Origin: Candidatus Spongiisociaceae bacterium
Lineage (GTDB): Bacteria; Actinomycetota; Acidimicrobiia; Spongiisociales; Spongiisociaceae
NCBI GenBank assembly: GCA_965219685.1
Contig: CBDCOH010000002.1
Span: 256,001-320,000, forward strand
Direction: 5' to 3'
Length of the DNA stretch: 64,000 nucleotides
Below the pieces are notes generated by a model, which saw only the letters and a program-made list of their open reading frames with translations, was not told the DNA's origin and did not search any database. Below are positions 1 to 64,000 of the stretch, in pieces. The position numbers were made by a program, and so were the translations under genes. Numbering within the stretch: the stretch's first letter is position 1; each line of letters starts with the position of its first letter.

Positions 1-98
1 GCCATGTCGTCGGCCTGTTCACAAGGGAGTGCAACGATGCCCGGGCGGTCGTGTCGCGACGGCCCGGGCCGGCGCTTCCGTCGCAGGAGTTGACTGTG

Positions 99-926
99 AT
101 GTCGATGAAGTCCGGCCTGATCGAGGCAAACGGAGCGGAACTGTATCACGAGGTACGGGGGAGCGGACCTCCGCTGCTGTTTGTCTCGATGGGTGGCGGT
201 GACGCAGGAGAGTGGGAGCCCGTCGTGGAGATCGTCGCACGGAACCACACGGTGATCACGTACGATCGCCGTGGGAACTCGCGAAGTCCCTGGCCGGATG
301 CATGGAAGCCCGGACCGGTCAGCGAGCGTTCGGACGACGCCGCAGCCCTCCTAGACGCGCTCGACTTTGTGCCCGCGCTGGTCGTGGGATGCCGCGGAGG
401 AGCGAGCGTGGTTATCGACCTCATCGCGAGGCATCCCGACCACCTCGCCGGTGCCATCGTCTACGAACCGCCCCTGTACCTCATGCTTCCCGGCGGGCAG
501 GGTATCTTCGACGAGCATGTCCGCATCGCAGAGGAGGCCCGTTCGGAAGGGGGAGATGCTGCGGCGCTGGAGAGTTGGGGCAAGCTCGCCGCGGGTGATG
601 AGACCTGGCTACTTCTTGACGAGGAGACCCGCAGCAGGATCGTGGCCAACGCCCGCACACACTGGGGAGAAGTGCCGCATACGCTGGCATTCGAGCCCGA
701 CGTGGAAGCACTGAGCCATTCGGAGGTCCCGTCCGCAATCGCGTTCGGAACCGGGGTGCGAGATGGTGACCCGAGGATCCGGTTCCTCTACGATTCCTGC
801 GTCTGGCTCTCTCGACAGACGGGGATCGAACTCACCGAGATCGTAGGACCGAACTTCCTCTACTGGAAGGATCCCCAGGCCTTCTCGGACCAGTTGCAGG
901 GACTCCTCGGTCGGCTCACGGCGTGA
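99..926 (+). CDS. alpha/beta-hydrolase fold protein, catalytic residues look degenerate
   Basis: G-GPPLLF, YDRRGNSRS and YEPP motifs. CAGGAG RBS before ATG 99. Nucleophile elbow reads GCRGG. Confidence 0.85.
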   Translation: MSMKSGLIEANGAELYHEVRGSGPPLLFVSMGGGDAGEWEPVVEIVARNHTVITYDRRGNSRSPWPDAWKPGPVSERSDDAAALLDALDFVPALVVGCRGGASVVIDLIARHPDHLAGAIVYEPPLYLMLPGGQGIFDEHVRIAEEARSEGGDAAALESWGKLAAGDETWLLLDEETRSRIVANARTHWGEVPHTLAFEPDVEALSHSEVPSAIAFGTGVRDGDPRIRFLYDSCVWLSRQTGIELTEIVGPNFLYWKDPQAFSDQLQGLLGRLTA

Positions 927-1064
927 GACAAGCTGCAGATCGAAGCCGCCGCCTCCCACCTACGAGGTCCGTGCCCCGCCGTCCACAACTCGGCCGTCAG
1001 CCTCCACCCGGAGGAGTCGTCGTAAACTGGCGGCCGCACCAGTTGGGAGGAACCTGAGTCGCCG

Positions 1065-1856
1065 ATGAGCACGCGCAGAACCGTCAAGAGAGATTCGAAG
1101 CGAGGACGGATGGACAGGGAGGTCGGGCTTCCGTCGGTCTGGGTGGAGGACTCGGGCGCCGATCGCAGGGTTCCACTGACCGCGCCCGAGATCGTCGACG
1201 CTGCGGTGAGCATCGTCGAGGCAGAAGGGGTTAAGGCACTCACCATGCGCCGCCTCGCCGCGGAGTTGGGCACCAGCACGTCGTCGGTCTACTGGCGTTT
1301 CGCCGACCGCGACGAACTTCTCCTCGCCGCCGCGGATCGTGTCACCCATGAACTCTACGGTGCGGCGCTCACCGTCGACACCGAAGGCCTCGACTGGCGG
1401 GGGGTCCTGACCGAGTACGGGATAGCGATTCGCGCCAGCTTCCGCGCCAACCAGGACCTCCTACCCCTGATCAGGGGCCGTACAGGAGTCACACCCTCGA
1501 CGCTGCAGTTCGCCGAGGAGGTTCTGCGGGTCCTGGTGGAGGCCGGATTCGCGAACGAGCAGCTCAGGGACGCCTTCAACGCTTACACCTCGTTCGTCGT
1601 CGGCTACTCGGTGGTCGAACTGGCGCGACGTCCCCTCTCCGAGAGGTGGGTGAAGGCCATCCCTCGCTACCTGTCGTCCCTGCCGGACGAGGAATTCCCC
1701 CACATTAACAGTTCGATCGACATCCTGCGGGAGCAGGCCTTCTTCCTGCGCTCGTCCGGTGAGGTCGCCTTCGACGGAGGTTTCAGACTGGGATTGGAGG
1801 CACTGCTCACCGGCCTCGCCGCGACGGTGGGGGATAGGACGGGGGACTCGTCATGA
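1065..1856 (+). CDS. TetR/AcrR family regulator with TetR_C domain
   Basis: HTH 'EIVDAAVSIVEAEGVKALTMRRLAAELGTSTSSVYWRF'; C-terminal 'FRLGLEALLTG'. Start may be 1110. Confidence 0.9.
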   Translation: MSTRRTVKRDSKRGRMDREVGLPSVWVEDSGADRRVPLTAPEIVDAAVSIVEAEGVKALTMRRLAAELGTSTSSVYWRFADRDELLLAAADRVTHELYGAALTVDTEGLDWRGVLTEYGIAIRASFRANQDLLPLIRGRTGVTPSTLQFAEEVLRVLVEAGFANEQLRDAFNAYTSFVVGYSVVELARRPLSERWVKAIPRYLSSLPDEEFPHINSSIDILREQAFFLRSSGEVAFDGGFRLGLEALLTGLAATVGDRTGDSS

Positions 1857-1924
1857 GCGAGGTCGGAACAGGATCCGCCGGCCCGCCGAGGCAGACCGGC
1901 TGACTTGGAGGGGCCGAGGTCTCC

Positions 1925-4786
1925 ATGATCGACGCTCTTGGCCTCGACATCACAACGTCGGCCTTGACTCTCGGCGTGATCGTCGGGGTGACGTACGCCT
2001 CCCTGGCGATCGGCCTCATCCTTGTGTACCGCTCCAGCGGAGTCATCAACTTCGCGCACGGTGAGATCGGGGTCCTGGGGGCCGCTGTCCTGGGCCTGGC
2101 GGTGACACGCTGGGGTGTCCCCTATTGGATCGCGATGGGGGCGGCGGTTGTGGTTTCGGGGGCTGCCGGAGCCATCACGGAGATGACCGTCATCCGCCGG
2201 CTGAGGCGGGCACCGCCCCTGATGAGTGTCGTCGCGACCCTGGGTGTCGCCCAGTTCGTGCTGCTGCTCACCTTCTCGATTAACAGCCAGGTCACGGCGG
2301 GGCGCGCCTACCCGCAGCCCTCCTTCATGCCCACCTTCGATGTCGGCGCGTTGCGGGTCACATCGAGTTTCTCCGCGATGCTGTTGCTCACCCCGCTCCT
2401 GGTTGCCGCCCTGGTGGTGTTCCTCCGTCGCTCCTGGTGGGGGCTGGCGATCCGTGGCGCGGCGGCGAACGCCGACTCGGCCCGGCTGGCTGGCATCTTT
2501 CCCGGGAGGATGTCGGGCCTGTCCTGGGCTCTGGCCGGGGCGATGGCGGGATTCACGGCTGTGCTGCTGATACCGACACGTGGATTCATAACGCCGGAGT
2601 TCTTCGGTCCGGGGCTCCTGTTGCGTGCCCTCGTGCCCGCTCTGATCGCCCGCATGTTCTCGCTCCCCTGGGCCCTGGCGGGAGGGATCGCGGTGGGCGT
2701 CGTCGAGCAGATCGTCTTCTGGAACTTCTCGAGCGGTGTTGCCGACGTTGCGCTGTTCGTGATCGTCATCACGACGCTCCTGCTCAACCCGCAGCGGACG
2801 GGACGTGCCGGGTCGAAGGGTTTCTGGACGGTGGTACAGCCGTGGAGGCCCCTACCCGACGAGTTCAAGCGGATCCGGGAGATCCGTAACCTGCCCTCCA
2901 TAGCGGCTTCCGCCGGGCTGGTCCTTCTTCTAGGTCTTCCTCTCGTCATGACGAACAGTGCAGCCATCATCATGACGGCGATCCTGTCGTTCGCCCTAGT
3001 GGGCCTGTCGATCGGTGTTATCACCGGGCTGGGCGGGCAGCTCTCCCTCGGTCAGTTCGCGCTCGCGGGCGTGGGCGCGGCTGCCGCCTATTACGTTTCG
3101 TCCGCCACCGGCAACCACCTCCTGGCCTTCGTGGTGGCCGCTCTTTCCGCCGGCGCGGTCTCCGTCATCGTGGGACTGCCCGCGCTGCGCATACGAGGAC
3201 CGATGCTTGCGGTCACGACCCTCTCGTTCGCCCTTGCCGCGCAGACCTGGCTGTTCAAGCAGTCCTGGATGCTCGGCGACGGTGTGGAGCCCGATCGTGT
3301 CAGCTTCGCGGGTGTGACCCTGGACACCGGCAAGAAGTACTACCTGTTCGCGCTGGCGGTGTTCGTCGCAGCCTTCCTCCTCGTGCGGAACTTCTGGAGG
3401 ACCGGCCTGGCTCGCAGGCTGGTTGCGCTCCGTGACAACGAGAACGTGGCCCGGGCCTACACGATTCCCCCGACTCGGGTGAAGATCCAGGCATTCGCCT
3501 TCTCGGGTTTGCTGGCCGGTCTCGGCGGCGCGCTGTTCGCCAACTCCCTCTCGCGTATCACGCCGGTTACCTTCTCGGTCGAGGCGTCGGTCAACGTGGT
3601 GGCAATGGCGGTCCTCGGGGGAATCGGAATCGTCGTCGGGCCGCTGTTGGGCGCCCTCTACATCGTCGGGGTTCCGCGATTCCTCCCTCTCGACAGTGCC
3701 GGGCTCGCCGCCGGTGCTCTGGGCTGGTTGGTGCTCATCCTCTACTTCCCCGGAGGACTCGTGCAGCTGGTCAGGCCCGCTCGAGACCGCATCGTCGGGT
3801 GGCTCGCCCGGCGGCGAGGGCTGGATCCGGACACGGTCTGGGAAGGCGCCGCCGGCGATCCCACGGTCGGCGTCGACCGGGCCTCCGGTCGGCTGTTCGG
3901 TTCCCGGAGAACGGTTCACGAACATGGAGTGCTCCTGAGTGCTGAGGGTTTGGACAGGAGCTACGGGGGTGTCCGAGCGGTTCACGACGTGTCGCTCCAT
4001 GCCGAGGCGGGCGAGATCGTGGGATTGATCGGTCCCAACGGGGCGGGTAAAACCACCCTCTTCGAGATTCTCGGTGGCGCCACCCGGGCCGATCGGGGCA
4101 TCGTCCGATTCAGAGGTCGGAACGTTTCAGGTAGGAAGCCCGAACACCGGGGGCGCCTCGGACTGATCCGGTCATTCCAGGATGCGGCGCTGTTCCCGAC
4201 CATGACGGTCATCGAAGCGGTCATGCTGGCACTGGAGCGGGAACGCCCCACGCGCTTCGCCGCGCCCCTGCTGGGCTCCAGGAAGGAGGAGAGACGCAAG
4301 CGGCGCGAGGCGTTGGAGGTGATCCGGCTGCTGGGCCTCGAACCCTTCCGGAATCGCCAGATCGCCGAACTGTCGACGGGAACCCGTCGGCTGGCGGAGC
4401 TCGGCTGCGTCGTGGCTCTCGATCCGCTGCTGCTCCTCCTCGACGAACCCTCGTCCGGAATAGCGCAGCGCGAGACCGAAGCCCTGGGCCGCCTACTGTT
4501 GCGCCTCAGGGACGAACTTGGCATCACGATGATCGTCATCGAACACGACATGCCGCTGATCATGTCGATCGCGGACCGCATGATCGCGATGGAGACGGGC
4601 AGGATCATCGCGGAGGGCACCCCTGAGCAGATCATCGCCGACCCGCTCGTCGTCGAGTCGTATCTCGGAGGGGACCCTCGGGCCATCCACAGGTCCGACC
4701 GCAACCCGGCTGACCCGAGGACGGAGCGGCAAGACCCTCCCGGATCGCCGGTTCCGCCCCACGGCGAAGGTCGACTCCCACGATGA
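1925..4786 (+). CDS. Branched-chain amino acid (HAAT)-type ABC transporter, fused permease-permease-ATPase (LivH-LivM-LivG like)
   Basis: 'GVINFAHGE' (LivH), 'GQLSLGQ' (LivM), Walker A GPNGAGKTT, Walker B LLLLDEP, H-loop IEHD. Confidence 0.92.
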   Translation: MIDALGLDITTSALTLGVIVGVTYASLAIGLILVYRSSGVINFAHGEIGVLGAAVLGLAVTRWGVPYWIAMGAAVVVSGAAGAITEMTVIRRLRRAPPLMSVVATLGVAQFVLLLTFSINSQVTAGRAYPQPSFMPTFDVGALRVTSSFSAMLLLTPLLVAALVVFLRRSWWGLAIRGAAANADSARLAGIFPGRMSGLSWALAGAMAGFTAVLLIPTRGFITPEFFGPGLLLRALVPALIARMFSLPWALAGGIAVGVVEQIVFWNFSSGVADVALFVIVITTLLLNPQRTGRAGSKGFWTVVQPWRPLPDEFKRIREIRNLPSIAASAGLVLLLGLPLVMTNSAAIIMTAILSFALVGLSIGVITGLGGQLSLGQFALAGVGAAAAYYVSSATGNHLLAFVVAALSAGAVSVIVGLPALRIRGPMLAVTTLSFALAAQTWLFKQSWMLGDGVEPDRVSFAGVTLDTGKKYYLFALAVFVAAFLLVRNFWRTGLARRLVALRDNENVARAYTIPPTRVKIQAFAFSGLLAGLGGALFANSLSRITPVTFSVEASVNVVAMAVLGGIGIVVGPLLGALYIVGVPRFLPLDSAGLAAGALGWLVLILYFPGGLVQLVRPARDRIVGWLARRRGLDPDTVWEGAAGDPTVGVDRASGRLFGSRRTVHEHGVLLSAEGLDRSYGGVRAVHDVSLHAEAGEIVGLIGPNGAGKTTLFEILGGATRADRGIVRFRGRNVSGRKPEHRGRLGLIRSFQDAALFPTMTVIEAVMLALERERPTRFAAPLLGSRKEERRKRREALEVIRLLGLEPFRNRQIAELSTGTRRLAELGCVVALDPLLLLLDEPSSGIAQRETEALGRLLLRLRDELGITMIVIEHDMPLIMSIADRMIAMETGRIIAEGTPEQIIADPLVVESYLGGDPRAIHRSDRNPADPRTERQDPPGSPVPPHGEGRLPR

Positions 4787-5289
4787 GGTTCAGCCGAGCG
4801 GTGATGATCTTCCTCCTCGTGGCAGGCTGCACCCTCGATGTCTCCTTCGTCGACGACGAACGGGTGACGGTCTTGGCTCCGGCCGACCGGTCAACGTTAC
4901 GGCAGCCGGTCGAGGTCGCCTGGAGCGTCACCGGCTTCGAGGTCACCGGCCCTGCGCCGGTCGACACGGACGAGAGCGGGTATTTCGCCGTGTTCGTGGA
5001 CCGGAACCCGGTCCGGCCCGGCAAGCTGCTCAACTCGATCGGGGACGACGACCCCTCATGCCGGCGAAGTCCCGACTGTCCCGACGAGGCCTACCTGAAC
5101 AGCAAAGGTGTCTTCACCACCACCGAGACCGCGCTGGTTCTCCCTCCGTTGGTGGACACACGGCCGAGGGAGCGCCCCGAAACCAAGGACTGGCACGAGG
5201 TGACCATCGTCCCCGTCAGCGGGGTCGGGAGAAGGATCGGTGAGTCGGCGGCCTCCGTCAGGTTCGTGGTTGATCGTGAAGATCGTTGA
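4783..5289 (+). CDS. Putative lipoprotein of unknown function, beta-rich
   Basis: Lipobox LVAG-C. 4-bp overlaps with both neighbours. C-x5-C pair. Confidence 0.75.
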   Translation: MRFSRAVMIFLLVAGCTLDVSFVDDERVTVLAPADRSTLRQPVEVAWSVTGFEVTGPAPVDTDESGYFAVFVDRNPVRPGKLLNSIGDDDPSCRRSPDCPDEAYLNSKGVFTTTETALVLPPLVDTRPRERPETKDWHEVTIVPVSGVGRRIGESAASVRFVVDREDR

Positions 5290-7592
5290 CTCCGGAGGAA
5301 AGGCACTGCTCGATGCAGGATGAGGATCGGGCCGGGGGGCCGGCTGGGATGACACCCGCGAATTCCGATTGCCCCGTTGATGAGAGCGGATCGAGGGACA
5401 CCGGCGGAGCCACCAACGCCCCGCCCGACTACGTCGATCTCGTGGAGGGGGTCAAGGACTCGCTGAGGTCCGACGCCAGGAACCGCCTGGGCTTCGGCAC
5501 CGGCGGAGACAACCGGCCGCTCCGGGACACGATCCGGGAGTCCGGAGCCGGCTGGTACCCGCTGCTGGCCTTGAGCCTCCTGGTTATCGTGGACGAATTC
5601 CAGGGCTACGGGTTCCTCGTCCTGGGCCCGGAGGTGAGCCGGGCCCTCGGGGTGAGCCCTGCGGGCCTCGGCGCGATCCTGGCCCTCAAGACGCTGGTGA
5701 TCATGCTGGCGACGTTGCCGATGGCCGCGTACGTCCAGAGAGTGCCCCGGCGTGCCCTGGCCTCGGTGGTCACGGCGTTCCTGTGGAGCCTCTTCATCAT
5801 GGGAACCGCCTTCGTGGCCAACGTCTGGGGGCTGATGGCGGTGATGCTGGCCGATGGGGCCTCCACAGGATCGGTGCGCAGCCTCCACCAGCCGCTGCTG
5901 ATGGACTCGTACCCGCCGGATGCCCGCGTTCGCGTGTTTTCCACCTACCGGGCCGCAGACATGATCGGGAACATCCTTGCGCCGGCACTGGTCGGGGGCC
6001 TGACCGCCATCCTGGGATTCAACTGGCGGGGCGTCTTCCTGATCATGGGTCTCGCTTCGCTCGTTGCGGTGCTCACCACCATCAAACTCCGGGACCCGGG
6101 CTTCGGCCGGTGGGACGAGCAGAAGGTCCGCAGCCTGGTAGGGGAGTCCGGGCCGGACGAGGACGGTGTCTCGCTCCGATTCTTCGAGATCGCCCGCCGC
6201 CTGTTCCTGATCCCTACCATGCGGCGGGTCCTCGCCGGTTGGGCCATCCTCGGCATGCTGCTGATACCCCTCTACACCTACCTGTTCTTCTTTCTGGAGG
6301 ACCGGTGGGACATGGGGCCGGGGGCTCGCGGTCTCTTCTTCGCGGTCATGCCCGTGTTCTCCATCACGGCGCTGTACGTGTTCGGGCCGAGAGGGGAGAG
6401 GACCTTCCGCGAACGGCCCGAACAGCTTCAGAAAGCCGGAGCGCTGTTCCTCGGTGTCGGGGTTGTCGCTCTCGCCGCGGCGATGTTCACTCCGGTCTTC
6501 GGGGCGATGGTGGTGCTCTTCGGGATAGGGTTCTCGCTGCTCGCGCTCATGCAGCCGACGCTGTACGTGACCATGCTGTCTCTGGTCCCGCCGGTCATGC
6601 GGGCCCACGCCGCAGCGCTGGCAGGCATCTTTCTCGCAGGGGTCGGGGGTTTCGGTGGGCTCCTGCTGCTGGGTGGTCTCGACCGCCGGTTCGGCACCGC
6701 GGGAGCGATCGCCTCGCTTGCGCTTCCGGGCGTGGGGGCTGCTTTCGTGCTGTGGAGCGCATCGAGGACGGTGGTGGAGGACCTCGATCGCAACATCGAC
6801 GCTATCGTCGAGGACCAGGAGATCAAGGGTCTCGTCCGGAGGGGGACGAGGATACCCATGCTGGCCTGCAGGGGAGTCGAGTTCTCCTACGGGCAGGTGC
6901 AGGTACTCTTCGGCGTCGATTTCACCGTCGACGAAGGAGAGATGGTGGCCCTGCTCGGAACGAACGGGGCCGGTAAGTCGACTCTCCTTCGAGTTATCTC
7001 GGGCTTGGGCATTCCGGCCAGGGGCACCGTGCGCTACGGCGGATCCGACATCACCTACCTGGACGCGGAACGCCGCCTGGCGCTCGGGATCGCGCACGTG
7101 CCGGGCGGGCGGTCCGTCTTCGGAGGGCTGTCGGTGGCCGAGAACCTGCGCCTGTACGGGTACTCGGTGAAGCGAGACCGCAGGACGGTGGACTCGGGCA
7201 TCGACGCGGCCTTCCAAGCATTTCCCCGTCTTGGCGAGCGACGGAACCTTCCGGCAGGATCGCTATCCGGTGGCGAGCAGCAGATGCTGGCGCTGTCGAA
7301 GGCGCTGATCCTCCAACCCCGCTTGTTGTTGATCGATGAGTTGTCTCTCGGTCTGGCGCCTCGGGTGGTCGGAGAGCTCATGGACATGGTGAAGATGATC
7401 AACGAATCGGGGACGGCTGTCGTGCTAGTGGAACAGTCGGTGAACGTCGCTCTCTCGATTGTCGACCACGCATACTTCATGGAGAAGGGAACCATCCGTT
7501 TCGACGGAAGCTCCAACGATCTGATCGGGCGGCGCGACCTCCTGCGCTCCGTGTTCCTCGAAGGAGCCGACGGCGCCCTCGGCGGGCCATAG
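5286..7592 (+). CDS. MFS transporter fused to a LivF-like ABC ATPase
   Basis: About 12 hydrophobic segments with 'MDSYPPDARVRVFS'; then GTNGAGKST, LSGGEQQM, LLLIDE and LivF-type VEQ switch. Confidence 0.9.
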   Translation: MTPEERHCSMQDEDRAGGPAGMTPANSDCPVDESGSRDTGGATNAPPDYVDLVEGVKDSLRSDARNRLGFGTGGDNRPLRDTIRESGAGWYPLLALSLLVIVDEFQGYGFLVLGPEVSRALGVSPAGLGAILALKTLVIMLATLPMAAYVQRVPRRALASVVTAFLWSLFIMGTAFVANVWGLMAVMLADGASTGSVRSLHQPLLMDSYPPDARVRVFSTYRAADMIGNILAPALVGGLTAILGFNWRGVFLIMGLASLVAVLTTIKLRDPGFGRWDEQKVRSLVGESGPDEDGVSLRFFEIARRLFLIPTMRRVLAGWAILGMLLIPLYTYLFFFLEDRWDMGPGARGLFFAVMPVFSITALYVFGPRGERTFRERPEQLQKAGALFLGVGVVALAAAMFTPVFGAMVVLFGIGFSLLALMQPTLYVTMLSLVPPVMRAHAAALAGIFLAGVGGFGGLLLLGGLDRRFGTAGAIASLALPGVGAAFVLWSASRTVVEDLDRNIDAIVEDQEIKGLVRRGTRIPMLACRGVEFSYGQVQVLFGVDFTVDEGEMVALLGTNGAGKSTLLRVISGLGIPARGTVRYGGSDITYLDAERRLALGIAHVPGGRSVFGGLSVAENLRLYGYSVKRDRRTVDSGIDAAFQAFPRLGERRNLPAGSLSGGEQQMLALSKALILQPRLLLIDELSLGLAPRVVGELMDMVKMINESGTAVVLVEQSVNVALSIVDHAYFMEKGTIRFDGSSNDLIGRRDLLRSVFLEGADGALGGP

Positions 7593-7681
7593 TCCTGGTA
7601 CTTCCCGGATCCTGAACGTCCTTGCCTCCATCCCCGGTGGTAGCGAACGAGGTCCGTTTCCAGAGCTGGCTCGAGAATCCG

Positions 7682-8101
7682 CTAGCGCTCTGACAGGCCC
7701 AGCTGCCTTGCCATGTCGGCCGTGTCCCAGTAGGACGTGACAGAGCGGATCAGGCCGTCCCTGAAATCGATCCTGAAGGCGCCGCGCACCCGGAAGACGG
7801 CTCCAGTTGGTGGATGGTCTCCGATGGGACCCTCCATCGTTCCGGACAGCAACGCCTCGGCAAAGAGAGTGTCGCCTTCCGCAGTTACGTCGATAACGTC
7901 CTCCCGCAGGTCGGGGAACGAGGCGAATACAGCCGTCCAGTGGCAGCGAACCTCTCGCTTGCCCCTCCTAGCGGCGAAGTCCGAACTCGACCGGCGAATC
8001 TCGATGTCGTCGGTCACGAATTCCAGCATCCTGTCGACATCCCGTTCCTCGTGAGCCTCCATCCAGCGGTCGAAGACGTCCAGGTTCCCGGTGCTGCTCA
8101 T
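7682..8101 (-). CDS. SnoaL-like / NTF2-fold (ester cyclase family) protein
   Basis: 'FASFPDLR', 'PPTG..F.V.G', 'DGLI....YWD'. Confidence 0.85.
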   Translation of the reverse strand: MSSTGNLDVFDRWMEAHEERDVDRMLEFVTDDIEIRRSSSDFAARRGKREVRCHWTAVFASFPDLREDVIDVTAEGDTLFAEALLSGTMEGPIGDHPPTGAVFRVRGAFRIDFRDGLIRSVTSYWDTADMARQLGLSER

Positions 8102-8434
8102 CGCGCGGTCGTGGCGTCGTCGGAGGTCGCCGGCATCGTTAGCCACCCGGTCGAGTCCTCTCGTTGCCGGAGCTCGACCTGCGAACCCTGCTCGCCAGAG
8201 CCCGTGACACCGTCCGGCACGGTGCGACGACGCCGGACGCCTTGATTACTGCGGCGTCGTGACACTGGCCCCTAATGTGGGCCGGACCGGGCATGTCGCT
8301 AGCCGCGTGGATGGACCCTCCAGGCACGGAGACACTGTATCAGCCCGAGAACGGCGTTACAATGGTCGAGTTCCCCGACGCCCGAGAGAAGTTCGGCGGA
8401 CTGTTCCATACCACCATGAGAACGGAGATACTCG

Positions 8435-9211
8435 ATGTCGGATGATCTTGCGGTCGATGTGGCCTGGGATGGCGACATAGCCACTATCTCTCTTACCGTT
8501 CCCGAACGCGGGAACGCTCTCTCGGAGCGACTATGCGACCAGCTCGTTTCGGCTCTGGACAGTTGTTCGGTCGGAGCCGCGGCGATCGTCCTCACCTCGC
8601 AGGGGCCGATCTTCAGCGCGGGCGGCGACCTCGACGTCCTCTCCCAATGGCACACCTGGGACATCGAACGCCGTTCCATGTATGTGGAGGAAGGCCCTCA
8701 AGCAGTTATAAGACGCCTCCTGGGAGTTCCTGCTGTAACCGTGTGCGCCGTTAACGGGGCCGCATACGGCGCAGGCATGGACCTGACCCTCGCCTGCGAC
8801 CTCAGGATCGCCTCGACCGAAGCCACGTTCTGCGAGTCGTTCATCCGGATCGCGGTCGTTCCCGGCGATGGGGCTGCATGGCTGCTGCCTCGGTACATCG
8901 GTATCGGGCGAGCGCTCGACATGCTGCTCACCGGCCGGCCGGTGGCCCCTGACGAGGCTCTCTCGATCGGGCTCGTCTCCCGAGTCGTCCCTCCGGACCA
9001 GTTGGCTGCCTCGGCCCTCGAACTCGCCCGGAAGGTATCGGCACATGACCCGTCGGTGGTGCGCTGGATCCGGAGCATGGTCTTCGATGGCATGGCCGAG
9101 ACCCTGGAGGAACACCTGGCCGTGGCCTCCCGGGCCATCGCCCGCACAGCAGGGCAGCCTGCCCATGTCGAGTCGGTCGCGAGGTTGATCGGCAGGAATC
9201 GAAACAGCTGA
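8435..9211 (+). CDS. Enoyl-CoA hydratase/isomerase (crotonase) family
   Basis: 'FSAGGDL', 'AVNGAAYGAGMDLTLACDLRIAS', 'PGDGAAWLLPR'. Confidence 0.92.
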   Translation: MSDDLAVDVAWDGDIATISLTVPERGNALSERLCDQLVSALDSCSVGAAAIVLTSQGPIFSAGGDLDVLSQWHTWDIERRSMYVEEGPQAVIRRLLGVPAVTVCAVNGAAYGAGMDLTLACDLRIASTEATFCESFIRIAVVPGDGAAWLLPRYIGIGRALDMLLTGRPVAPDEALSIGLVSRVVPPDQLAASALELARKVSAHDPSVVRWIRSMVFDGMAETLEEHLAVASRAIARTAGQPAHVESVARLIGRNRNS

Positions 9212-9241
9212 TCCCACGGTTCCGGTTGGGAGGACTTGGTG

Positions 9242-11443
9242 ATGAACAACCCGACACCGTCTAGCCGGCTTCGGGTCGAAGTGCGTGAGATGCTCGACGG
9301 CTACGAGTTCGAGCCGTCGTGTGACGCTTGGATGCGGAAACCCGATCCTGTGTTCTCGCGTGAACTGGGGCGACGGGGATGGATCGGAATGACCCTGCCC
9401 CGCCGGTATGGGGGAGGGGCTCGGTCGTTCGTGGACCGGTTCGTGGTGACGGAGGAACTGTTGAGGGCGGGGGCCCCCGTGGCAGCGCACTGGATCGCCG
9501 ACCGCCAGATCGCTCCGACCGTCCTCAGATACGGCAGCGAACGGCTGAGGGAGGAGATCCTCCCCGGGATCTGCCGGGGCGAGCTCTACGTATGTGCCGG
9601 TATCAGTGAACCCGACACCGGATCCGACGTAGCCTCGTTGCGGACCAGGGCGAGGCGAGCCGGGTCCGGATGGATCGTCTCGGGTCGGAAGGTATGGACG
9701 ACCCTGGCCCACCGGGCGCACTTCATCTACGTGCTTGCACGTACCGATGATGGCGCCGGGGACCGCCATGCTGGACTCAGCGAGTTCCTGTTACCTATCG
9801 ATGCTCGCGGTATCACCATCTCCCCGATCCTGGACGCGTCCGGGGAGCACCACTTCAACGAGGTGGTGTTCGACGGGGTCGAGGTACCCGGATGGCGCCT
9901 TCTCGGAGAGGCCGGCATGGGATGGCGCCAGATCGTGCGCCAGCTCGATTACGAGCGCAGCGGTCCCGAACGCTTCTTGACGACGTTCCCGGCGTTCGAA
10001 GCCATCGCCGAGTCTGACGACAGCACCGGAGTTGCTTCACCTGTCGTCGGGTCCATCGTTGCCGAGTACTCCGTTCTGAGGATGATGTCGATGGCGATCG
10101 CGGTGGGAACCGACCGGGACTCGCCCCCCGGCTCGATAGCTGCGATGGCCAAGGACCTGGGCACCAGACTCGAGCAGCGCATCGGCACCGCGGTCCTGGA
10201 CCTGCACCCCTCGGAGGTCCCGGGCCTCGTCACGGACCCTCGAGACGATGCCTCAGGAGCACGGTTCGCCGAGAGCATCGTCTACTCACCGGTATTCACC
10301 CTGCGGGGTGGCACGAACGAGATCCTGAGGACGATCGTTGCCAAGCGTTACCTGGCAACCGGGCGGCGGGTCTCAGGGAAGGGCCGTCCCGACGAGGCAA
10401 GCGCACGGCTTCTCCGCGCCGACCCCGAACTCGAGATGCTCCACGACACCGCCATGGATGTCTTCGCCTCCACGAACTCCGCCGATGAGACATTGCGCGA
10501 GGGTGCGGCGCTGGGCTGGTTCTCCTCGTTCGTGCCGGTGGAGCACGGCGGGGAGGGAGATCCACCGACCTTCCGGTACCTGGCCACGATCCTACGAGCC
10601 CAGGGCCGGGCCGGCATCGACGTTCCCATCGCCGAGCAGGGCGTCGGCTGCTACCTGCTCGCCGCGGCGGGCGAGCCGGACCTGGCTGCGGAGGCAATGG
10701 AGGGTCGCCTCCGGGTCGGCATGCTGGTCGGCGGATGTGGTAGCGGAGGCGCGGGGTCTCAGGCCCGGATCATGACGACTCCGGGCCTTCAGGTGGCCGA
10801 CGTCGTGGTCACCTTTGACGGCAAGGGCCGGACGTCGATCGTCGAGCCCCGCGACGTGACGTACCGCGCATCGGTGAACCTGGCCGGTGACCCTCGCGAG
10901 AGTGGGCAAGCGGACGCCCGTGCGATGGAAGACGGTAGCCGCTCGACGACCGATCCGGTGGTCGAGTTGGCGGTCGAAGTGCTCGCTGCCTGCAGGGCAG
11001 CCCAGGTGGTGGGTGCGCTGGAGGAGATAACGAGGCTGAGCACGGACTACGCGGCGTCACGGGTACAGTTCGGAAGGCCGATCGCGCAGTTCCAGGCGGT
11101 CTCCCACATGCTGGCGACGATGGCCGAGCAGCAGGTCGCTGCAGGCATCGCGCTGGAGCGGCTGGAAGGCTCGGCCTTCGGAGAGGCATGGGCCTGGGGA
11201 GCGGCAGCAGTCAAGCACTGGACATGTTGCGCGGCCAGAACCACCTACCGTCTCGCTCATCAGATTCACGGCGCCATCGGTGTCACCGGCGAATACCCCC
11301 TACACCAGCTGACCCTGAGAGCCCTGGCCTGGAGCGAGGAATACGGGGGCCGTGCCTGGTGGGCGTCCCGGCTCGGGAGCCAGATCGCCGGTCATGGGCT
11401 AGATGCGTGGTGGGACTCCGTCTCGGAGATCGTCGATGGATGA
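9242..11443 (+). CDS. Acyl-CoA dehydrogenase with two ACAD modules fused
   Basis: N-module: SEPDTGSD, GRKVWT, FNEVVFD, YERSGPERF, GGTNEI. C-module: RVQFGRPIAQFQAV, HQIHGAIG. Confidence 0.9.
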   Translation: MNNPTPSSRLRVEVREMLDGYEFEPSCDAWMRKPDPVFSRELGRRGWIGMTLPRRYGGGARSFVDRFVVTEELLRAGAPVAAHWIADRQIAPTVLRYGSERLREEILPGICRGELYVCAGISEPDTGSDVASLRTRARRAGSGWIVSGRKVWTTLAHRAHFIYVLARTDDGAGDRHAGLSEFLLPIDARGITISPILDASGEHHFNEVVFDGVEVPGWRLLGEAGMGWRQIVRQLDYERSGPERFLTTFPAFEAIAESDDSTGVASPVVGSIVAEYSVLRMMSMAIAVGTDRDSPPGSIAAMAKDLGTRLEQRIGTAVLDLHPSEVPGLVTDPRDDASGARFAESIVYSPVFTLRGGTNEILRTIVAKRYLATGRRVSGKGRPDEASARLLRADPELEMLHDTAMDVFASTNSADETLREGAALGWFSSFVPVEHGGEGDPPTFRYLATILRAQGRAGIDVPIAEQGVGCYLLAAAGEPDLAAEAMEGRLRVGMLVGGCGSGGAGSQARIMTTPGLQVADVVVTFDGKGRTSIVEPRDVTYRASVNLAGDPRESGQADARAMEDGSRSTTDPVVELAVEVLAACRAAQVVGALEEITRLSTDYAASRVQFGRPIAQFQAVSHMLATMAEQQVAAGIALERLEGSAFGEAWAWGAAAVKHWTCCAARTTYRLAHQIHGAIGVTGEYPLHQLTLRALAWSEEYGGRAWWASRLGSQIAGHGLDAWWDSVSEIVDG

Positions 11444-12617
11444 GCGGCAAGAAGCCGTGGGGCACCCCAACGGTCCCTTGGAAGGGCTCCTGGTTGTGGA
11501 TTTCACCACCAACCTGCCCGGTCCGCTGTGTACCCAGAAGCTGGTCTGGATGGGCGCAACCGTGGTCAAGATCGAACCGCCCCAAGGGGATCCGACCCGC
11601 CATACCTACGGCGGGAACATGTACCAACTCACGAACGCCGGGAAACTGGCGGCGACGCTCGACCTCAAGAACGACCCCGAACGGGCACTGGCTCGCGACC
11701 TGTGCGCAGCCGCCGACATCGTGGTCGAGAGCTTCAGACCGGGGGTGGCTAAGCGGCTCGGTGTCGGCTACGGATTCGTGAGCGACGTGAATCCGCAGGT
11801 CGTCTACTGCTCGATGCCGGGGTACCGGTCATCCACACCCCGTGCGCAGCACCCGTCACACGATCTGACGGTGCTCGCCGAGTCCGGAGCCATCAGCCTT
11901 CCCGGTACGTGGCGTGAACGCGAGAAGGCAGCGCCCTCCCGTCCCAGCCTGCCCGTGGTCGACATCGCCGCCGCCGAGTCGGCCGTCCAGGCGATCCTTG
12001 CCGCCCTGGTCGGGAGGCAGCGAGGGCATCCACCATCCCGTATCGAGGTACCGCTCTCGGAGCCGATCGAGTACTGGTCCGCCGTCAGGGGAACGTCGGT
12101 GGCCGCAGGTGCGGACGAACCCATCCCTCCCTACCTGGACCCTGCCAACGATCTCTACCTGTGCGGCGACGGAGAGTGGGTTGCCGTGTCGGCCATCGAG
12201 CCAAAGTTCTGGACGCAACTCTGCAGGGTGATGTCGCTGGCCGACCATTGGCCGGAGGCCGACCCGGAGTCGTGGGATTGGCGACAACGCCAGCAGCACG
12301 GTCCCCACCTCCAGGACCAGATAGAGGCATGGATGCGCTCCCGGCCCCGGCCGGCTGCTCTCGATGAACTCGGCAAGCGGGGGATTCCGGTGGCTGCCGT
12401 TGTCCATCCCTCCGAGGTCTTCGAGGGCCGTAGCGCCCAGGAGTTGTCGCAGTGCCCACCGGCGTATTTCAACCCGTCGGGCGTGATCCTGCCGGCGGCG
12501 CCTGCCACTGACGCCCATGCTGAGATCGTTCGGCGCCTCCGATCCAGCGCCGGAGGTCGGAAGGATGAACACCGGCAGGGCCCTGGTTCCTCGTGCCCTG
12601 GGACTACCTCACAGTAG
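11436..12617 (+). CDS. CoA-transferase family III (CaiB/BaiF)
   Basis: 'PLEGLLVVDF..NLPGP', 'VVKIEPPQGDP', 'ADIVVESFRPG', 'HD'. Confidence 0.9.
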   Translation: MDERQEAVGHPNGPLEGLLVVDFTTNLPGPLCTQKLVWMGATVVKIEPPQGDPTRHTYGGNMYQLTNAGKLAATLDLKNDPERALARDLCAAADIVVESFRPGVAKRLGVGYGFVSDVNPQVVYCSMPGYRSSTPRAQHPSHDLTVLAESGAISLPGTWREREKAAPSRPSLPVVDIAAAESAVQAILAALVGRQRGHPPSRIEVPLSEPIEYWSAVRGTSVAAGADEPIPPYLDPANDLYLCGDGEWVAVSAIEPKFWTQLCRVMSLADHWPEADPESWDWRQRQQHGPHLQDQIEAWMRSRPRPAALDELGKRGIPVAAVVHPSEVFEGRSAQELSQCPPAYFNPSGVILPAAPATDAHAEIVRRLRSSAGGRKDEHRQGPGSSCPGTTSQ

Positions 12618-12865
12618 ACCTGCTATCTCTTCATCGGTCAGGCAATTCGCTTCAGCAGAGACCAGTCCGTCCAGTCCCCGACAGGCCCCCACCCCCTAAC
12701 ACACCGGTCTAGCCTGGTTGAACCGCCACGGCCTGATCGAGTTACTGAACGACGTCGGTACGCGCGGTGCGCAAGGCCGACTTGGATGACCAGAGGGCCG
12801 AGCCAGGCTTCTGGTTCGGCCCTCCAGAGTTGGGTGGACTCCATTGGGGTCCGTGATCCGAGGGT

Positions 12866-13747
12866 TCACCGTCGGCGGCGGGTCAGCACCATGTTCAACC
12901 CGGCCCCGGCGAGGAGGCCCATCGCCAGGAGATACAGCCACAGCAGCAGGCTCAGAGCCCCACCCAGCAGCCCGAACACCGCGTTCACGCCGCTGGAGGC
13001 CAACCCGAGGTAGGCGCTGAAACCTGCCGACACGACCAGCCACCACACGGTTGCTACCACCGCTCCTGGCAACTCCCATCGCCATGGCGCCTGCCTGCGG
13101 GACCCTATGTGGTAGACGGAGGTGGCCCACGAGACCACGACTGCGAACACCACAGGCCAGCGCAACCACCCCCAAGCCGTCGCAAACGCGGAGCCAGCTC
13201 CGATGCGCTCGGCAATCTCCTCACCGCCCCCCAGCAGAGGACCGACCACGACCATCGTGGCAACCAGCGCGGCCACCAGAATCGTGGAGAACGTCAGGCC
13301 GAGACCCAGGATCCGGGTGGACAGCCAGCTTCTGGGATGATCGTGGTCATACGCCACGTCCAGGGCGCGTATCACGGCCACGAAGCCCCGCGACGACGCG
13401 TATACCGTCAAGGCGATGCCAACCGTGATCAGTCCCGCATTCGACCGGTCGAAGAGCTCCGCGACGGTGGAGCGCAGAGTGTTGTCCGCGCCGAAGACCT
13501 GATGCACCTGGTCGAGTAGCCATTGCTCGGTGTCGGAGGCCGCGCTCTCGCCTATCAGCACATCGAGCGAGCCGAGCGCGGCGGCGAACACCACCACAGC
13601 CGGGAACAGTCCGAGGAGCGCGAAGAAGGCGATCTCAGCCGACAGCCCACCCACCCGTGCCCTTGACCAGTCGAGGCGAAGCTCCTCCGCGAACCGTACG
13701 ACCTCGCGTGCTGGTCCGCGGAGCTCCAAGTGTGTGAGACGACCCAT
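12866..13747 (-). CDS. YihY / virulence factor BrkB family membrane protein
   Basis: 'AEIAFFALLGLFP', 'ASSRG...ALDVAY', 'PGAVVAT', 'G.LGG...LLLWLY'. Confidence 0.9.
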   Translation of the reverse strand: MGRLTHLELRGPAREVVRFAEELRLDWSRARVGGLSAEIAFFALLGLFPAVVVFAAALGSLDVLIGESAASDTEQWLLDQVHQVFGADNTLRSTVAELFDRSNAGLITVGIALTVYASSRGFVAVIRALDVAYDHDHPRSWLSTRILGLGLTFSTILVAALVATMVVVGPLLGGGEEIAERIGAGSAFATAWGWLRWPVVFAVVVSWATSVYHIGSRRQAPWRWELPGAVVATVWWLVVSAGFSAYLGLASSGVNAVFGLLGGALSLLLWLYLLAMGLLAGAGLNMVLTRRRR

Positions 13748-13924
13748 ACCGGCCGATACTACGGCCGGTGATCGCGGACGGGTTGGCACACCGAAGCGGG
13801 GGTGGCTACCCCCGAAGGCCACCCGCGCTACCGGTTCTCGATAAGAACGGGGTGCATGTATTCTCGACGGCGTAGTGGTTATACCCCCTGCTCCACCACC
13901 CGACCCGTCTAGAGAGCCATCAGT

Positions 13925-16531
13925 GTGAAGACCTTCGTCAAAGCGTTCGCGTTCCTGGTGTCGAGAGCTCCCTGGGCGGTGGTGGTAACCACGCTGGTCC
14001 TGTTCGGGATCTTCGGTGTCCTGTCCACCCAGGTCGAGATAGGCCAGGGCAACGAGGGCCTCTCGCCCGACAACCCGGAACTGCTGGCCACCGACCGGAT
14101 CAGCGAGTTGTTCGGCGACGACGACACCCAGGAGAGCGTCATCCAGGTCATCGTTCGCAACCAGGGCGGCGACGTCTTCACCAAGGATGCCTACGACGTG
14201 GTGACCGCCGTCAACTCCGTGCTGGAGAGTGAGGCCCTGGCCGGCAAGCTCTCATCCGTCCCCGGAAGGGGAGCTTCGTTCAGCTACCTCGACCCGGCCA
14301 TCGACATGGCCGACGAGGAAGGCGTCGCGGTAGCCGGCGACGAGGACGTGAAGGACCTGTACATCAAGGCCACCACCGGGCCGCAGGCCAACCCGCAGTT
14401 CGCCTCGCTGGTCAGCCGGAACGGGGACCCGTCCTCGGCGACGGCCCAGGCCGGTCTGATACTGATATTCACCCAGGTGCCGGTAGGGGTCGAGGAGGAG
14501 GCATTCGACGAGGCGATCGAGAACGATTCGGCGGTGGCGGACGCCCTGCGGTCCATACCCACCCCCGAAGGGCTCGAGGTCATTCCCTTCAGCTTCACCC
14601 TGCTCTTCGAAGATGCCGGTGACGCCGGGAGCGAGATAGGGCGGCTCTTCGGGATGGCGGCCATGATCATCCTCGTCATTCTCTGCTTCGTCTACTGGCT
14701 CAAGCCGCCGGGCAGGGCCGCCCTCGTCCAGTCGGGGCGCCGGACCCTCGCCGACACCCTGCTCACCCTGTTCACCATCTTCGCCGCCATCACCTTCATG
14801 CAGGGGATCGGGGTCCTGCTGGAACGAGCCGGGATCATCGCCTCCTTCAACAACGTCACCCAGATCATCCCCATCCTGCTCATCGGACTGGGGGTCGACT
14901 ACGGAATCCACATCACGACCCGGTACCGCGAGGAGATCGGCCGCGGGCAGGATGTGGACGGCGCCGCCCGCACCGCCATCGGCACTGTGGGGATAGCCCT
15001 GGTTCTGGCCACCGTGACCACCGCCATCGGATTCCTCACCAACATCTTCAACCCGGTGCCGGCGCTGAAGGACTTCGGGATACTGGCGGCCATCGGGATA
15101 GTCGCCTCGTTCGTCCTGACCCTCACCTTCTTCCCGGCCGCCCGCAAGATCCTGGATCGAAGGACCGAGCGGCGGGGCAAGCTCTCGTGGGCATTCCTGC
15201 GGCTGCTGATCGTGGCCCGGAAGGTGGACCGCCATGTCGAGTCCAAGGGCACCCTGCCCGTCGCAGGCATGAAAGCCAACTCGGAACGCCTGCTGCCCTC
15301 CCTGATCGCCCGCACATCGGTCTTCGCCGAGAAGATCCCCGTTCTGATGATCCTGGTGGCCATGGTGTTGGGTGGTCTGGGGGTATGGGGCCTCTCCCAG
15401 TTGGAAACCCGGTTTTCGTTCACCGACTTCCTGCCCGACGACGCTCCCGGAATCCGGGCGCTCGAGATACTGCAGGAGGAGTTCGGAGGGGGCTTGGGCG
15501 AGTCCACCCAGGTGTTGATCGAAGGCGACGACCTGTCCAGGCCGGAGGTCCACAACGCCCTGGTCTCAGCCAGTGGGCGACTGGCTGAGGTCGCGAACGT
15601 GCTTGTCTTCCCGACTCCGGCCGGACCGATCGCCTCTTCCAGGTCACCTATCTCGATACTCAACTCCCTGAACCGGGGCGGCCCCCAGGGTCCGCCGTCC
15701 GAACCGGTCGTCACTGCGGCCCGGGCCGCCGGTGCGGGCCAGGATCTTCGAGTCCCCGCCGATGCCGATGTCACCCCTCTCTGGGACGCCATGTTCGAAG
15801 CGGCCCCCCAGCGGGCGGGGGACGTTCTCCACCGCAATGGGTCGGGCTACGACGCCCTGCGTTTCGATATCGGCACCCAGGCAGGGGAGACCGGAGCGCT
15901 GCAGCTGCGACAGGACCTCCTGGACAACTTCTCGGAAGTCTCCGACCTGGGGGTCAGCGTGATAACAACCTCCACCGAGATCATCACCAACCTGATCGTG
16001 AAGGAACTGGCTGAGTCGCAGACGAATTCGCTGCTCATCACCCTGGTGGTCGCCACCGTCGTGCTGATGGTCAGCTTCTGGTTCGAGAACCGCAGGCCCT
16101 TCCTGGGTGTGATCACCATGATCCCCGTGGCCCTGGTGGTGTTCTGGGTCTACGGGCTGATGTACGCCACGGGCATTCCCTTCGGACCGGTGACGGCCAC
16201 CCTGTCGGCCCTGTCGATAGGAATCGGGGTCCCCTACACCATCCACATCGCCCGCCGGTTCGGGGAGGACCGGGTCCGCATGGAGAGCCTCGACGAGGCC
16301 CTGCGCTCCACGTCCCGCCACACCGGCGGCGCACTAGCTGGGTCGGCGTTCACCACCATGGCCGGGTTCGGAATCCTGATCAGCTCCAGGCTCGTACCCT
16401 TCCAGCAGATGGGCCAGGTAACGGTCTATGCGGTCGGGCTCTCCCTAGTGGCAGCCATCCTGGTGCTCCCGTCCCTGCTGGCCCTATGGGAGAGGTGGCA
16501 CCGTCGGAGGGAAGCAGCAAGAACCGCCTGA
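13925..16531 (+). CDS. MMPL / RND family transporter
   Basis: Two-fold repeat; 'GLGVDYGIH' and 'GIGVPYTIH', 'TTAIGF' and 'TTMAGF'. Confidence 0.9.
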   Translation: MKTFVKAFAFLVSRAPWAVVVTTLVLFGIFGVLSTQVEIGQGNEGLSPDNPELLATDRISELFGDDDTQESVIQVIVRNQGGDVFTKDAYDVVTAVNSVLESEALAGKLSSVPGRGASFSYLDPAIDMADEEGVAVAGDEDVKDLYIKATTGPQANPQFASLVSRNGDPSSATAQAGLILIFTQVPVGVEEEAFDEAIENDSAVADALRSIPTPEGLEVIPFSFTLLFEDAGDAGSEIGRLFGMAAMIILVILCFVYWLKPPGRAALVQSGRRTLADTLLTLFTIFAAITFMQGIGVLLERAGIIASFNNVTQIIPILLIGLGVDYGIHITTRYREEIGRGQDVDGAARTAIGTVGIALVLATVTTAIGFLTNIFNPVPALKDFGILAAIGIVASFVLTLTFFPAARKILDRRTERRGKLSWAFLRLLIVARKVDRHVESKGTLPVAGMKANSERLLPSLIARTSVFAEKIPVLMILVAMVLGGLGVWGLSQLETRFSFTDFLPDDAPGIRALEILQEEFGGGLGESTQVLIEGDDLSRPEVHNALVSASGRLAEVANVLVFPTPAGPIASSRSPISILNSLNRGGPQGPPSEPVVTAARAAGAGQDLRVPADADVTPLWDAMFEAAPQRAGDVLHRNGSGYDALRFDIGTQAGETGALQLRQDLLDNFSEVSDLGVSVITTSTEIITNLIVKELAESQTNSLLITLVVATVVLMVSFWFENRRPFLGVITMIPVALVVFWVYGLMYATGIPFGPVTATLSALSIGIGVPYTIHIARRFGEDRVRMESLDEALRSTSRHTGGALAGSAFTTMAGFGILISSRLVPFQQMGQVTVYAVGLSLVAAILVLPSLLALWERWHRRREAARTA
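16464..16531 (+). repeat. 68-bp direct repeat, copy 1 (3' end of the MMPL gene including its stop)
   Basis: Aligns ungapped with 18306-18373, about 9 mismatches by eye. Confidence 0.85.
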
Positions 16532-16664
16532 CCGCGGGCTCGCAAGTGGTGGCGAGAGTGTCAATTGACCGATCGTATCACCCGGCTCCGCTGCTCCTCA
16601 TGATGCCGTAAGGCACCAAGCTCGAGCCGCTTCCCATCGACCAGCCTTCTCAAGGTACCCAGCC

Positions 16665-17182
16665 AGCTTCTGCAAGAGCCTCCATGCCAAGTGCTAGTTG
16701 AACGAGGACCGGGCACTACTGACTTCGATGAATCTGTACGAGTTCTCCCAGGTCAACAACTACGAGATGGGTGTACTCGTCGTCCGCGGAAAGGAACCAG
16801 AACTCTACGATGAGATCTATCGGGAGTCGATGCGGATCGTTAGGAGCAGCGATGAGGTCCGCATGACTGTTGCGCGAGTCGGCACCGCGAAGAAGGCTGA
16901 GCAGACCTCGAAACGCAAACACGGCCGACGAGGCGATCCTCTCGCCAGAAGCCGGACAGCGCATTCTGCATCCGGTGTAGGGAGACCCTGCCAGCCGACC
17001 CGGCGAAGGCGTACTGCAAACGGTGCTACCGGAGTTGGAACAGGTACAAGAACAGAGACTACAACGAGAAGCACTGCCACCTCTGTGGTAGTGACCACGC
17101 GGCGACGTTCAACAAGCCCGCATGTCCCAAGTGCTACAGAAAGTACAAGAAGGTCTTGACCTTCCCCACCGATCAGGCGTAG
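16665..17182 (+). pseudogene. Phospholipase D-family protein remnant with C-terminal Cys-rich zinc region
   Basis: '[30 protein letters not shown]' with TAG at 16695. A frameshift leads into 'CIRC..YCKRC..HCHLC..CPKC'. N-terminus is absent. Confidence 0.75.
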
Positions 17183-17260
17183 GCCACTGGCCGCTGGCTA
17201 CACCGCCACCGACTCCGAGGCGAACGCAAGGGAGGCCATCCGCCAACCCACTGAGGTTGA

Positions 17261-17312
17261 CCGCGCAGTTTTCAACCGGCCAAAACCGCGCAACATTCAA
17301 CCGGCCTTGACA
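17261..17312 (-). mobile_element. IS21-family terminal end, orphan remnant
   Basis: Minus strand begins TGTCAA, followed by two ~21-bp repeats (GGCCGGTTGAA..TGCGCGG) at 25-bp period. No transposase remains. Confidence 0.65.
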
Positions 17313-17662
17313 CTCACGAGGGTCGATCGGAAAGTCGTGGGAGGAGGGCCAACTACAAATGGTTCCTTACGAATAGGTGGGGCGCAGGGAGATCCACCAA
17401 GGATTCCACCTCGGTCGGCCCCTATCAGACTGGGCTGGCACGCAACGAGCCTGCCGCTCGGAGATCGACAACAGAGAACCCGTTCGAAGGCATCGCGCGA
17501 TCGCGGTGCTCCACGACTTCGGGCCGGCTCGTCGTACGAATCGTCGGACGTTCCCTCGCGTCCGCCGCACAGACGCCGGGTCTCGTCCTATCGAGCAGAG
17601 GACGGCTCATTCGGTGGAGGATTCGGGAGCCTGGGGCCGGCGTTCGTTGGTAGGCGCCCAAG

Positions 17663-18210
17663 TCAGCGGCACGATGCTCTACAGACAAGCAGGCGACTGG
17701 TGTCGAGGGAGGCGATATGGATGTTGCTGGCTCGTTCGACGCCTATGCAGTCGTGGGTCGAGACCGGTAGCGGGCGCCGTCGACTTCGATGCTGCATCGA
17801 CCTTGGATCACGAAGATCAGTACGTCCTCTTCGGGGTCGATTGCGATCCTGCGAGCGTCGCCTGGTTGGAGGTTCACGTTCTTGATCACCAGACGTAGGT
17901 TGGGGTGGGACAGCATGGTTTCGCCGGATGAGGAGGCCAGCGATCCCTTGATCACGTGATGTCCGCCGAGGCGGGGGAGCAGGTGGGCGAGTGGCAGGTC
18001 GAGTACCCTGCCGATTCTCAGCAGAACGGGGAGCGAGGCGTGCGAGCGTCCGTTTTCGATGTCGCTGAGGTGAGCAGCCGAGATGCCGGCCTCCACGGCC
18101 ACCTTCCGCAATGTCAGCGACAGCTTCGTGCGTCGATCCCTCAGGCGTTCCCCTACCTCCTGGGCCAACATTTCCGAGGCTTCGCGGTTTCTTTCGTGCA
18201 GGGTCCCCAT
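17663..18210 (-). pseudogene. XRE-family HTH + cupin regulator, frameshifted near the C-terminus
   Basis: 'LRKVAVEAGISAAHLSDIENG..ASL'; cupin 'VLIFVIQGRCSIEVDG'. The tail 'DCIGV..H' continues in another frame from ~17760. Confidence 0.7.
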
Positions 18211-18305
18211 CGGTCAGAAGAGGGCAGGGCTGGAGATGATGAGGATCCGGCAGCATGTGTCCCCGGTGTGTCGCGCCTCATGTGTCTCGTGGGCCGCGTA
18301 ACTGT

Positions 18306-18373
18306 TGCCCCTGTTCCTACTGGCCCTCTGGGAGAGGTGGTACCGCCGGAGGGAAGCAGCAAGGGCCGCCTGA
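18306..18373 (+). repeat. 68-bp direct repeat, copy 2 (degenerate duplicate of the MMPL 3' end, att-like)
   Basis: See copy 1. Followed by hairpin CACCCGG-N8-CCGGGTG. Confidence 0.85.
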
Positions 18374-18399
18374 TCACCCGGGCATCGCTCCGGGTGGTG

Positions 18400-18749
18400 G
18401 CTTGCGGACGAGGATGTCGAGGAGTACTCCCAGGTCCCGTGTCCCGGCACGTCCGGTTGTCTCGGCAATGCCCCTGAGCAGGTTTCGGAGGCTATCCCGT
18501 CTTACCGGTCGGCCCCACGCAGAAGCATGGGGTGGATGGGGTGCGGTCGTGATGTCGGCGAGAAGCTGATCTAGTAGGTGCCAGGCGATCGGGCTTCTGG
18601 GAGACTCCAGCAGGAGGGTGACAGTCCCGGGAATTCCAGAGCCGGTGCTGCCAGTTGGTGCGCCGGCCGAAGCAGTCGAGCAGTCGTGCCATTACCAGAG
18701 CAGTCGCGTTCTGAGCGCTTCCTGCGTTACGATCCGGTGCAGGATTCAC
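18400..18749 (-). pseudogene. Degraded gene fragment of unknown family
   Basis: Protein-like 'ARLLDCFGRRTNWQHRLWN / GTVTLLLE' split across two frames. Confidence 0.3.
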
Positions 18750-19579
18750 ATCCGACTTCTACCAGGGGAGAGCCGCCCTCCGGGCCCGCTCTCCCCAGCT
18801 ACTTTCCCCACGCTGAAGTGGCCCCCCGTGCCGTGATCGTGGGTTGTCGCGGCTACCGGGGAGACCGAACCAGTACCTTGGCGACTATCCACGAGGCCTT
18901 CCCTCCCGGAGACATGGACCTCTTTCATCAGCAACGCCAACCAGGTTGTTGGAAGGCGACTCATCAAGTGCTGAAGGAGGCCCTCACTGAACCCGCGAGC
19001 TTTGCTTTCATAGTTTCGATGGCTCGATCAGGCCCTAGGTCATCAGCCGGATCGGAGAGGAGAACGTGATGATCTCGGTCCGTGAGGAGAAGGTGCGCGT
19101 CCTGGACCGCCCGTCCCGACGGCGGATAGCGGTCTGGAGTCAGCTACGCCGATCATGCTCGGCTACCGAAGAGTCCACACCGCCCCCGGTAGAAGCACCG
19201 TCATGAAAGTGGTCGCCCTGACGAAGGCAGTCTGTGATCCGGTTGAAGTCACGACTCCGGCGGGTGATAATGCGATTGCCGAGGGCAGTAGACCAAGGAA
19301 GTAGGTCCGGCTCCTCTCCGGACGGAGAGCGGCCGGGCCAGCGTCCGTCCAGGGAGGATGAGAAACAAGGCATCCGGGCTGCTGGTGATGTCACTCGCCG
19401 ACCAGAGCGTTGCCAACCAGCCGGCAACCCCCGTTAGCCGCGTAGAGCCACCAAACATCTACGGAGGAGTCGTGCGTTCCAGAGCGACTGTGGACATGAG
19501 TTTGGGCTGTACAATTGAAGTCAGCTATGGATAACACGTAACTATAAGGTCTGTAACGTAACTCGGTTGAAGTAGCGGC

Positions 19580-20272
19580 TTAGCTCGGCCGGGAAACGGT
19601 GTAGCCGAGCTTCGTCAGCGCACCGGCCGCTGCTTCGGAATAGTCCCTGGCAGTGGACACGGCCTGGCGATTCTTCCAATCTTGCAGCGAACGCAGAACC
19701 GTCGGCTTCCAGTTCGGCTTGAAGTCGGTGTAGAGCCTCTCACGGTTCAAGAACAGCAGGAAGTCCTCAAGCGTGGGCCGGAACTGCTTTCCCCCGACGG
19801 GGAAGTGAAGCGCATGAAGGTCCGGCGCCGGCCGCTTACTCGACCCATACACCCATGCCATCTCCGGCGAGTTGGCATGGAGATGAACATGAGCCGCGGC
19901 TCGATCTGCTGTCCGCGGGTATCGATCGTATTCCAGCCGAACCAGCGGCCGATGCTTCTTACGCCCACCCGTGACGTCGACCCACAGCCCGATAGTGGAT
20001 GTCAATACTCTTAGGTGGTCCCCGCCGCGCGGCATCTCAACCCAGTACCTGGCCTTTAATAGCAGTACAGGCGCCGCAGGATCGTCATCTGCGCGGACGA
20101 GCGGAAAGCCGCTGGTCCGCACTCCCATCCTCGAAGCTTCTATCCAGGCCCGCCGATCATCGCCGGTCAGGTTCGCGCCGAACCGGACGTCGGTGTCGAT
20201 CGCGACCGCGATGACATCATCAAGGACAGACACGAAGTCCCGGGTGGCAGCCTGTAGTGGCGATGGGGTCAC
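19580..20272 (-). CDS. Hypothetical protein, candidate toxin (TumE/DUF2290-like motifs)
   Basis: 'RLEYDR...AHVHLH...LHFPVGG..FRPTLEDFL'. GTGA overlap with the upstream small ORF. Confidence 0.7.
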   Translation of the reverse strand: MTPSPLQAATRDFVSVLDDVIAVAIDTDVRFGANLTGDDRRAWIEASRMGVRTSGFPLVRADDDPAAPVLLLKARYWVEMPRGGDHLRVLTSTIGLWVDVTGGRKKHRPLVRLEYDRYPRTADRAAAHVHLHANSPEMAWVYGSSKRPAPDLHALHFPVGGKQFRPTLEDFLLFLNRERLYTDFKPNWKPTVLRSLQDWKNRQAVSTARDYSEAAAGALTKLGYTVSRPS

Positions 20273-20445
20273 TCTTCTACCAGGAGGCCCTTGTAATGCA
20301 ACCAGAGATCACGGAGATTCCCGTCGGTCAGCGTATCCGCTTCCCCCTCGGCGCGGAACTCCTCCACGGTCATCCGCTCCTCCTCCAACTCTTCCTCGAG
20401 TCGCTGCAGTAACTCGTCACGAGTGACGTATCTGATCGTGGTCAT
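20269..20445 (-). CDS. 58-aa acidic protein, candidate antitoxin (TumA-like); absent from the ORF track
   Basis: GGAGGT RBS, then MTTIRYVTRDELLQRLEEELEEERMTVEEFRAEGEADTLTDGNLRDLWLHYKGLLVEE*. Confidence 0.75.
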   Translation of the reverse strand: MTTIRYVTRDELLQRLEEELEEERMTVEEFRAEGEADTLTDGNLRDLWLHYKGLLVEE

Positions 20446-20693
20446 CCTCTACCTCCTCGAACGTACCCTCCGGCGTGGATCACGGTGCCGGGCCGCCAGC
20501 CACCGTGCCTCTACTTTATCGTACATTAACCTCTACCTGTGCCAAACGTGGCTTGACATAGTAGAACGTCAAAAACCCTTAGGGGTTGGCATCCCGGTGT
20601 CTCGTAAACACCCGTGCCATAGCGGTGACCCGGGCATGCCTGTGTGAGGGGTCGGCCGTTCCGTGTCAGGCGCTCTGCCCACAGTACGTCCGC

Positions 20694-21780
20694 ATGACCG
20701 CTGACTCCCCGCCATCGTCGCTCACGTTCGCCGATCGTCGGATGTGCGCGAGTACCTCGTCGAGGCGCTGAAGCTCGACCTGGTGGGACCCGGTGTCGGT
20801 CACGACCTCGCCGATGAATTGCCCGGGTGGAGGAGACCGTCGAGCTGGTAACTGACCGGGTTCCTGGATCCCGTCGGACACGCCGTTCGAGGACCGTAGC
20901 GACGTTGACGAGTACGACTCCCTGGACGAGGTGCCGGACACCGCCGGGCTGGTCGAGGAGTCCGCCGACGAAAGGCGAGCGGCCAAGAAGGGTCTCTTCC
21001 CGTCTTCGATGGGTCTGAGCTTCCTCGTGTCCGAGGACACCTGCGCACTCGACCTGACGGTTCGGTGGGGCGACTAGACGCCTGGCGAGGCGGAGGACGC
21101 GTATGGCAAGCCGCTGTCCGTCTGGCAGAGGAGGGCGAAGGAGCGAACCGTGCGGGTGGACCTATCGGCTCCTCCCGATCACCGGGTTCCGGCGTCCGGC
21201 GGACTGCGGCTGCATGTCGTCTCCAGGCCGATCGATGTCGGGCGTCTGCCCGGTCCCCCCCGGCGGAATCAGGTCGGTATCTGTGTTCCTGGTCAACAAC
21301 CGGCCGCCTGTGGCAGTCAAACGCAACCGCTCGGGCACAGCTATCGCGCCTGGATCGACGCTCAGCGGGACAGACTCGCCGAGGAACTGCTGCGCCGGAC
21401 CGGTATCGCCGCCGACCGTATCGAGCGCGGGATCGAGCTGCTGGGCACCGATCCCGACGCGCTCCACGCCTTGTCGACGTGCTCTTTTTCCCGACGGGTG
21501 GCGGCAAGACCGAGGCTTACATGGGCCTGGCCGACTTCACCATCGTGTTGAGGCGCCTGCGTCACCCCAGCCGGAAGGGGAGGTACGGCGCGGGTGTGGC
21601 GGTGATCATGCGCTACACGCTGCGCCTGCTCACGCTCGACCAGCTCGCACGGGCATCCGGCCTCATCTGCGCGCTGGAACCGGAGCGCCCAGACAACCCC
21701 GAACGCTTCGGGGTGTGGCCGTTCGAGATAGGGCTGTGGGTGGGCAAGGCGGCTACCCCGACCATCATGGGCCGCAAGGT
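20694..21780 (+). pseudogene. drmA: DISARM helicase DrmA-like remnant (frameshifts, stops, internal deletions)
   Basis: 'LKLDLVGP', 'FPSSMGLSF', 'VSVFLVN', 'LFFPTGGGKTEAYMGL', 'MRYTLRLLTLDQ', 'FEIGLWVG..ATP'. Confidence 0.85.
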
Positions 21781-21935
21781 TGACGAGGATCGAGAATCCG
21801 ACATCGGGGCGGTGGTTGACGAACGCTCCGGACGGCGCTTTGTTGAGATCCTCCTCCAAGGGCGCTCGGTAGATGGTGATCCCGAGCATCTCGCAGACGG
21901 TGTCGAGATCGAATACCGGCCCGGTGCTTCCCGCC
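21776..21935 (-). pseudogene. ImmA/IrrE-family metallopeptidase fragment
   Basis: 'GPVFDLDTVCEMLGITIYRAPL...SGAF......ILVN'. The HExxH part is missing. Confidence 0.5.
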
Positions 21936-21999
21936 GTGTTGGACCAGCGTCCTGGGCGGACTGTAGCCGCCTTGGACTGTGGATAGCGGTATACGAGGG

Positions 22000-22030
22000 T
22001 TGACAGTTGTCACAGACTGTTGATATAACT
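22000..22030 (+). promoter_or_regulatory. Promoter of the DUF222-HNH gene: TTGACA-18-TATAAC, overlapping a TGTC-N12-TA (PafBC/RecA-ND-like) motif
   Basis: TTGACAGTTGTCACAGACTGTTGATATAAC, ending 6 nt before ATG 22036 (leaderless). Confidence 0.55.
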
Positions 22031-22035
22031 ACATC

Positions 22036-23319
22036 ATGGAACACGAACAGTTGTTCGCTGGTATGCAAGGTCCAGGACGGGTCAGGGCAGCAGGCGATCC
22101 CGTCGGCCGGGTTGGGGATTGTGATGCTGCGGAGCGGATGGCCGCGCTGGTCGACGAACTCGACCGGTTCGTGGCTGCGGAAACGTCCCGATGTCATGCC
22201 GAGGAAGCCCTCGGGTTGTTGGGACGGTTCCAGACGCGTCTGTCCTCGCACATGTGTGACCTGGCCCGCCGGGCTACTGAGACGAACCCTGATACGGACG
22301 CCGTGAGGGTTCTGAAGCAGAAGTCCCGCCTCTCGGGGCGGGACGCCAAGCGGATGGCCAAAGTTGCCGAGCGGCTGCCGGATTTGCCGAAGGTGGCGGA
22401 GGCGTTGGCGGAGGGGGAGATAACCGTCGATCATGCCAAGGCCATGGCCGACGCCGCGGACAAGGTGGGACCCGATGCGGTCGATTCCGACCCTGAGTTG
22501 TTGGAGGAAGCCACCCGGACGGGACCGGATGGGTTCGCGCGCAAGGTTCGGGATTGGTCCAACCAGAAGCTGATCGAAGCCGGGGTCGACGTCCTGGAAC
22601 GTTAACGCCGGGAGAGGGAAGCGAAACTGTGGGTGGACAAACGCAGCGGGATGGGGATGATCTTCGCGAAGCTCCCCGCCGCGCAGTTCGTACATCTGCA
22701 GCAAGCCGCGGATGCCCACTACCTGGAACTTCTACGCCGCGATAGTGTCGGCGGGCTCGCCCCCGACGAGGTGCGCACCCCCGCTCAGCGGATGGCCGAC
22801 GTTCTCGTCGAACTGTTGACCAACCTCGACCCGGACACCGGGGAGATCCTCAACGGGGCGGGAGGGCGAGCCAAGGCATCCACCCAGGTGATCATCGTGG
22901 CCGAACAAGGCGTAGTAGACGGAACCAAGCCCCGGGGTCAGGTCGAGATCATCGGAGCAGGTCCCGTACCACGGAAGATTCTCCGAACCCTGTCACCCGA
23001 CACGGAGTTGGCCGCCATGATCTACGACCGGGCCGGGCGGGTCCTGTGGCTAGGACGCAACCAACGCCTCGCCAACGCCGCCCAGCGCCTCGCCATAGCG
23101 GTGCGCGACGGGGGCTGCTTCCAATGCGGGACCCCGATGCACCGCTGCGAACTCCACCACATCCGAGAATGGCACCGCGACGGCGGCCGCACCGACATAG
23201 ACAACCTCGTGGCTGTCTGCCGCCGCCACCACAGACAGCTCGAGACCGAGAATCTCGTCGTGCAGCCCGATCCGACCGGTGGATACCAGGCCGTACCACG
23301 AGACGGACCGCCTCCCTGA
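22036..23319 (+). pseudogene. DUF222 + HNH endonuclease (13E12-repeat-like) with an in-frame nonsense codon
   Basis: 'ALAEGEITVDHA', 'QRMAD', 'QRLAIAVRDGGC..C', 'CELHHIREW..GG.TDIDNL..VC..HH'. TAA at 22603-22605; the frame continues. Confidence 0.88.
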
Positions 23320-23637
23320 ACAGAGCCGACCCTGCAACACCAGCATCCACCGAGTCACCGCCGCACACCACCCCTACATCTGCACACCACCCCTACACAC
23401 GATCAGGGCGAGCAGAGGGCGTCCGCGGTCTGCTGAACGCCTGGGGGCCGTTCGGGTCGCGAGGAGCTCTCCCCGTCCGAGTATGGGAACAGCGCAGAGC
23501 CCGATCAATGCCCGTGTACACGGAGTACAACCCCTACCGACTGGACCGAGTCGGCGCCGGGCAAGGATTCACTAGTTGGAACCGGCTCTGTCCGCTCGCT
23601 GTCGAAGAGCGTTAGCCTTCGCTGCGAAGGGTCGGAC

Positions 23638-24279
23638 CTAGTCTCCGGCGCTCGTGTTCCCGGTGTAGAAGGCGAGGCAGCGATCAGCTGCAGCGTGCGC
23701 TTGTTCAGGATCGGTTCCAGCGGCAACACTGACCTCTGCCCACGCTGCATTACTGCTCGCCATGTACTCGTTGAGTGGGCCCGCCATCTCGGGATCGGAC
23801 GGATCCGGGAGCGCCTCGTCGGGACGCTTGAGGTGTTCAGCCAAGCCCATGAACATCATCTCCCAGCCGATCCCCACCGCGCCCGGGCCGAACTGATCCC
23901 ACATCTCCGGCGGCACCGCGCCCGTGTGCTCGACCACGAGGTTCGTACCCTCCTTGGAGGGGTTCAATGTCGCGTCGACCCAGCTGACCTGCCCGCCGTA
24001 CTCCCAGGTGACACGAAGCAGCTTCGGCTCTTCGCAGGCCAGAATCTCGCCGCTTGCGTTGTCCTTGATGGTGAACCGGCCGCCTAGTCGGAACTCTCCG
24101 GTGGTGGGGGCCAACCAGCGTTCGATCCGCTCAGGCGTGGTCAGCGCATCCCAAACCTCCTCTATAGCGGTGTCGTAGTTCCGACATACAGCAACCACCT
24201 GCATCGGTCGGCCAGAGCGAGTGGTGGTTGAGACGGAGCGCTGGACCACGCTGAAGTGATCGGCCGGAGAGAATATCAT
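23638..24279 (-). CDS. SRPBCC / AHA1-like domain protein
   Basis: 'EEVWDALTTPERIERW', 'GAVGIGWE'. Confidence 0.88.
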   Translation of the reverse strand: MIFSPADHFSVVQRSVSTTTRSGRPMQVVAVCRNYDTAIEEVWDALTTPERIERWLAPTTGEFRLGGRFTIKDNASGEILACEEPKLLRVTWEYGGQVSWVDATLNPSKEGTNLVVEHTGAVPPEMWDQFGPGAVGIGWEMMFMGLAEHLKRPDEALPDPSDPEMAGPLNEYMASSNAAWAEVSVAAGTDPEQAHAAADRCLAFYTGNTSAGD

Positions 24280-24291
24280 GACCAAACGATA

Positions 24292-24305
24292 TCAGCTAAG
24301 GCTGA
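24292..24305. promoter_or_regulatory. Palindrome TCAGC-N4-GCTGA, possible operator
   Basis: Sits immediately upstream of the SRPBCC start. Confidence 0.3.
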
Positions 24306-24468
24306 CACGCTTGCAGCCTAGGAACGCGTACCAGCACGAACCCGACCAGATGCAAAAGACGGATGGTTGAACTCCAGGTCCTTGGGTCCATAGCACACAG
24401 GTTGGTTCCTCGGTAGCATCGGTCACGCCAGGCGTGGATGCCGGAAGAACCTCGGGAGGGCATGGTAG

Positions 24469-25251
24469 ATGGGTGTCAGCGTGCCGGCGTCTCAGCTTGA
24501 CGGACTCGTAGCGCAGGCGTGGCGCTCGTTCGAGCGTGCCGCCCCGATGCGGTGCCGTGTCAGCCCCGCCGTCCCGATCCTGTTCTTCGGTGACCTCGAT
24601 GCCTATTGCGGATCACAGACGCGCGTTCTGACAGTGGGGCTGAACCCTTCGCTGGAAGAGTTCCCGTCACGAAGACCGTTTCGCCGCTTCCCTCTCGCCT
24701 CGACTGTCACATCTAGCGACCCGGCGCGATACATCAGAGCGCTATCGGCCTACTTCCGTACCGACCCTTACGACAGCTGGTTCCGGAACTTCGAGCCGAT
24801 GCTCAACGGAGCGAAGGCGAGCTACTACCCACGATGGGCTTCGACCGTGCTCCACACCGATATCTGCTCACCCGTCGCAACCGATCCGACCTGGAGCCGA
24901 CTTTCGGACTCCGACCGGGCGGCGCTCGAGGTCCACGGCCCCGCGCTCTGGTATGGGCTGGTCGAGGAGCTGCAACCACACATCGTTGTGCTCTCGGTTG
25001 CTCGACGCTACCTCTCCCATATCGTGTTCGATCCGCTCAGCCGATGGAAACCCCTGCACCGCTTCGAATTCAAGGACAGCGGCGCTCCCCGCTCGCGTCC
25101 CTACGAAGCACGTGCACGCTGGTACCGCACCGGCGGAAACCCGACACTATTCGTCTACTGCCCCGCTGGTAGGACACCACTCACGATCAGCAACGACCAG
25201 AAACGTCAACTGGGCGCGATTTCCGTACAAGCATGGAGGCGCGGTCACTAG
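24469..25251 (+). CDS. Uracil-DNA-glycosylase superfamily-like protein
   Basis: 'PILFFGD....RVLTVGLNPS..EF' (UDG motif A-like), 'HTDI.SP.AT.P.WS.L', 'LQPHIVV'. Confidence 0.6.
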   Translation: MGVSVPASQLDGLVAQAWRSFERAAPMRCRVSPAVPILFFGDLDAYCGSQTRVLTVGLNPSLEEFPSRRPFRRFPLASTVTSSDPARYIRALSAYFRTDPYDSWFRNFEPMLNGAKASYYPRWASTVLHTDICSPVATDPTWSRLSDSDRAALEVHGPALWYGLVEELQPHIVVLSVARRYLSHIVFDPLSRWKPLHRFEFKDSGAPRSRPYEARARWYRTGGNPTLFVYCPAGRTPLTISNDQKRQLGAISVQAWRRGH

Positions 25252-25371
25252 AGCCGAAACAGCGGTCGTTTCGATCTGCCGGTCCGACCCGATGGCGGTA
25301 TCCCACGCCTGAGCCTGCCGTGGTTGCCATTGCTCAGTCCCAACCGCCCTGCTTACACCCCGTCGCGTGTA

Positions 25372-27309
25372 CTAATGGAGAAAGGAGTACATCGCCAATG
25401 TCTCCGGCTGTTCTGATTCCGAAAACACAAGAACTGTGTATATACCGCCAACGGTCACGAGTTGTCGGAGGTCGGCTTCGATGGTGACACTTCCATCTTC
25501 ATGAACGGCCCATGAGTCGGCTACCACATCCTCCAAGGCGAGATCTACATAATAGGAGCCGGGAGGCGGTGGTTCTAGTACTTGAGCGATCGGTCCGACA
25601 CTCTCACAGGCATCCGTGAAGCCGCCACCCACACAATATGATGTGAGCCTGGAGATTTCCTCAGGTCGTTTCGAGGTTGGTGGTGAGTCATAGTAGACCG
25701 CTAAGTGACCGATCTCGACTCCGGATTGTGGCCGCAGCCAAAGCCTCAGTATCCCGTCGTCAAGACGTGGCGATGTTGCGTGGTCCAGCCGCGTGTATTC
25801 GAAGTGTTGATAGTACGCAACCTGGCTGTCAGTGAAGGCTATTCCAATGTTGACGGTGTCGTAGATGGGGTCAAGAATCGTATCACGATGTCCCCAATTC
25901 GCATGAGCGTCGTCATACACCATGGACCACTGGAGAGTCTCGATCGCGCTGAGCACATCGATGTCTCCACAGACGACCGTCGGCTGATCACAGTCTTGTG
26001 ATCCCCTGATCTGCCCGGCGGCGTTCTCGGCGATCACACCGACACCGCCAGCTTGTGTGTACAGCATGTACGGCTTCAATCCATCGGATGTCCAGTGCCC
26101 TGCCAGATATCCGTAACGTACCGAGTCTTCGGCATGGGCCTGTGCCGCCTGGTTGGATCCAAGCCGGACTGCCGGCACACCATGTGATTGACGGTCCAGG
26201 TTAATGAGTCCTATGGCAAACAGCCGAAGATCCTGAAGGCTTGGAGTCTCTGGTTCATCCAGCGGGTTGAGGTTTGCATCCGGCTGGAGAGCTGCTATGT
26301 CCATGTTGATGAAGTAGGAGCTGGCGGGCAGCTCAGAGCCTGCCCAGACGACAAGTTCGTAGATGCCGGGTCCGGGAACCCTTCCGGCTAGAGATGCGAC
26401 TATTGAGGTGGTCTGACCGTCACTTGACCAATGGTCGGCTACGATCGCTGAGTCAGGTAGGTTCAGTATTTGACCGCTGTCAGGTGGTCTATGGATGGAT
26501 AGCACCCTGTCCCGGAATAGGCTATCTGTAGGTGAGGCAGGGGGCGGATAGTAGTAGATGTCGACAGATTCGATCGACAGACTACCGTAGGGGGCGAGTT
26601 CGAGACTTAGGAACCCACCTGAGACGGACGGTTCTTTGAGATATGTAACCTGCTGATGGTCCAGTTGTAGAATCACTACAAACGTGAAGTCGGTATATGC
26701 GACCCCCACGTGTAGTTTCTCCCAGTCCGCAAACAGCAGACTCTCTGGATCCTGGGGACGGGCTTCCGCTAAACGCGAGTCCACATAGGCCGACAGGTAA
26801 CCTGCCGCGTCGGTTCTCTCACAAATCACGAGGGCGGATCTGCACTGAACGATCTCAGCCGCGTCGAAATAGCCGCGGAAGTGGCTCGACGACAGGATGG
26901 ATCCTCGCCCTCCGGTCGCCGTGTAAACCGCATCGATCGGTAGCCCATCTTGGGTGTAGTCGATCAGACCCAAACGGGCAAGGGCCTGCTCAGCCACGTA
27001 CTGAGCGGCGACACTGTCCCCGACTTCCAGAGGGGAATACCCCAGTTCCATCCTTCGACGGTTGACCCGGTCCACAGCCAACGTCCGAAGCGACGAGACC
27101 TCGACCGACGAAACAACATCGAATTGAGCAAGTGACTCATCCTCGAGCGGGGCGGTCGGGACCGGGCCGTCGCTCCGTGTCGACTCCCGGTCCGGAATGG
27201 GTTCACTCGGGTTTTCGAAGTAGACGACCTGACCATCATCTCCACATGCCGGAACCAGGAAGACCGCGACCACAGCGCTCAGGCAGACCCACCTGCGAAA
27301 CACGCCCAT
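25372..27309 (-). CDS. Lipoprotein with two CAP (SCP/PR-1) modules
   Basis: Lipobox VPA-C. Module 2: 'LINLDR..HG..AAQAHAED..HW..DG..AEN..WGHRDTILDP..VNIG'. Module 1 is similar but lacks the His residues. Confidence 0.8.
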   Translation of the reverse strand: MGVFRRWVCLSAVVAVFLVPACGDDGQVVYFENPSEPIPDRESTRSDGPVPTAPLEDESLAQFDVVSSVEVSSLRTLAVDRVNRRRMELGYSPLEVGDSVAAQYVAEQALARLGLIDYTQDGLPIDAVYTATGGRGSILSSSHFRGYFDAAEIVQCRSALVICERTDAAGYLSAYVDSRLAEARPQDPESLLFADWEKLHVGVAYTDFTFVVILQLDHQQVTYLKEPSVSGGFLSLELAPYGSLSIESVDIYYYPPPASPTDSLFRDRVLSIHRPPDSGQILNLPDSAIVADHWSSDGQTTSIVASLAGRVPGPGIYELVVWAGSELPASSYFINMDIAALQPDANLNPLDEPETPSLQDLRLFAIGLINLDRQSHGVPAVRLGSNQAAQAHAEDSVRYGYLAGHWTSDGLKPYMLYTQAGGVGVIAENAAGQIRGSQDCDQPTVVCGDIDVLSAIETLQWSMVYDDAHANWGHRDTILDPIYDTVNIGIAFTDSQVAYYQHFEYTRLDHATSPRLDDGILRLWLRPQSGVEIGHLAVYYDSPPTSKRPEEISRLTSYCVGGGFTDACESVGPIAQVLEPPPPGSYYVDLALEDVVADSWAVHEDGSVTIEADLRQLVTVGGIYTVLVFSESEQPETLAMYSFLH

Positions 27310-27669
27310 CGTTGCCCTCTCCCTATTACCTAGCCATGGCCCCATCGGTGGTCGTGAGTCCTACCCCTCGTCCCGCTGCGCACAGGCCGTGTCGCCGACC
27401 TTCGAGGTGTGGCAGTCGGGAACAGTTTTGGTGGTTGTCGCAGGTCGATCTTGTGGGAGACGTCGTAGCGGCTAACGATCACGATCCGCACAGTCCCAAG
27501 GACTCCCACCTGGTCCACGCCGCTGGATAGTAGTTGGATCCGGGCTGACTTCGGACCCGGCCCCGGTGCTGGCTTACTCCGGGTCCGAGCGGAGTTGCCC
27601 GCTCGGAAGCTGGTGTGGTTCCGATGTTCCGCCCTACTTTCCCGACGCACGATTCCGGACACCGGTCGA

Positions 27670-27950
27670 TCAGCTTCGAGCATCGAAGCGAGAGAACCGG
27701 CGCACCGGTCCTTGGGATACTCGGGCAACGGAGGCCCGCTCGCACACCTCGCCGTTGTGAACGACGAGCACGCGATCCGCAACGTGGCTGACCACTCGCA
27801 GGTCGTCCGTGATCAGCAGCACCTCGATGCCCAAATCGCCGTCGGAGCCCCGAGCGCCGCTCATGTTCTTGGACCCGAGGCCCGGTGAGTGCCCTGAGCG
27901 CGCTCGTCGCCGGACCGGCTACCGAACGCGTGGCGAGAACTTCCGCCAGG
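27670..27950 (-). pseudogene. Peptide ABC ATPase C-terminal remnant
   Basis: 'LGIEVLLITDDLRVVSHVADRVLVVHNGEVCE' (degenerate ITHDL...ADRV.V..G.IVE). Confidence 0.6.
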
Positions 27951-28426
27951 TCCGCGGGTGGCCGTCCGAGGTCCGGCGATCCCTCCACCGCAGGATGACC
28001 ACCTTCGTCGTTTCCCTGACATGGTCCACCCACCGGGATCCCTCGTCTTGATGTGTGCGCGGGCTTGGAGAGCCTCGATGTATCGTCCCGGCGGCGGGTC
28101 TTGTCCGGGTTTCCTTTCACTCGAGTGGTGAAGTATCTGGTCAGGACCAGCTGCTGACTGGAGCTCAGCAAAGATCGGCCGAGCTGAGCAAGGTCGAGCG
28201 ATCGCGATGTGAGGGGCGCACGTCCAGTAGTCCGCGTTGCAGGTTGTAGTCGTCGACTTAGGTGATGAGGCGTTGTTGGCTCAATGTCGGGACGGGGGGT
28301 GGTTGATCGTCAATGAACATCCTTGGTGGGATAATGGTGGTACCCCGCCGGGGTGAGCAGCCCCGGCCCAACTGCGCAGCCGCTGGCTGGGGCTGTTTCT
28401 GAACCGGGCCGCCTAGAGCACCTTTT

Positions 28427-30313
28427 TCATGTGTTTGCGGCGAGTCCGCTCTTGTGGGCTTTGGCATATACCTCGTACACGACATGGTCGACGCTTGCGT
28501 GGAAGGCTTGGACGGCGGCGTTCAAGTCGTCGAGAGCGGCGAGCCTTTCGAACCCGGTGTTGGGAACTGGAATACGTAGCCCGGCTAGCACCTCGCGGGC
28601 CCTGTCCGCGATTCGGGGCGCCGCCCGTTGTGGGCCTTCACCGAGAACACGTACGGGCTTCGGCACAGGATGGTCACGTACGTGTTCGTAGAATTCGGAT
28701 GCCCGATCGGCGACCTCCTCCAGACGGGCCTCGGTCACCGAGTAGGTAACGCCGGTCTCGGCCCGGTTGTCCCACGCTTCGTTGACCGTGTTCGCTTCCG
28801 TGAGGATGTCGTCCACCGACTCTTTGAAACGTGTGAGGCCTTCTATGTAGGCGACCGCCTCGTCTACTAGTTCGACCGCCGGCCGGACCCGTGTTGTGGT
28901 TGTTTGGCCACTGACGGTCAGGATCCCGCCAGGTTGGGTGTACGCTTCGATGTTCCTGAGAACACGGGCGACGCTTGCATTGAAATCGTCGGCGACGTTG
29001 TTGAATCCTTGGAGAGCAGCCTGCCGCTCGGATCCGTCGTTCGGAGCAGGAACCCTAAGCCCATCCAGAATCGCGGCCGCCAACTCGGCAAGGCGGGTTG
29101 CTAGACGGAGCGGACCGCCCGGCTCCCCATGTATCCCCCTGAGAGGAATGGGCACACGCTGGAATATGACGGCATCCGCGAAGGCGTTCGTCTGTTCCTT
29201 GATGGCAACAAGGGACGCCTCAGTTTCCGAGTAGATGTTGCCTCCCTCGACGCGGGCGTCCCAGATCTCGTTGATTCTGTTCATCTCCCGAACTAGGTTG
29301 TCCACCGTTTGTGGGAACCCGCTCATAGCTTCCGCATAGGCGACTGCCACTGGCAGCAGGACCACAGGCTCGTCCTCTGGAAGGCTCGTGGCAACCGCCG
29401 ACACCGCGATCGTCATCGGTTCCACAGCGATCGTGGTCTGGGGAAGGGTTGTCGTCGAAGCCAGTGTGGTTGTCCTCGCAACAGATGCTGCCGTTTCAGT
29501 ACCGCCCCCGCAGCCTCGAGCCAACGCTCCGACAAGGACCGAGAGCAGAACGAGAACGAGAGCGACACGAGCGCAGCCCTTAACGACTCGAGCACACCCA
29601 CCCCGTCTGCTAGTCGCTGTTATTGTCGGCTGCGAGGCTGCTGGCCTATGAGCGCTCGGCGGAGACGACTTGACGTGACCAGATTCGAGCGGACCATTGT
29701 GGACTGTGGAAGCTCTGGGACGCCTCGGCTGCGGTGGACGTGAAGGCTGAGACGGCGGACGTGAAGGCCGAGGCTTGGTCTTTATTGTCCCCGCGGAGTG
29801 TGACTCGGGCGGCCGTGGTAGGGATGAGCCTTCTACCAACCTGATGAGCTTTCTCTTGTAGTCCCATGCATCGCTAGTCAGCGCCCGGACGCTTTCCACG
29901 ACGGAATGCCTGTCAACGACCCCAACTTCGGCCATGACCTCGCGGTTCTCGAAGAGACCGGCTCCTGTGAGGTTCGCCGAGCCGGTCAGGACCGTCGGTG
30001 GTGACGTGTGAACTACCCACGCCTTGAGATGCGCGGCCGCCGCCCCGCCCCGTCTGCGATACCAATTCTTGACCTCCACATCGTCACGACGGAGGAACGC
30101 GGAAGCAACACGCCGGTCGGAATCCGTTGCATTAGCGAAATAGCGTGGCCGAGCATCGCCTATCACCAAGGTGACCTCTCGGTCACGGGTCTGGCCGGCT
30201 AACCAGGCTATACCCTTCACGCTGGCATACCCGACAGCCACCGTGACCTTCGTGTTCGGATGAGAGCGCAAGAAGGCAGCTATCCGGGTTGAGGCTCCAC
30301 CCTGCGGCGTCAC
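28427..30313 (-). CDS. PLD-superfamily (single HxK/GSxN) nuclease domain + TM helix + duplicated helical C-terminal domain
   Basis: 'VAVGY', 'HLKAWV...VLTGSANLT..GL..N.E'; Pro-rich linker; TM 'ALVLVLLSVLVGAL'; two ~130-aa internal repeats. Confidence 0.8.
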   Translation of the reverse strand: MTPQGGASTRIAAFLRSHPNTKVTVAVGYASVKGIAWLAGQTRDREVTLVIGDARPRYFANATDSDRRVASAFLRRDDVEVKNWYRRRGGAAAAHLKAWVVHTSPPTVLTGSANLTGAGLFENREVMAEVGVVDRHSVVESVRALTSDAWDYKRKLIRLVEGSSLPRPPESHSAGTIKTKPRPSRPPSQPSRPPQPRRPRASTVHNGPLESGHVKSSPPSAHRPAASQPTITATSRRGGCARVVKGCARVALVLVLLSVLVGALARGCGGGTETAASVARTTTLASTTTLPQTTIAVEPMTIAVSAVATSLPEDEPVVLLPVAVAYAEAMSGFPQTVDNLVREMNRINEIWDARVEGGNIYSETEASLVAIKEQTNAFADAVIFQRVPIPLRGIHGEPGGPLRLATRLAELAAAILDGLRVPAPNDGSERQAALQGFNNVADDFNASVARVLRNIEAYTQPGGILTVSGQTTTTRVRPAVELVDEAVAYIEGLTRFKESVDDILTEANTVNEAWDNRAETGVTYSVTEARLEEVADRASEFYEHVRDHPVPKPVRVLGEGPQRAAPRIADRAREVLAGLRIPVPNTGFERLAALDDLNAAVQAFHASVDHVVYEVYAKAHKSGLAANT

Positions 30314-30721
30314 GACATTCCTGATACTGGGCGTCGGCGGGCGAACTCGTTCGTCGATGAATCTCGCTCAGTCATAGAAAGCCGCCATCTCCGTGTTCTT
30401 GCTGACCAGTTGCAGACAGCGAGTGCCGACTCCATAAGCTTCCCTGAGTGGGTGGGAGTGGTCGGCTTGGTAGAAGCGTCGTATGTCGCGGCCGTGGCCT
30501 TGGATTGTGGTTCGATCATGCCGAGTTGTTCGAGGACCTGTACTTCGCGACCTAGGAAGCGGGCACCGGTTCCGATGCTTCCTCTTGTGAAGCGAACCTG
30601 GACCGTTGTTCCCCTCAGCGTCTAGAGGCAGCGGCCTTCTCCTTCCGCCAGCCGGGTTCGAACTCTAGCTTCGGGACTTTTCGCGAAAGGTGGGTAATAA
30701 GGGGATCCGTTTCGGCCATCC

Positions 30722-31780
30722 CTAGCCGGCTGCTTCTGCGTATGCGTCGGTCAGCGCATCCAGAAGTTCATCGCTGAAGTCCCGGGTGCTGTTGCCCTGA
30801 CCGATCCGGACGGGTGCTAGTTTCTCGATCCGTTCGAGGTGGCTGGGCGCATTTCGCTCCAGCACGCTGCGCCAGAACTGCAGCGACGCGCCTCCCTCGT
30901 TCCAGATGGTTGCCAATGCCACCCTGTCGGAATCGAGAAGCGGACTCAGCACGAACCGCTCACCTCTCTTGCCCTCGGTCGAGGAGAGTGTTGCTAGCCC
31001 GCGGTTCTCCAATTCGCGGGCCCATCGCAACAGCCGACGGAGATCCTTCTGGTGTTCTTCCGGAGCTTCGGCGATGCTGGCCTTGAACCTCTCGCTGCCC
31101 TTGTGGTAGGTCGTCTCCGATTCCCGGCGGCGTGTCGCCTCTATGGTCACCTCGTGGCGCTCGGGTGTGACACGCTGGGGGATCGTCACCGATGTACCGG
31201 CGACGTTGAAGGAACTGACCGCTACCAGGTCGATGACCAGTTTGTCGGTGACGTGTTCCAGATACGCCACCAACGTCATCAGCTCCGGAGGCACAGTGTC
31301 GAGGACGAAGACGAGCCGGAAGCGTCCCTTGCCCAGATGCTCGTCGAGAGCCGCTGTGAACTCGTCGGCGTCGAACACGTCTTCCTGTACCGAGCCGACC
31401 GCACCGACCAGGGACTCGTAGCCACGCCGCCGGAGGCTGGCGCCGACTAGGTCCTCGAGTTGTTCTCTGGTCGTGCCGTGGAGGTGCGCCGCGTAGGCCA
31501 GGATCTGTGCCACCACCGCCCGGCGGGCGTCTCTGTTCTTCTCGAGCTTGATCTCGATAATGACCGGCCGGCCCGATGTCTCCACCCCCACCAGGTCCGC
31601 ATATCCCGATCCCATCGGAACTTCCCGGCCGAGGATTAGCAGCGGCGGTGCCCCCGACAGTGGCAGCATCTCGGGCGTCTGCTCGATCAGGTCATGCAGC
31701 GTTGCCTCGTCGGGGAACCCGTCGGGCATGCTCAGCGTCCAGCCCTCACCGTCTTCCGTCCAGATTCCCGACATCGTCAT
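30722..31780 (-). CDS. NucS/EndoMS-like PD-(D/E)xK endonuclease domain protein
   Basis: 'EATLHDLIE..P', 'REV.....ADLVGV...G..VIIEIKL', 'VVAQILAYAA'. Confidence 0.8.
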   Translation of the reverse strand: MTMSGIWTEDGEGWTLSMPDGFPDEATLHDLIEQTPEMLPLSGAPPLLILGREVPMGSGYADLVGVETSGRPVIIEIKLEKNRDARRAVVAQILAYAAHLHGTTREQLEDLVGASLRRRGYESLVGAVGSVQEDVFDADEFTAALDEHLGKGRFRLVFVLDTVPPELMTLVAYLEHVTDKLVIDLVAVSSFNVAGTSVTIPQRVTPERHEVTIEATRRRESETTYHKGSERFKASIAEAPEEHQKDLRRLLRWARELENRGLATLSSTEGKRGERFVLSPLLDSDRVALATIWNEGGASLQFWRSVLERNAPSHLERIEKLAPVRIGQGNSTRDFSDELLDALTDAYAEAAG

Positions 31781-31818
31781 GACACACTTCCCGCCTGTAT
31801 TAGTGCCCAGCCGTCCAG

Positions 31819-32496
31819 TTACTTGACCCCGCTCTGCGGCAGCATCAGAACTCGACCGTCAGTCGCCTTGGCTACCACCAATGGCGGCATGCTTGTATGC
31901 CGCCACCTGTCGATGTCCGGCGAGTTGCCCTTGTACTTGTTGCACCTGGGGTGAGCTGCCTGGAGGTTCTCCATCCCGTGCAGCACGCTGGTGTAGTAGG
32001 TGCCCTGCCGGGCCTTGCCCTGATCGCTGAGTACGAACACCGCGAACCGTTTGGGCACCACGTGCTCGACGTGTGCTCCCTTCATCTTCATCCTGACCCC
32101 GCACAAGCCGCACCGGGTCCCGTCCCGGATGTTCAGGTACTTAAGGACCCTGCGGCGATGATCAGGTCTCCAGCGGTCTCTTGCGTCCGGTTCGTCCAGT
32201 TCCAGATTCCACCGCCAAACCCCATCGACAGCTGCGAAGGCTTTCCTCAGCAGCCCCTCGGGAGGATCGGGGGGCGGCCTGCTGAACGGGCACACAAGAT
32301 CGTCTTCGACAGCCTCGACCGGGTTGTCCTCTGCGGGGTCGTCGATGGGCACGATCGAGCGGCACTTGGGAAATGTCGAGCAGCCCCAGAACTCGTTCCC
32401 GGCGTTCTTGCCGCGTTTGGCGACCCTGCGCACCATCGGCGCATCACACTTGGGACATGACAATGCCCGATCGCCATCAGACAACACGTCTGACAC
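31819..32496 (-). CDS. Topoisomerase-type C4 zinc ribbon + HNH endonuclease
   Basis: 'CPKC...M..R......FWGCSTFPKC'; 'RDG.RC.LC...HVEHVVP...ENLQAAH..CN..KG'. Confidence 0.85.
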   Translation of the reverse strand: MSDVLSDGDRALSCPKCDAPMVRRVAKRGKNAGNEFWGCSTFPKCRSIVPIDDPAEDNPVEAVEDDLVCPFSRPPPDPPEGLLRKAFAAVDGVWRWNLELDEPDARDRWRPDHRRRVLKYLNIRDGTRCGLCGVRMKMKGAHVEHVVPKRFAVFVLSDQGKARQGTYYTSVLHGMENLQAAHPRCNKYKGNSPDIDRWRHTSMPPLVVAKATDGRVLMLPQSGVK

Positions 32497-32569
32497 TCCC
32501 CGATGGCACGGTGGACCTCCTCTAAAGCGCGGACTCTACAGGGGCGGATCTGCCCTCCACCAGAACAGA

Positions 32570-33015
32570 AGCAGCGCACGGTCCAAGGCCGGTGTGAGCG
32601 GCACACTTTTCACCCGCCCGGTCGGCAGCCTCGGCCAACTCCGACAGTGTCGTGGCGTCGCCGGAGCGGGCCGCGTAGCTGGTCGCCGATTCCTGGAATT
32701 CGGGTGCGCCGATGCGATCGGAACCTGACTCCAGGAGGAGGACAGGATGGGAAGGTCTGAGCCTGCGCCGGTGCGGCGGTGCTCGATCACGCGCCGTCCC
32801 CAGGCGTCAGGTGCGGTGTCGGTCACGCATCCGGCGATCTCGCCCGGCAGCGGCCAGATCTCCCCGCGCCGCAACGGAAGCTCGGGGGTGCAACGGGATA
32901 GCGTCGGCGCGCCGCAGGCAGTTGCGCTGGTACACGAGTGTCACGACCGGGCCGCGGTCGACCAACCGATTCGCGACGACCGGCTCGATTGCCCCGGGCA
33001 GCCACACCCATACGG
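32570..33015 (-). pseudogene. hipA: HipA-family toxin N-terminal remnant
   Basis: 'VWLPGA.EPVVA.RL', 'D.APDAWGRRVI', 'LLESGSDRIGA.EFQ.S' across frameshifts. The kinase core is deleted. Confidence 0.8.
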
Positions 33016-33440
33016 AGACGCGCCGGGGTAACGTTCATCCGCCGCACAGCCTTGCAGAACCGGATCACACCTCCTACGGCGCATGCTCGCCCGACTCGTT
33101 GATCCCCACCGGATCAACCTCGCCTAGACCTGCCAGCAGTTCGCACGTGCTCGTAGGATCGGCTTCCACCGGGGTCTACTGTCTCGGACATCGCTCCCGA
33201 CAGCCGATTCGGAGGACTCATCCTTGCTACCGGCGGATTCCGACTTCCCCTGCAGATTCCTCTCTCCCCACTGTCTCGCGCAGACCCCGGGGCCCTAAGA
33301 AATTCACCGTCGTGATGGGGCACCATTACGAGATTTCTGTCAGAATCCGGGGCGTTACAGCAGGCAAACGGCAGAACCACGGTTTCTTATAGCGGCCCTT
33401 GATGATCGGGTTGGTTGAAGTGGACAAGGAGCAACATCCT

Positions 33441-34796
33441 ATGTTCGAAGACACGAAGGATGGTCACAGCCTCAGAGCGCTCACCCGTGTGCCGGCAGCC
33501 CTTCTATGTGTGGCGCTGATCGCTGCGGGCTGCGGCAGTGACTCCTCAGATGACACGCTTGCAGCTGCAGCGGTAGAAACCACAGATGCGGTTCCGCCGG
33601 CGTCGATGGAACATCTCGGTGACGGCTCGCTCGGGGTGGTACAGGTCGCTCCCGGCGATGCCATCCAGATCCGATCGTTGAACGCCATCTCTGAAGAGGT
33701 AGCCGATTTCGGATTGCCCCTACAGCGAGGGGCCGAGTTGGGAGTGGCCGACTACGGAACCGTTCGTGGATTCGAAGTTGACCTCGGTTCTAGATTCGAT
33801 GGGCAATGCACCAACTTCGGTGGAGTGTCCGCCGGCCAAGCCATCGCCAGGGACGAAACGGTGATCGGTGTGATCGGCACGTCGTGTTCGGGTGCCGCGG
33901 CCGGCGCCGCTCCGCTGATCACCGGTGCGGGAATGGTAATGATCTCCCCAGGGAACACGTCACCGGCTCTCACATCCGATCTGGCCGGTAGCCCGGGGGA
34001 AAACCACCACGTCGGCTATTACCGCACGGCCCACAACGATCTGTTCCAGGGGAGAGTGATGGCGGAGTTCGTTCACGACGAGCTGGGTTTGGGCACCGCG
34101 GCGGCTATTCACGACGGTGACCCATACACGCGCGGGCTGGCTGAGGCCTTCGCCGACGCCTTCGAGGCACTGGGCGGGACGATTACGGGTTTCACAGCGG
34201 TGAACAAAGATGACATCGATATGGTTCCGGTTCTCCTCGAACTCGCCGCGGGCAGTCCCGAGGCGTTGTTCTTCCCCGTCTTCCAGCCCGTCGGGGATCA
34301 CATAGCCGAACAGGTACCCACCGTCCAGGGTATGGAAGAGGTTCAGATGTTCTCCGCTGATGGTCTACTCACGGCCGAGTACCTCTCCCTACCACAGTCC
34401 GTAGGTATGTACTTCTCGGGACCCGATACCCGCTACGGCGGAAACGTCAACCAGAGTACCGGCAAGACGGCGGAAGAGTTCCTCGATGCTTACGAGGCCG
34501 CCTACCAGGAACTACCTACGTCCTCGTTCTGGGCGCATGCGTACGATGCCACTACCCTGTTGCTCGACGCTATCACAGCCGCTTCGTATGTCACCGACGA
34601 GGGGGTGTTGATGATCGACCGGGCGGGAGTGCGCGAGTTCCTCGACAGTGTGGACGGCTATCGGGGACTGATCGGCGAAATCACCTGCGACGAGTTCGGT
34701 GACTGTGGATCGCAGAAGATCACCGTGGTTCACCACACCAGCACCGACGTTGACGCGACCATGACCAACGTCGTGTACGCGGGGGGAGGGAACTAA
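33441..34796 (+). CDS. Branched-chain amino acid-type ABC substrate-binding lipoprotein
   Basis: Lipobox IAAG-C; 'GVIGTSCSG', 'MISPGNTSP.LT', 'YRTAHND', 'HAYDA'. AAGGAG RBS. Confidence 0.9.
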   Translation: MFEDTKDGHSLRALTRVPAALLCVALIAAGCGSDSSDDTLAAAAVETTDAVPPASMEHLGDGSLGVVQVAPGDAIQIRSLNAISEEVADFGLPLQRGAELGVADYGTVRGFEVDLGSRFDGQCTNFGGVSAGQAIARDETVIGVIGTSCSGAAAGAAPLITGAGMVMISPGNTSPALTSDLAGSPGENHHVGYYRTAHNDLFQGRVMAEFVHDELGLGTAAAIHDGDPYTRGLAEAFADAFEALGGTITGFTAVNKDDIDMVPVLLELAAGSPEALFFPVFQPVGDHIAEQVPTVQGMEEVQMFSADGLLTAEYLSLPQSVGMYFSGPDTRYGGNVNQSTGKTAEEFLDAYEAAYQELPTSSFWAHAYDATTLLLDAITAASYVTDEGVLMIDRAGVREFLDSVDGYRGLIGEITCDEFGDCGSQKITVVHHTSTDVDATMTNVVYAGGGN

Positions 34797-35005
34797 CCCT
34801 GCCACGATCTACACCATACGAACCGCGACCGGCAAGGGGACACCCCGAGCACACGCGATCGCGAGTTCCCATCCCGGCAAGTGGTATCGCCCGCTAGACA
34901 CCCTGGGGAACGGGGTCCTGCGGGGAATCGCAGGGTAGGTGGGGGTGACAGTCCCCATGGGTTCGGAAACCATCCCGATCACGTAGCGTTCGGAATCCTC
35001 GAAAC

Positions 35006-37240
35006 GTGACTTCCCTCACCGACCAGCCGAGCCCGAGTCCGGACCCGGTGCGGCCTCGGAGGAAGGGCATGATGAAAGCTCTTCTGAAACGCCTGTCAGA
35101 GAATCGCTTCCGGATATCCACACAACTCTACGCAGGGATCTGGGCCGCGGTTGCTCTCACCATGGCGGCGGGCATGGTCGGTTGGTTCTCCTTTAACCGC
35201 GTGGGAGAGGCCCAAAACGTGGTCAACGACGACACCCTGCCAGAGATGGCCACTGCGTTCAGCGTCGCACAGTTCAGTAGCAACCTTGTCGATGCTGCTC
35301 CCCGTTTAGCTACTGCGATCTCTCAAAGCGAACTGATCGACATTGCGGCTGGAATCGCTGCCACCAACGACTCATTCGTGGAGCAACTCGACGAGTTGGA
35401 GGAGGACACAGGAGACACGGAGCAGTACCAGCAACTTCGGATCGACTCAGAGGCGCTGATCAGTAACATCGCGGCGATTTATAACGACAAGGTTGAACTG
35501 TTCGGTCTAGCCGCCGACAAGGAAGACATCCAGGGTGGACTTGCCACTCTTCGAACCCGGTTGGACAGCATCATGCTGCCGGTTCTTGATGACCAGTTCT
35601 CCGACATTATCAGCCTCCGCTCGTCCGGCGAGGGCACGACGGGGACAGAGACCTTGTTCTTTGAAGACCAGATGGTCGTCTACCGTAGCTTGACGGAGAT
35701 CCGGTCAAACGCCAACATCGCCGCCCAAGTCTTGGCCACCGCGCTCGGTCTCTCCAATTCCTCAGAGGTTGAACCGTTGCGAGGACTGTTCAAAGCCACT
35801 GCCGATGAGATCGAGGCCGACCTGGTGAATCTGGGCGAATTCGAACAGCGGGAGGACCTCCGGCAGTTCTTCTCGCAGTTGTCGACCCTGGGTCTGGGCA
35901 CAAATGGGGGATTCAACCTGGTCGCCCGAGAACTGGGTCTCCTCGACCGCCAAAACGATTTGCTGGCAAATAACCGCGTCCTAGCCCTGAACATGGTCAA
36001 TGAGATAGATGTCTTGGTGAACTCCGCCCGCGAACGAGCTGATGGCGCCACGCTCGCTTCGGATCAGGCCATCCGGACCGGGAGGACACTGCTGCTGTTC
36101 ATCAGCATCATGTCCGTTGCCGGCGCCGCGCTCATGGCTTGGTTGTTCGTGGGTAGGGTGCTACTCCGCCGCCTCAGCCATCTTTCCAACCGGATGCTGA
36201 GCATGGCCAAGGGCGACCTGGAAACTCAGGTGACCATCAAGGGGCGCGACGAAGTGGCGGACCTGGCTGAGGCCCTGGAGGTCTTCCGCCGTCACGCCCT
36301 CGAAGTGCAGCGCCTCAACCTCGTAGAGCAACTGGCGGCAGAACTGAAGGAAAAGAACATCCAGATCGAAAAGGTGCTGTCCGACTTGCAGCGGGCGCAA
36401 GAGCAGATCGTGGTGCAGGGGAAACTCGCTGCGCTCGGCGAACTAACCGCCGGAGTAGCCCACGAATTCCGTAACCCGCTGAACTTCATCAGGAACTTCT
36501 CGGAGGCCTCCAAGGATCTGCTGGCTGAACTCCGGGAGATCCTGGACGAGCCGACCGCCGATCTGACGGAAGAAGACAGGGTATACCTTCTTGAGATCGC
36601 TGACTATCTGGAGTCGAACCTAGAGCGTATCCGTTCCCACGGCGACCGCGCCGACCGCATCGTGGAGGACATGCTGAGGATGGGTGGGGGCTCAGGAGAA
36701 AAACAGCCTACTGACCTGAACGGGGTGATGCATGACCGCCTGAACCTGGCGTATCGGAGCGCGCGGGCAATGGACACCGATTTCAACCCCACCATAAGAG
36801 AGGATTACGACCCTACGCTGGTTGAAATAGAGGTGATTCCCCAAGATATCGGGCGATTGTTCCTGAACCTTGTCTCCAACGCCTGCTATGCGACCAACCA
36901 AAGACGTCTGAGTATGGATGCATCGGGCATGACGGAGCCCTTCGTGCCGGAACTACGGATAAGCTCCCGCAGAGAGGCCGACCGGGTGGTCTTTTCTGTC
37001 TGGGACAACGGCGGCGGGATCCCTTCCGACATCATCGACAACATCTTCAACCCTTTCTTCACCACCAAGCCCGCCGATCAGGGCACCGGATTGGGCCTGG
37101 CTCTCTCCAGCGACATCGCCCGGCAACACGGCGGTCTGATCCGAGTTGAAACCGAACAGGGCGAATCAACCACCATGATCGTTGAACTGCCCCTCGCCGA
37201 CACACCGACCCCGACCCCCGAGATCCAGCAGCCGGGCTGA
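35006..37240 (+). CDS. Sensor histidine kinase (large helical extracytoplasmic domain, HAMP, HisKA, HATPase)
   Basis: Two TM segments, 'GRDEVADL', H-box AHEFRNPL, N-box NLVSNA, DNGGG, PFFTTK, GTGLGL. Confidence 0.92.
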   Translation: MTSLTDQPSPSPDPVRPRRKGMMKALLKRLSENRFRISTQLYAGIWAAVALTMAAGMVGWFSFNRVGEAQNVVNDDTLPEMATAFSVAQFSSNLVDAAPRLATAISQSELIDIAAGIAATNDSFVEQLDELEEDTGDTEQYQQLRIDSEALISNIAAIYNDKVELFGLAADKEDIQGGLATLRTRLDSIMLPVLDDQFSDIISLRSSGEGTTGTETLFFEDQMVVYRSLTEIRSNANIAAQVLATALGLSNSSEVEPLRGLFKATADEIEADLVNLGEFEQREDLRQFFSQLSTLGLGTNGGFNLVARELGLLDRQNDLLANNRVLALNMVNEIDVLVNSARERADGATLASDQAIRTGRTLLLFISIMSVAGAALMAWLFVGRVLLRRLSHLSNRMLSMAKGDLETQVTIKGRDEVADLAEALEVFRRHALEVQRLNLVEQLAAELKEKNIQIEKVLSDLQRAQEQIVVQGKLAALGELTAGVAHEFRNPLNFIRNFSEASKDLLAELREILDEPTADLTEEDRVYLLEIADYLESNLERIRSHGDRADRIVEDMLRMGGGSGEKQPTDLNGVMHDRLNLAYRSARAMDTDFNPTIREDYDPTLVEIEVIPQDIGRLFLNLVSNACYATNQRRLSMDASGMTEPFVPELRISSRREADRVVFSVWDNGGGIPSDIIDNIFNPFFTTKPADQGTGLGLALSSDIARQHGGLIRVETEQGESTTMIVELPLADTPTPTPEIQQPG

Positions 37241-37618
37241 TCGGATATCCAGACCCTGCCGGTTGTCGACGAACCGGGTGAACGGCTCTTCGGTGCGACC
37301 GGTCAGCAGCATCATGCCGATTGCGACCAACCAGGCGAAGAACGCGGTGCCGATGATCGGGTGGGCGACGGTGGCCGAGTCGGCCCAGATGAACTGCGTC
37401 GCGATCCCCAAGGCCGCCGACACAGGAGAGACGGACCGGAGAACTCCGCCCGAAGACCCCGCCTTCGCTCCAACCATCCGACACACCTCAATCCATGAAG
37501 ATGCTGGGCTAGCCCTGATGACCGTTCCGCGGCCCCGCGGAGTCCTGCATCCGATCGGCTCTCGTGACCAGATTCCACGACCGGCCCGCACTGCCTCTCG
37601 GGTCTTGCCGCCGGCGAT

Positions 37619-38299
37619 CTACCAGGCGAGCCCCACCGCTCTGGTCAGGAATCCCGCGAATGGCGCGGCGACGCGGCAGGCGTCGGCATACAGGTCGATG
37701 AAGTCGGGCGCGCAGGTCTCGTCCTCGGTGAACTGCGTGATCGCGACGAACGACTTCAGCTTCAGGTACTCGATGTGGGGATGGCCCGGGTCGAAGCCCC
37801 TAGGAGCTCGCTTGAGCGACTCGCCCTCCAGGTCGAAGTTGGAGGCGAAGGGCTCGCCCTCCACGATGGCTTCCCACTTCTCGGGCTTGTCGACGATCGC
37901 CTGGCGGATCTGGTTGGCCGTCGCGGCCTTCGGTCTCCACAGCCCGGCGCCGGCGAACACGTATCCGGGTTCCAGATGCAGGTAAAGGCCGGGTCCGTGG
38001 ACCTCCCGCCCCACCTCGTGGCGGAAGTGGATCCCGGCGTTGGTCTTGTACGGGCTCTTGTCTTTCGAGAAGCGCACGTCCCGGTAGATCCGGAACACCG
38101 ATCCGCCTGAACGCCGGGGATCGGCCACCATGTGAGGGCTGATGGATGCGAGACGGCTCTCGAAGTCTGCGACGAACTGCAGGAGAGGATCCTGGACGTC
38201 CTTCCGGAAGCGCTCCTTGTTGGCCTGGAACCAGTCGCGCCGGTTGTTCGCGGCCAACTCGTCGAGGAACTCGAACATGGCGGGGGTGAAGTGTGACAT
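37619..38299 (-). CDS. DUF2461 (TIGR02453) family protein
   Basis: 'NNRRDWF..NK', 'FRIYRDVRFSKDKSPYKT', 'LKRAPRGF'. Confidence 0.92.
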   Translation of the reverse strand: MSHFTPAMFEFLDELAANNRRDWFQANKERFRKDVQDPLLQFVADFESRLASISPHMVADPRRSGGSVFRIYRDVRFSKDKSPYKTNAGIHFRHEVGREVHGPGLYLHLEPGYVFAGAGLWRPKAATANQIRQAIVDKPEKWEAIVEGEPFASNFDLEGESLKRAPRGFDPGHPHIEYLKLKSFVAITQFTEDETCAPDFIDLYADACRVAAPFAGFLTRAVGLAW

Positions 38300-38386
38300 C
38301 CGGGCAAACCGTAGCCGGGTCGCCTCACTCTCACCCGGGTTTGTGCGTGTGCCTGCCCGGCGCTTTCTTGCAGTCAAATATCCGGG

Positions 38387-38790
38387 TCATGCCATCCGGA
38401 CGTCGTGCATTACGATCCCTAGGCCCGACGCCCTGGCCATTCGGCTGTCCGCAGTCAGTAGGGGAATCCCGTAGCGGCGCGCACAAGCTACGTAGACAGC
38501 GTCGTAGGCGGTGACGTTCCGGTAGTGATCCCAAGCCCATCGCGCCAGCTTCCGGTGGGGAACGCGGGTCAGCGGCCACCTGATCAGGTCGTCTACGGCC
38601 ATACGTGCCCGTTCCTCTTCCAGATGTCCCTGCAGAACCGTCTTGCGTAACACTGACAGCACCTCGGCATCCATCAACTCGGGCGCGACCAGGGAAGCGC
38701 TGTCGATTGTGGGAGCGATAGCCCTGCCCATCGGTGATCTGAGCATAGGTACTCGAATGCGACCGAGGCATCGATCACATAGCCGGTCAT
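38387..38790 (-). pseudogene. vapC: VapC PIN-domain toxin, frameshifted
   Basis: 'MTGYVIDASV..EYL', then about 2 extra bases near 38746; continues 'APELMDAEV', 'YDAVYVA', 'LLTAD'. Confidence 0.85.
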
Positions 38791-39089
38791 CCGGGGTCGA
38801 TGCCAGCGGATCCCGGGCGCGAGCGTCCGCCTCCGTCAGGATCGTCAGCGGACCAGGACCCAATCTGCTTGGTCCGCACGGCCCGCTCCTCGGCAATCAG
38901 TGCGGCCGCATCCACGCCGAGGTCGGTCGCGGGGCGCCCGGCCAGATGCTCACGCCACTCCCACATCGCCAGCTCGCGTTCTACAGCGGTGAGCACCGCC
39001 GCGCTGATGGTGCAGCGGTTCTGCCTTGCGTAGGAACGGAGGCGCTCGTGAAGGGCATCGGGTACGTTCTTAACTTGAAGGTTCGCCAT
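38787..39089 (-). CDS. RHH antitoxin (VapB/FitA-like)
   Basis: 'MANLQVKNVPDALHERL...A'. ATGA overlap with vapC. Confidence 0.85.
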   Translation of the reverse strand: MANLQVKNVPDALHERLRSYARQNRCTISAAVLTAVERELAMWEWREHLAGRPATDLGVDAAALIAEERAVRTKQIGSWSADDPDGGGRSRPGSAGIDPG

Positions 39090-39100
39090 TTCATGGCAAT

Positions 39101-39144
39101 ATCATGGTCTTGGCATTGCCTAATCATGATTCTGGCATTACCTA
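39101..39144. promoter_or_regulatory. Tandem 22-bp direct repeat, probable antitoxin operator
   Basis: ATCATGGTCTTGGCATTGCCTA / ATCATGATTCTGGCATTACCTA, directly upstream of the antitoxin start. Confidence 0.55.
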
Positions 39145-39189
39145 GGCACCCTCCTCGGACTCCTCCGGGCGTTGGAATGGCTCGACCGG

Positions 39190-39600
39190 TCAGGTGGCCG
39201 ACCAGGTTCGGGCTGTCTCCACTGTCACCTCGATAACCGGTCCCGGGGGCGGCTGGGTCGTGTACACGTCGTACCTGGCGGTGAGCAGGGCGAGGCCCTT
39301 CCGGAGGGTGGGACCGGACCGGACCACCTTGGCTGTCCCGTCGAGCCTCACCCACCACAGTCTCGACCAGTCGTCGTCGTAGTGGTCGACCAGCACCGAG
39401 ACCTGCGGGTTCGCTTCTATGTTGGCGAGGCGTTTGAGGCGGAGGGTGGACTTGGGCTTGAGGTCGACCGCCGTGTACAGGTGCCCTTGTTCGTAGGCGA
39501 ACACGATCGGGACCAGGTGCGGCCGGCCGTGGTGGTCGACGGTTCCCAGCGTGGCCGAGCGCGCACCGCCTAGCCGGCGGCTCATCTCATCGCGGTCCAC
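39190..39600 (-). CDS. PPOX class F420-dependent oxidoreductase (TIGR03668-like)
   Basis: 'PHLVPIVFA', 'AVDLKPKS', 'RLANI.ANP.V..LVDHY.DDWS.LWWVR'. Confidence 0.9.
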   Translation of the reverse strand: MDRDEMSRRLGGARSATLGTVDHHGRPHLVPIVFAYEQGHLYTAVDLKPKSTLRLKRLANIEANPQVSVLVDHYDDDWSRLWWVRLDGTAKVVRSGPTLRKGLALLTARYDVYTTQPPPGPVIEVTVETARTWSAT

Positions 39601-39952
39601 GGGAGCCTCCCTTCGCCGAGCGGGCACTGTCGAGTCTCCGGACTCTCCATGTCCGCCGGGTATGTTGCCATGTGCGACCGGCTGCGGGGTGAACCGCCCG
39701 GAAACGCCCCCGTGCATCGCCTCCTCGCGGGGCTAGACGAGTAGTTCCAAGGGATCTGACCGGAAACGACCGAACTCTACGATCGCTACACAACGCTGTA
39801 CAACGCATCTGTGACTGGTGTGCCCCTGTTCCTGGACTCTCGGACCACGGGCTGCCGTTTCGTGAAGAGCCACCCCGCGGCGCAAACGCGAGACTCAAAC
39901 AGTGCTATGTAGGATGGTAAACGATCCGAATTAGTGTTAACCACCGATCCCA

Positions 39953-39994
39953 AACTAGAAACTATAGACTACCGACTAGGAACTAATCATCTAG
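39953..39994 (+). repeat. Degenerate heptamer tract containing an inverted-repeat arm (CTAGGAACTAATCATCTA)
   Basis: AACTAGA AACTATA GACTACC GACTAGG AACTAAT CATCTAG. Confidence 0.55.
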
Positions 39995-40003
39995 CATCGC
40001 GCC

Positions 40004-41320
40004 ATGACGATGCCACACACCCTGGCGGCACCGTGGCGGGCTCCGGTATTCTGGGCCGATATCCGACCCGCAGTGTGGTCGGCTCTCGGGCTGCCTCCCA
40101 CCGTCTATGCGGACGAGGCGTTCTACGCCGACGAGCAGAGCCGGCTGTTCGGGCGGGCATGGACCGGTGTGGCGCTTGCCTCCGAGTTGCGGGCGCCGGG
40201 CCGGCTTCTCGTGCGGTCGGTCGGCGGCAAGTCCGTGTTGCTGACCCGGTCCGGCGACCAGTTGCGCGGGTTCATGAACACCTGCCGTCACCGGGGAACC
40301 GAACTGGCCAAGGCCGACTGCGACATAGGGGGCGTCATCCGGTGTCCTTACCATCGCTGGAGTTATTCGACCGAGGGTCGGTTGGTGGCGGCGCCGCTGT
40401 TCGAAGCGTCCCCGCCGTCGGACTTCGACCCCGCCGACTGGCGTCTCGTGCCGGTACGCGTGGACACCTGGGGTCCCGTCGTGTTCGTATGCCTCGACGA
40501 GCGGACCCCGCCGCTGGAGGTGTGGCTCGGTGATCTCGCGGAGCGTTTGGCCGGTTACCGCCTGGACGAGTGGGAGATCGCCGACCTCGACGGGGCGGAA
40601 TGCACGTTCGAGGTCGGCGCCAACTGGAAGCTGATCGTCGAGAACTTCGCCGAGTACTACCACCTGCCGTGGGTGCATCCGAAGCTGGCCAAGGTGTCAC
40701 GGGTCAAGGACCACTACCGCTACCAGGGTCCGGGAATGTATTGCGGGCAGACCACGACGCCGGTCTCGAGCGACAAGCATGACGACTGGTTGGTACTGCC
40801 CCCCGCCACCGGCCTGGACGCCTCGGATGCCGCCAGCGGGAGGTTCGTCGCTCTGTTCCCCAACGTCTTGCTGGCGGTGCTGCCCAACCACATGTTCCTC
40901 ATGCTGTTGGAGCCGGTGGGGGCCGGGCGGACCCTCGAGCACTGTACCTTCCTGTTCCCGCCGGGTACGGCACCGCCATCCGACGACGAGGAGGGGCGCT
41001 GGCGGTTCGGCGAAGCGTTCGAGACCACCCGGCGCTTCTGGGTCGACGTGAACGATGAGGACATCGACATCTGCGAACGGGTCCAGCGCGGTCTCACCCG
41101 CGCCGGCGCGCCACCGGGTCCCATGGCCCCGCGTTTCGAGGAACCGCTGAACCGCTTCCACAACATCGTGGCCGATCTCATGACCCTCGATTCGGCGGCC
41201 GACCTCGCGGTGCCCGCGGGAGACCGGCCGGGCGAGGCTGACCTCTTCGATACCAGGCCGAACCCCCTGCCGCCGCTCATTGAGGTGGAGGCCGCGCTAC
41301 GGAACGCCGAGGCCGGCTGA
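40004..41320 (+). CDS. Rieske non-heme iron oxygenase alpha subunit (choline monooxygenase-like group)
   Basis: CRH...CPYH Rieske motif; 'NWKL..EN..EYYH....H'; 'ED..ICE.VQRG'. Confidence 0.9.
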   Translation: MTMPHTLAAPWRAPVFWADIRPAVWSALGLPPTVYADEAFYADEQSRLFGRAWTGVALASELRAPGRLLVRSVGGKSVLLTRSGDQLRGFMNTCRHRGTELAKADCDIGGVIRCPYHRWSYSTEGRLVAAPLFEASPPSDFDPADWRLVPVRVDTWGPVVFVCLDERTPPLEVWLGDLAERLAGYRLDEWEIADLDGAECTFEVGANWKLIVENFAEYYHLPWVHPKLAKVSRVKDHYRYQGPGMYCGQTTTPVSSDKHDDWLVLPPATGLDASDAASGRFVALFPNVLLAVLPNHMFLMLLEPVGAGRTLEHCTFLFPPGTAPPSDDEEGRWRFGEAFETTRRFWVDVNDEDIDICERVQRGLTRAGAPPGPMAPRFEEPLNRFHNIVADLMTLDSAADLAVPAGDRPGEADLFDTRPNPLPPLIEVEAALRNAEAG

Positions 41321-41351
41321 GCCGAAGCTCACCGGTTAGAGGGTGGGTACG

Positions 41352-41370
41352 TAGATGATTAGTTTCCTAG
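41352..41370 (-). repeat. Inverted-repeat arm matching 39976-39993
   Basis: Reverse complement is CTAGGAAACTAATCATCTA, one indel from the left arm. Confidence 0.6.
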
Positions 41371-41532
41371 GTGTCGGGTATTGGGCGCTGGGTAGGGATC
41401 GATGCTTAGCGCTAGATCGGGCACGTGTCCGTTCTCGGTAGCACATACCCCCGACTGGTAGGGCACGGATCGGAAACCGGCTGGGCACGACCGAGCGAGT
41501 CGGCTCCCGGGCCCACCGTATAGCCTTGGCCG

Positions 41533-42684
41533 ATGTCCCCCTCCTTCTACCGGCTGCCACGGACGATCCTGTACCTGTTCATCGGCATCCAGGCGATGGG
41601 AATCGGGGTGATCATCTCGCTGCTGGCCGACATCCAGGACCGGTTCGGGTTTCCCACCTGGTCGCTGGGGACCATCGCCGGCGTCTCGTTCGCGTTCACG
41701 CTGGTGGCGCATCTGTGGCTGGCCTCGTTCGCCGACCGGGGCTGGGAACGGAGGATGATCGCCGTGGGGGGAGTCCTGGCGGTCCTTGCCCTGCTCTGGA
41801 TGGTGACCGCCTCGGACTTGTGGCACTGGGTGGCGGCCCGGGCCCTGCTCGGTTTCGCCGAAGGCACCTGCGTGGTGGCGGCGCGGCGGGTGATGCTGAG
41901 CTGGGACCCGGACCGTCAGGGCCGTGCCCTGAGCTCGCTGACCATGGCCCTGACGATCGGATTCCTGCTCGGTCCTCCGATCGCCGGCTTCCTGAACGAG
42001 ATCCACACGGGCCTTCCGTTCCTGCTGCCGGCCGTGGTGGAGGCGCTCCTGCTCCCGTTCCTGTTGATGGTCAGGCCCGGCGAGTACGGGCGTTCACCCG
42101 TCAGGCTGAAGCGCCGGAGCCTGGCGGCGATCCCGGGCCTGGCCCCGGGGCTGTTCCTGGCCGCCTCTCCCTGGCTGATGATCGGGACGCTCGACTCTCT
42201 CTGGGCCCGGTACATGACCGATCTCGGGGCCGGCCCGGCCACGATCGGTGTCGGCTTCCTGGCGCTGGCCCTCCCGAGCGTCTTCGTCACCCCTCTCAGC
42301 GGCCGGTTGGCGGACAGGATCAACCCGATCCGGCTGGCCCTCGCCGGGGCGGTGGTCGAGTTGCCGCTCGTGGTGGCATTCGGTTTCGCCACAGGTGTGC
42401 CGTTCCTCCTCGTGGTGGCGGCACTCCACTCCGCCACGTGGTCGTTCGTCACTCCGCCCGGTCAGGCCGCGGTGGCCAAGGTGGCGCCACCCGGACAGGC
42501 TGCCGAGGCGCAGGGCCTGGTCGAGTCCTACGGGCTCGTCCTGGCGTCCGCCGGGGCGCTGGTGGCGTCTCCCATCTACGCGGCCGGGGGTCCTGTCGTG
42601 CTGTTCTTCGCCGCGGCGGCGGTACTGGCGGTGACCCCGCTGGTGGTGTTCGCGAAGGGCAAGAACTGGAGAGGGGTTTTCTGA
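41533..42684 (+). CDS. MFS transporter
   Basis: About 12 TM segments; 'GRLADR', 'GFLLGPPIAG'. Confidence 0.88.
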   Translation: MSPSFYRLPRTILYLFIGIQAMGIGVIISLLADIQDRFGFPTWSLGTIAGVSFAFTLVAHLWLASFADRGWERRMIAVGGVLAVLALLWMVTASDLWHWVAARALLGFAEGTCVVAARRVMLSWDPDRQGRALSSLTMALTIGFLLGPPIAGFLNEIHTGLPFLLPAVVEALLLPFLLMVRPGEYGRSPVRLKRRSLAAIPGLAPGLFLAASPWLMIGTLDSLWARYMTDLGAGPATIGVGFLALALPSVFVTPLSGRLADRINPIRLALAGAVVELPLVVAFGFATGVPFLLVVAALHSATWSFVTPPGQAAVAKVAPPGQAAEAQGLVESYGLVLASAGALVASPIYAAGGPVVLFFAAAAVLAVTPLVVFAKGKNWRGVF

Positions 42685-42759
42685 TCGTTCGAGCCTGAAA
42701 CGGCGCCAAGCGTTTGCGGAGCGGCTATTCTTCCAGGCGATACGACCTCGAGGGGGAGT

Positions 42760-43470
42760 GTGGCCGAAAGCTTCCTGTGGAAAGGCCGTCTCGGGCCGAT
42801 GAATCTGAGTATCTCCGATACGACGTTCACGCCGTCGACCATCTCGACGCTGGTCGCTCGTGAACTGCGCATCGAGGAGGGGGACGTGGCGATCGACGTT
42901 GGTTGCGGCTCGGGAGTCTTGGCCATCGTCGCCGCCAAGCTCGGGGCCCGGCACGTTCACGCCATCGACAAGAGTCCCGACGTGATCGAGGTGGGTCGAG
43001 CCAACGCAGAGGCCAACGACGTGAGCGACCGGGTCAGCTTCTACCAGGGCGACCTCTTCGAGCCTCTCGACCAGAGCATCAAGGCCGACGTCATCATCGG
43101 CGACGTCTCGGGCATACCGGACGCTCTGGCCGATGAGAGTGGATGGTTCCCCACCAGGGGCGGCGGAGGAGCGCGCGGTAGCGAACTCCCCATCCGTATG
43201 CTCGAGGAGGCCCGGAGGAGGCTGGCCTCGGGTGGTCGGCTGTTCCTCCCCACCGGATCCCTCCAGGACGAGACCTCGATCATCGACACCGCCCGCCGGC
43301 TCTATACGAGGGTTCGCAAGCTGACCGAACGCCGGATACCCCTACCCAGCCGGATCGCCACCAGCCAGGTGCTCTCGGAACTCGTCGACAGGGGTGTGGT
43401 CCGCATCGTCACCCGGGGATCCAGGTCCCTGTGGGAGGCGAGGGTCTGGGAAGTCTCGGGCATCGCCTGA
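42760..43470 (+). CDS. Class I SAM-dependent methyltransferase (PrmA/HemK-like)
   Basis: 'IDVGCGSGVLAI', 'GDLFEP'. Confidence 0.85.
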   Translation: MAESFLWKGRLGPMNLSISDTTFTPSTISTLVARELRIEEGDVAIDVGCGSGVLAIVAAKLGARHVHAIDKSPDVIEVGRANAEANDVSDRVSFYQGDLFEPLDQSIKADVIIGDVSGIPDALADESGWFPTRGGGGARGSELPIRMLEEARRRLASGGRLFLPTGSLQDETSIIDTARRLYTRVRKLTERRIPLPSRIATSQVLSELVDRGVVRIVTRGSRSLWEARVWEVSGIA

Positions 43471-43527
43471 CGCGGGCCGGGCAGGTTAACGGTCTGTTCC
43501 GTCCCGGGTCGGTTACGATACGGCCAG

Positions 43528-44321
43528 ATGGTCGTCCGCGTTGGTGATGTGTTGGATGAGATCGACAGGCGGGTTCCTTTCCGGACCGCCGCACGTTGGG
43601 ACGCGGTGGGTCTGCAGCTCGGCGACACCCGCCGTCCCGTCTCGGCCGTAGCCGTGGCCCACGAGATCACCGGGCCGGTGGCGGACGACATACTGGCCCG
43701 AGGGATCGATCTCGCGGTCACCTACCACCCGCTGGTCTTCCACCCGCTACCCTCGGTGACGGCGGTCGCCGGGCCGGAAGGACGGTCGTTCGCTCTGGTG
43801 GAAGGGGGCGTGTCGGTGATCTCGGTTCACACCAACTGGGACGTTGCGGCCGGCGGTGTGGCCGACTGCCTGGCCGCGGCTCTCAACGTCGAGGACGCGG
43901 AGGGATTCGGCGTCATGGAGACCGCCGACGGCGAGCCGGTCCCGGTAGGACGCCACGGTCGTTCGACGGGACGCCGGCCGAGCTGATGGACACGGTCCGG
44001 ACCGCGCTTGGCAGCCGTCCACGCGCAGCCGGTCTCGGTGCGCGCAGGATCCGGCGGGTGGCCGTCGTGCCGGGTTCCGGCGGCGCCCATGTGGACGATG
44101 CGATCTCCGCGGGCGCCGACGCCTTCGTCACGGGTGACGTGTCCCACCATGAGGCGCGACGAGCCGTGGACCACCGGATGGCCGTGATCGACGCCGGACA
44201 CGGCCCCACCGAGCGCCCGGGGGTCAGGGCCCTCCACTCGTTGGTGGCCGACATCGTGCAATCACCCGTCGACCTGGTGGGCGACGACGACACCCCGTGG
44301 GAGGTTGAATGGAACGGCTGA
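43528..44321 (+). pseudogene. Nif3-like dinuclear metal centre protein with a 1-bp frameshift
   Basis: 'WD.VGL..GD', 'YHPL.F', 'HTNWD'; after ~43960 another frame gives 'VAVVPGSG', 'TGDV.HH', 'IDAGH..TE'. Confidence 0.88.
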
Positions 44322-45019
44322 GCAGCTTCGCCGATCTGCTGGAACTGCAGCAGATAGATGCATCTGTCGACAAGCTGCTGCAGGATCGCAGAAGCCTGCC
44401 CGAACTGGCGGACCACGCGCTGGCCCGCCGAGAGGCCCGGGAGGCCGCCCATGCCGCCGAGGAGGCCACCGTCCGGATGCGGAGCCTGGACCGCGATCTG
44501 TCCCGCACGGAGGACGAACTCCAGATGGCTGAGCAGAAGCTGAGAGAGCAGGAACGCCGGCTGTTCGCCGGGCGGATGAACGCTCGGGAGACCGAGAACA
44601 TGAGGGCGGAGGTGGAGAGCCTCCGGCGGCAGGTGGCGTCCATGGAGGACGAGCTGCTCGAGTTCCTCGACATGCGGGAAGGGATGCAGGAGGAGGAGAG
44701 GATGCTGGCCGGACGCGCCGACGCGACCGCCGAGGTGGAGCAGAGGCTCGCCGCCCGCATCGCCGAGTCCAGGGGGGTCATCGACGCGTCGCTTTCCCGG
44801 TTCCGAGAGCGCCGGGACGGGATCGTCGCGGAGGTGGAGCCTCGACTGCTGCAGCTCTACACCCGTCTCAGGGAACGCCGCGGCGGGATCGTCGTGGGTG
44901 AGACCTCCGGGCGGGTCTGCGGTGCGTGCCACCTCCAGATGCCGATCGCCGAGTACGAAGAAGTGGTGCGGGACGCAATTCCCCAGTGCATCAACTGCGC
45001 CGCCATCCTCGTCCTTTGA
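44309..45019 (+). CDS. Coiled-coil C4 zinc-ribbon protein (DUF164 family)
   Basis: 'LLELQQID', 'CGAC', 'CINCAAIL'; usual neighbour of Nif3. Confidence 0.9.
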   Translation: MERLSSFADLLELQQIDASVDKLLQDRRSLPELADHALARREAREAAHAAEEATVRMRSLDRDLSRTEDELQMAEQKLREQERRLFAGRMNARETENMRAEVESLRRQVASMEDELLEFLDMREGMQEEERMLAGRADATAEVEQRLAARIAESRGVIDASLSRFRERRDGIVAEVEPRLLQLYTRLRERRGGIVVGETSGRVCGACHLQMPIAEYEEVVRDAIPQCINCAAILVL

Positions 45020-45077
45020 ATCCCGACCCCATATCGCGGCGGCGTACCTGACCATCGACTGAGCAACTGGGCGCAGG

Positions 45078-45602
45078 ATGGTGTTCTGGCACGTGGGCGG
45101 CGCAGTTTTCCTGTTCCGCCTCCTGTTCAGGGACCCGGGCGTCGATCTCAGGTTTCTCGCCTCCGGCGCCTTGCTCCCCGATGCGGTCGACCTGCTGGTC
45201 GGTGTCGTCCAGGCCCAGGAGCCGGGCATGACCGGACGTTCCTACGGTCACTCGCTCCTGGTAGCCGTGGCGTTGCTGGCGGTGGGAATGTTGACGACGG
45301 AACGCGGCGGCGCCGGGAGGAAGCGCGCGGTTGTCCTCGCGGTTGGGGCCATGTTCCACCTGCTGCTCGACGCGATGTGGCTGTGGCCCGAGGTGTTGCT
45401 TTGGCCGCTGGCCGGCGGCTTCTCGCCGGCGGGTGCTCCCGGAGACTGGACCGGCTTCCCGGGCTCGCTCACCGGCGATCCTGCGCGGCTGGTGCAGGAG
45501 GCGGCGGGACTCGTCTACCTGATCTGGCTGCTGCGCCGGGCCGGGCTGTCCGACGGGGCGCAGCGTTCCCGCCTCTGGAGGACCGGCGTGATTGGCTGGT
45601 AG
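45078..45602 (+). CDS. Membrane-bound metal-dependent hydrolase (YdjM-like)
   Basis: 'GALLPD..D', 'R..GHSL', 'HLLLD'. Confidence 0.85.
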   Translation: MVFWHVGGAVFLFRLLFRDPGVDLRFLASGALLPDAVDLLVGVVQAQEPGMTGRSYGHSLLVAVALLAVGMLTTERGGAGRKRAVVLAVGAMFHLLLDAMWLWPEVLLWPLAGGFSPAGAPGDWTGFPGSLTGDPARLVQEAAGLVYLIWLLRRAGLSDGAQRSRLWRTGVIGW

Positions 45603-45663
45603 GTGTCAGGTGGTTTCCAGATCGCTATGCGTCGGCACCGGGCAACCGGCATCCGGCAACTGA

Positions 45664-46413
45664 TCAACTGCTGGCTTCTCGGACCAGCGTTGGCCGGCCG
45701 ACCTGCTCCGCGATCATGGCGTGCACCCGGTTCTTGAGACCTTCCAGCTCGTAGATCATCAGGCCGTCGGTGGCGATGGGCGGCATGATCTTGACCGTGA
45801 CCTGTCCCGAGCGGATCAGCTTGGTCTTCGGCTTCCATACCGCCCGGCTTCCGATGATGGCGGTGGGGAGGACGGGCGCCCGGACGTTGCGTGCGATCGA
45901 GAAGGCGCCCTTCTTGAAGGGGAGCATTACCCCGTCCCTGGGCCGGGTGCCCTCCGGGTAGATCATCAGGGACCAACCCCGGTCCATCGTCCTTCTCGCG
46001 CCCTCGTTTATGGCCTGGTGGGCGGCCCGGCCAGCTCCCCGGTCGACCTCGACCATTCCGATGCGCCGCATGGCCAGGCCGAACAGGGGGATCTTGAACA
46101 GTTCGGCCTTGGCCAGGAAACGGATCGGGACCGGCAAGGCGGCGAAGTGGGCGAAGATGTCGAACGCCGACTGGTGGTTGGACACGATCACGTAGGAACT
46201 CTTGGGGTCGATGTGTTCGAGTCCCTCGACCACGAGCTTCACCCCCGCCGCCCAGCACCACATCCGGCCCCACGCCCTTGCCACCCGGTCCAGTCCGGAG
46301 GAAGTAGGCCGGACGAGGGTGATCGTGACCACTGCCAGGGCGGCGACAGCCGTGTAGGGGATCGCCACCGCGAAGGTGACACCCGCCCTCAGCCCTCCGA
46401 GAATCTTCTTCAT
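45664..46413 (-). CDS. plsC: 1-acyl-sn-glycerol-3-phosphate acyltransferase family
   Basis: NHQSAFD, YPEGTR, PFKKGAF. Confidence 0.88.
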   Translation of the reverse strand: MKKILGGLRAGVTFAVAIPYTAVAALAVVTITLVRPTSSGLDRVARAWGRMWCWAAGVKLVVEGLEHIDPKSSYVIVSNHQSAFDIFAHFAALPVPIRFLAKAELFKIPLFGLAMRRIGMVEVDRGAGRAAHQAINEGARRTMDRGWSLMIYPEGTRPRDGVMLPFKKGAFSIARNVRAPVLPTAIIGSRAVWKPKTKLIRSGQVTVKIMPPIATDGLMIYELEGLKNRVHAMIAEQVGRPTLVREASS

Positions 46414-46491
46414 CTCCCGGAGGATACCCGTCCGGTGAGGCCGGGGCCACGTTCGTTACCCTCCTGGCCTACATCTAGGCGGAAGGCGGCG

Positions 46492-47691
46492 GTGGCCCGG
46501 AGGCGAACGAGGTTCACGAACGACCAAGCGGTGCGGGTATTCCTCCGAGCGCAGGGGTTCGGGGACCGGCGTCCCTCCGGCCGGGTGGACGCCCGCCACT
46601 TCGCCCGGGTGGTCCGCCGGTTGCGCCTTCTCCAGATCGACTCGGTCAACGTGCTGACCCGGGCCCACTACCTCCCCGTGTTCGCCAGGCTGGGCCCCTA
46701 CCCGCGGGAGGCCCTCGATCGGTGGATATACGAAGGTCGCCACATGTTCGAATACTGGTGCCACCAGCAGTCCTACGCTCCGGTGCGTTTCCACCCCATG
46801 ATGCGGCCCCGGATGCGGGAGATGGACGATCACCGCTGGAAGCGGGTCCGGGATCTGCTCGAACACGAGCCCGAGTTCGTGGAGTCCGTGCTCGAAGAGG
46901 TCGGGGCCAGGGGTCCGATCCCGGCTCGCCTCCTCTCCGACCCCGGTGAGAAGACGGGTCCGTGGTGGGGATACGGGAAGGGAAAGGTGGCCCTGGCATG
47001 GCTGTTCGCCACGGGGCAGGTGGCGGTCGCCCACCGGGTCAACTTCGAACGCTGGTACGACCGGCCCGAGCGGGTGCTGCCGGCTGAGGTGCTGGAAGCG
47101 CCCGATCCGTCTGCCGGGGAGTCCGCACGCATGATGGTCCTCGAGGCGGCCGGAGCGCTGGGGATCGGCACCGTGCCCGACCTCGCGGACTACTTCCGGA
47201 TGAGGATCACACCGACCGCCCGGGCCGTGGAGCAACTCGTGGACCGCGGCGACCTGCGTGAGGTGGCGGTCACCGGGTGGGCGCGTCCCGCGTACATACG
47301 CGAGGACATGGTCCTTCCGAGGGCGCGCCGGGGCACTGCTCTCCTGTGCCCCTTCGACCCGCTGGTGTGGGACCGGGAGCGGACCGAGCGGATGTTCGGG
47401 TTCCGCTACCGGATCGAGATCTACACCCCCCGGGCCAAGCGGGTCTACGGTTACTACGTGCTCCCACTGCTGATGGACGGCCATCTCGTCGGCAGGGTCG
47501 ACGCCAAGGCCGACCGCAAGGGCGGCGTACTTCGAATTCCCGTCGCCTTCGCGGAGCCGGGTGCGGACCTGCCAGCGGCGGGCGCCGCTCTCGCCGGGGA
47601 ACTGCGCGAGATGGCCGAGTGGCTCGGCCTTTCCCGTGTGGAGGTCGCGCCATCCGGCAACCTGGCAGGAGCAACCCGGGCGGCGTTGTGA
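46492..47691 (+). CDS. YcaQ/AlkZ-like winged-helix DNA crosslink-repair glycosylase family
   Basis: 'LQIDSVNVL.RAHY', 'FEYW.H', 'PFDPLVWDR.R', 'YRIEIYTP..KR.YGYY.LP'. Confidence 0.9.
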   Translation: MARRRTRFTNDQAVRVFLRAQGFGDRRPSGRVDARHFARVVRRLRLLQIDSVNVLTRAHYLPVFARLGPYPREALDRWIYEGRHMFEYWCHQQSYAPVRFHPMMRPRMREMDDHRWKRVRDLLEHEPEFVESVLEEVGARGPIPARLLSDPGEKTGPWWGYGKGKVALAWLFATGQVAVAHRVNFERWYDRPERVLPAEVLEAPDPSAGESARMMVLEAAGALGIGTVPDLADYFRMRITPTARAVEQLVDRGDLREVAVTGWARPAYIREDMVLPRARRGTALLCPFDPLVWDRERTERMFGFRYRIEIYTPRAKRVYGYYVLPLLMDGHLVGRVDAKADRKGGVLRIPVAFAEPGADLPAAGAALAGELREMAEWLGLSRVEVAPSGNLAGATRAAL

Positions 47692-48293
47692 GTCCGGGCT
47701 CCACCGGCCCCGGCCGTGGTCCGGATCCGCCCGCCGGAGGAGCGACCAAGCAGGAGTGGCGCCGTTGGGCCAAGGCAATGCGGCGACCGGGCATACCCGG
47801 GCCGGTCTCCCGGGCCGTGACAGCCGGGATCATTTCCTGGTTCGCCGGTTCCCACGCTCCGGAGGGTGCTGTGGTCCTGTACCTGCCTCTCCCCGACGAG
47901 GTGGATGTGACTCCCGTGATGGACAGTGTGGACCGGGCCTTCGCCGTTACCAGAACGCCACCGCGGGGGACCCTGACCTTGCACCCGGTGGATTCGCCGA
48001 GGGAGAGGCACCGCTACGGCTTCGAGCAGCCGGTGGCCGGAGCTCCGCTGCTCGATCCAGGCGGCGTGGGCGTGGCGCTCGTACCGGGGCTGGCCTTCGA
48101 CCGCGGGGGAGGCCGCCTGGGCAGGGGAGGGGGCTACTACGACCGCCTCCTGCCCACCCTGCCCCCCGATACGGCGCGCGTGGGAGTGGTGCCCGAGCAA
48201 CTGGTGGTGGAGGCGGTCCCCACCGATCCCCACGATGTCCCGATGACGCATCTGGCCACCGAACTAGGTGTTGTGGTGATTGGTGATTGGTGA
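47688..48293 (+). CDS. 5-formyltetrahydrofolate cyclo-ligase
   Basis: 'VPGLAFD..G.RLGRGGGYYDRLL', 'P.DPHDVPM'. Confidence 0.92.
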   Translation: MSPGSTGPGRGPDPPAGGATKQEWRRWAKAMRRPGIPGPVSRAVTAGIISWFAGSHAPEGAVVLYLPLPDEVDVTPVMDSVDRAFAVTRTPPRGTLTLHPVDSPRERHRYGFEQPVAGAPLLDPGGVGVALVPGLAFDRGGGRLGRGGGYYDRLLPTLPPDTARVGVVPEQLVVEAVPTDPHDVPMTHLATELGVVVIGDW

Positions 48294-48331
48294 TTGGTGA
48301 TTGGTGATTGGTGATTCGTGATTCGTGATTC
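48276..48331 (+). repeat. Heptamer tandem repeat (GTGATTG)x5 (GTGATTC)x3
   Basis: Read directly; overlaps the upstream stop codon. Confidence 0.95.
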
Positions 48332-48379
48332 GTCTGGCTCGTAGGGACTGAGGGCGGTGCAACCCTGCCAGTTCCCTGA

Positions 48380-48421
48380 GACCTAGCACCTAGGACCTCA
48401 CACCTAACCCCCAACACCTAG
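48380..48421 (+). repeat. Degenerate heptamer tract (consensus CACCTAG), 6 units
   Basis: GACCTAG CACCTAG GACCTCA CACCTAA CCCCCAA CACCTAG. Confidence 0.7.
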
Positions 48422-48434
48422 CTACGCTTGACCC

Positions 48435-49094
48435 ATGTCCGATTCCAGCTACTCCGTCCGTTGCCGTGAGTATGCCGAGGCCATCTGGGAACTGGAGGAG
48501 GCCGGGATCCGGGTGCTCCAGGCCCGGATAGCGCGCTGGCTGGGGGTCAGCCCGGCCAGCGTCTCGGAGATGATCCGGCGTATGCAGGCCGAGGGCCTCG
48601 TGACCATCGAGGACGAGGTGACTCTCACCGATGAGGGCCGTCACCTGGCGGCGGTGGTGGTGCGCCGTCACCGTCTCGCCGAACGTTTCCTCTCCGAGAT
48701 TCTCAAGCTCCCGTGGGCCAAGGTCCACGAGGAGGCCGAGGTCTGGGAGACGATGATCTCAGACGACGTCGAGAAGGCCATGTGGGCGGTGATGGAGGAC
48801 CCCAAGACCTGCCCCCACGGCAACCCGATCCCCGGCGCCGGTTACCAGCCTCCCAGGATGAAGCCGCTCGCCGACATGGAGAGGGGAGAGACACTGTCCC
48901 TGGAGCGGATATCGGAGGAGTTGGAACTCGATGCCGAGATGATGCGTTTCCTGGACGAGAACCACATCCGTCCCGACTCCGTGATCCGGATGGTTCAGAA
49001 GGACCCGTACGGCGCCCTGACCGTCGAGGTGGCGGAGCACCAGGTGGGCATCGGAGCCTTCGCGTCGGAACGCCTCTTCGTAGCCGTCGAGTAA
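48435..49094 (+). CDS. DtxR/IdeR/MntR family metal-dependent regulator with FeoA domain
   Basis: 'LGVSPASVSEM', 'RRHRLAERFL', 'HEEA', 'CPHGNPIP'. Confidence 0.92.
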   Translation: MSDSSYSVRCREYAEAIWELEEAGIRVLQARIARWLGVSPASVSEMIRRMQAEGLVTIEDEVTLTDEGRHLAAVVVRRHRLAERFLSEILKLPWAKVHEEAEVWETMISDDVEKAMWAVMEDPKTCPHGNPIPGAGYQPPRMKPLADMERGETLSLERISEELELDAEMMRFLDENHIRPDSVIRMVQKDPYGALTVEVAEHQVGIGAFASERLFVAVE

Positions 49095-49237
49095 CGGTCC
49101 TTGAGCGGACACGACCCTGTGCCTTCGTACCCTGGTCGGCCGCTCGGGTCTTGGACGCCGTCCGGCCCCCGCGATCGGGGTCCGTCGCCGGCGAGACGCG
49201 CAGTTCCCCTGGTTCCGGCCGGGCCGCTCCGGTTCGG

Positions 49238-49771
49238 ATGACCGAGCCCCTGGATCCGTTCGACTGGAGCCTGCTCAGGCGGATGGAGGCCCGTGTGCGG
49301 CGGGAGTTCGAGGCCGCCGAATCGGATGCCGCCCTGCTGGCGGCCCGCCGCCGGCGGCTGGCCGACGTAGCTTGGGAGGCGGCACAGTCCGGCAAGCAGG
49401 TGAGCGTCAGGGTGGGAAGCCGCCAGTTGGCCGGGAAGCCCCTCTATGCCCGCAACGACCTGATGAGCCTCGAGACGGCCAACGGTCGAGTGGATGTCTG
49501 CTTGCCCAACATCGACGCCATGACGGTGACACAGTCACGCGCCGAGGGATTGTCGGTTCGCAAGGACGCCGAGACCTTTGCCGCCCGGATCGCGATGCTG
49601 CAGCTGACCCGCGAGCGGGTCGAGATCGTATGCCGGGGTGGGGAGGCGCGATTCGACGGGACGATCGAGTACGTGGCCCGTGATCACGTGGCGCTGGCCG
49701 GGTCTCGCGGTGAGGTTCTCGTGGCGCTGGAAGCCATCGCCTATCTGGTGCTTCGTCCGGAATTGCGCTGA
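49238..49771 (+). CDS. Conserved hypothetical protein with two small beta-barrel-like repeats
   Basis: Coherent ORF; 'GTIEYVARDHV.L' resembles an actinobacterial hypothetical family. Confidence 0.65.
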   Translation: MTEPLDPFDWSLLRRMEARVRREFEAAESDAALLAARRRRLADVAWEAAQSGKQVSVRVGSRQLAGKPLYARNDLMSLETANGRVDVCLPNIDAMTVTQSRAEGLSVRKDAETFAARIAMLQLTRERVEIVCRGGEARFDGTIEYVARDHVALAGSRGEVLVALEAIAYLVLRPELR

Positions 49772-49992
49772 CCTAGACGGATTCGGATCAGCACACGGTT
49801 AACCGTTCCTACTCCTCGGTCAAGCCGCGTCTCTGATCTCCCCTAGACTGGAGTCAGCCTCTAATTGACGTTGTTCCTTCTAAGTACAATGGTTTATACA
49901 CTGCTAAAAATGTGTAGCTCATTTTAACGAATGAATGCACCATACAATCGAAGTTCGGTCTAGATTGAGATGCCATCAGGCCTACATCGGGG

Positions 49993-50721
49993 GTGAACGG
50001 GATGGTGAGGACCGAGACGGCGGGTCGGATCGCTTCGACGCCGAAGGGGGCGAAACGCCCCAGGCGGAGCATCTTCAGCCGGTTGTCATTCGGACACGTG
50101 GTGATGATCTCCGCAGGACTGCTGGCGTTCCTGCTGAACATGCTGGTCCTGCGGAGCAAGGGCGAGACGGTGGAGGTCCCGGTAGCGGCGCAGCCGATAA
50201 CCGCCGGAACCCGACTCCGGGCGGAGGATGTCGGGTACCGGTTGGTTGACGCCGAGGGACCTTTCCTGGAACGGGTGCTCCACCGGGAAGCGGTGGCGTC
50301 TCTCCTGGGCCACGTAGTCATCCGCGACATCGATCCGGGGGCTCCCCTGCTGGCCGATGACCTGAAGCCGGTCGCCGCACCCGATGCCGGTAGGGCGATG
50401 AACATTCCGGTCCCGCCGGATCATGCGGTCGGCGCAGCCCTGTCCGTCGGTGATCGGGTGGATGTCATCGCCGTGGATGACGGGGGTAGCCGCTTCGTGG
50501 CTACGGGCATCGAAGTGCTCGGGGTGGCTCTCGGCGGGAGCCGCACCTCCGGCGACCGGTTCGGCGTCACGGTGGCGGTCAGCGAGGAGGAGGCGCTGGC
50601 CATAGCGGCGGCGATCGACGGGGATGCCGTACACCTGGTCAGGTCGACGGGCAGCTCCGAGATCGGCGCGGCGCCGGAACCGGTAGCGCCCCGGGCTCCG
50701 GGAACGGGGTCGCGGTCGTGA
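49993..50721 (+). CDS. cpaB: Flp pilus assembly protein CpaB/RcpC-like (SAF domain)
   Basis: TM segment + 'VAAQPITAGTRL', 'L.VGDRVDVI'. Confidence 0.8.
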   Translation: MNGMVRTETAGRIASTPKGAKRPRRSIFSRLSFGHVVMISAGLLAFLLNMLVLRSKGETVEVPVAAQPITAGTRLRAEDVGYRLVDAEGPFLERVLHREAVASLLGHVVIRDIDPGAPLLADDLKPVAAPDAGRAMNIPVPPDHAVGAALSVGDRVDVIAVDDGGSRFVATGIEVLGVALGGSRTSGDRFGVTVAVSEEEALAIAAAIDGDAVHLVRSTGSSEIGAAPEPVAPRAPGTGSRS

Positions 50722-51881
50722 TGGGACCGGAACCCGTCATCGCGATCGCCGGCTCCCAGAGATCATGGGCGGCTGAACTCGTGCGCTTCCTGAGCGACTT
50801 CGGCGGGGCGCGCTTCATGGGGACCGTGCTGACGGCCCGCCAAGCGCTCGAGTCCACCTACGAGGTGCTTCTCATCGATGACATCACCAGCTACCTCAGT
50901 CCGCGGCTTATCGAGCGGGTCAGGGGCAGCGGGCGGAAGGTGATCGGCGTTTACGACCCGGAGTCCGGAGACCGTGGTCGCAAACGGCTGAGAACGATGG
51001 GCGTGGATGCGGTCATCCCGGCGGATGCCGGGGCGGAGGCGATCCTGGAGACCATCGCCGCCATCGGACCGGGCCGCCCCGCGCGCGCCGTCGCCGAAGC
51101 CACCCCGACTCCGGAGCCGGACGCTCCGGTGCGGGTGACCGCGATAGCCGGAGGGGACTTGGCGGGCGACTTCGCGGTCGCCCTGGGTGGTTCATTCCGG
51201 GCGAGCAACAGGACGACGCTCCTCCTCGAGGCCGACACGGTGACGCCGATGATGGCCCAACGACTCTCGATGCCGATGGTTCCCAACCTGCTCACCGCCC
51301 TCGACGCCCACATACAGTTGCGGGGCGATGTCCGCGACTCCTTCCTCGCGGGACCGTACGGCGTCACCCTCCTGACCGGGATTCCCGAGGTATCGGAGTG
51401 GGAGACGATCCGTTCCGATGAGGTCATCGATCTGGTGGAGACGGCCGCCGAGTGGTTCGACGAGCTGATCGTGAAGGTTTCCCCCTTCCTGGAGAATCTC
51501 GCCGGGTTCGGCAGCAGGGGCGGCCGCTTCGAGGTGAACCGGTCCATGGTCGGACTGGCCCGAGATGTGGTGTACGTGGCCGAGCCGACACCGGTGGGCC
51601 TGTCGAGGTCTCTGCGGTGGATAGCGCAGGCCCGCCGCCTCACCGCGGCTCGCCTCCATATCGTGTTCGGGGGGGCTGCCACCACCTCCTTCCAGCGTGG
51701 TGAGTTGAGCGACGAACTGACCCGGAGTTACCTGCCGTCGTCCATCACGTGGCTTCCTGTCGACAACGGCAGGGATCGGGCGGTCTGGAACGGTACCGCG
51801 ATCCCGAGGGGACCGTTCATCAAGACGGTGGAGAGGCTCGGGGCCACCATCCTCGAAAGGGACTCCGAGGTACCCGGATGA
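50718..51881 (+). CDS. CpaE/TadZ-like protein (receiver-like domain + degenerate MinD/ParA domain)
   Basis: Position in the operon; 'LLLEAD', 'FDELIV', 'VAEPTPVGL'. No intact P-loop. Confidence 0.7.
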   Translation: MMGPEPVIAIAGSQRSWAAELVRFLSDFGGARFMGTVLTARQALESTYEVLLIDDITSYLSPRLIERVRGSGRKVIGVYDPESGDRGRKRLRTMGVDAVIPADAGAEAILETIAAIGPGRPARAVAEATPTPEPDAPVRVTAIAGGDLAGDFAVALGGSFRASNRTTLLLEADTVTPMMAQRLSMPMVPNLLTALDAHIQLRGDVRDSFLAGPYGVTLLTGIPEVSEWETIRSDEVIDLVETAAEWFDELIVKVSPFLENLAGFGSRGGRFEVNRSMVGLARDVVYVAEPTPVGLSRSLRWIAQARRLTAARLHIVFGGAATTSFQRGELSDELTRSYLPSSITWLPVDNGRDRAVWNGTAIPRGPFIKTVERLGATILERDSEVPG

Positions 51882-53164
51882 GGACCAGCGCCTACGACAC
51901 GCTCCGCCGCCGCGCCGCGGAGCGAATCGGCGAACGCGAACTCGACCCCCTGAGAGATGGAGACGAGATCCGTGCCGAAGTCGACCGGCTGGTGTCCGCC
52001 TACCAACGGCGCGCCCGTGCGGGTGACGGTGTAAGACCCTTCCGCGATCCGGCCGAGTTGGCGGATCGGCTGATCGACTCCCTCGTCGGTTACGGGCCGC
52101 TGACACCGGTCATCGACCGTCACGACATCGAGGAGGTGTTCATCGAGGGGGATCGCATCTCGTTCATAGACGCCTCGGGTCGCCTCCAGGCTCTCGACGC
52201 TCCCGCCTCCGAGGAGGAGAACCGCCAGATCGTGGCGCGCATCCTGGCTGGGACCAACCGCCGGCTCGACACTTCCAACCCCATCGAGCAGGCCAGGGTT
52301 CTGGGAGGTCGGGCCAGGCTCACCGCGGTCATCCCTCCGGTCGCCGACCGGCTCTCGGTGACCATCCGCAAGTACACGGTCAAGAACTACGACCTCCGGT
52401 TCCTGGTCGAGGGGGAGGTGCTCTCCTCTCCTGCGGCCGCCTTCCTGTGGGCAGCTGCCCAGGCCAGCACGACGGTCCTATTCAGCGGCCCGCCCGGCGC
52501 CGGGAAGACCACGTTGATGAGCGCGTACCTGCGCGCGGTCCCCCCGGAGCGCTGTATGAGAGTCTGCGAGGAGGTAAGGGAGCTGGACATTCCCCTGGTG
52601 CACGGAAGTTTCTACGAAGCGACACCACCAACCCTCGACGGAGGCCGCCGCTACACCTTGAGAGACTTGGTGAAGGTTGTCCTGGCCCAGCGGCCGGACC
52701 TGATCTGCGTCGGCGAGGTCCGCGGTGCCGAGGCTTTCGAGCTGACCCGTGCGGTCAACGCCGGATGCGGCTTTGCATGCACCATCCATGCCGACTCGGC
52801 GCCGGCTGCGCTCGTGGCCCTGGTCAACTCGGCCCTGATGGCGGGCGAGAACGTGACGGAGAGGGTCCTCACCCGGATATTCAGCACGGCGATCGACTTT
52901 GTCGTGCACCTCCGCAGGGACCAGCAGGGGGAGGGCACCGGAGGAATCCGGCGCCGTGTCGTGGAGATCGTGGCCCTGACCTCGGGGCGCCAGGACGGGG
53001 ATTTCGCGGCCGACACCCTGTTCCGGCGGGAGCGACTGGAGGAGCCGCTCCTGTGGACGGGAGCAGTGCCTCCTCCTGAGACGGTCGCCCGGGTCGAGTG
53101 GTCCCTCCCAGACGGTGTGTCCGTCGAGTCGATCCTGTCCGGGAAGTGGCAACCTCCGTCGTGA
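51878..53164 (+). CDS. cpaF: Tad secretion ATPase CpaF/TadA
   Basis: 'GYGPL', SGPPGAGKTT, 'RPDLICVGEVRGAE', 'TIHA'. Confidence 0.93.
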   Translation: MRTSAYDTLRRRAAERIGERELDPLRDGDEIRAEVDRLVSAYQRRARAGDGVRPFRDPAELADRLIDSLVGYGPLTPVIDRHDIEEVFIEGDRISFIDASGRLQALDAPASEEENRQIVARILAGTNRRLDTSNPIEQARVLGGRARLTAVIPPVADRLSVTIRKYTVKNYDLRFLVEGEVLSSPAAAFLWAAAQASTTVLFSGPPGAGKTTLMSAYLRAVPPERCMRVCEEVRELDIPLVHGSFYEATPPTLDGGRRYTLRDLVKVVLAQRPDLICVGEVRGAEAFELTRAVNAGCGFACTIHADSAPAALVALVNSALMAGENVTERVLTRIFSTAIDFVVHLRRDQQGEGTGGIRRRVVEIVALTSGRQDGDFAADTLFRRERLEEPLLWTGAVPPPETVARVEWSLPDGVSVESILSGKWQPPS

Positions 53165-54060
53165 TACTCCTGGCATCCCTGCTGACGGCTGTTGCCGCAT
53201 ACGCGGCTGCCGGCCTGATGACCGGTAACCCGGTGCGGCCCCGGCCACGGAGGCCGGCCGGGCGGGACGAATCCCGCCGCCGTCTGTGGCTCATCCAGGC
53301 AGGCAGCAGGCTGACCGTCCACCAGTTCGTGGCACTATCGGTGGGCACCGGACTCGCCGCGCTGGTTCTCCTCAACGCGCTGACCGGTGCCTGGTGGCTG
53401 GCCGCCGTCCCGGCCGTCGCCTCCTCCCTTATTCCGCACTTCTACTACGCCCGGCGACGGAGCGAACGGCTCAGGCGACTTGCCCGGGCATGGCCGGACG
53501 CCCTCCGCGACATCCTGGCCTCGATCGCAGCCGGCTCCACGCTGTTGAGCGCGCTCTACGACCTTTCCGACCGCGGTCCGGTTCCGCTACGGCCTGCGTT
53601 CACCCGGTTCCGCCTGGTTGCGAGGATGATGGGATTGGTAGCGGCCCTCGAGCTGACCAAGGAGGAACTCGGGGATCCGGTCTCCGACCGTGTCGTCGAG
53701 GTGCTGGTGCTCGCGTACGAGCACGGAGGTGGCCTGGTCACTGAGGTGCTTCGGGATCTGGTCGGGGAGATAACCGAGGACCTCAGGCTGGACAGCGAGA
53801 TCCGCTCCGACGGGACCGAGCAACGGATCGAGAGCAGGGTGGTCCTCATCATCCCATGGGTGCTGCTGCTGTTCCTCGCCACCACCTCCGAGCAGTACCA
53901 GGCTTACTACCGGTCCGCCGACGGCCTGGTCGTGGTCACGCTCGCCGCCGCTTGGTCGCTGGTCGGGGTGCTGCTGATGAAACGCATCGGCCGGTCCGTG
54001 ACCGAACGCCGGGTTCTGGTCCGGTCCACACGAGGGGGAGACTCCGGAGGGCCGGAGTGA
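53161..54060 (+). CDS. tadB: TadB-like T2SS-F family protein
   Basis: 'WPDAL.....I.AG..L', 'GG....VL'. Confidence 0.85.
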   Translation: MILLASLLTAVAAYAAAGLMTGNPVRPRPRRPAGRDESRRRLWLIQAGSRLTVHQFVALSVGTGLAALVLLNALTGAWWLAAVPAVASSLIPHFYYARRRSERLRRLARAWPDALRDILASIAAGSTLLSALYDLSDRGPVPLRPAFTRFRLVARMMGLVAALELTKEELGDPVSDRVVEVLVLAYEHGGGLVTEVLRDLVGEITEDLRLDSEIRSDGTEQRIESRVVLIIPWVLLLFLATTSEQYQAYYRSADGLVVVTLAAAWSLVGVLLMKRIGRSVTERRVLVRSTRGGDSGGPE

Positions 54061-55010
54061 ACACCGGTCTCGCGATAGGAGCGATCGCGGCCTCCGTCAC
54101 GTTCGCCGTGGTGGGCGCCGCGCTGGTCGTGCGTCCATTACGCCGGCTCGGGCCCAGGGTTCGCCCCTACACCGCGGCGACCCGGGTCGACCTCGGACTC
54201 AGGCCGGATGTGTCACGGCGGGTCGGGCCGCGTGCGGGATCCGGCGGTTCCCGGTCCAACCGGATCCTGCACTCGATCTCCGGTGGACTGGACCGGTTGG
54301 CGAGCCTCCTCGTGCTCGGCGACGAGGAGAGCCTGGCGCTCCGCCTGCGCCAGTCAGGTCTGTATCAGGGGTTGGATGAGGCGAGGCGACTCCAGGCGTA
54401 CCGGATGGGTGCGATCGGTCGCACTGTCCTGTTCGCGGGCGGCTTGGTGACGCTTGCCCTGCTCACGAACGGTTCGGCCGCGAGGGTGCTCGCCTTCGGG
54501 ACGGCCGGCGCCTTTCTCGGCGGGTTCCTGACCCGCTCGCGGTTGACCGGGGCGATCCGGCGCCGGAGGGAGTCCATCCGGGCCGAGCTCTACACGATCA
54601 ACCAACTCGTCGCCATGTATACGCGGGTCGGGGGCGGCGCGCTAGAGGCTATCCGCTACGTGGTGGAGCGCGCCCGAGGCGTGGTCGTCGACGAGATGGC
54701 GGAGGTCATGCAACTCCATGAGAGAGGCTGGTCGCTTCGCGAGGCTCTCGAGCGGGCCGAAAGGCTCACTCCTGAACCAGAGGCCGCCCGGACCTACCGC
54801 CTCGTGGCGACCTCGCAGGAGCAGGGTTCCGATCTCGCCGAGGCACTGCTGGGCCTTTCCAAGGACCTGAGAGCGCAGCGACGCGACGACCTGCGCCGCC
54901 AGGCGGCGAGGCGAAGGATCATGATGGTCGTCCCTGTGGTGGTCATCCTGGCGCCGGTGACCCTGCTTTTCATGGCGGCGCCGATCCCTTCCATCGTCTT
55001 CGGCGGCTAA
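54057..55010 (+). CDS. tadC: TadC-like T2SS-F family protein
   Basis: 'G..L.EAL', 'G.DLAEAL.....LR', C-terminal TM 'VPVVVILAP'. Confidence 0.85.
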   Translation: MNTGLAIGAIAASVTFAVVGAALVVRPLRRLGPRVRPYTAATRVDLGLRPDVSRRVGPRAGSGGSRSNRILHSISGGLDRLASLLVLGDEESLALRLRQSGLYQGLDEARRLQAYRMGAIGRTVLFAGGLVTLALLTNGSAARVLAFGTAGAFLGGFLTRSRLTGAIRRRRESIRAELYTINQLVAMYTRVGGGALEAIRYVVERARGVVVDEMAEVMQLHERGWSLREALERAERLTPEPEAARTYRLVATSQEQGSDLAEALLGLSKDLRAQRRDDLRRQAARRRIMMVVPVVVILAPVTLLFMAAPIPSIVFGG

Positions 55011-55087
55011 GCCGAGAGGGGTCGCTACTCGCCGACGATGTTGTTGTCCACGGACAGAAGTCGACACTTCCCCAGAAAGGAACGAGG

Positions 55088-55291
55088 GTGAAGGAAACGG
55101 TACTCAACAGGGCCAAGCGGTATGCGCGGAGTTGGTCCGCTCGGATGCTCGACGAATGCGGCGCGGCCGAGACTTCGACGATCCTGGCTTGGATCGTCGT
55201 CGGGGTCCTGGTCGTGTTCGCACTGCAACAGGGCCTCGAGGAGGCGGGCACGCAGGTAATCGACTGGATAAAGGCGAAGTTCAAGCAGTAG
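55088..55291 (+). CDS. Flp-type pilin (putative)
   Basis: 67 aa; basic leader, 'DECG' then a hydrophobic helix; follows tadC. Confidence 0.7.
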   Translation: MKETVLNRAKRYARSWSARMLDECGAAETSTILAWIVVGVLVVFALQQGLEEAGTQVIDWIKAKFKQ

Positions 55292-55361
55292 GCATGGTCG
55301 CGGAGAGCCGCCTGAGAATCGCAGATCCGTGCGAAGGTGTTCGTGGATGGGAGATGCGGCG

Positions 55362-55565
55362 TTGAATGACTTCTCCCGGTACCCGCCGGTTCTCGACCTG
55401 CCCGGGGTGGCCGATCTGCTGGGGATCTCGATCGAGGAGACCCGCCGCCTGAGCGGCGAGGGGTGGATCCACGCGGTACGCCTCGAGGGCCGCGTGCTGT
55501 TCCACCGGGATCGGGTGATCGACTGGCTCCGGTCGCAGCGGGTGACGCCCCCGGATCACGGGTGA
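55362..55565 (+). CDS. Excisionase-like HTH (HTH_17) DNA-binding protein
   Basis: 'VLDLPGVADLLGIS.E..RRL..EG.I.AVR.EG...F.R.....W'. Confidence 0.8.
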   Translation: MNDFSRYPPVLDLPGVADLLGISIEETRRLSGEGWIHAVRLEGRVLFHRDRVIDWLRSQRVTPPDHG

Positions 55566-55630
55566 TGATCCCCGTCCCGGGGAGCCGGAGTGGAAAGGCG
55601 CCGGCTCGCGTCCGGGCGAGGCTACACTGG

Positions 55631-55646
55631 TAGAACATATGTTCGT
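55631..55646. promoter_or_regulatory. LexA (SOS) box upstream of ruvC
   Basis: TAGAACATATGTTCGT fits GAAC-N4-GTTC; -10-like TACACT at 55623-55628. Confidence 0.8.
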
Positions 55647-55669
55647 GTTGCCCGGATGCTGAGTCGCCC

Positions 55670-56182
55670 ATGCTGGTCATCGGCATAGACCCCGGCCTGA
55701 CGACGACCGGCTTCGGCGCGGTCCGCAAGGCCGGTAGCAGGGTCGAGGTAGTGGCGGCCGGCGTGATCCGCACCGACAAGGACCTGTCGGCGGCGCGGCG
55801 GCTCGACAGTCTCCACACGGACATGACCGAGCTCATCGCGGATGTGCAGCCCGAGGTGATGGCCGTGGAACGGGTCTTCATGAACCGCAACCGGCTCACC
55901 GCTACGAGGGTCGGCCAGGCATCCGGAGTGGTGATGCTGGCGGCGGCGCTGGCCGGGATCGACGTGTTCGAGTACTCGCCGTCGGCGGTCAAGGCGGTCG
56001 TGACCGGTGACGGGTCGGCGTCGAAGGTTCAGGTCCAGCAAATGGTGGCCCGCCGGCTCGGCCTGGCCGCGGTTCCGTCTCCGGCCGACACCGCGGACGC
56101 GCTGGCGATAGCCCTGTGCCACATGCAGAGCATGGGCAACATGGTGGGACGTTTGACCGCGGTTCATGGAGGTAGGAGATGA
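55670..56182 (+). CDS. ruvC: Holliday junction resolvase RuvC
   Basis: 'GIDPG...GFG', 'AVE', 'K..V.G.G.A.K.QV', 'D.ADALAIA'. Confidence 0.96.
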   Translation: MLVIGIDPGLTTTGFGAVRKAGSRVEVVAAGVIRTDKDLSAARRLDSLHTDMTELIADVQPEVMAVERVFMNRNRLTATRVGQASGVVMLAAALAGIDVFEYSPSAVKAVVTGDGSASKVQVQQMVARRLGLAAVPSPADTADALAIALCHMQSMGNMVGRLTAVHGGRR

Positions 56183-56748
56183 TCGGTCGTCTGCGCGGTG
56201 TACTGGTGGCCCGGACCGCCACCGGCGTGGTGATAGAGGTCGGCGGGGTCGGCTACGAGGTGAACGTCACTCCCCGCGACCAGGCGTCGCTTCCCATGCT
56301 CGGCGAGGAAGTGGTCGTGCACACCCATCTGGTGGTGCGCGAGGACCTGCTGGCGCTGTACGGGTTCGAGGGGGAGCAGAGCCGCGACATGTTCCGGGTT
56401 CTGCTGGGGTCGAGCGGTGTGGGTCCGGCCCTGGCGATGTCGATCCTGGCCACGCTGCGGCCGGACGAGGTCCGCATGGCGGTTGCCACCGAGGATGTCC
56501 AGGCGCTGGTGGCGGTGCACGGGATCGGCAAGCGGACCGCAGAGAAGCTGATCCTCGAGTTACGTCCCAAGATGGGGGCGCTCACCACCCGTTCCGCGGC
56601 GTCCGGCAACCTCTCCCGTGCCCGGGAGGCGTTGGAGTCCTTGGGTTACCAGGCGGCCGAGATACGGGAGGCGCTCGGTGAGGTTCCCACCGACGGCTCG
56701 GTGGAGGATCTGGTCCGGAATGCGCTACGGGTGCTGGCCCGCAGGTAA
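56179..56748 (+). CDS. ruvA: Holliday junction branch migration protein RuvA
   Basis: 'MIGRLRG', 'GGVGYEV', 'LYGF', 'GIGKRTAEK'. Confidence 0.96.
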   Translation: MIGRLRGVLVARTATGVVIEVGGVGYEVNVTPRDQASLPMLGEEVVVHTHLVVREDLLALYGFEGEQSRDMFRVLLGSSGVGPALAMSILATLRPDEVRMAVATEDVQALVAVHGIGKRTAEKLILELRPKMGALTTRSAASGNLSRAREALESLGYQAAEIREALGEVPTDGSVEDLVRNALRVLARR

Positions 56749-56759
56749 GGGGGCCGGGG

Positions 56760-57791
56760 ATGCGTGAGGACGGCCTGCTGGTAGCGCAGGCGACCGGTGA
56801 GGAGCAGGTCAGCGAGGTGATGCTGCGGCCTCGCTCCCTGGAGGAGTTCGTCGGCCAGCCCAAGATCAAGGAGAGGCTGGCCATCTCCATGGAGGCCTCC
56901 GAGACCCTGGGGCGTCCCATGGATCACCTGCTCCTATCGGGACCTCCGGGCCTCGGGAAGACCACCCTGGCCCGGATCATCGCCTACGAGACGGGAGCCC
57001 AGCTGCGGTCGACCTCGGGACCGGCCGTGGAGAGGCCGGGCGACCTCGCCGCCATCCTCTCCGGATTGGAGCACGGTGATGTGTTGTTCATCGACGAGAT
57101 CCACCGGCTGCCGAGGGTGGTCGAAGAGGTGCTCTACTCGGCCATGGAGGACTTCGCCCTCGACATAGTGGTGGGAAAGGGGCCCACAGCCCAATCCCTG
57201 CGCTTGGGCCTGCCCCGTTTCACATTGGTGGGTGCCACCACCCGGATAGGCACGGTGACCGCCCCGCTGCGGGACCGTTTCGGCATGGTCGACCGGCTCG
57301 ACTACTACGAGGCCGACGACCTGGAGCAGATCGTGGTGCGCTCCGCTTCGATCATCGGGGTGCCCGTCACTGCGGGGGGCGCCCGCCGGATCGCCACGCG
57401 CAGCAGGGGCACGCCCCGGATCGCCAACCGGCTGCTGGCCCGGGTGAGCGAGTACGCCATCGCCCGCGCCGACGGCCGGGTCGACTCCCGGATCGCCGAG
57501 GAGGGCCTGGCCATCTGGGAGGTCGACGACCTGGGCCTCGACAAAGTGGACCGTTTCATCCTGGATGCGATCGTCTCCAAGTTCGGCGGCGGACCGGTGG
57601 GGCTCACCACCCTGGCCATCGCGGTGGGTGAGGAACCCGAGACCATCGAAGCCGCCTACGAACCGTTCCTGGTCCAGCAGGGTCTGGTGTCGCGCACTCC
57701 GCGGGGCCGGGTGGCGACCTCCCGCACCTATCAACACCTGGGAGTTCCGGAGCCCGGATCCGCGCAGGGTTCCCTGCTCGGCCAGGGTTAG
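56760..57791 (+). CDS. ruvB: Holliday junction helicase RuvB
   Basis: 'LRP..L.EFVGQ', GPPGLGKTTLA, 'FIDEIHR', 'RTPRGR'. Confidence 0.97.
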   Translation: MREDGLLVAQATGEEQVSEVMLRPRSLEEFVGQPKIKERLAISMEASETLGRPMDHLLLSGPPGLGKTTLARIIAYETGAQLRSTSGPAVERPGDLAAILSGLEHGDVLFIDEIHRLPRVVEEVLYSAMEDFALDIVVGKGPTAQSLRLGLPRFTLVGATTRIGTVTAPLRDRFGMVDRLDYYEADDLEQIVVRSASIIGVPVTAGGARRIATRSRGTPRIANRLLARVSEYAIARADGRVDSRIAEEGLAIWEVDDLGLDKVDRFILDAIVSKFGGGPVGLTTLAIAVGEEPETIEAAYEPFLVQQGLVSRTPRGRVATSRTYQHLGVPEPGSAQGSLLGQG

Positions 57792-58136
57792 TAGTTACCG
57801 GCCGCTACACCAGCACAGAGTGCTCGCGGAGGACGATCACCGAGCCGTCCTTGCCCCTCACCGCCACACTTGCGGCCGCGACGCTGCGTGGTGCCACAAA
57901 CAAGCTCCAAACATGGACAGGCCCGGCGATCACCGGGCCCGTCGGGCCAGAGCTGCTCACCCTGGCGGGGTTCTGCCGACCACGATACCGGTCTTCGTGA
58001 CGGAAGTCAACCATCCTGGTTGTCTCTATACTCAAAGAACGTGTGATTACATACATTGACGGTTCTAATCCTTACTACAGGAGTCCAGTTCCCTGGGGTC
58101 CGCTGTAATCGCCGGACGCGCCATAGAGATGGGTGA

Positions 58137-60343
<2,207 letters not shown>

Positions 60344-60350
60344 ACCCCGC

Positions 60351-60448
60351 CCACTCACCATTCACCATTCACCATTCACCATTCACCATTCACCATTCAC
60401 CACTCACCACTCACCATTCACCATTCACCATTCACCATTCACCACTCA
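60351..60448 (+). repeat. Heptamer tandem repeat CCAYTCA x14
   Basis: Read directly between tgt and yajC. Confidence 0.95.
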
Positions 60449-60544
60449 CCAACCCACCGACTACCATCGGGGTACCCGTCGCCGAGGCGGGTCGGTCCGA
60501 ACCCGGAGGGGCCCGAAACAGGCCCGATAGGAGAATGTGACGTC

Positions 60545-60859
60545 GTGCCGGTGTCTTTGATTGCCCAGGCCGAAGGAGGCGACAGTTTCAGCTTCCTGCT
60601 GCCCCTGCTGCTCCTCGGAGCTCTCATGTACTTCCTGATCATCCGCCCGCAGCGAAAGAGGATGCGCCGCCAGCGTGAACTCTCCGCCGCGCTGGAGATC
60701 GGGGACCAGGTCAGGACGATCGGGGGATTGTTCGGGGTGGTGGTCGGGCTTGGTGACGATTGGGTGGTTCTCGGTGTCGAGGACGGGCGGATACGGGTGC
60801 AGAAGAGCGCCATCGCCGGTCGCGCCGGACCCGACAACCCGTCCGATACCGGGTCGTAA
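60545..60859 (+). CDS. yajC: Preprotein translocase subunit YajC
   Basis: 'YFLIIRPQRKR', 'GD.V.TIGGL.G'. Confidence 0.95.
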   Translation: MPVSLIAQAEGGDSFSFLLPLLLLGALMYFLIIRPQRKRMRRQRELSAALEIGDQVRTIGGLFGVVVGLGDDWVVLGVEDGRIRVQKSAIAGRAGPDNPSDTGS

Positions 60860-60865
60860 CCCGGC

Positions 60866-62443
60866 GTGTCCCGCCGGTGGGCAGCGGTCATCGTCATGGT
60901 GGGCCTCGCCTGGGGCGGGCTTGCCGCGGTGTTCGCGGTCGATTGGTCGCCGCGGCTCGGCCTCGACCTGCAGGGTGGGACATCGGTAATCCTTGAAGCC
61001 CCCGCGGGATCCGACGAGCGGGTGGTCGAGACGGCCGTAGAGGTGATGCGCCGCCGGATAGAGGACTTCGGCAGCGTCCAGGAACCGGAGATCTCGGTGA
61101 CCGGGGGAACCTCCATCCTGGTGCAACTCCCCGGCGTCACCGATCAGGACCGGGCGCTCGACGCGGTGGGGAGGACCGGTCTCCTGTCGTTCCGGCCGGT
61201 GCTCTCCTGCACGACCGTGGGGCTGTCCTTCACCTGCATTCCGAGCGAACGTTCGCCCGTCCAGCTGCGCGCCGAGCAGGAGGGGGAGGACTTCGTCTAT
61301 CCGGAGGGTGTCGATCCGGTGACCGGGCTCACCGTCGAGGACGACACGACCGAGCCTCGCTCCTACCTTCCCGAATATGACGACGACGGCAACATCGTCT
61401 CCATCTTCGAGGTCGGCCCGGCCGATCTGTCCGCCCACCACGACGGGCTCTGCCTGGAGGGGTTCGTCGACTGCTCGCGCCTGCCCCGGACTCCCTCTCC
61501 GCTCACCGGCGCCGAAGTGGAGTCGGCTCTGGCCATCTTCGGGCAACAGGTGGACAGCGCCTGGACCGTGCAGCTCAACCTCACCCAGGACGGCGCCGGA
61601 AGGTTCGCGGCGGTTACCGGGCTGCTGGCCCAGTACCCCCAGGGGACTTCCAACCGCCGGCTGGCGATCGTGCTGGACGGAACGGTGATGTCGGCGCCCG
61701 AGGTGTCGGTCGGTGTGGGGCCGGAGGGCATCACCGGCGGCACCGCGGTGATCACCCTCGGCAACACCGAGAACGCCCAGCAGGAGGCCGAGGATCTGAC
61801 CACGGTGCTGCGCTACGGGTCCCTCCCGGTCGCCTTCGAGAGGTCGTCGGTCCAGAAAGTCTCCGCGACGCTGGGGGAGGACTCGCTGCGGGCCGGGTTG
61901 GCGGCAGGTCTCGGGGGTCTGGCACTCGTCGTGCTGTTCCTCATGATCTACTACCGCGCCATGGGCCTCATAACCCTGCTGGGCCTGACCGTGTTCGGGT
62001 CCCTCCTGGTGCTGATCTTCGGGGTTCTGGGAGCCTGGCAGGGGCTGACCCTGACCTTGGCGGGTGTGGCCGGTGTGATCGTGTCGGTCGGGATCACGGC
62101 CGACTCCTACATCGTCTTCTTCGAACGGACCAAGGAGGAGATACGCAACGGACGCACGATGGTGGACGCCGTCAACGAGGCCTACCGGCGGGCCTTCCGT
62201 ACCATCCTGACCGCCGACTTCGTCTCGTTCGTCGGCGCGGTGCTGCTGTGGGCCCTGGCTATAGGGCCGGTCAAGGGCTTTGCTCAGGCGCTCGGGATCG
62301 CGACGGTTCTGGACGTCATCGTGTTCGCCTTCTTCACCCGCAACGCGGCGGGGATCATGGCGAGAGGCCGGCTGGGCCGGGGAGGGCGGTTCAGCATGTG
62401 GGCGGCGGCCGGCGGATCTCCCCGGGCAGGAGGACCCGCATGA
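60866..62443 (+). CDS. secD: Protein translocase subunit SecD
   Basis: 'LGLDLQGG', 'LAIVLDG', 'LRYGSLP', 'GITADSYIVFFER'. Confidence 0.96.
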   Translation: MSRRWAAVIVMVGLAWGGLAAVFAVDWSPRLGLDLQGGTSVILEAPAGSDERVVETAVEVMRRRIEDFGSVQEPEISVTGGTSILVQLPGVTDQDRALDAVGRTGLLSFRPVLSCTTVGLSFTCIPSERSPVQLRAEQEGEDFVYPEGVDPVTGLTVEDDTTEPRSYLPEYDDDGNIVSIFEVGPADLSAHHDGLCLEGFVDCSRLPRTPSPLTGAEVESALAIFGQQVDSAWTVQLNLTQDGAGRFAAVTGLLAQYPQGTSNRRLAIVLDGTVMSAPEVSVGVGPEGITGGTAVITLGNTENAQQEAEDLTTVLRYGSLPVAFERSSVQKVSATLGEDSLRAGLAAGLGGLALVVLFLMIYYRAMGLITLLGLTVFGSLLVLIFGVLGAWQGLTLTLAGVAGVIVSVGITADSYIVFFERTKEEIRNGRTMVDAVNEAYRRAFRTILTADFVSFVGAVLLWALAIGPVKGFAQALGIATVLDVIVFAFFTRNAAGIMARGRLGRGGRFSMWAAAGGSPRAGGPA

Positions 62444-63495
62444 GCGCCCTGGGCAGGCTCTACCGGGCGGAGACATCCTTCGGGTTCGTCGGCCAGGCGC
62501 GCAGGTGGTTCATCGTCTCGGGAGTGGCCCTGCTGCTGTGCCTGGGAAGCCTGGCGATCCGCGGCTTCAACCTCAGCCTCGACTTCACCGGAGGAACCTC
62601 CATCACCGTGCCCAATCCGGCGGGCGCCGGGGTGGGCGAGGTGCGGTCGGTCCTCGGCTCGTTGGGAGGTACGGCCCGCGTCCAGCTCATCGACGACGGC
62701 GCCGCGGTCCGGGTGCAGACCGAGGCGGTCGATCTGGAGACCGAGCGCGAAATGGTCCGCACCCTCGTATCGGTTACCGGGAGCGAGATCGAACTCACCG
62801 ACGTGGAGTCGGTCGGACCCACCTTCGGTCGCCAGATAGCCCGCCGAGCCTTGCAGGCGCTGGGTGTGTTCCTCGGCGTGGTGGTCGTGTTCATCAGCAT
62901 CCGCTTCGAGTGGAAGATGGCGGTCGGGGCCATCGCGGCGCTCATTCACGACCTGATCCTGACGGCCGGCGCGTACTCCCTGCTCGGGTTCGAGGTTACC
63001 CCTGCCACCGTGGTGGCGGTCCTGACCATCCTCGGCTACTCCCTGTACGACACGGTGGTCGTGTACGACAAGATCAGGGAGAACATCGCCGAGGACCAGG
63101 AACGGCGCACCTATTCGGCGCTCGTGGACCGTTCGATGAACCAGGTGTTGATGCGTTCTATCAACACGTCCCTCACCAGCCTGCTGCCTGTGGGGTCCCT
63201 CCTGTTCATCGGTTCGGCCCTCCTCGGCGCCGGGACGCTGCGGGAGTTCGCGCTGGCGCTTTTCGTGGGTATCGGAGCGGGGACCTACTCCTCGATCTTC
63301 ATCGCCGCGCCGCTTCTGGCCCTCTGGAAGGAAAGGGAGACCGAGTGGTCCCGGCGGCGCTACCGCTCCGAGAGGAAAGCGGCCCGCCGGACGGTTTCCG
63401 GTCCCGAGCGCGCCACACCCGGTCCCCGCCCGGGACGGCTCAGTTCACGTGGTCAGCGGGCCACAGGTGGACGGGCCCGGAAACGCAAGCGGTGA
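62440..63495 (+). CDS. secF: Protein translocase subunit SecF
   Basis: 'LDFTGG', 'VGPTFG', 'LIHD', 'GYSLYDTVVVYDKIREN', 'RSINTS'. Confidence 0.96.
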   Translation: MSALGRLYRAETSFGFVGQARRWFIVSGVALLLCLGSLAIRGFNLSLDFTGGTSITVPNPAGAGVGEVRSVLGSLGGTARVQLIDDGAAVRVQTEAVDLETEREMVRTLVSVTGSEIELTDVESVGPTFGRQIARRALQALGVFLGVVVVFISIRFEWKMAVGAIAALIHDLILTAGAYSLLGFEVTPATVVAVLTILGYSLYDTVVVYDKIRENIAEDQERRTYSALVDRSMNQVLMRSINTSLTSLLPVGSLLFIGSALLGAGTLREFALALFVGIGAGTYSSIFIAAPLLALWKERETEWSRRRYRSERKAARRTVSGPERATPGPRPGRLSSRGQRATGGRARKRKR

Positions 63496-63550
63496 CCCGC
63501 CGGCACGAGCAGCACCGGCCCCCGAGCCCCGCACCCGGTAGGATGGCCCC

Positions 63551-64000
63551 ATGAGTCCGGCGCAGTTGAGCGCCCTGATCCGGGACATTCCCGGATTCCC
63601 CACCCCGGAGGTGGTGTTCAAGGACATCACCCCGCTACTGGCCGATGCCGCGGCCCTGCAAGCCGCGGTGGAGTTGATCGCGGCGCCTTACAGGGCGGCG
63701 GGCGTGACCACCGTGGCCGGGATCGAGGCAAGGGGATTCGTGCTGGCTCCGCCGGTTGCTCTGGAACTCGGGGCGGGGTTCGTCCCTCTCCGCAAGCAGG
63801 GCAAGCTCCCGTATCGCACGCGGCGGGACGTGTACGACCTGGAGTACGGAACCGATGTCCTCGAGATCCATGAGGACGCAGTCGGCCCGGACGACCATGT
63901 GCTCGTCGTGGACGACGTGATCGCCACCGGCGGGACGGCCGGCGCCGCGGTCCGCCTCATCCGGGGACTGGGCGCGGACCTGGTCGCGGTCGCCGTGCTG
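63551..64000 (+). CDS. apt: Adenine phosphoribosyltransferase (runs off the window end)
   Basis: 'IPGFP...FKDITPLL', 'EARGF', 'RK.GKLP', 'LEYG', 'VDDVIATGGT'. Confidence 0.95.
   Translation, partial: MSPAQLSALIRDIPGFPTPEVVFKDITPLLADAAALQAAVELIAAPYRAAGVTTVAGIEARGFVLAPPVALELGAGFVPLRKQGKLPYRTRRDVYDLEYGTDVLEIHEDAVGPDDHVLVVDDVIATGGTAGAAVRLIRGLGADLVAVAVL

Follow-up and report, generated by a model that had tools for sequence, protein, structure and literature searches.

Why would a putative nuclease be joined, through the membrane, to a large folded domain on the other side? The question is raised by a gene on the minus strand at 28427..30313 of the 64,000-nt stretch of Candidatus Spongiisociaceae DNA that was analysed (the window). 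The gene starts with GTG, has its stop codon at 28427-28429 and encodes a protein of 628 aa. This protein is probably a DNA-cutting enzyme on the inner face of the membrane, and the undescribed family to which it belongs may destroy foreign DNA on its entry into the cell.

Domain organization of the 628-aa protein

A single-HKD PLD domain, a basic disordered linker, a single transmembrane (TM) helix, a Thr-rich stalk and two four-helix-bundle repeats are the five parts of the protein. An earlier note on this DNA had read the same order, with one TM helix and a duplicated helical domain, and this architecture is borne out. In an alignment, the N-terminus of the ORF is in register with those of its homologues. 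Nine homologues span at least 99% of the gene at 49-80% identity, and the fusion is also intact as single genes at two other loci. Therefore, a chance read-through of two genes that are separate in relatives is ruled out, and the fusion is genuine. At one locus (L005), the gene is found in two ORFs. A split-gene reading of this locus was rejected, as the two ORFs are separated by a stretch of N in the record and the matching cluster, P0005, is whole at 605 aa. None of the library models, including those of Pfam and PADLOC, describes the whole architecture. In agreement with the earlier note, no described system of this kind was met in libraries or in papers, the literature being covered at the level of search results.

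The PLD domain is predicted to be of the restriction-nuclease kind

Residues 1-161 (29831..30313, minus strand) adopt a PLD fold in the AF2 model (block pLDDT mostly 76-94). The best Foldseek matches to this model are SauUSI (7clg_B, 8.3e-4), Zucchini (4gel), NgoAVII (4rct), Nuc (1byr) and BfiI (2c1l), at a probability of 1.00 and E values of 8e-4 to 9e-3. The SauUSI PLD domain is also the top PDB sequence match (E 0.039), with the HxK, GSxNLT and NxE motifs aligned. In the 628-aa protein, these motifs correspond to H95-L-K97 (30023..30031, minus strand) and to G111-S-A-N114 (29972..29983, minus strand) followed by N123 and E125, the latter set aligning to GSSNLT...N.E of SauUSI. All of these residues are nearly invariant among 14 aligned sequences. 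The catalytic motifs are present in 13 of the 13 PLD-bearing rows of alignment A1 and, by regular expression, in 55/59 short relatives and 13/14 further long relatives. The Pfam PLDc_2 match (residues 40-130, E 2e-4) reaches 21.7 bits, under the 27-bit gathering cut-off, and the RE_NgoFVII match (E 2.1e-3) reaches 17.8 bits, under the cut-off of 23.8. Three relatives exceed the PLDc_2 cut-off (P0124, 37.5 bits; P0126, 28.3 bits; P0136, 28.0 bits). As judged from the motifs and the modelled fold, the domain belongs to the PLD superfamily, with a sequence match that is weak for the 628-aa protein. Since its best fold and sequence matches are nucleases, it is predicted to be of the restriction-nuclease kind. 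NucT is another match, by both fold and sequence, and a phospholipase D (7e0m) is ranked 17th by fold. The Asp of HxK(x)4D, typical of lipid PLDs, is not conserved in the family, as is likewise the case in SauUSI. Outside Acidimicrobiia, 12 other genomes have a match, which in 10 of them is located in open frames of 1024-1242 aa. Two such frames were examined and combine the PLD domain with SNF2/ResIII helicases; the N-terminal PLD of helicase-nucleases is the closest outgroup.

The fold and the HxK...GSxN...NxE motifs are held in common with Nuc, BfiI, NgoAVII/NgoFVII, the N-terminal domain of SauUSI, Zucchini/MitoPLD and NucT. In contrast, the sequence similarity to these single-HKD nucleases is marginal, lying under the Pfam cut-offs and at the above E value to SauUSI, and none of them has a C-terminal 'GC' tail anchor or an ectodomain. 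Restriction PLD enzymes instead add a DNA-recognition or helicase domain. In PADLOC, the 628-aa protein matches ZacB (1.9e-5) and DrmC (2e-5), and of the 14 PLD-bearing relatives that were scanned, 13 show weak matches to ZacB, DrmC or PbeA; across relatives, these HKD-region profile matches have E values of 1e-5 to 1e-12. DISARM DrmC, ZacB and PbeA act in multi-gene systems, whereas none of their partners is among the scanned neighbours here: neither DrmA nor DrmB stands alongside the gene in a PADLOC search of five neighbours, and Pfam scans elsewhere revealed no conserved partner. Membrane anchoring is not a known feature of DrmC, ZacB or PbeA. A further PADLOC match, to PD-T4-6 (E 2.3e-10, residues 141-312), was rejected as a composition artefact because it lies over the low-complexity linker and the TM and stalk, and is seen in none of the 16 relatives examined for it (14 PLD-bearing and 2 ectodomain-only).

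The PLD domain is predicted to form a homodimer through its catalytic face

Prediction of the isolated PLD domain as a homodimer gave a score of 0.73, compared with 0.08 for the best control, a pass that may reflect likeness to the Nuc-type PLD dimers already solved. Among 30 proteins solved as one-chain pairs, 20 reach the 0.73 mark; among 23 solved as single chains, 1 does. Three runs share at least 92% of the contacts, with a partner pLDDT of at least 87. The predicted interface comprises residues 91-98, which include the HxK motif, 110-113 and 122-126, and coincides with the face of the catalytic motifs. Two PLD copies are predicted to pair via this HxK/GSxN face into one active site, as in the symmetric motif-face dimers of the single-HKD PLD nucleases. 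Dimer modelling had been named as a check in the earlier note, and in silico the domain is predicted to pair through its catalytic motifs.

The tether and the membrane anchor

Downstream of the PLD domain, a basic Pro/Ser/Arg-rich tether of ~85 aa (residues 162-246; 29576..29830, minus strand) carries a net charge of +11, contains 21% Pro and ends in 'RRGGCARVVKGC'. It is predicted to be disordered (pLDDT <50). In the family, the linker varies from 17 to 101 aa, is ~20 aa in the commonest relatives and is net positive in 66/72. One hydrophobic peak follows at residues 247-265 (29519..29575, minus strand; KD19 2.52), where the model contains a helix. A single peak is observed in 13 of 14 aligned rows, the remaining row being an N-truncated fragment, and the TM region has a mean pairwise identity of 0.66. 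The net charge is +3 to +8 over the 25 aa before the TM and −2 to +1 after it in 12/13 rows. In addition, homologous repeat modules elsewhere bear their own lipoprotein-type or signal-anchor export signals (the lipobox was judged by eye). The charge bias and the export signals agree in supporting a type II (N-in, C-out), single-pass protein with a cytoplasmic PLD domain and repeats outside, that is, two domains on opposite sides of the membrane as the earlier note had supposed.

The ectodomain contains a module of Acidimicrobiia envelope proteins

The part that is predicted to lie outside begins with 'RGC' and a Thr-rich stalk (residues 266-316; 29366..29518, minus strand). Repeat 1 (residues 317-462; 28928..29365, minus strand) contains an invariant loop, 'RVP..RG.HGE.GGP', and is separated by an inter-repeat 'GQTTTT' (residues 469-474; 28892..28909, minus strand), in which T471-473 are invariant, from repeat 2 (residues 478-621; 28451..28882, minus strand). 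The two repeats are 41% identical over 148 aa (E 2e-33), and each is a four-helix bundle in the model of the ectodomain (mean pLDDT 85.7). The repeat consensus of the earlier note was right in substance, but the domain also occurs in other proteins, as a widespread Acidimicrobiia module. It matches 52 representative clusters and 98 of 401 Acidimicrobiia genomes, a tally that includes one weak match (genome G254). The repeat family, which includes a single-repeat core protein of ~206 aa, is also retained in genomes of ~1 Mb, being present in 43 of the 65 genomes in family f12. The genome of the window itself has three ectodomain paralogues, all without a PLD domain. The mean pairwise identity of the ectodomain is 0.65-0.70, compared with 0.64 for the PLD domain. 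Judged by sequence matches, the ectodomain is a module taken from an Acidimicrobiia envelope-protein family.

The ligand-binding domains of PcaY, Tar, Tsr, NarQ and QseE are likewise extracytoplasmic up-down four-helix bundles of ~140 aa beside a TM. A repeat aligns with PcaY (6s18) at Z 13.4, with an rmsd of 3.5 over 139 aligned residues, and with Tar (1lih) and Tsr (2d4u) at Z 10.9 and 10.7; designed bundles and talin reach equal scores, and values of this order are common for any helical bundle. The highest fold scores for the repeat belong to de novo designed bundles. No Pfam match to 4HB_MCP-type sensors was found for the ectodomain, whose fold Z values to PcaY, Tar, Tsr and NarQ are 10-13.4. 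The sensor domains show no sequence relation either, and here two tandem bundles with their own motifs ('N..WD.R' and 'GLR.P.P.DGS.R') stand on a Thr-rich stalk. Foldseek with the ectodomain alone returned nothing at E ≤ 0.001, and the top ESM Atlas score of 0.83 is under the lead level of that tool.

A constant core with a variable outside part

A TM follows the PLD domain in 44 of 59 short relatives and in all 14 further long relatives. The hydrophobic segment reaches the last residue in 35 of the 44 TM-bearing short relatives, and a Cys is located at the start of the TM in 39 of these 44. The commonest form in the family is a PLD domain and anchor without an ectodomain. As seen across these sequences, the family core is a PLD domain, a basic linker and a C-terminal 'GC'-TM anchor, to which the outside part is an optional and variable addition. 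A family that unites PLD domain, tether and anchor is undescribed. The outside parts include tandem four-helix bundles, LRR, Ig-like, degenerate DUF1524-like and RDD types. P0134, for example, bears LRR_8 (30.1 bits, over a cut-off of 27) and P0137 an RDD domain; P0125 has a weak match to Big_1, and the outside part of P0126 is degenerate and GmrSD_C-like. The receptor-like look that the earlier note had remarked upon extends to the family, since relatives bear other ectodomains, LRR included.

In a quick PLD tree, the different extensions occupy separate branches. The tree has 86 rows, consisting of 84 of the 88 family proteins and two helicase-fusion outgroups; P0014 and P0120 (too short) and P0122 and P0137 (no motif) were left out, and P0012, which has no PLD part, was outside the 88 candidates. 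Because the architecture labels misplace truncated fragments (P0011, P0013 and P0065), the tree supports only the separate branching of the extensions. In one branch, formed by P0015 and L007 (a locus of a Candidatus Spongiisociaceae MAG), the catalytic His, Lys and Ser are replaced by Pro, Glu and Pro. The full architecture is kept in intact ORFs of 581 and 626 aa, and identity is 50% in the ectodomain versus 32% in the PLD part. Catalysis is therefore dispensable in that branch. Three named records of relatives are MAGs.

Distribution and genomic surroundings

Of 401 Acidimicrobiia genomes searched, 10 have the PLD domain. The GC3 of the gene in the window is 0.66, compared with 0.76-0.90 for most window genes and about 0.8 for the flanking genes. 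These genes are solitary, patchily distributed and compositionally atypical. Six window neighbours gave 0 matches in 35 loci, and no conserved operon partner was found in Pfam scans of the loci and neighbour searches. A 69-aa ORF that overlaps the gene start (30310-30519) has no counterpart in the other loci and no family match. Ten loci were examined for their surroundings. In the window and at L005, L007, L038, L020, L021 and L023, TA, RM or defence-candidate genes are at most ~3 kb away. L022 and L025 have ordinary metabolic surroundings with no such neighbours, and the only one at L024, also in metabolic surroundings, is a DUF222-HNH gene two genes off. This closeness to defence genes is anecdotal, as it concerns 10 loci without a control. 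PADLOC applied to five window neighbours identified PDC-S11 and a PtuB-like match, and no Drm match.

Neither the PLD domain nor the ectodomain has a match among phage and plasmid records, viral contigs or PHROGs. For locating island borders, gene order was compared with that of other genomes of the same genus and family; these are too diverged for this purpose, the flanking MMPL protein being 53% identical. An ARAGORN call of tRNA-Lys at 30544-30629 (86 nt) has no Rfam match at E ≤ 1 and was taken as false, and therefore no argument for a tRNA-linked island can be made. A scan for promoters and terminators gave a count at or under the shuffle expectation. A metagenome scan with the full-length alignment as query yielded a single locus. 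Part of the window is contained in DNA runs labelled sponge metagenome, with no RNA run among those listed as containing the stretch.

A possible role in confining nuclease activity to the membrane

The preferred reading, which is put forward tentatively, is that the protein is a nuclease confined to the membrane and directed against incoming DNA, analogous but unrelated to SNIPE and Mpr, with an ectodomain that serves as an adaptor and not as a dimerisation switch. The cytoplasmic single-HKD PLD domain would pair with a second copy to form one active site and would be suspended from the membrane by the 85-aa basic, disordered tether, the Thr-rich stalk and two envelope-derived four-helix bundles having been added outside a PLD/tether/'GC'-TM core. 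The anchor would hold a poorly specific nuclease off the nucleoid and near the place where phage or plasmid DNA crosses the membrane, for which experiments on SNIPE and Mpr offer a precedent. The ectodomain would position the enzyme at envelope sites or partners, and the protein would act alone, as a horizontally acquired single-gene unit. By this analogy, guarding DNA entry at the membrane would be the better half of the idea in the earlier note.

In PMC13190303, SNIPE (PD-lambda-1) is described as a membrane-bound GIY-YIG nuclease of E. coli whose anchoring prevents self-cleavage and which cuts phage DNA during injection; its envelope-side region is variable and resembles host FtsB, PilO and PspB, and the adaptor region is fast-evolving. 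The 628-aa protein is predicted to resemble it as a single-pass membrane protein with a cytoplasmic nuclease and as a single-gene system. It differs from SNIPE, as described there, in having a PLD domain instead of DUF4041 and GIY-YIG (neither gave a Pfam match), an N-terminal nuclease and C-terminal anchor in the opposite order, a disordered basic tether in place of a folded DNA-binding domain, and a large, folded, well-conserved outside part. No SNIPE-type Pfam or PADLOC match was found in the 628-aa protein, and the likeness is one of logic alone. According to PMC12596739, phage defence by Mpr of Mycobacterium smegmatis needs both membrane localisation and nuclease activity, and Mpr acts as an oligomer. 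Mpr is likewise actinobacterial and a membrane-anchored nuclease, as predicted here, but consists in that account of an N-terminal metal-dependent exonuclease and DUF4352, without a PLD domain or four-helix-bundle ectodomain; the 628-aa protein has no Pfam match to DUF4352 and no sequence relation to Mpr. That a membrane-confined nuclease can distinguish self from non-self by location and not by sequence has only recently been demonstrated, for SNIPE (PMC13190303) and Mpr (PMC12596739). If the preferred reading is true, a third unrelated nuclease fold, in the opposite topology, would have arrived at the same solution, in a barely studied and largely uncultured class. The conservation of the ectodomain, which matches that of the PLD domain and is unlike the fast evolution of the SNIPE adaptor region, counts against this reading, as do the weak sequence match of the PLD domain, the branch with replaced catalytic residues, the loci in metabolic surroundings and the negative searches of the phage, plasmid and viral sets.

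A bolder version, to which only a small chance is given, would make these proteins single-pass, Toll-like immune receptors: a constant PLD nuclease on a tether would carry interchangeable outside decoys or docks copied from the cell's own surface proteins, and phage adsorption would gather the nuclease under the injection point. The targets of such decoys or docks would be phage receptor-binding or ejection proteins. The other half of the idea in the earlier note was a sensor that switches the nuclease on: the ectodomain would bind an outside ligand or phage part and join two chains, and the PLD halves would then become active. Such a switch would suit a single-HKD domain, which needs a partner and whose predicted interface is the catalytic face, and it would suit relatives with typical outside binding domains (such as LRR_8 in P0134) and repeats that resemble the ligand-binding bundles of chemoreceptors and sensor kinases (PcaY, Tar and Tsr). 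It is nevertheless considered unlikely. The PLD domain alone is already predicted to homodimerise, 35 of the 44 short TM-bearing relatives stop at the TM, and a disordered tether of 17-101 aa cannot relay a conformational signal. Moreover, the ectodomain is conserved as well as the PLD domain and is not fast-evolving, and the sensor-like Z values are usual for helical bundles, with no Foldseek match at the above threshold.

A lipid substrate may also be considered by analogy, as membrane-anchored Zucchini/MitoPLD is annotated as a cardiolipin hydrolase ('mitochondrial cardiolipin hydrolase') in 4ggj and 9lkx, which are among the superfamily matches together with phospholipase D 7e0m. A tethered PLD dimer, kept beside the membrane by a linker of just ~20 aa in the commonest relatives, would then hydrolyse phospholipids or transfer head-groups, either as a triggered membrane-damaging effector or in envelope lipid metabolism. 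This activity is improbable given that the top fold and sequence matches are nucleases, that the closest outgroup is found in helicase-nucleases and that the family lacks a conserved Asp in HxK(x)4D; a patchy presence in 10/401 genomes speaks against a housekeeping lipid role. It is very unlikely that the main job lies outside, with the protein a structural or binding member of the envelope four-helix-bundle family in the wall zone and the PLD domain accessory or decaying. In its favour, the conservation of the ectodomain equals or exceeds that of the PLD domain, the repeat family is class-wide and kept in ~1 Mb genomes, and P0015 and L007 retain the ectodomain without catalytic residues; against this, the catalytic motifs are kept in nearly all A1 rows and relatives, the commonest form has no ectodomain, and the genome already has three PLD-free paralogues. 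A non-defensive DNA transaction at the membrane, such as the processing of taken-up DNA or of transfer ends, is suggested by the match to NucT of Helicobacter pylori, which has a role in natural transformation. No competence or transfer genes were found among the scanned neighbours, and the patchy, island-like distribution suits accessory conflict genes better, which makes this role highly doubtful. As a by-product, the comparison defines a class-wide Acidimicrobiia envelope domain that is without a Pfam family. Finally, the tail-anchored, four-helix-bundle, LRR and catalytically dead forms provide a natural series for probing the envelope-facing part.

Domain architecture and conservation of the PLD gene

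The PLD gene (window 28427-30313, minus strand) is one open frame of 628 aa with a GTG start, and the N-terminus of its product aligns with those of its homologues. The protein comprises a single-HKD PLD-fold domain (residues 1-161; Pfam, AF2 model and Foldseek), a Pro/Ser/Arg-rich linker of net charge +11 that is predicted to be disordered (residues 162-246), a transmembrane helix (TM, residues 247-265) that is the sole strongly hydrophobic segment (19-residue Kyte-Doolittle mean of 2.52), a Thr-rich stalk (residues 266-316; sequence and model) and two repeats (residues 317-462 and 478-621; 41% identity across 148 residues, E 2e-33). Both repeats form up-down four-helix bundles (4HB) in the model of the ectodomain, whose mean pLDDT is 85.7. 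The architecture described in the earlier note is correct, and its parts, TM and duplicated helical repeat were all recovered. In the full-length subfamily, conserved Cys residues lie on both sides of the TM (window 29504-29605, residues 237-270), as 'GGC..KGC' on the N-terminal side and 'RGC' on the C-terminal side.

A word-indexed search returned 13 homologues of the full protein, nine of which cover at least 99% of it at 49-80% identity; the remaining four are shorter or fragmentary. With the ectodomain as query, two further full-length forms, P0015 and P0016, came from a full scan covering 1.84 billion representatives. Intact PLD-TM-4HB genes are also observed at loci L007 (626 aa) and L038 (597 aa), so the fusion is conserved rather than replaced by separate genes in relatives. 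An apparent split gene at locus L005 was rejected, as the record has a stretch of N at the break. The three named records of relatives are MAGs, one labelled Acidimicrobiia and one Candidatus Spongiisociaceae. In P0015 and L007 (7839-9716, plus strand), the full PLD-TM-2x4HB arrangement is kept, with 'PVEAW' and 'GP[AS]NL' in place of HxK and GSxN. The catalytic His, Lys and Ser are thereby replaced in this Ca. Spongiisociaceae branch while the gene is intact and the ectodomain well kept, and the branch appears to be a naturally inactive form.

Membrane topology and the PLD domain

Three concurring lines of evidence place the PLD domain inside and the repeats outside, a prediction from sequence that agrees with the opposite-sides arrangement proposed earlier. 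Net charge over the 25 residues preceding the TM is +3 to +8; over the 25 following it, it is -2 to +1 in 12 of 13 aligned rows, the exception being P0005 (+5). The PLD domain lacks a hydrophobic segment at its N-terminus, and some relatives are soluble proteins with PLD alone. Finally, the 4HB module has export signals of its own elsewhere: a short basic tail plus TM at loci L002 and L004, and lipoprotein-type signals at locus L003 and in proteins P0034, P0040 and P0057 (lipobox judged by eye).

For this 628-aa protein, the PLD assignment by sequence is weak: PLDc_2 (21.7 bits, cut-off 27) and RE_NgoFVII (17.8 bits, cut-off 23.8) both fall below the Pfam thresholds, and the best sequence match among solved structures, the PLD nuclease domain of SauUSI, has an E value of 0.039. 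The assignment is nevertheless safe because the diagnostic residues H95-x-K97, G111-S-x-N114, N123 and E125 are near-invariant in the alignments, relatives pass the Pfam cut-off, and the AF2 model is matched in Foldseek by SauUSI, Zucchini, NgoAVII, Nuc, BfiI and NucT. Among 401 genomes of the phylum, the domain is matched in 12 besides the window's own (E <= 1e-5), in 10 of these within open frames of 1024-1242 aa; both of the two frames examined combine PLD with SNF2/ResIII helicases of the SauUSI type. This groups the domain with restriction-type PLD nucleases, although its substrate may be a lipid.

Modelling of two copies of residues 1-165, a check proposed in the earlier note, predicts a homodimer that pairs symmetrically via the HxK, GSxN, N123 and E125 motifs, with a score of 0.73 versus 0.08 for the best control, contact agreement between runs of at least 92% and partner pLDDT of at least 87. 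Of 30 proteins solved as one-chain pairs, 20 attain the 0.73 mark, as does 1 of the 23 whose solved form is a single chain; since Nuc-type dimers are solved, the pass may merely reproduce those structures.

A constant core with variable outer parts

The wider family was gathered with the PLD domain alone as query. Among 59 short relatives (P0065-P0123; 158-282 aa), the HKD pattern is present in 55 and a hydrophobic segment follows the PLD domain in 44. In 35 of these 44 the segment reaches the last residue as a tail anchor, and in 39 a Cys marks the TM start; the usual form ahead of the tail anchor is '[RK][RK]xGC'. All 14 further long relatives have a TM after the PLD domain and then differing C-terminal parts: an LRR in P0134 (LRR_8, 30.1 bits, cut-off 27), weakly Ig-like parts in P0125-P0129, a degenerate GmrSD_C/DUF1524-like domain in P0126 and P0130 (35% identity to the 4HB protein P0049, E 1e-11), an RDD multi-TM domain in P0137 and an unknown domain type in P0136; in P0124, a second, degenerate PLD precedes the tail anchor. 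The linker spans 17-101 aa (median 44) and is net positive in 66 of 72 proteins. In a quick PLD-domain tree, whose architecture labels mis-file some fragments, the different C-terminal extensions fall on separate branches. As TM, basic linker and Cys are kept while the C-terminal parts differ, the core consists of PLD, basic tether and 'GC'-TM anchor, to which an ectodomain may or may not be added. The Cys residues flanking the TM in full-length and tail-anchored relatives may serve in dimer contact, acylation or metal binding.

The ectodomain is a module borrowed from envelope proteins. It matches 52 representative clusters, the majority short proteins, membrane-anchored or resembling lipoproteins, that have one or two repeats but lack a PLD domain, and the window's genome holds three such PLD-free paralogues. 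Within the class, 98 of the 401 genomes contain a match to the 4HB module, one of these matches, in the unpublished genome G254, being weak. Among the 98 are 43 of 65 genomes of one family with ~1 Mb genomes; there the module forms a single protein of ~206 aa, and four of the five loci scanned have a small glutamine-synthetase-like gene close to it. A one-repeat TM protein of ~206-281 aa, seen at L004 1471-2316 (minus strand; G000:C2 around 2634337-2634744), L032, L034 and L036, is kept class-wide, including in 29%-GC ~1 Mb genomes, and usually has such a glutamine-synthetase-like gene nearby. This protein is an uncharacterised core envelope protein without a Pfam family, and no model covering the 4HB module was found in Pfam, NCBIfam, PHROGs or PADLOC. 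In structural comparison, each modelled repeat is a generic four-helix bundle: sensor domains of chemoreceptors and kinases match it (that of PcaY, 6s18, with Z 13.4 and an rmsd of 3.5 over 139 aligned residues), scores of the same order come from talin and designed bundles, and Foldseek returned no ectodomain match at E <= 0.001. Fusion of the repeat to another effector, for which the earlier note proposed a search, is seen in P0034 (lipoprotein-type signal) and P0049 (hydrophobic export segment), in which the module is fused to a GmrSD_C/DUF1524 nuclease domain that, judging from these signals, would be extracellular. The module would thus accompany nucleases on both sides of the membrane.

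Proposed mode of action

The most likely reading, given somewhat less than an even chance, is that of a membrane-confined nuclease acting on incoming DNA with the ectodomain as adaptor. A cytoplasmic PLD dimer on a flexible basic tether is predicted, anchored in the membrane with its ectodomain exported, and confinement would hold a poorly specific nuclease away from the chromosome and close to incoming DNA. The ectodomains, which are copies of surface proteins of the lineage itself, could serve as adaptors, like the envelope-side region of SNIPE. In SNIPE that region is variable and resembles host membrane proteins, TM removal is toxic and phage DNA is cut during injection (PMC13190303); for Mpr of M. 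smegmatis the same confinement logic has been shown by experiment (PMC12596739). The logic is experimental in SNIPE and Mpr and inferred here. Points against the confined-nuclease reading are the loss of catalytic residues in P0015/L007 and the absence of any direct link of the family to phages or plasmids in phage, plasmid, viral-contig and PHROGs comparisons. Moreover, conservation of the ectodomain matches that of the PLD domain (mean pairwise identity 0.65-0.70 versus 0.64), which is unlike an arms-race interface.

The dimerisation switch put forward in the earlier note, in which an outside sensor would act in the manner of a receptor, is the weaker idea and is judged unlikely. The LRR-bearing relative P0134 sustains it, but most relatives have no ectodomain of any kind, pairing of the PLD domain is predicted without one, and a long disordered tether can relay proximity only, not a conformational signal. 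Compared with known membrane-confined nucleases, the confined PLD nuclease proposed here would be new in fold, topology and modular ectodomains. No library model of the PLD-tether-anchor family and, among the papers listed by full-text literature searches, no publication on it was found; in line with the earlier note, no system with such an architecture turned up in these sources, and the PLD gene product lies outside every described system.

Genomic setting

The PLD domain is patchily distributed: it was found in 10 of 401 class genomes, among them four of the five other genomes of the window's own family. GC3 is 0.66 for the PLD gene versus 0.76-0.90 for most window genes, and tail-anchored relatives likewise have a GC3 below that of their neighbours. 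No neighbour genes common to different loci of the PLD gene were found. Conflict-type genes are often nearby, which is suggestive for ten loci with no control set: a PDC-S11/NucS-like nuclease candidate and a Zn-ribbon-HNH gene upstream in the window, a DUF433 and PIN-like pair (L007), DUF2971 and HigB/HigA (L005), an Eco57I/MmeI-type methylase (L038), DUF4411 with an M78 peptidase (L020), an AAA_21/AAA_15 ATPase (L021) and a Type I R-M system between two PLD copies (L023). The surroundings of L022 and L025 are ordinary metabolic genes, as are those of L024 save for a DUF222-HNH gene two genes off.

Directly upstream of the PLD gene, the co-directional pair 30722-31780 (minus strand; 352 aa, match to PADLOC candidate PDC-S11 at E 1.2e-16, NucS/Cas4-like nuclease stretch) and 31819-32496 (minus strand; 225 aa, Topo-I-type zinc ribbon at 39.5 bits versus 32, HNH/PtuB-like part) is a possible separate defence candidate; it was not found alongside the PLD gene at other loci. 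An 86-nt tRNA-Lys(CTT) called by ARAGORN between the PLD gene and this neighbour (30544-30629, plus strand) is probably false because no Rfam tRNA is found there at E <= 1. Downstream by 1.1 kb, a co-directional gene (25372-27345, minus strand) encodes a predicted lipoprotein of 657 aa with the region's lowest GC3 (0.61), no Pfam family and a weak match to the NCBIfam SEC10/PgrA surface-exclusion domain (28.2 bits, cut-off 70).

Elsewhere in the window, an actinobacterial-type DUF222 + HNH gene is spread over two adjacent ORFs (22036-22605 and 22633-23319, plus strand) and probably disrupted. Two frames that have no Pfam match, 21065-22003 (plus strand; helicase-like 'PTGGGKTEAY' stretch) and 27670-27864 (minus strand; resembling an ABC ATPase tail), both judged by eye, may be remnants of genes in a variable region undergoing decay. 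A 72-nt direct repeat of 86% identity (16460-16531 and 18302-18373), which copies the 3' end of an MMPL gene (13925-16531), encloses an HTH gene (17743-18210) and resembles a scar left behind by a small insertion.
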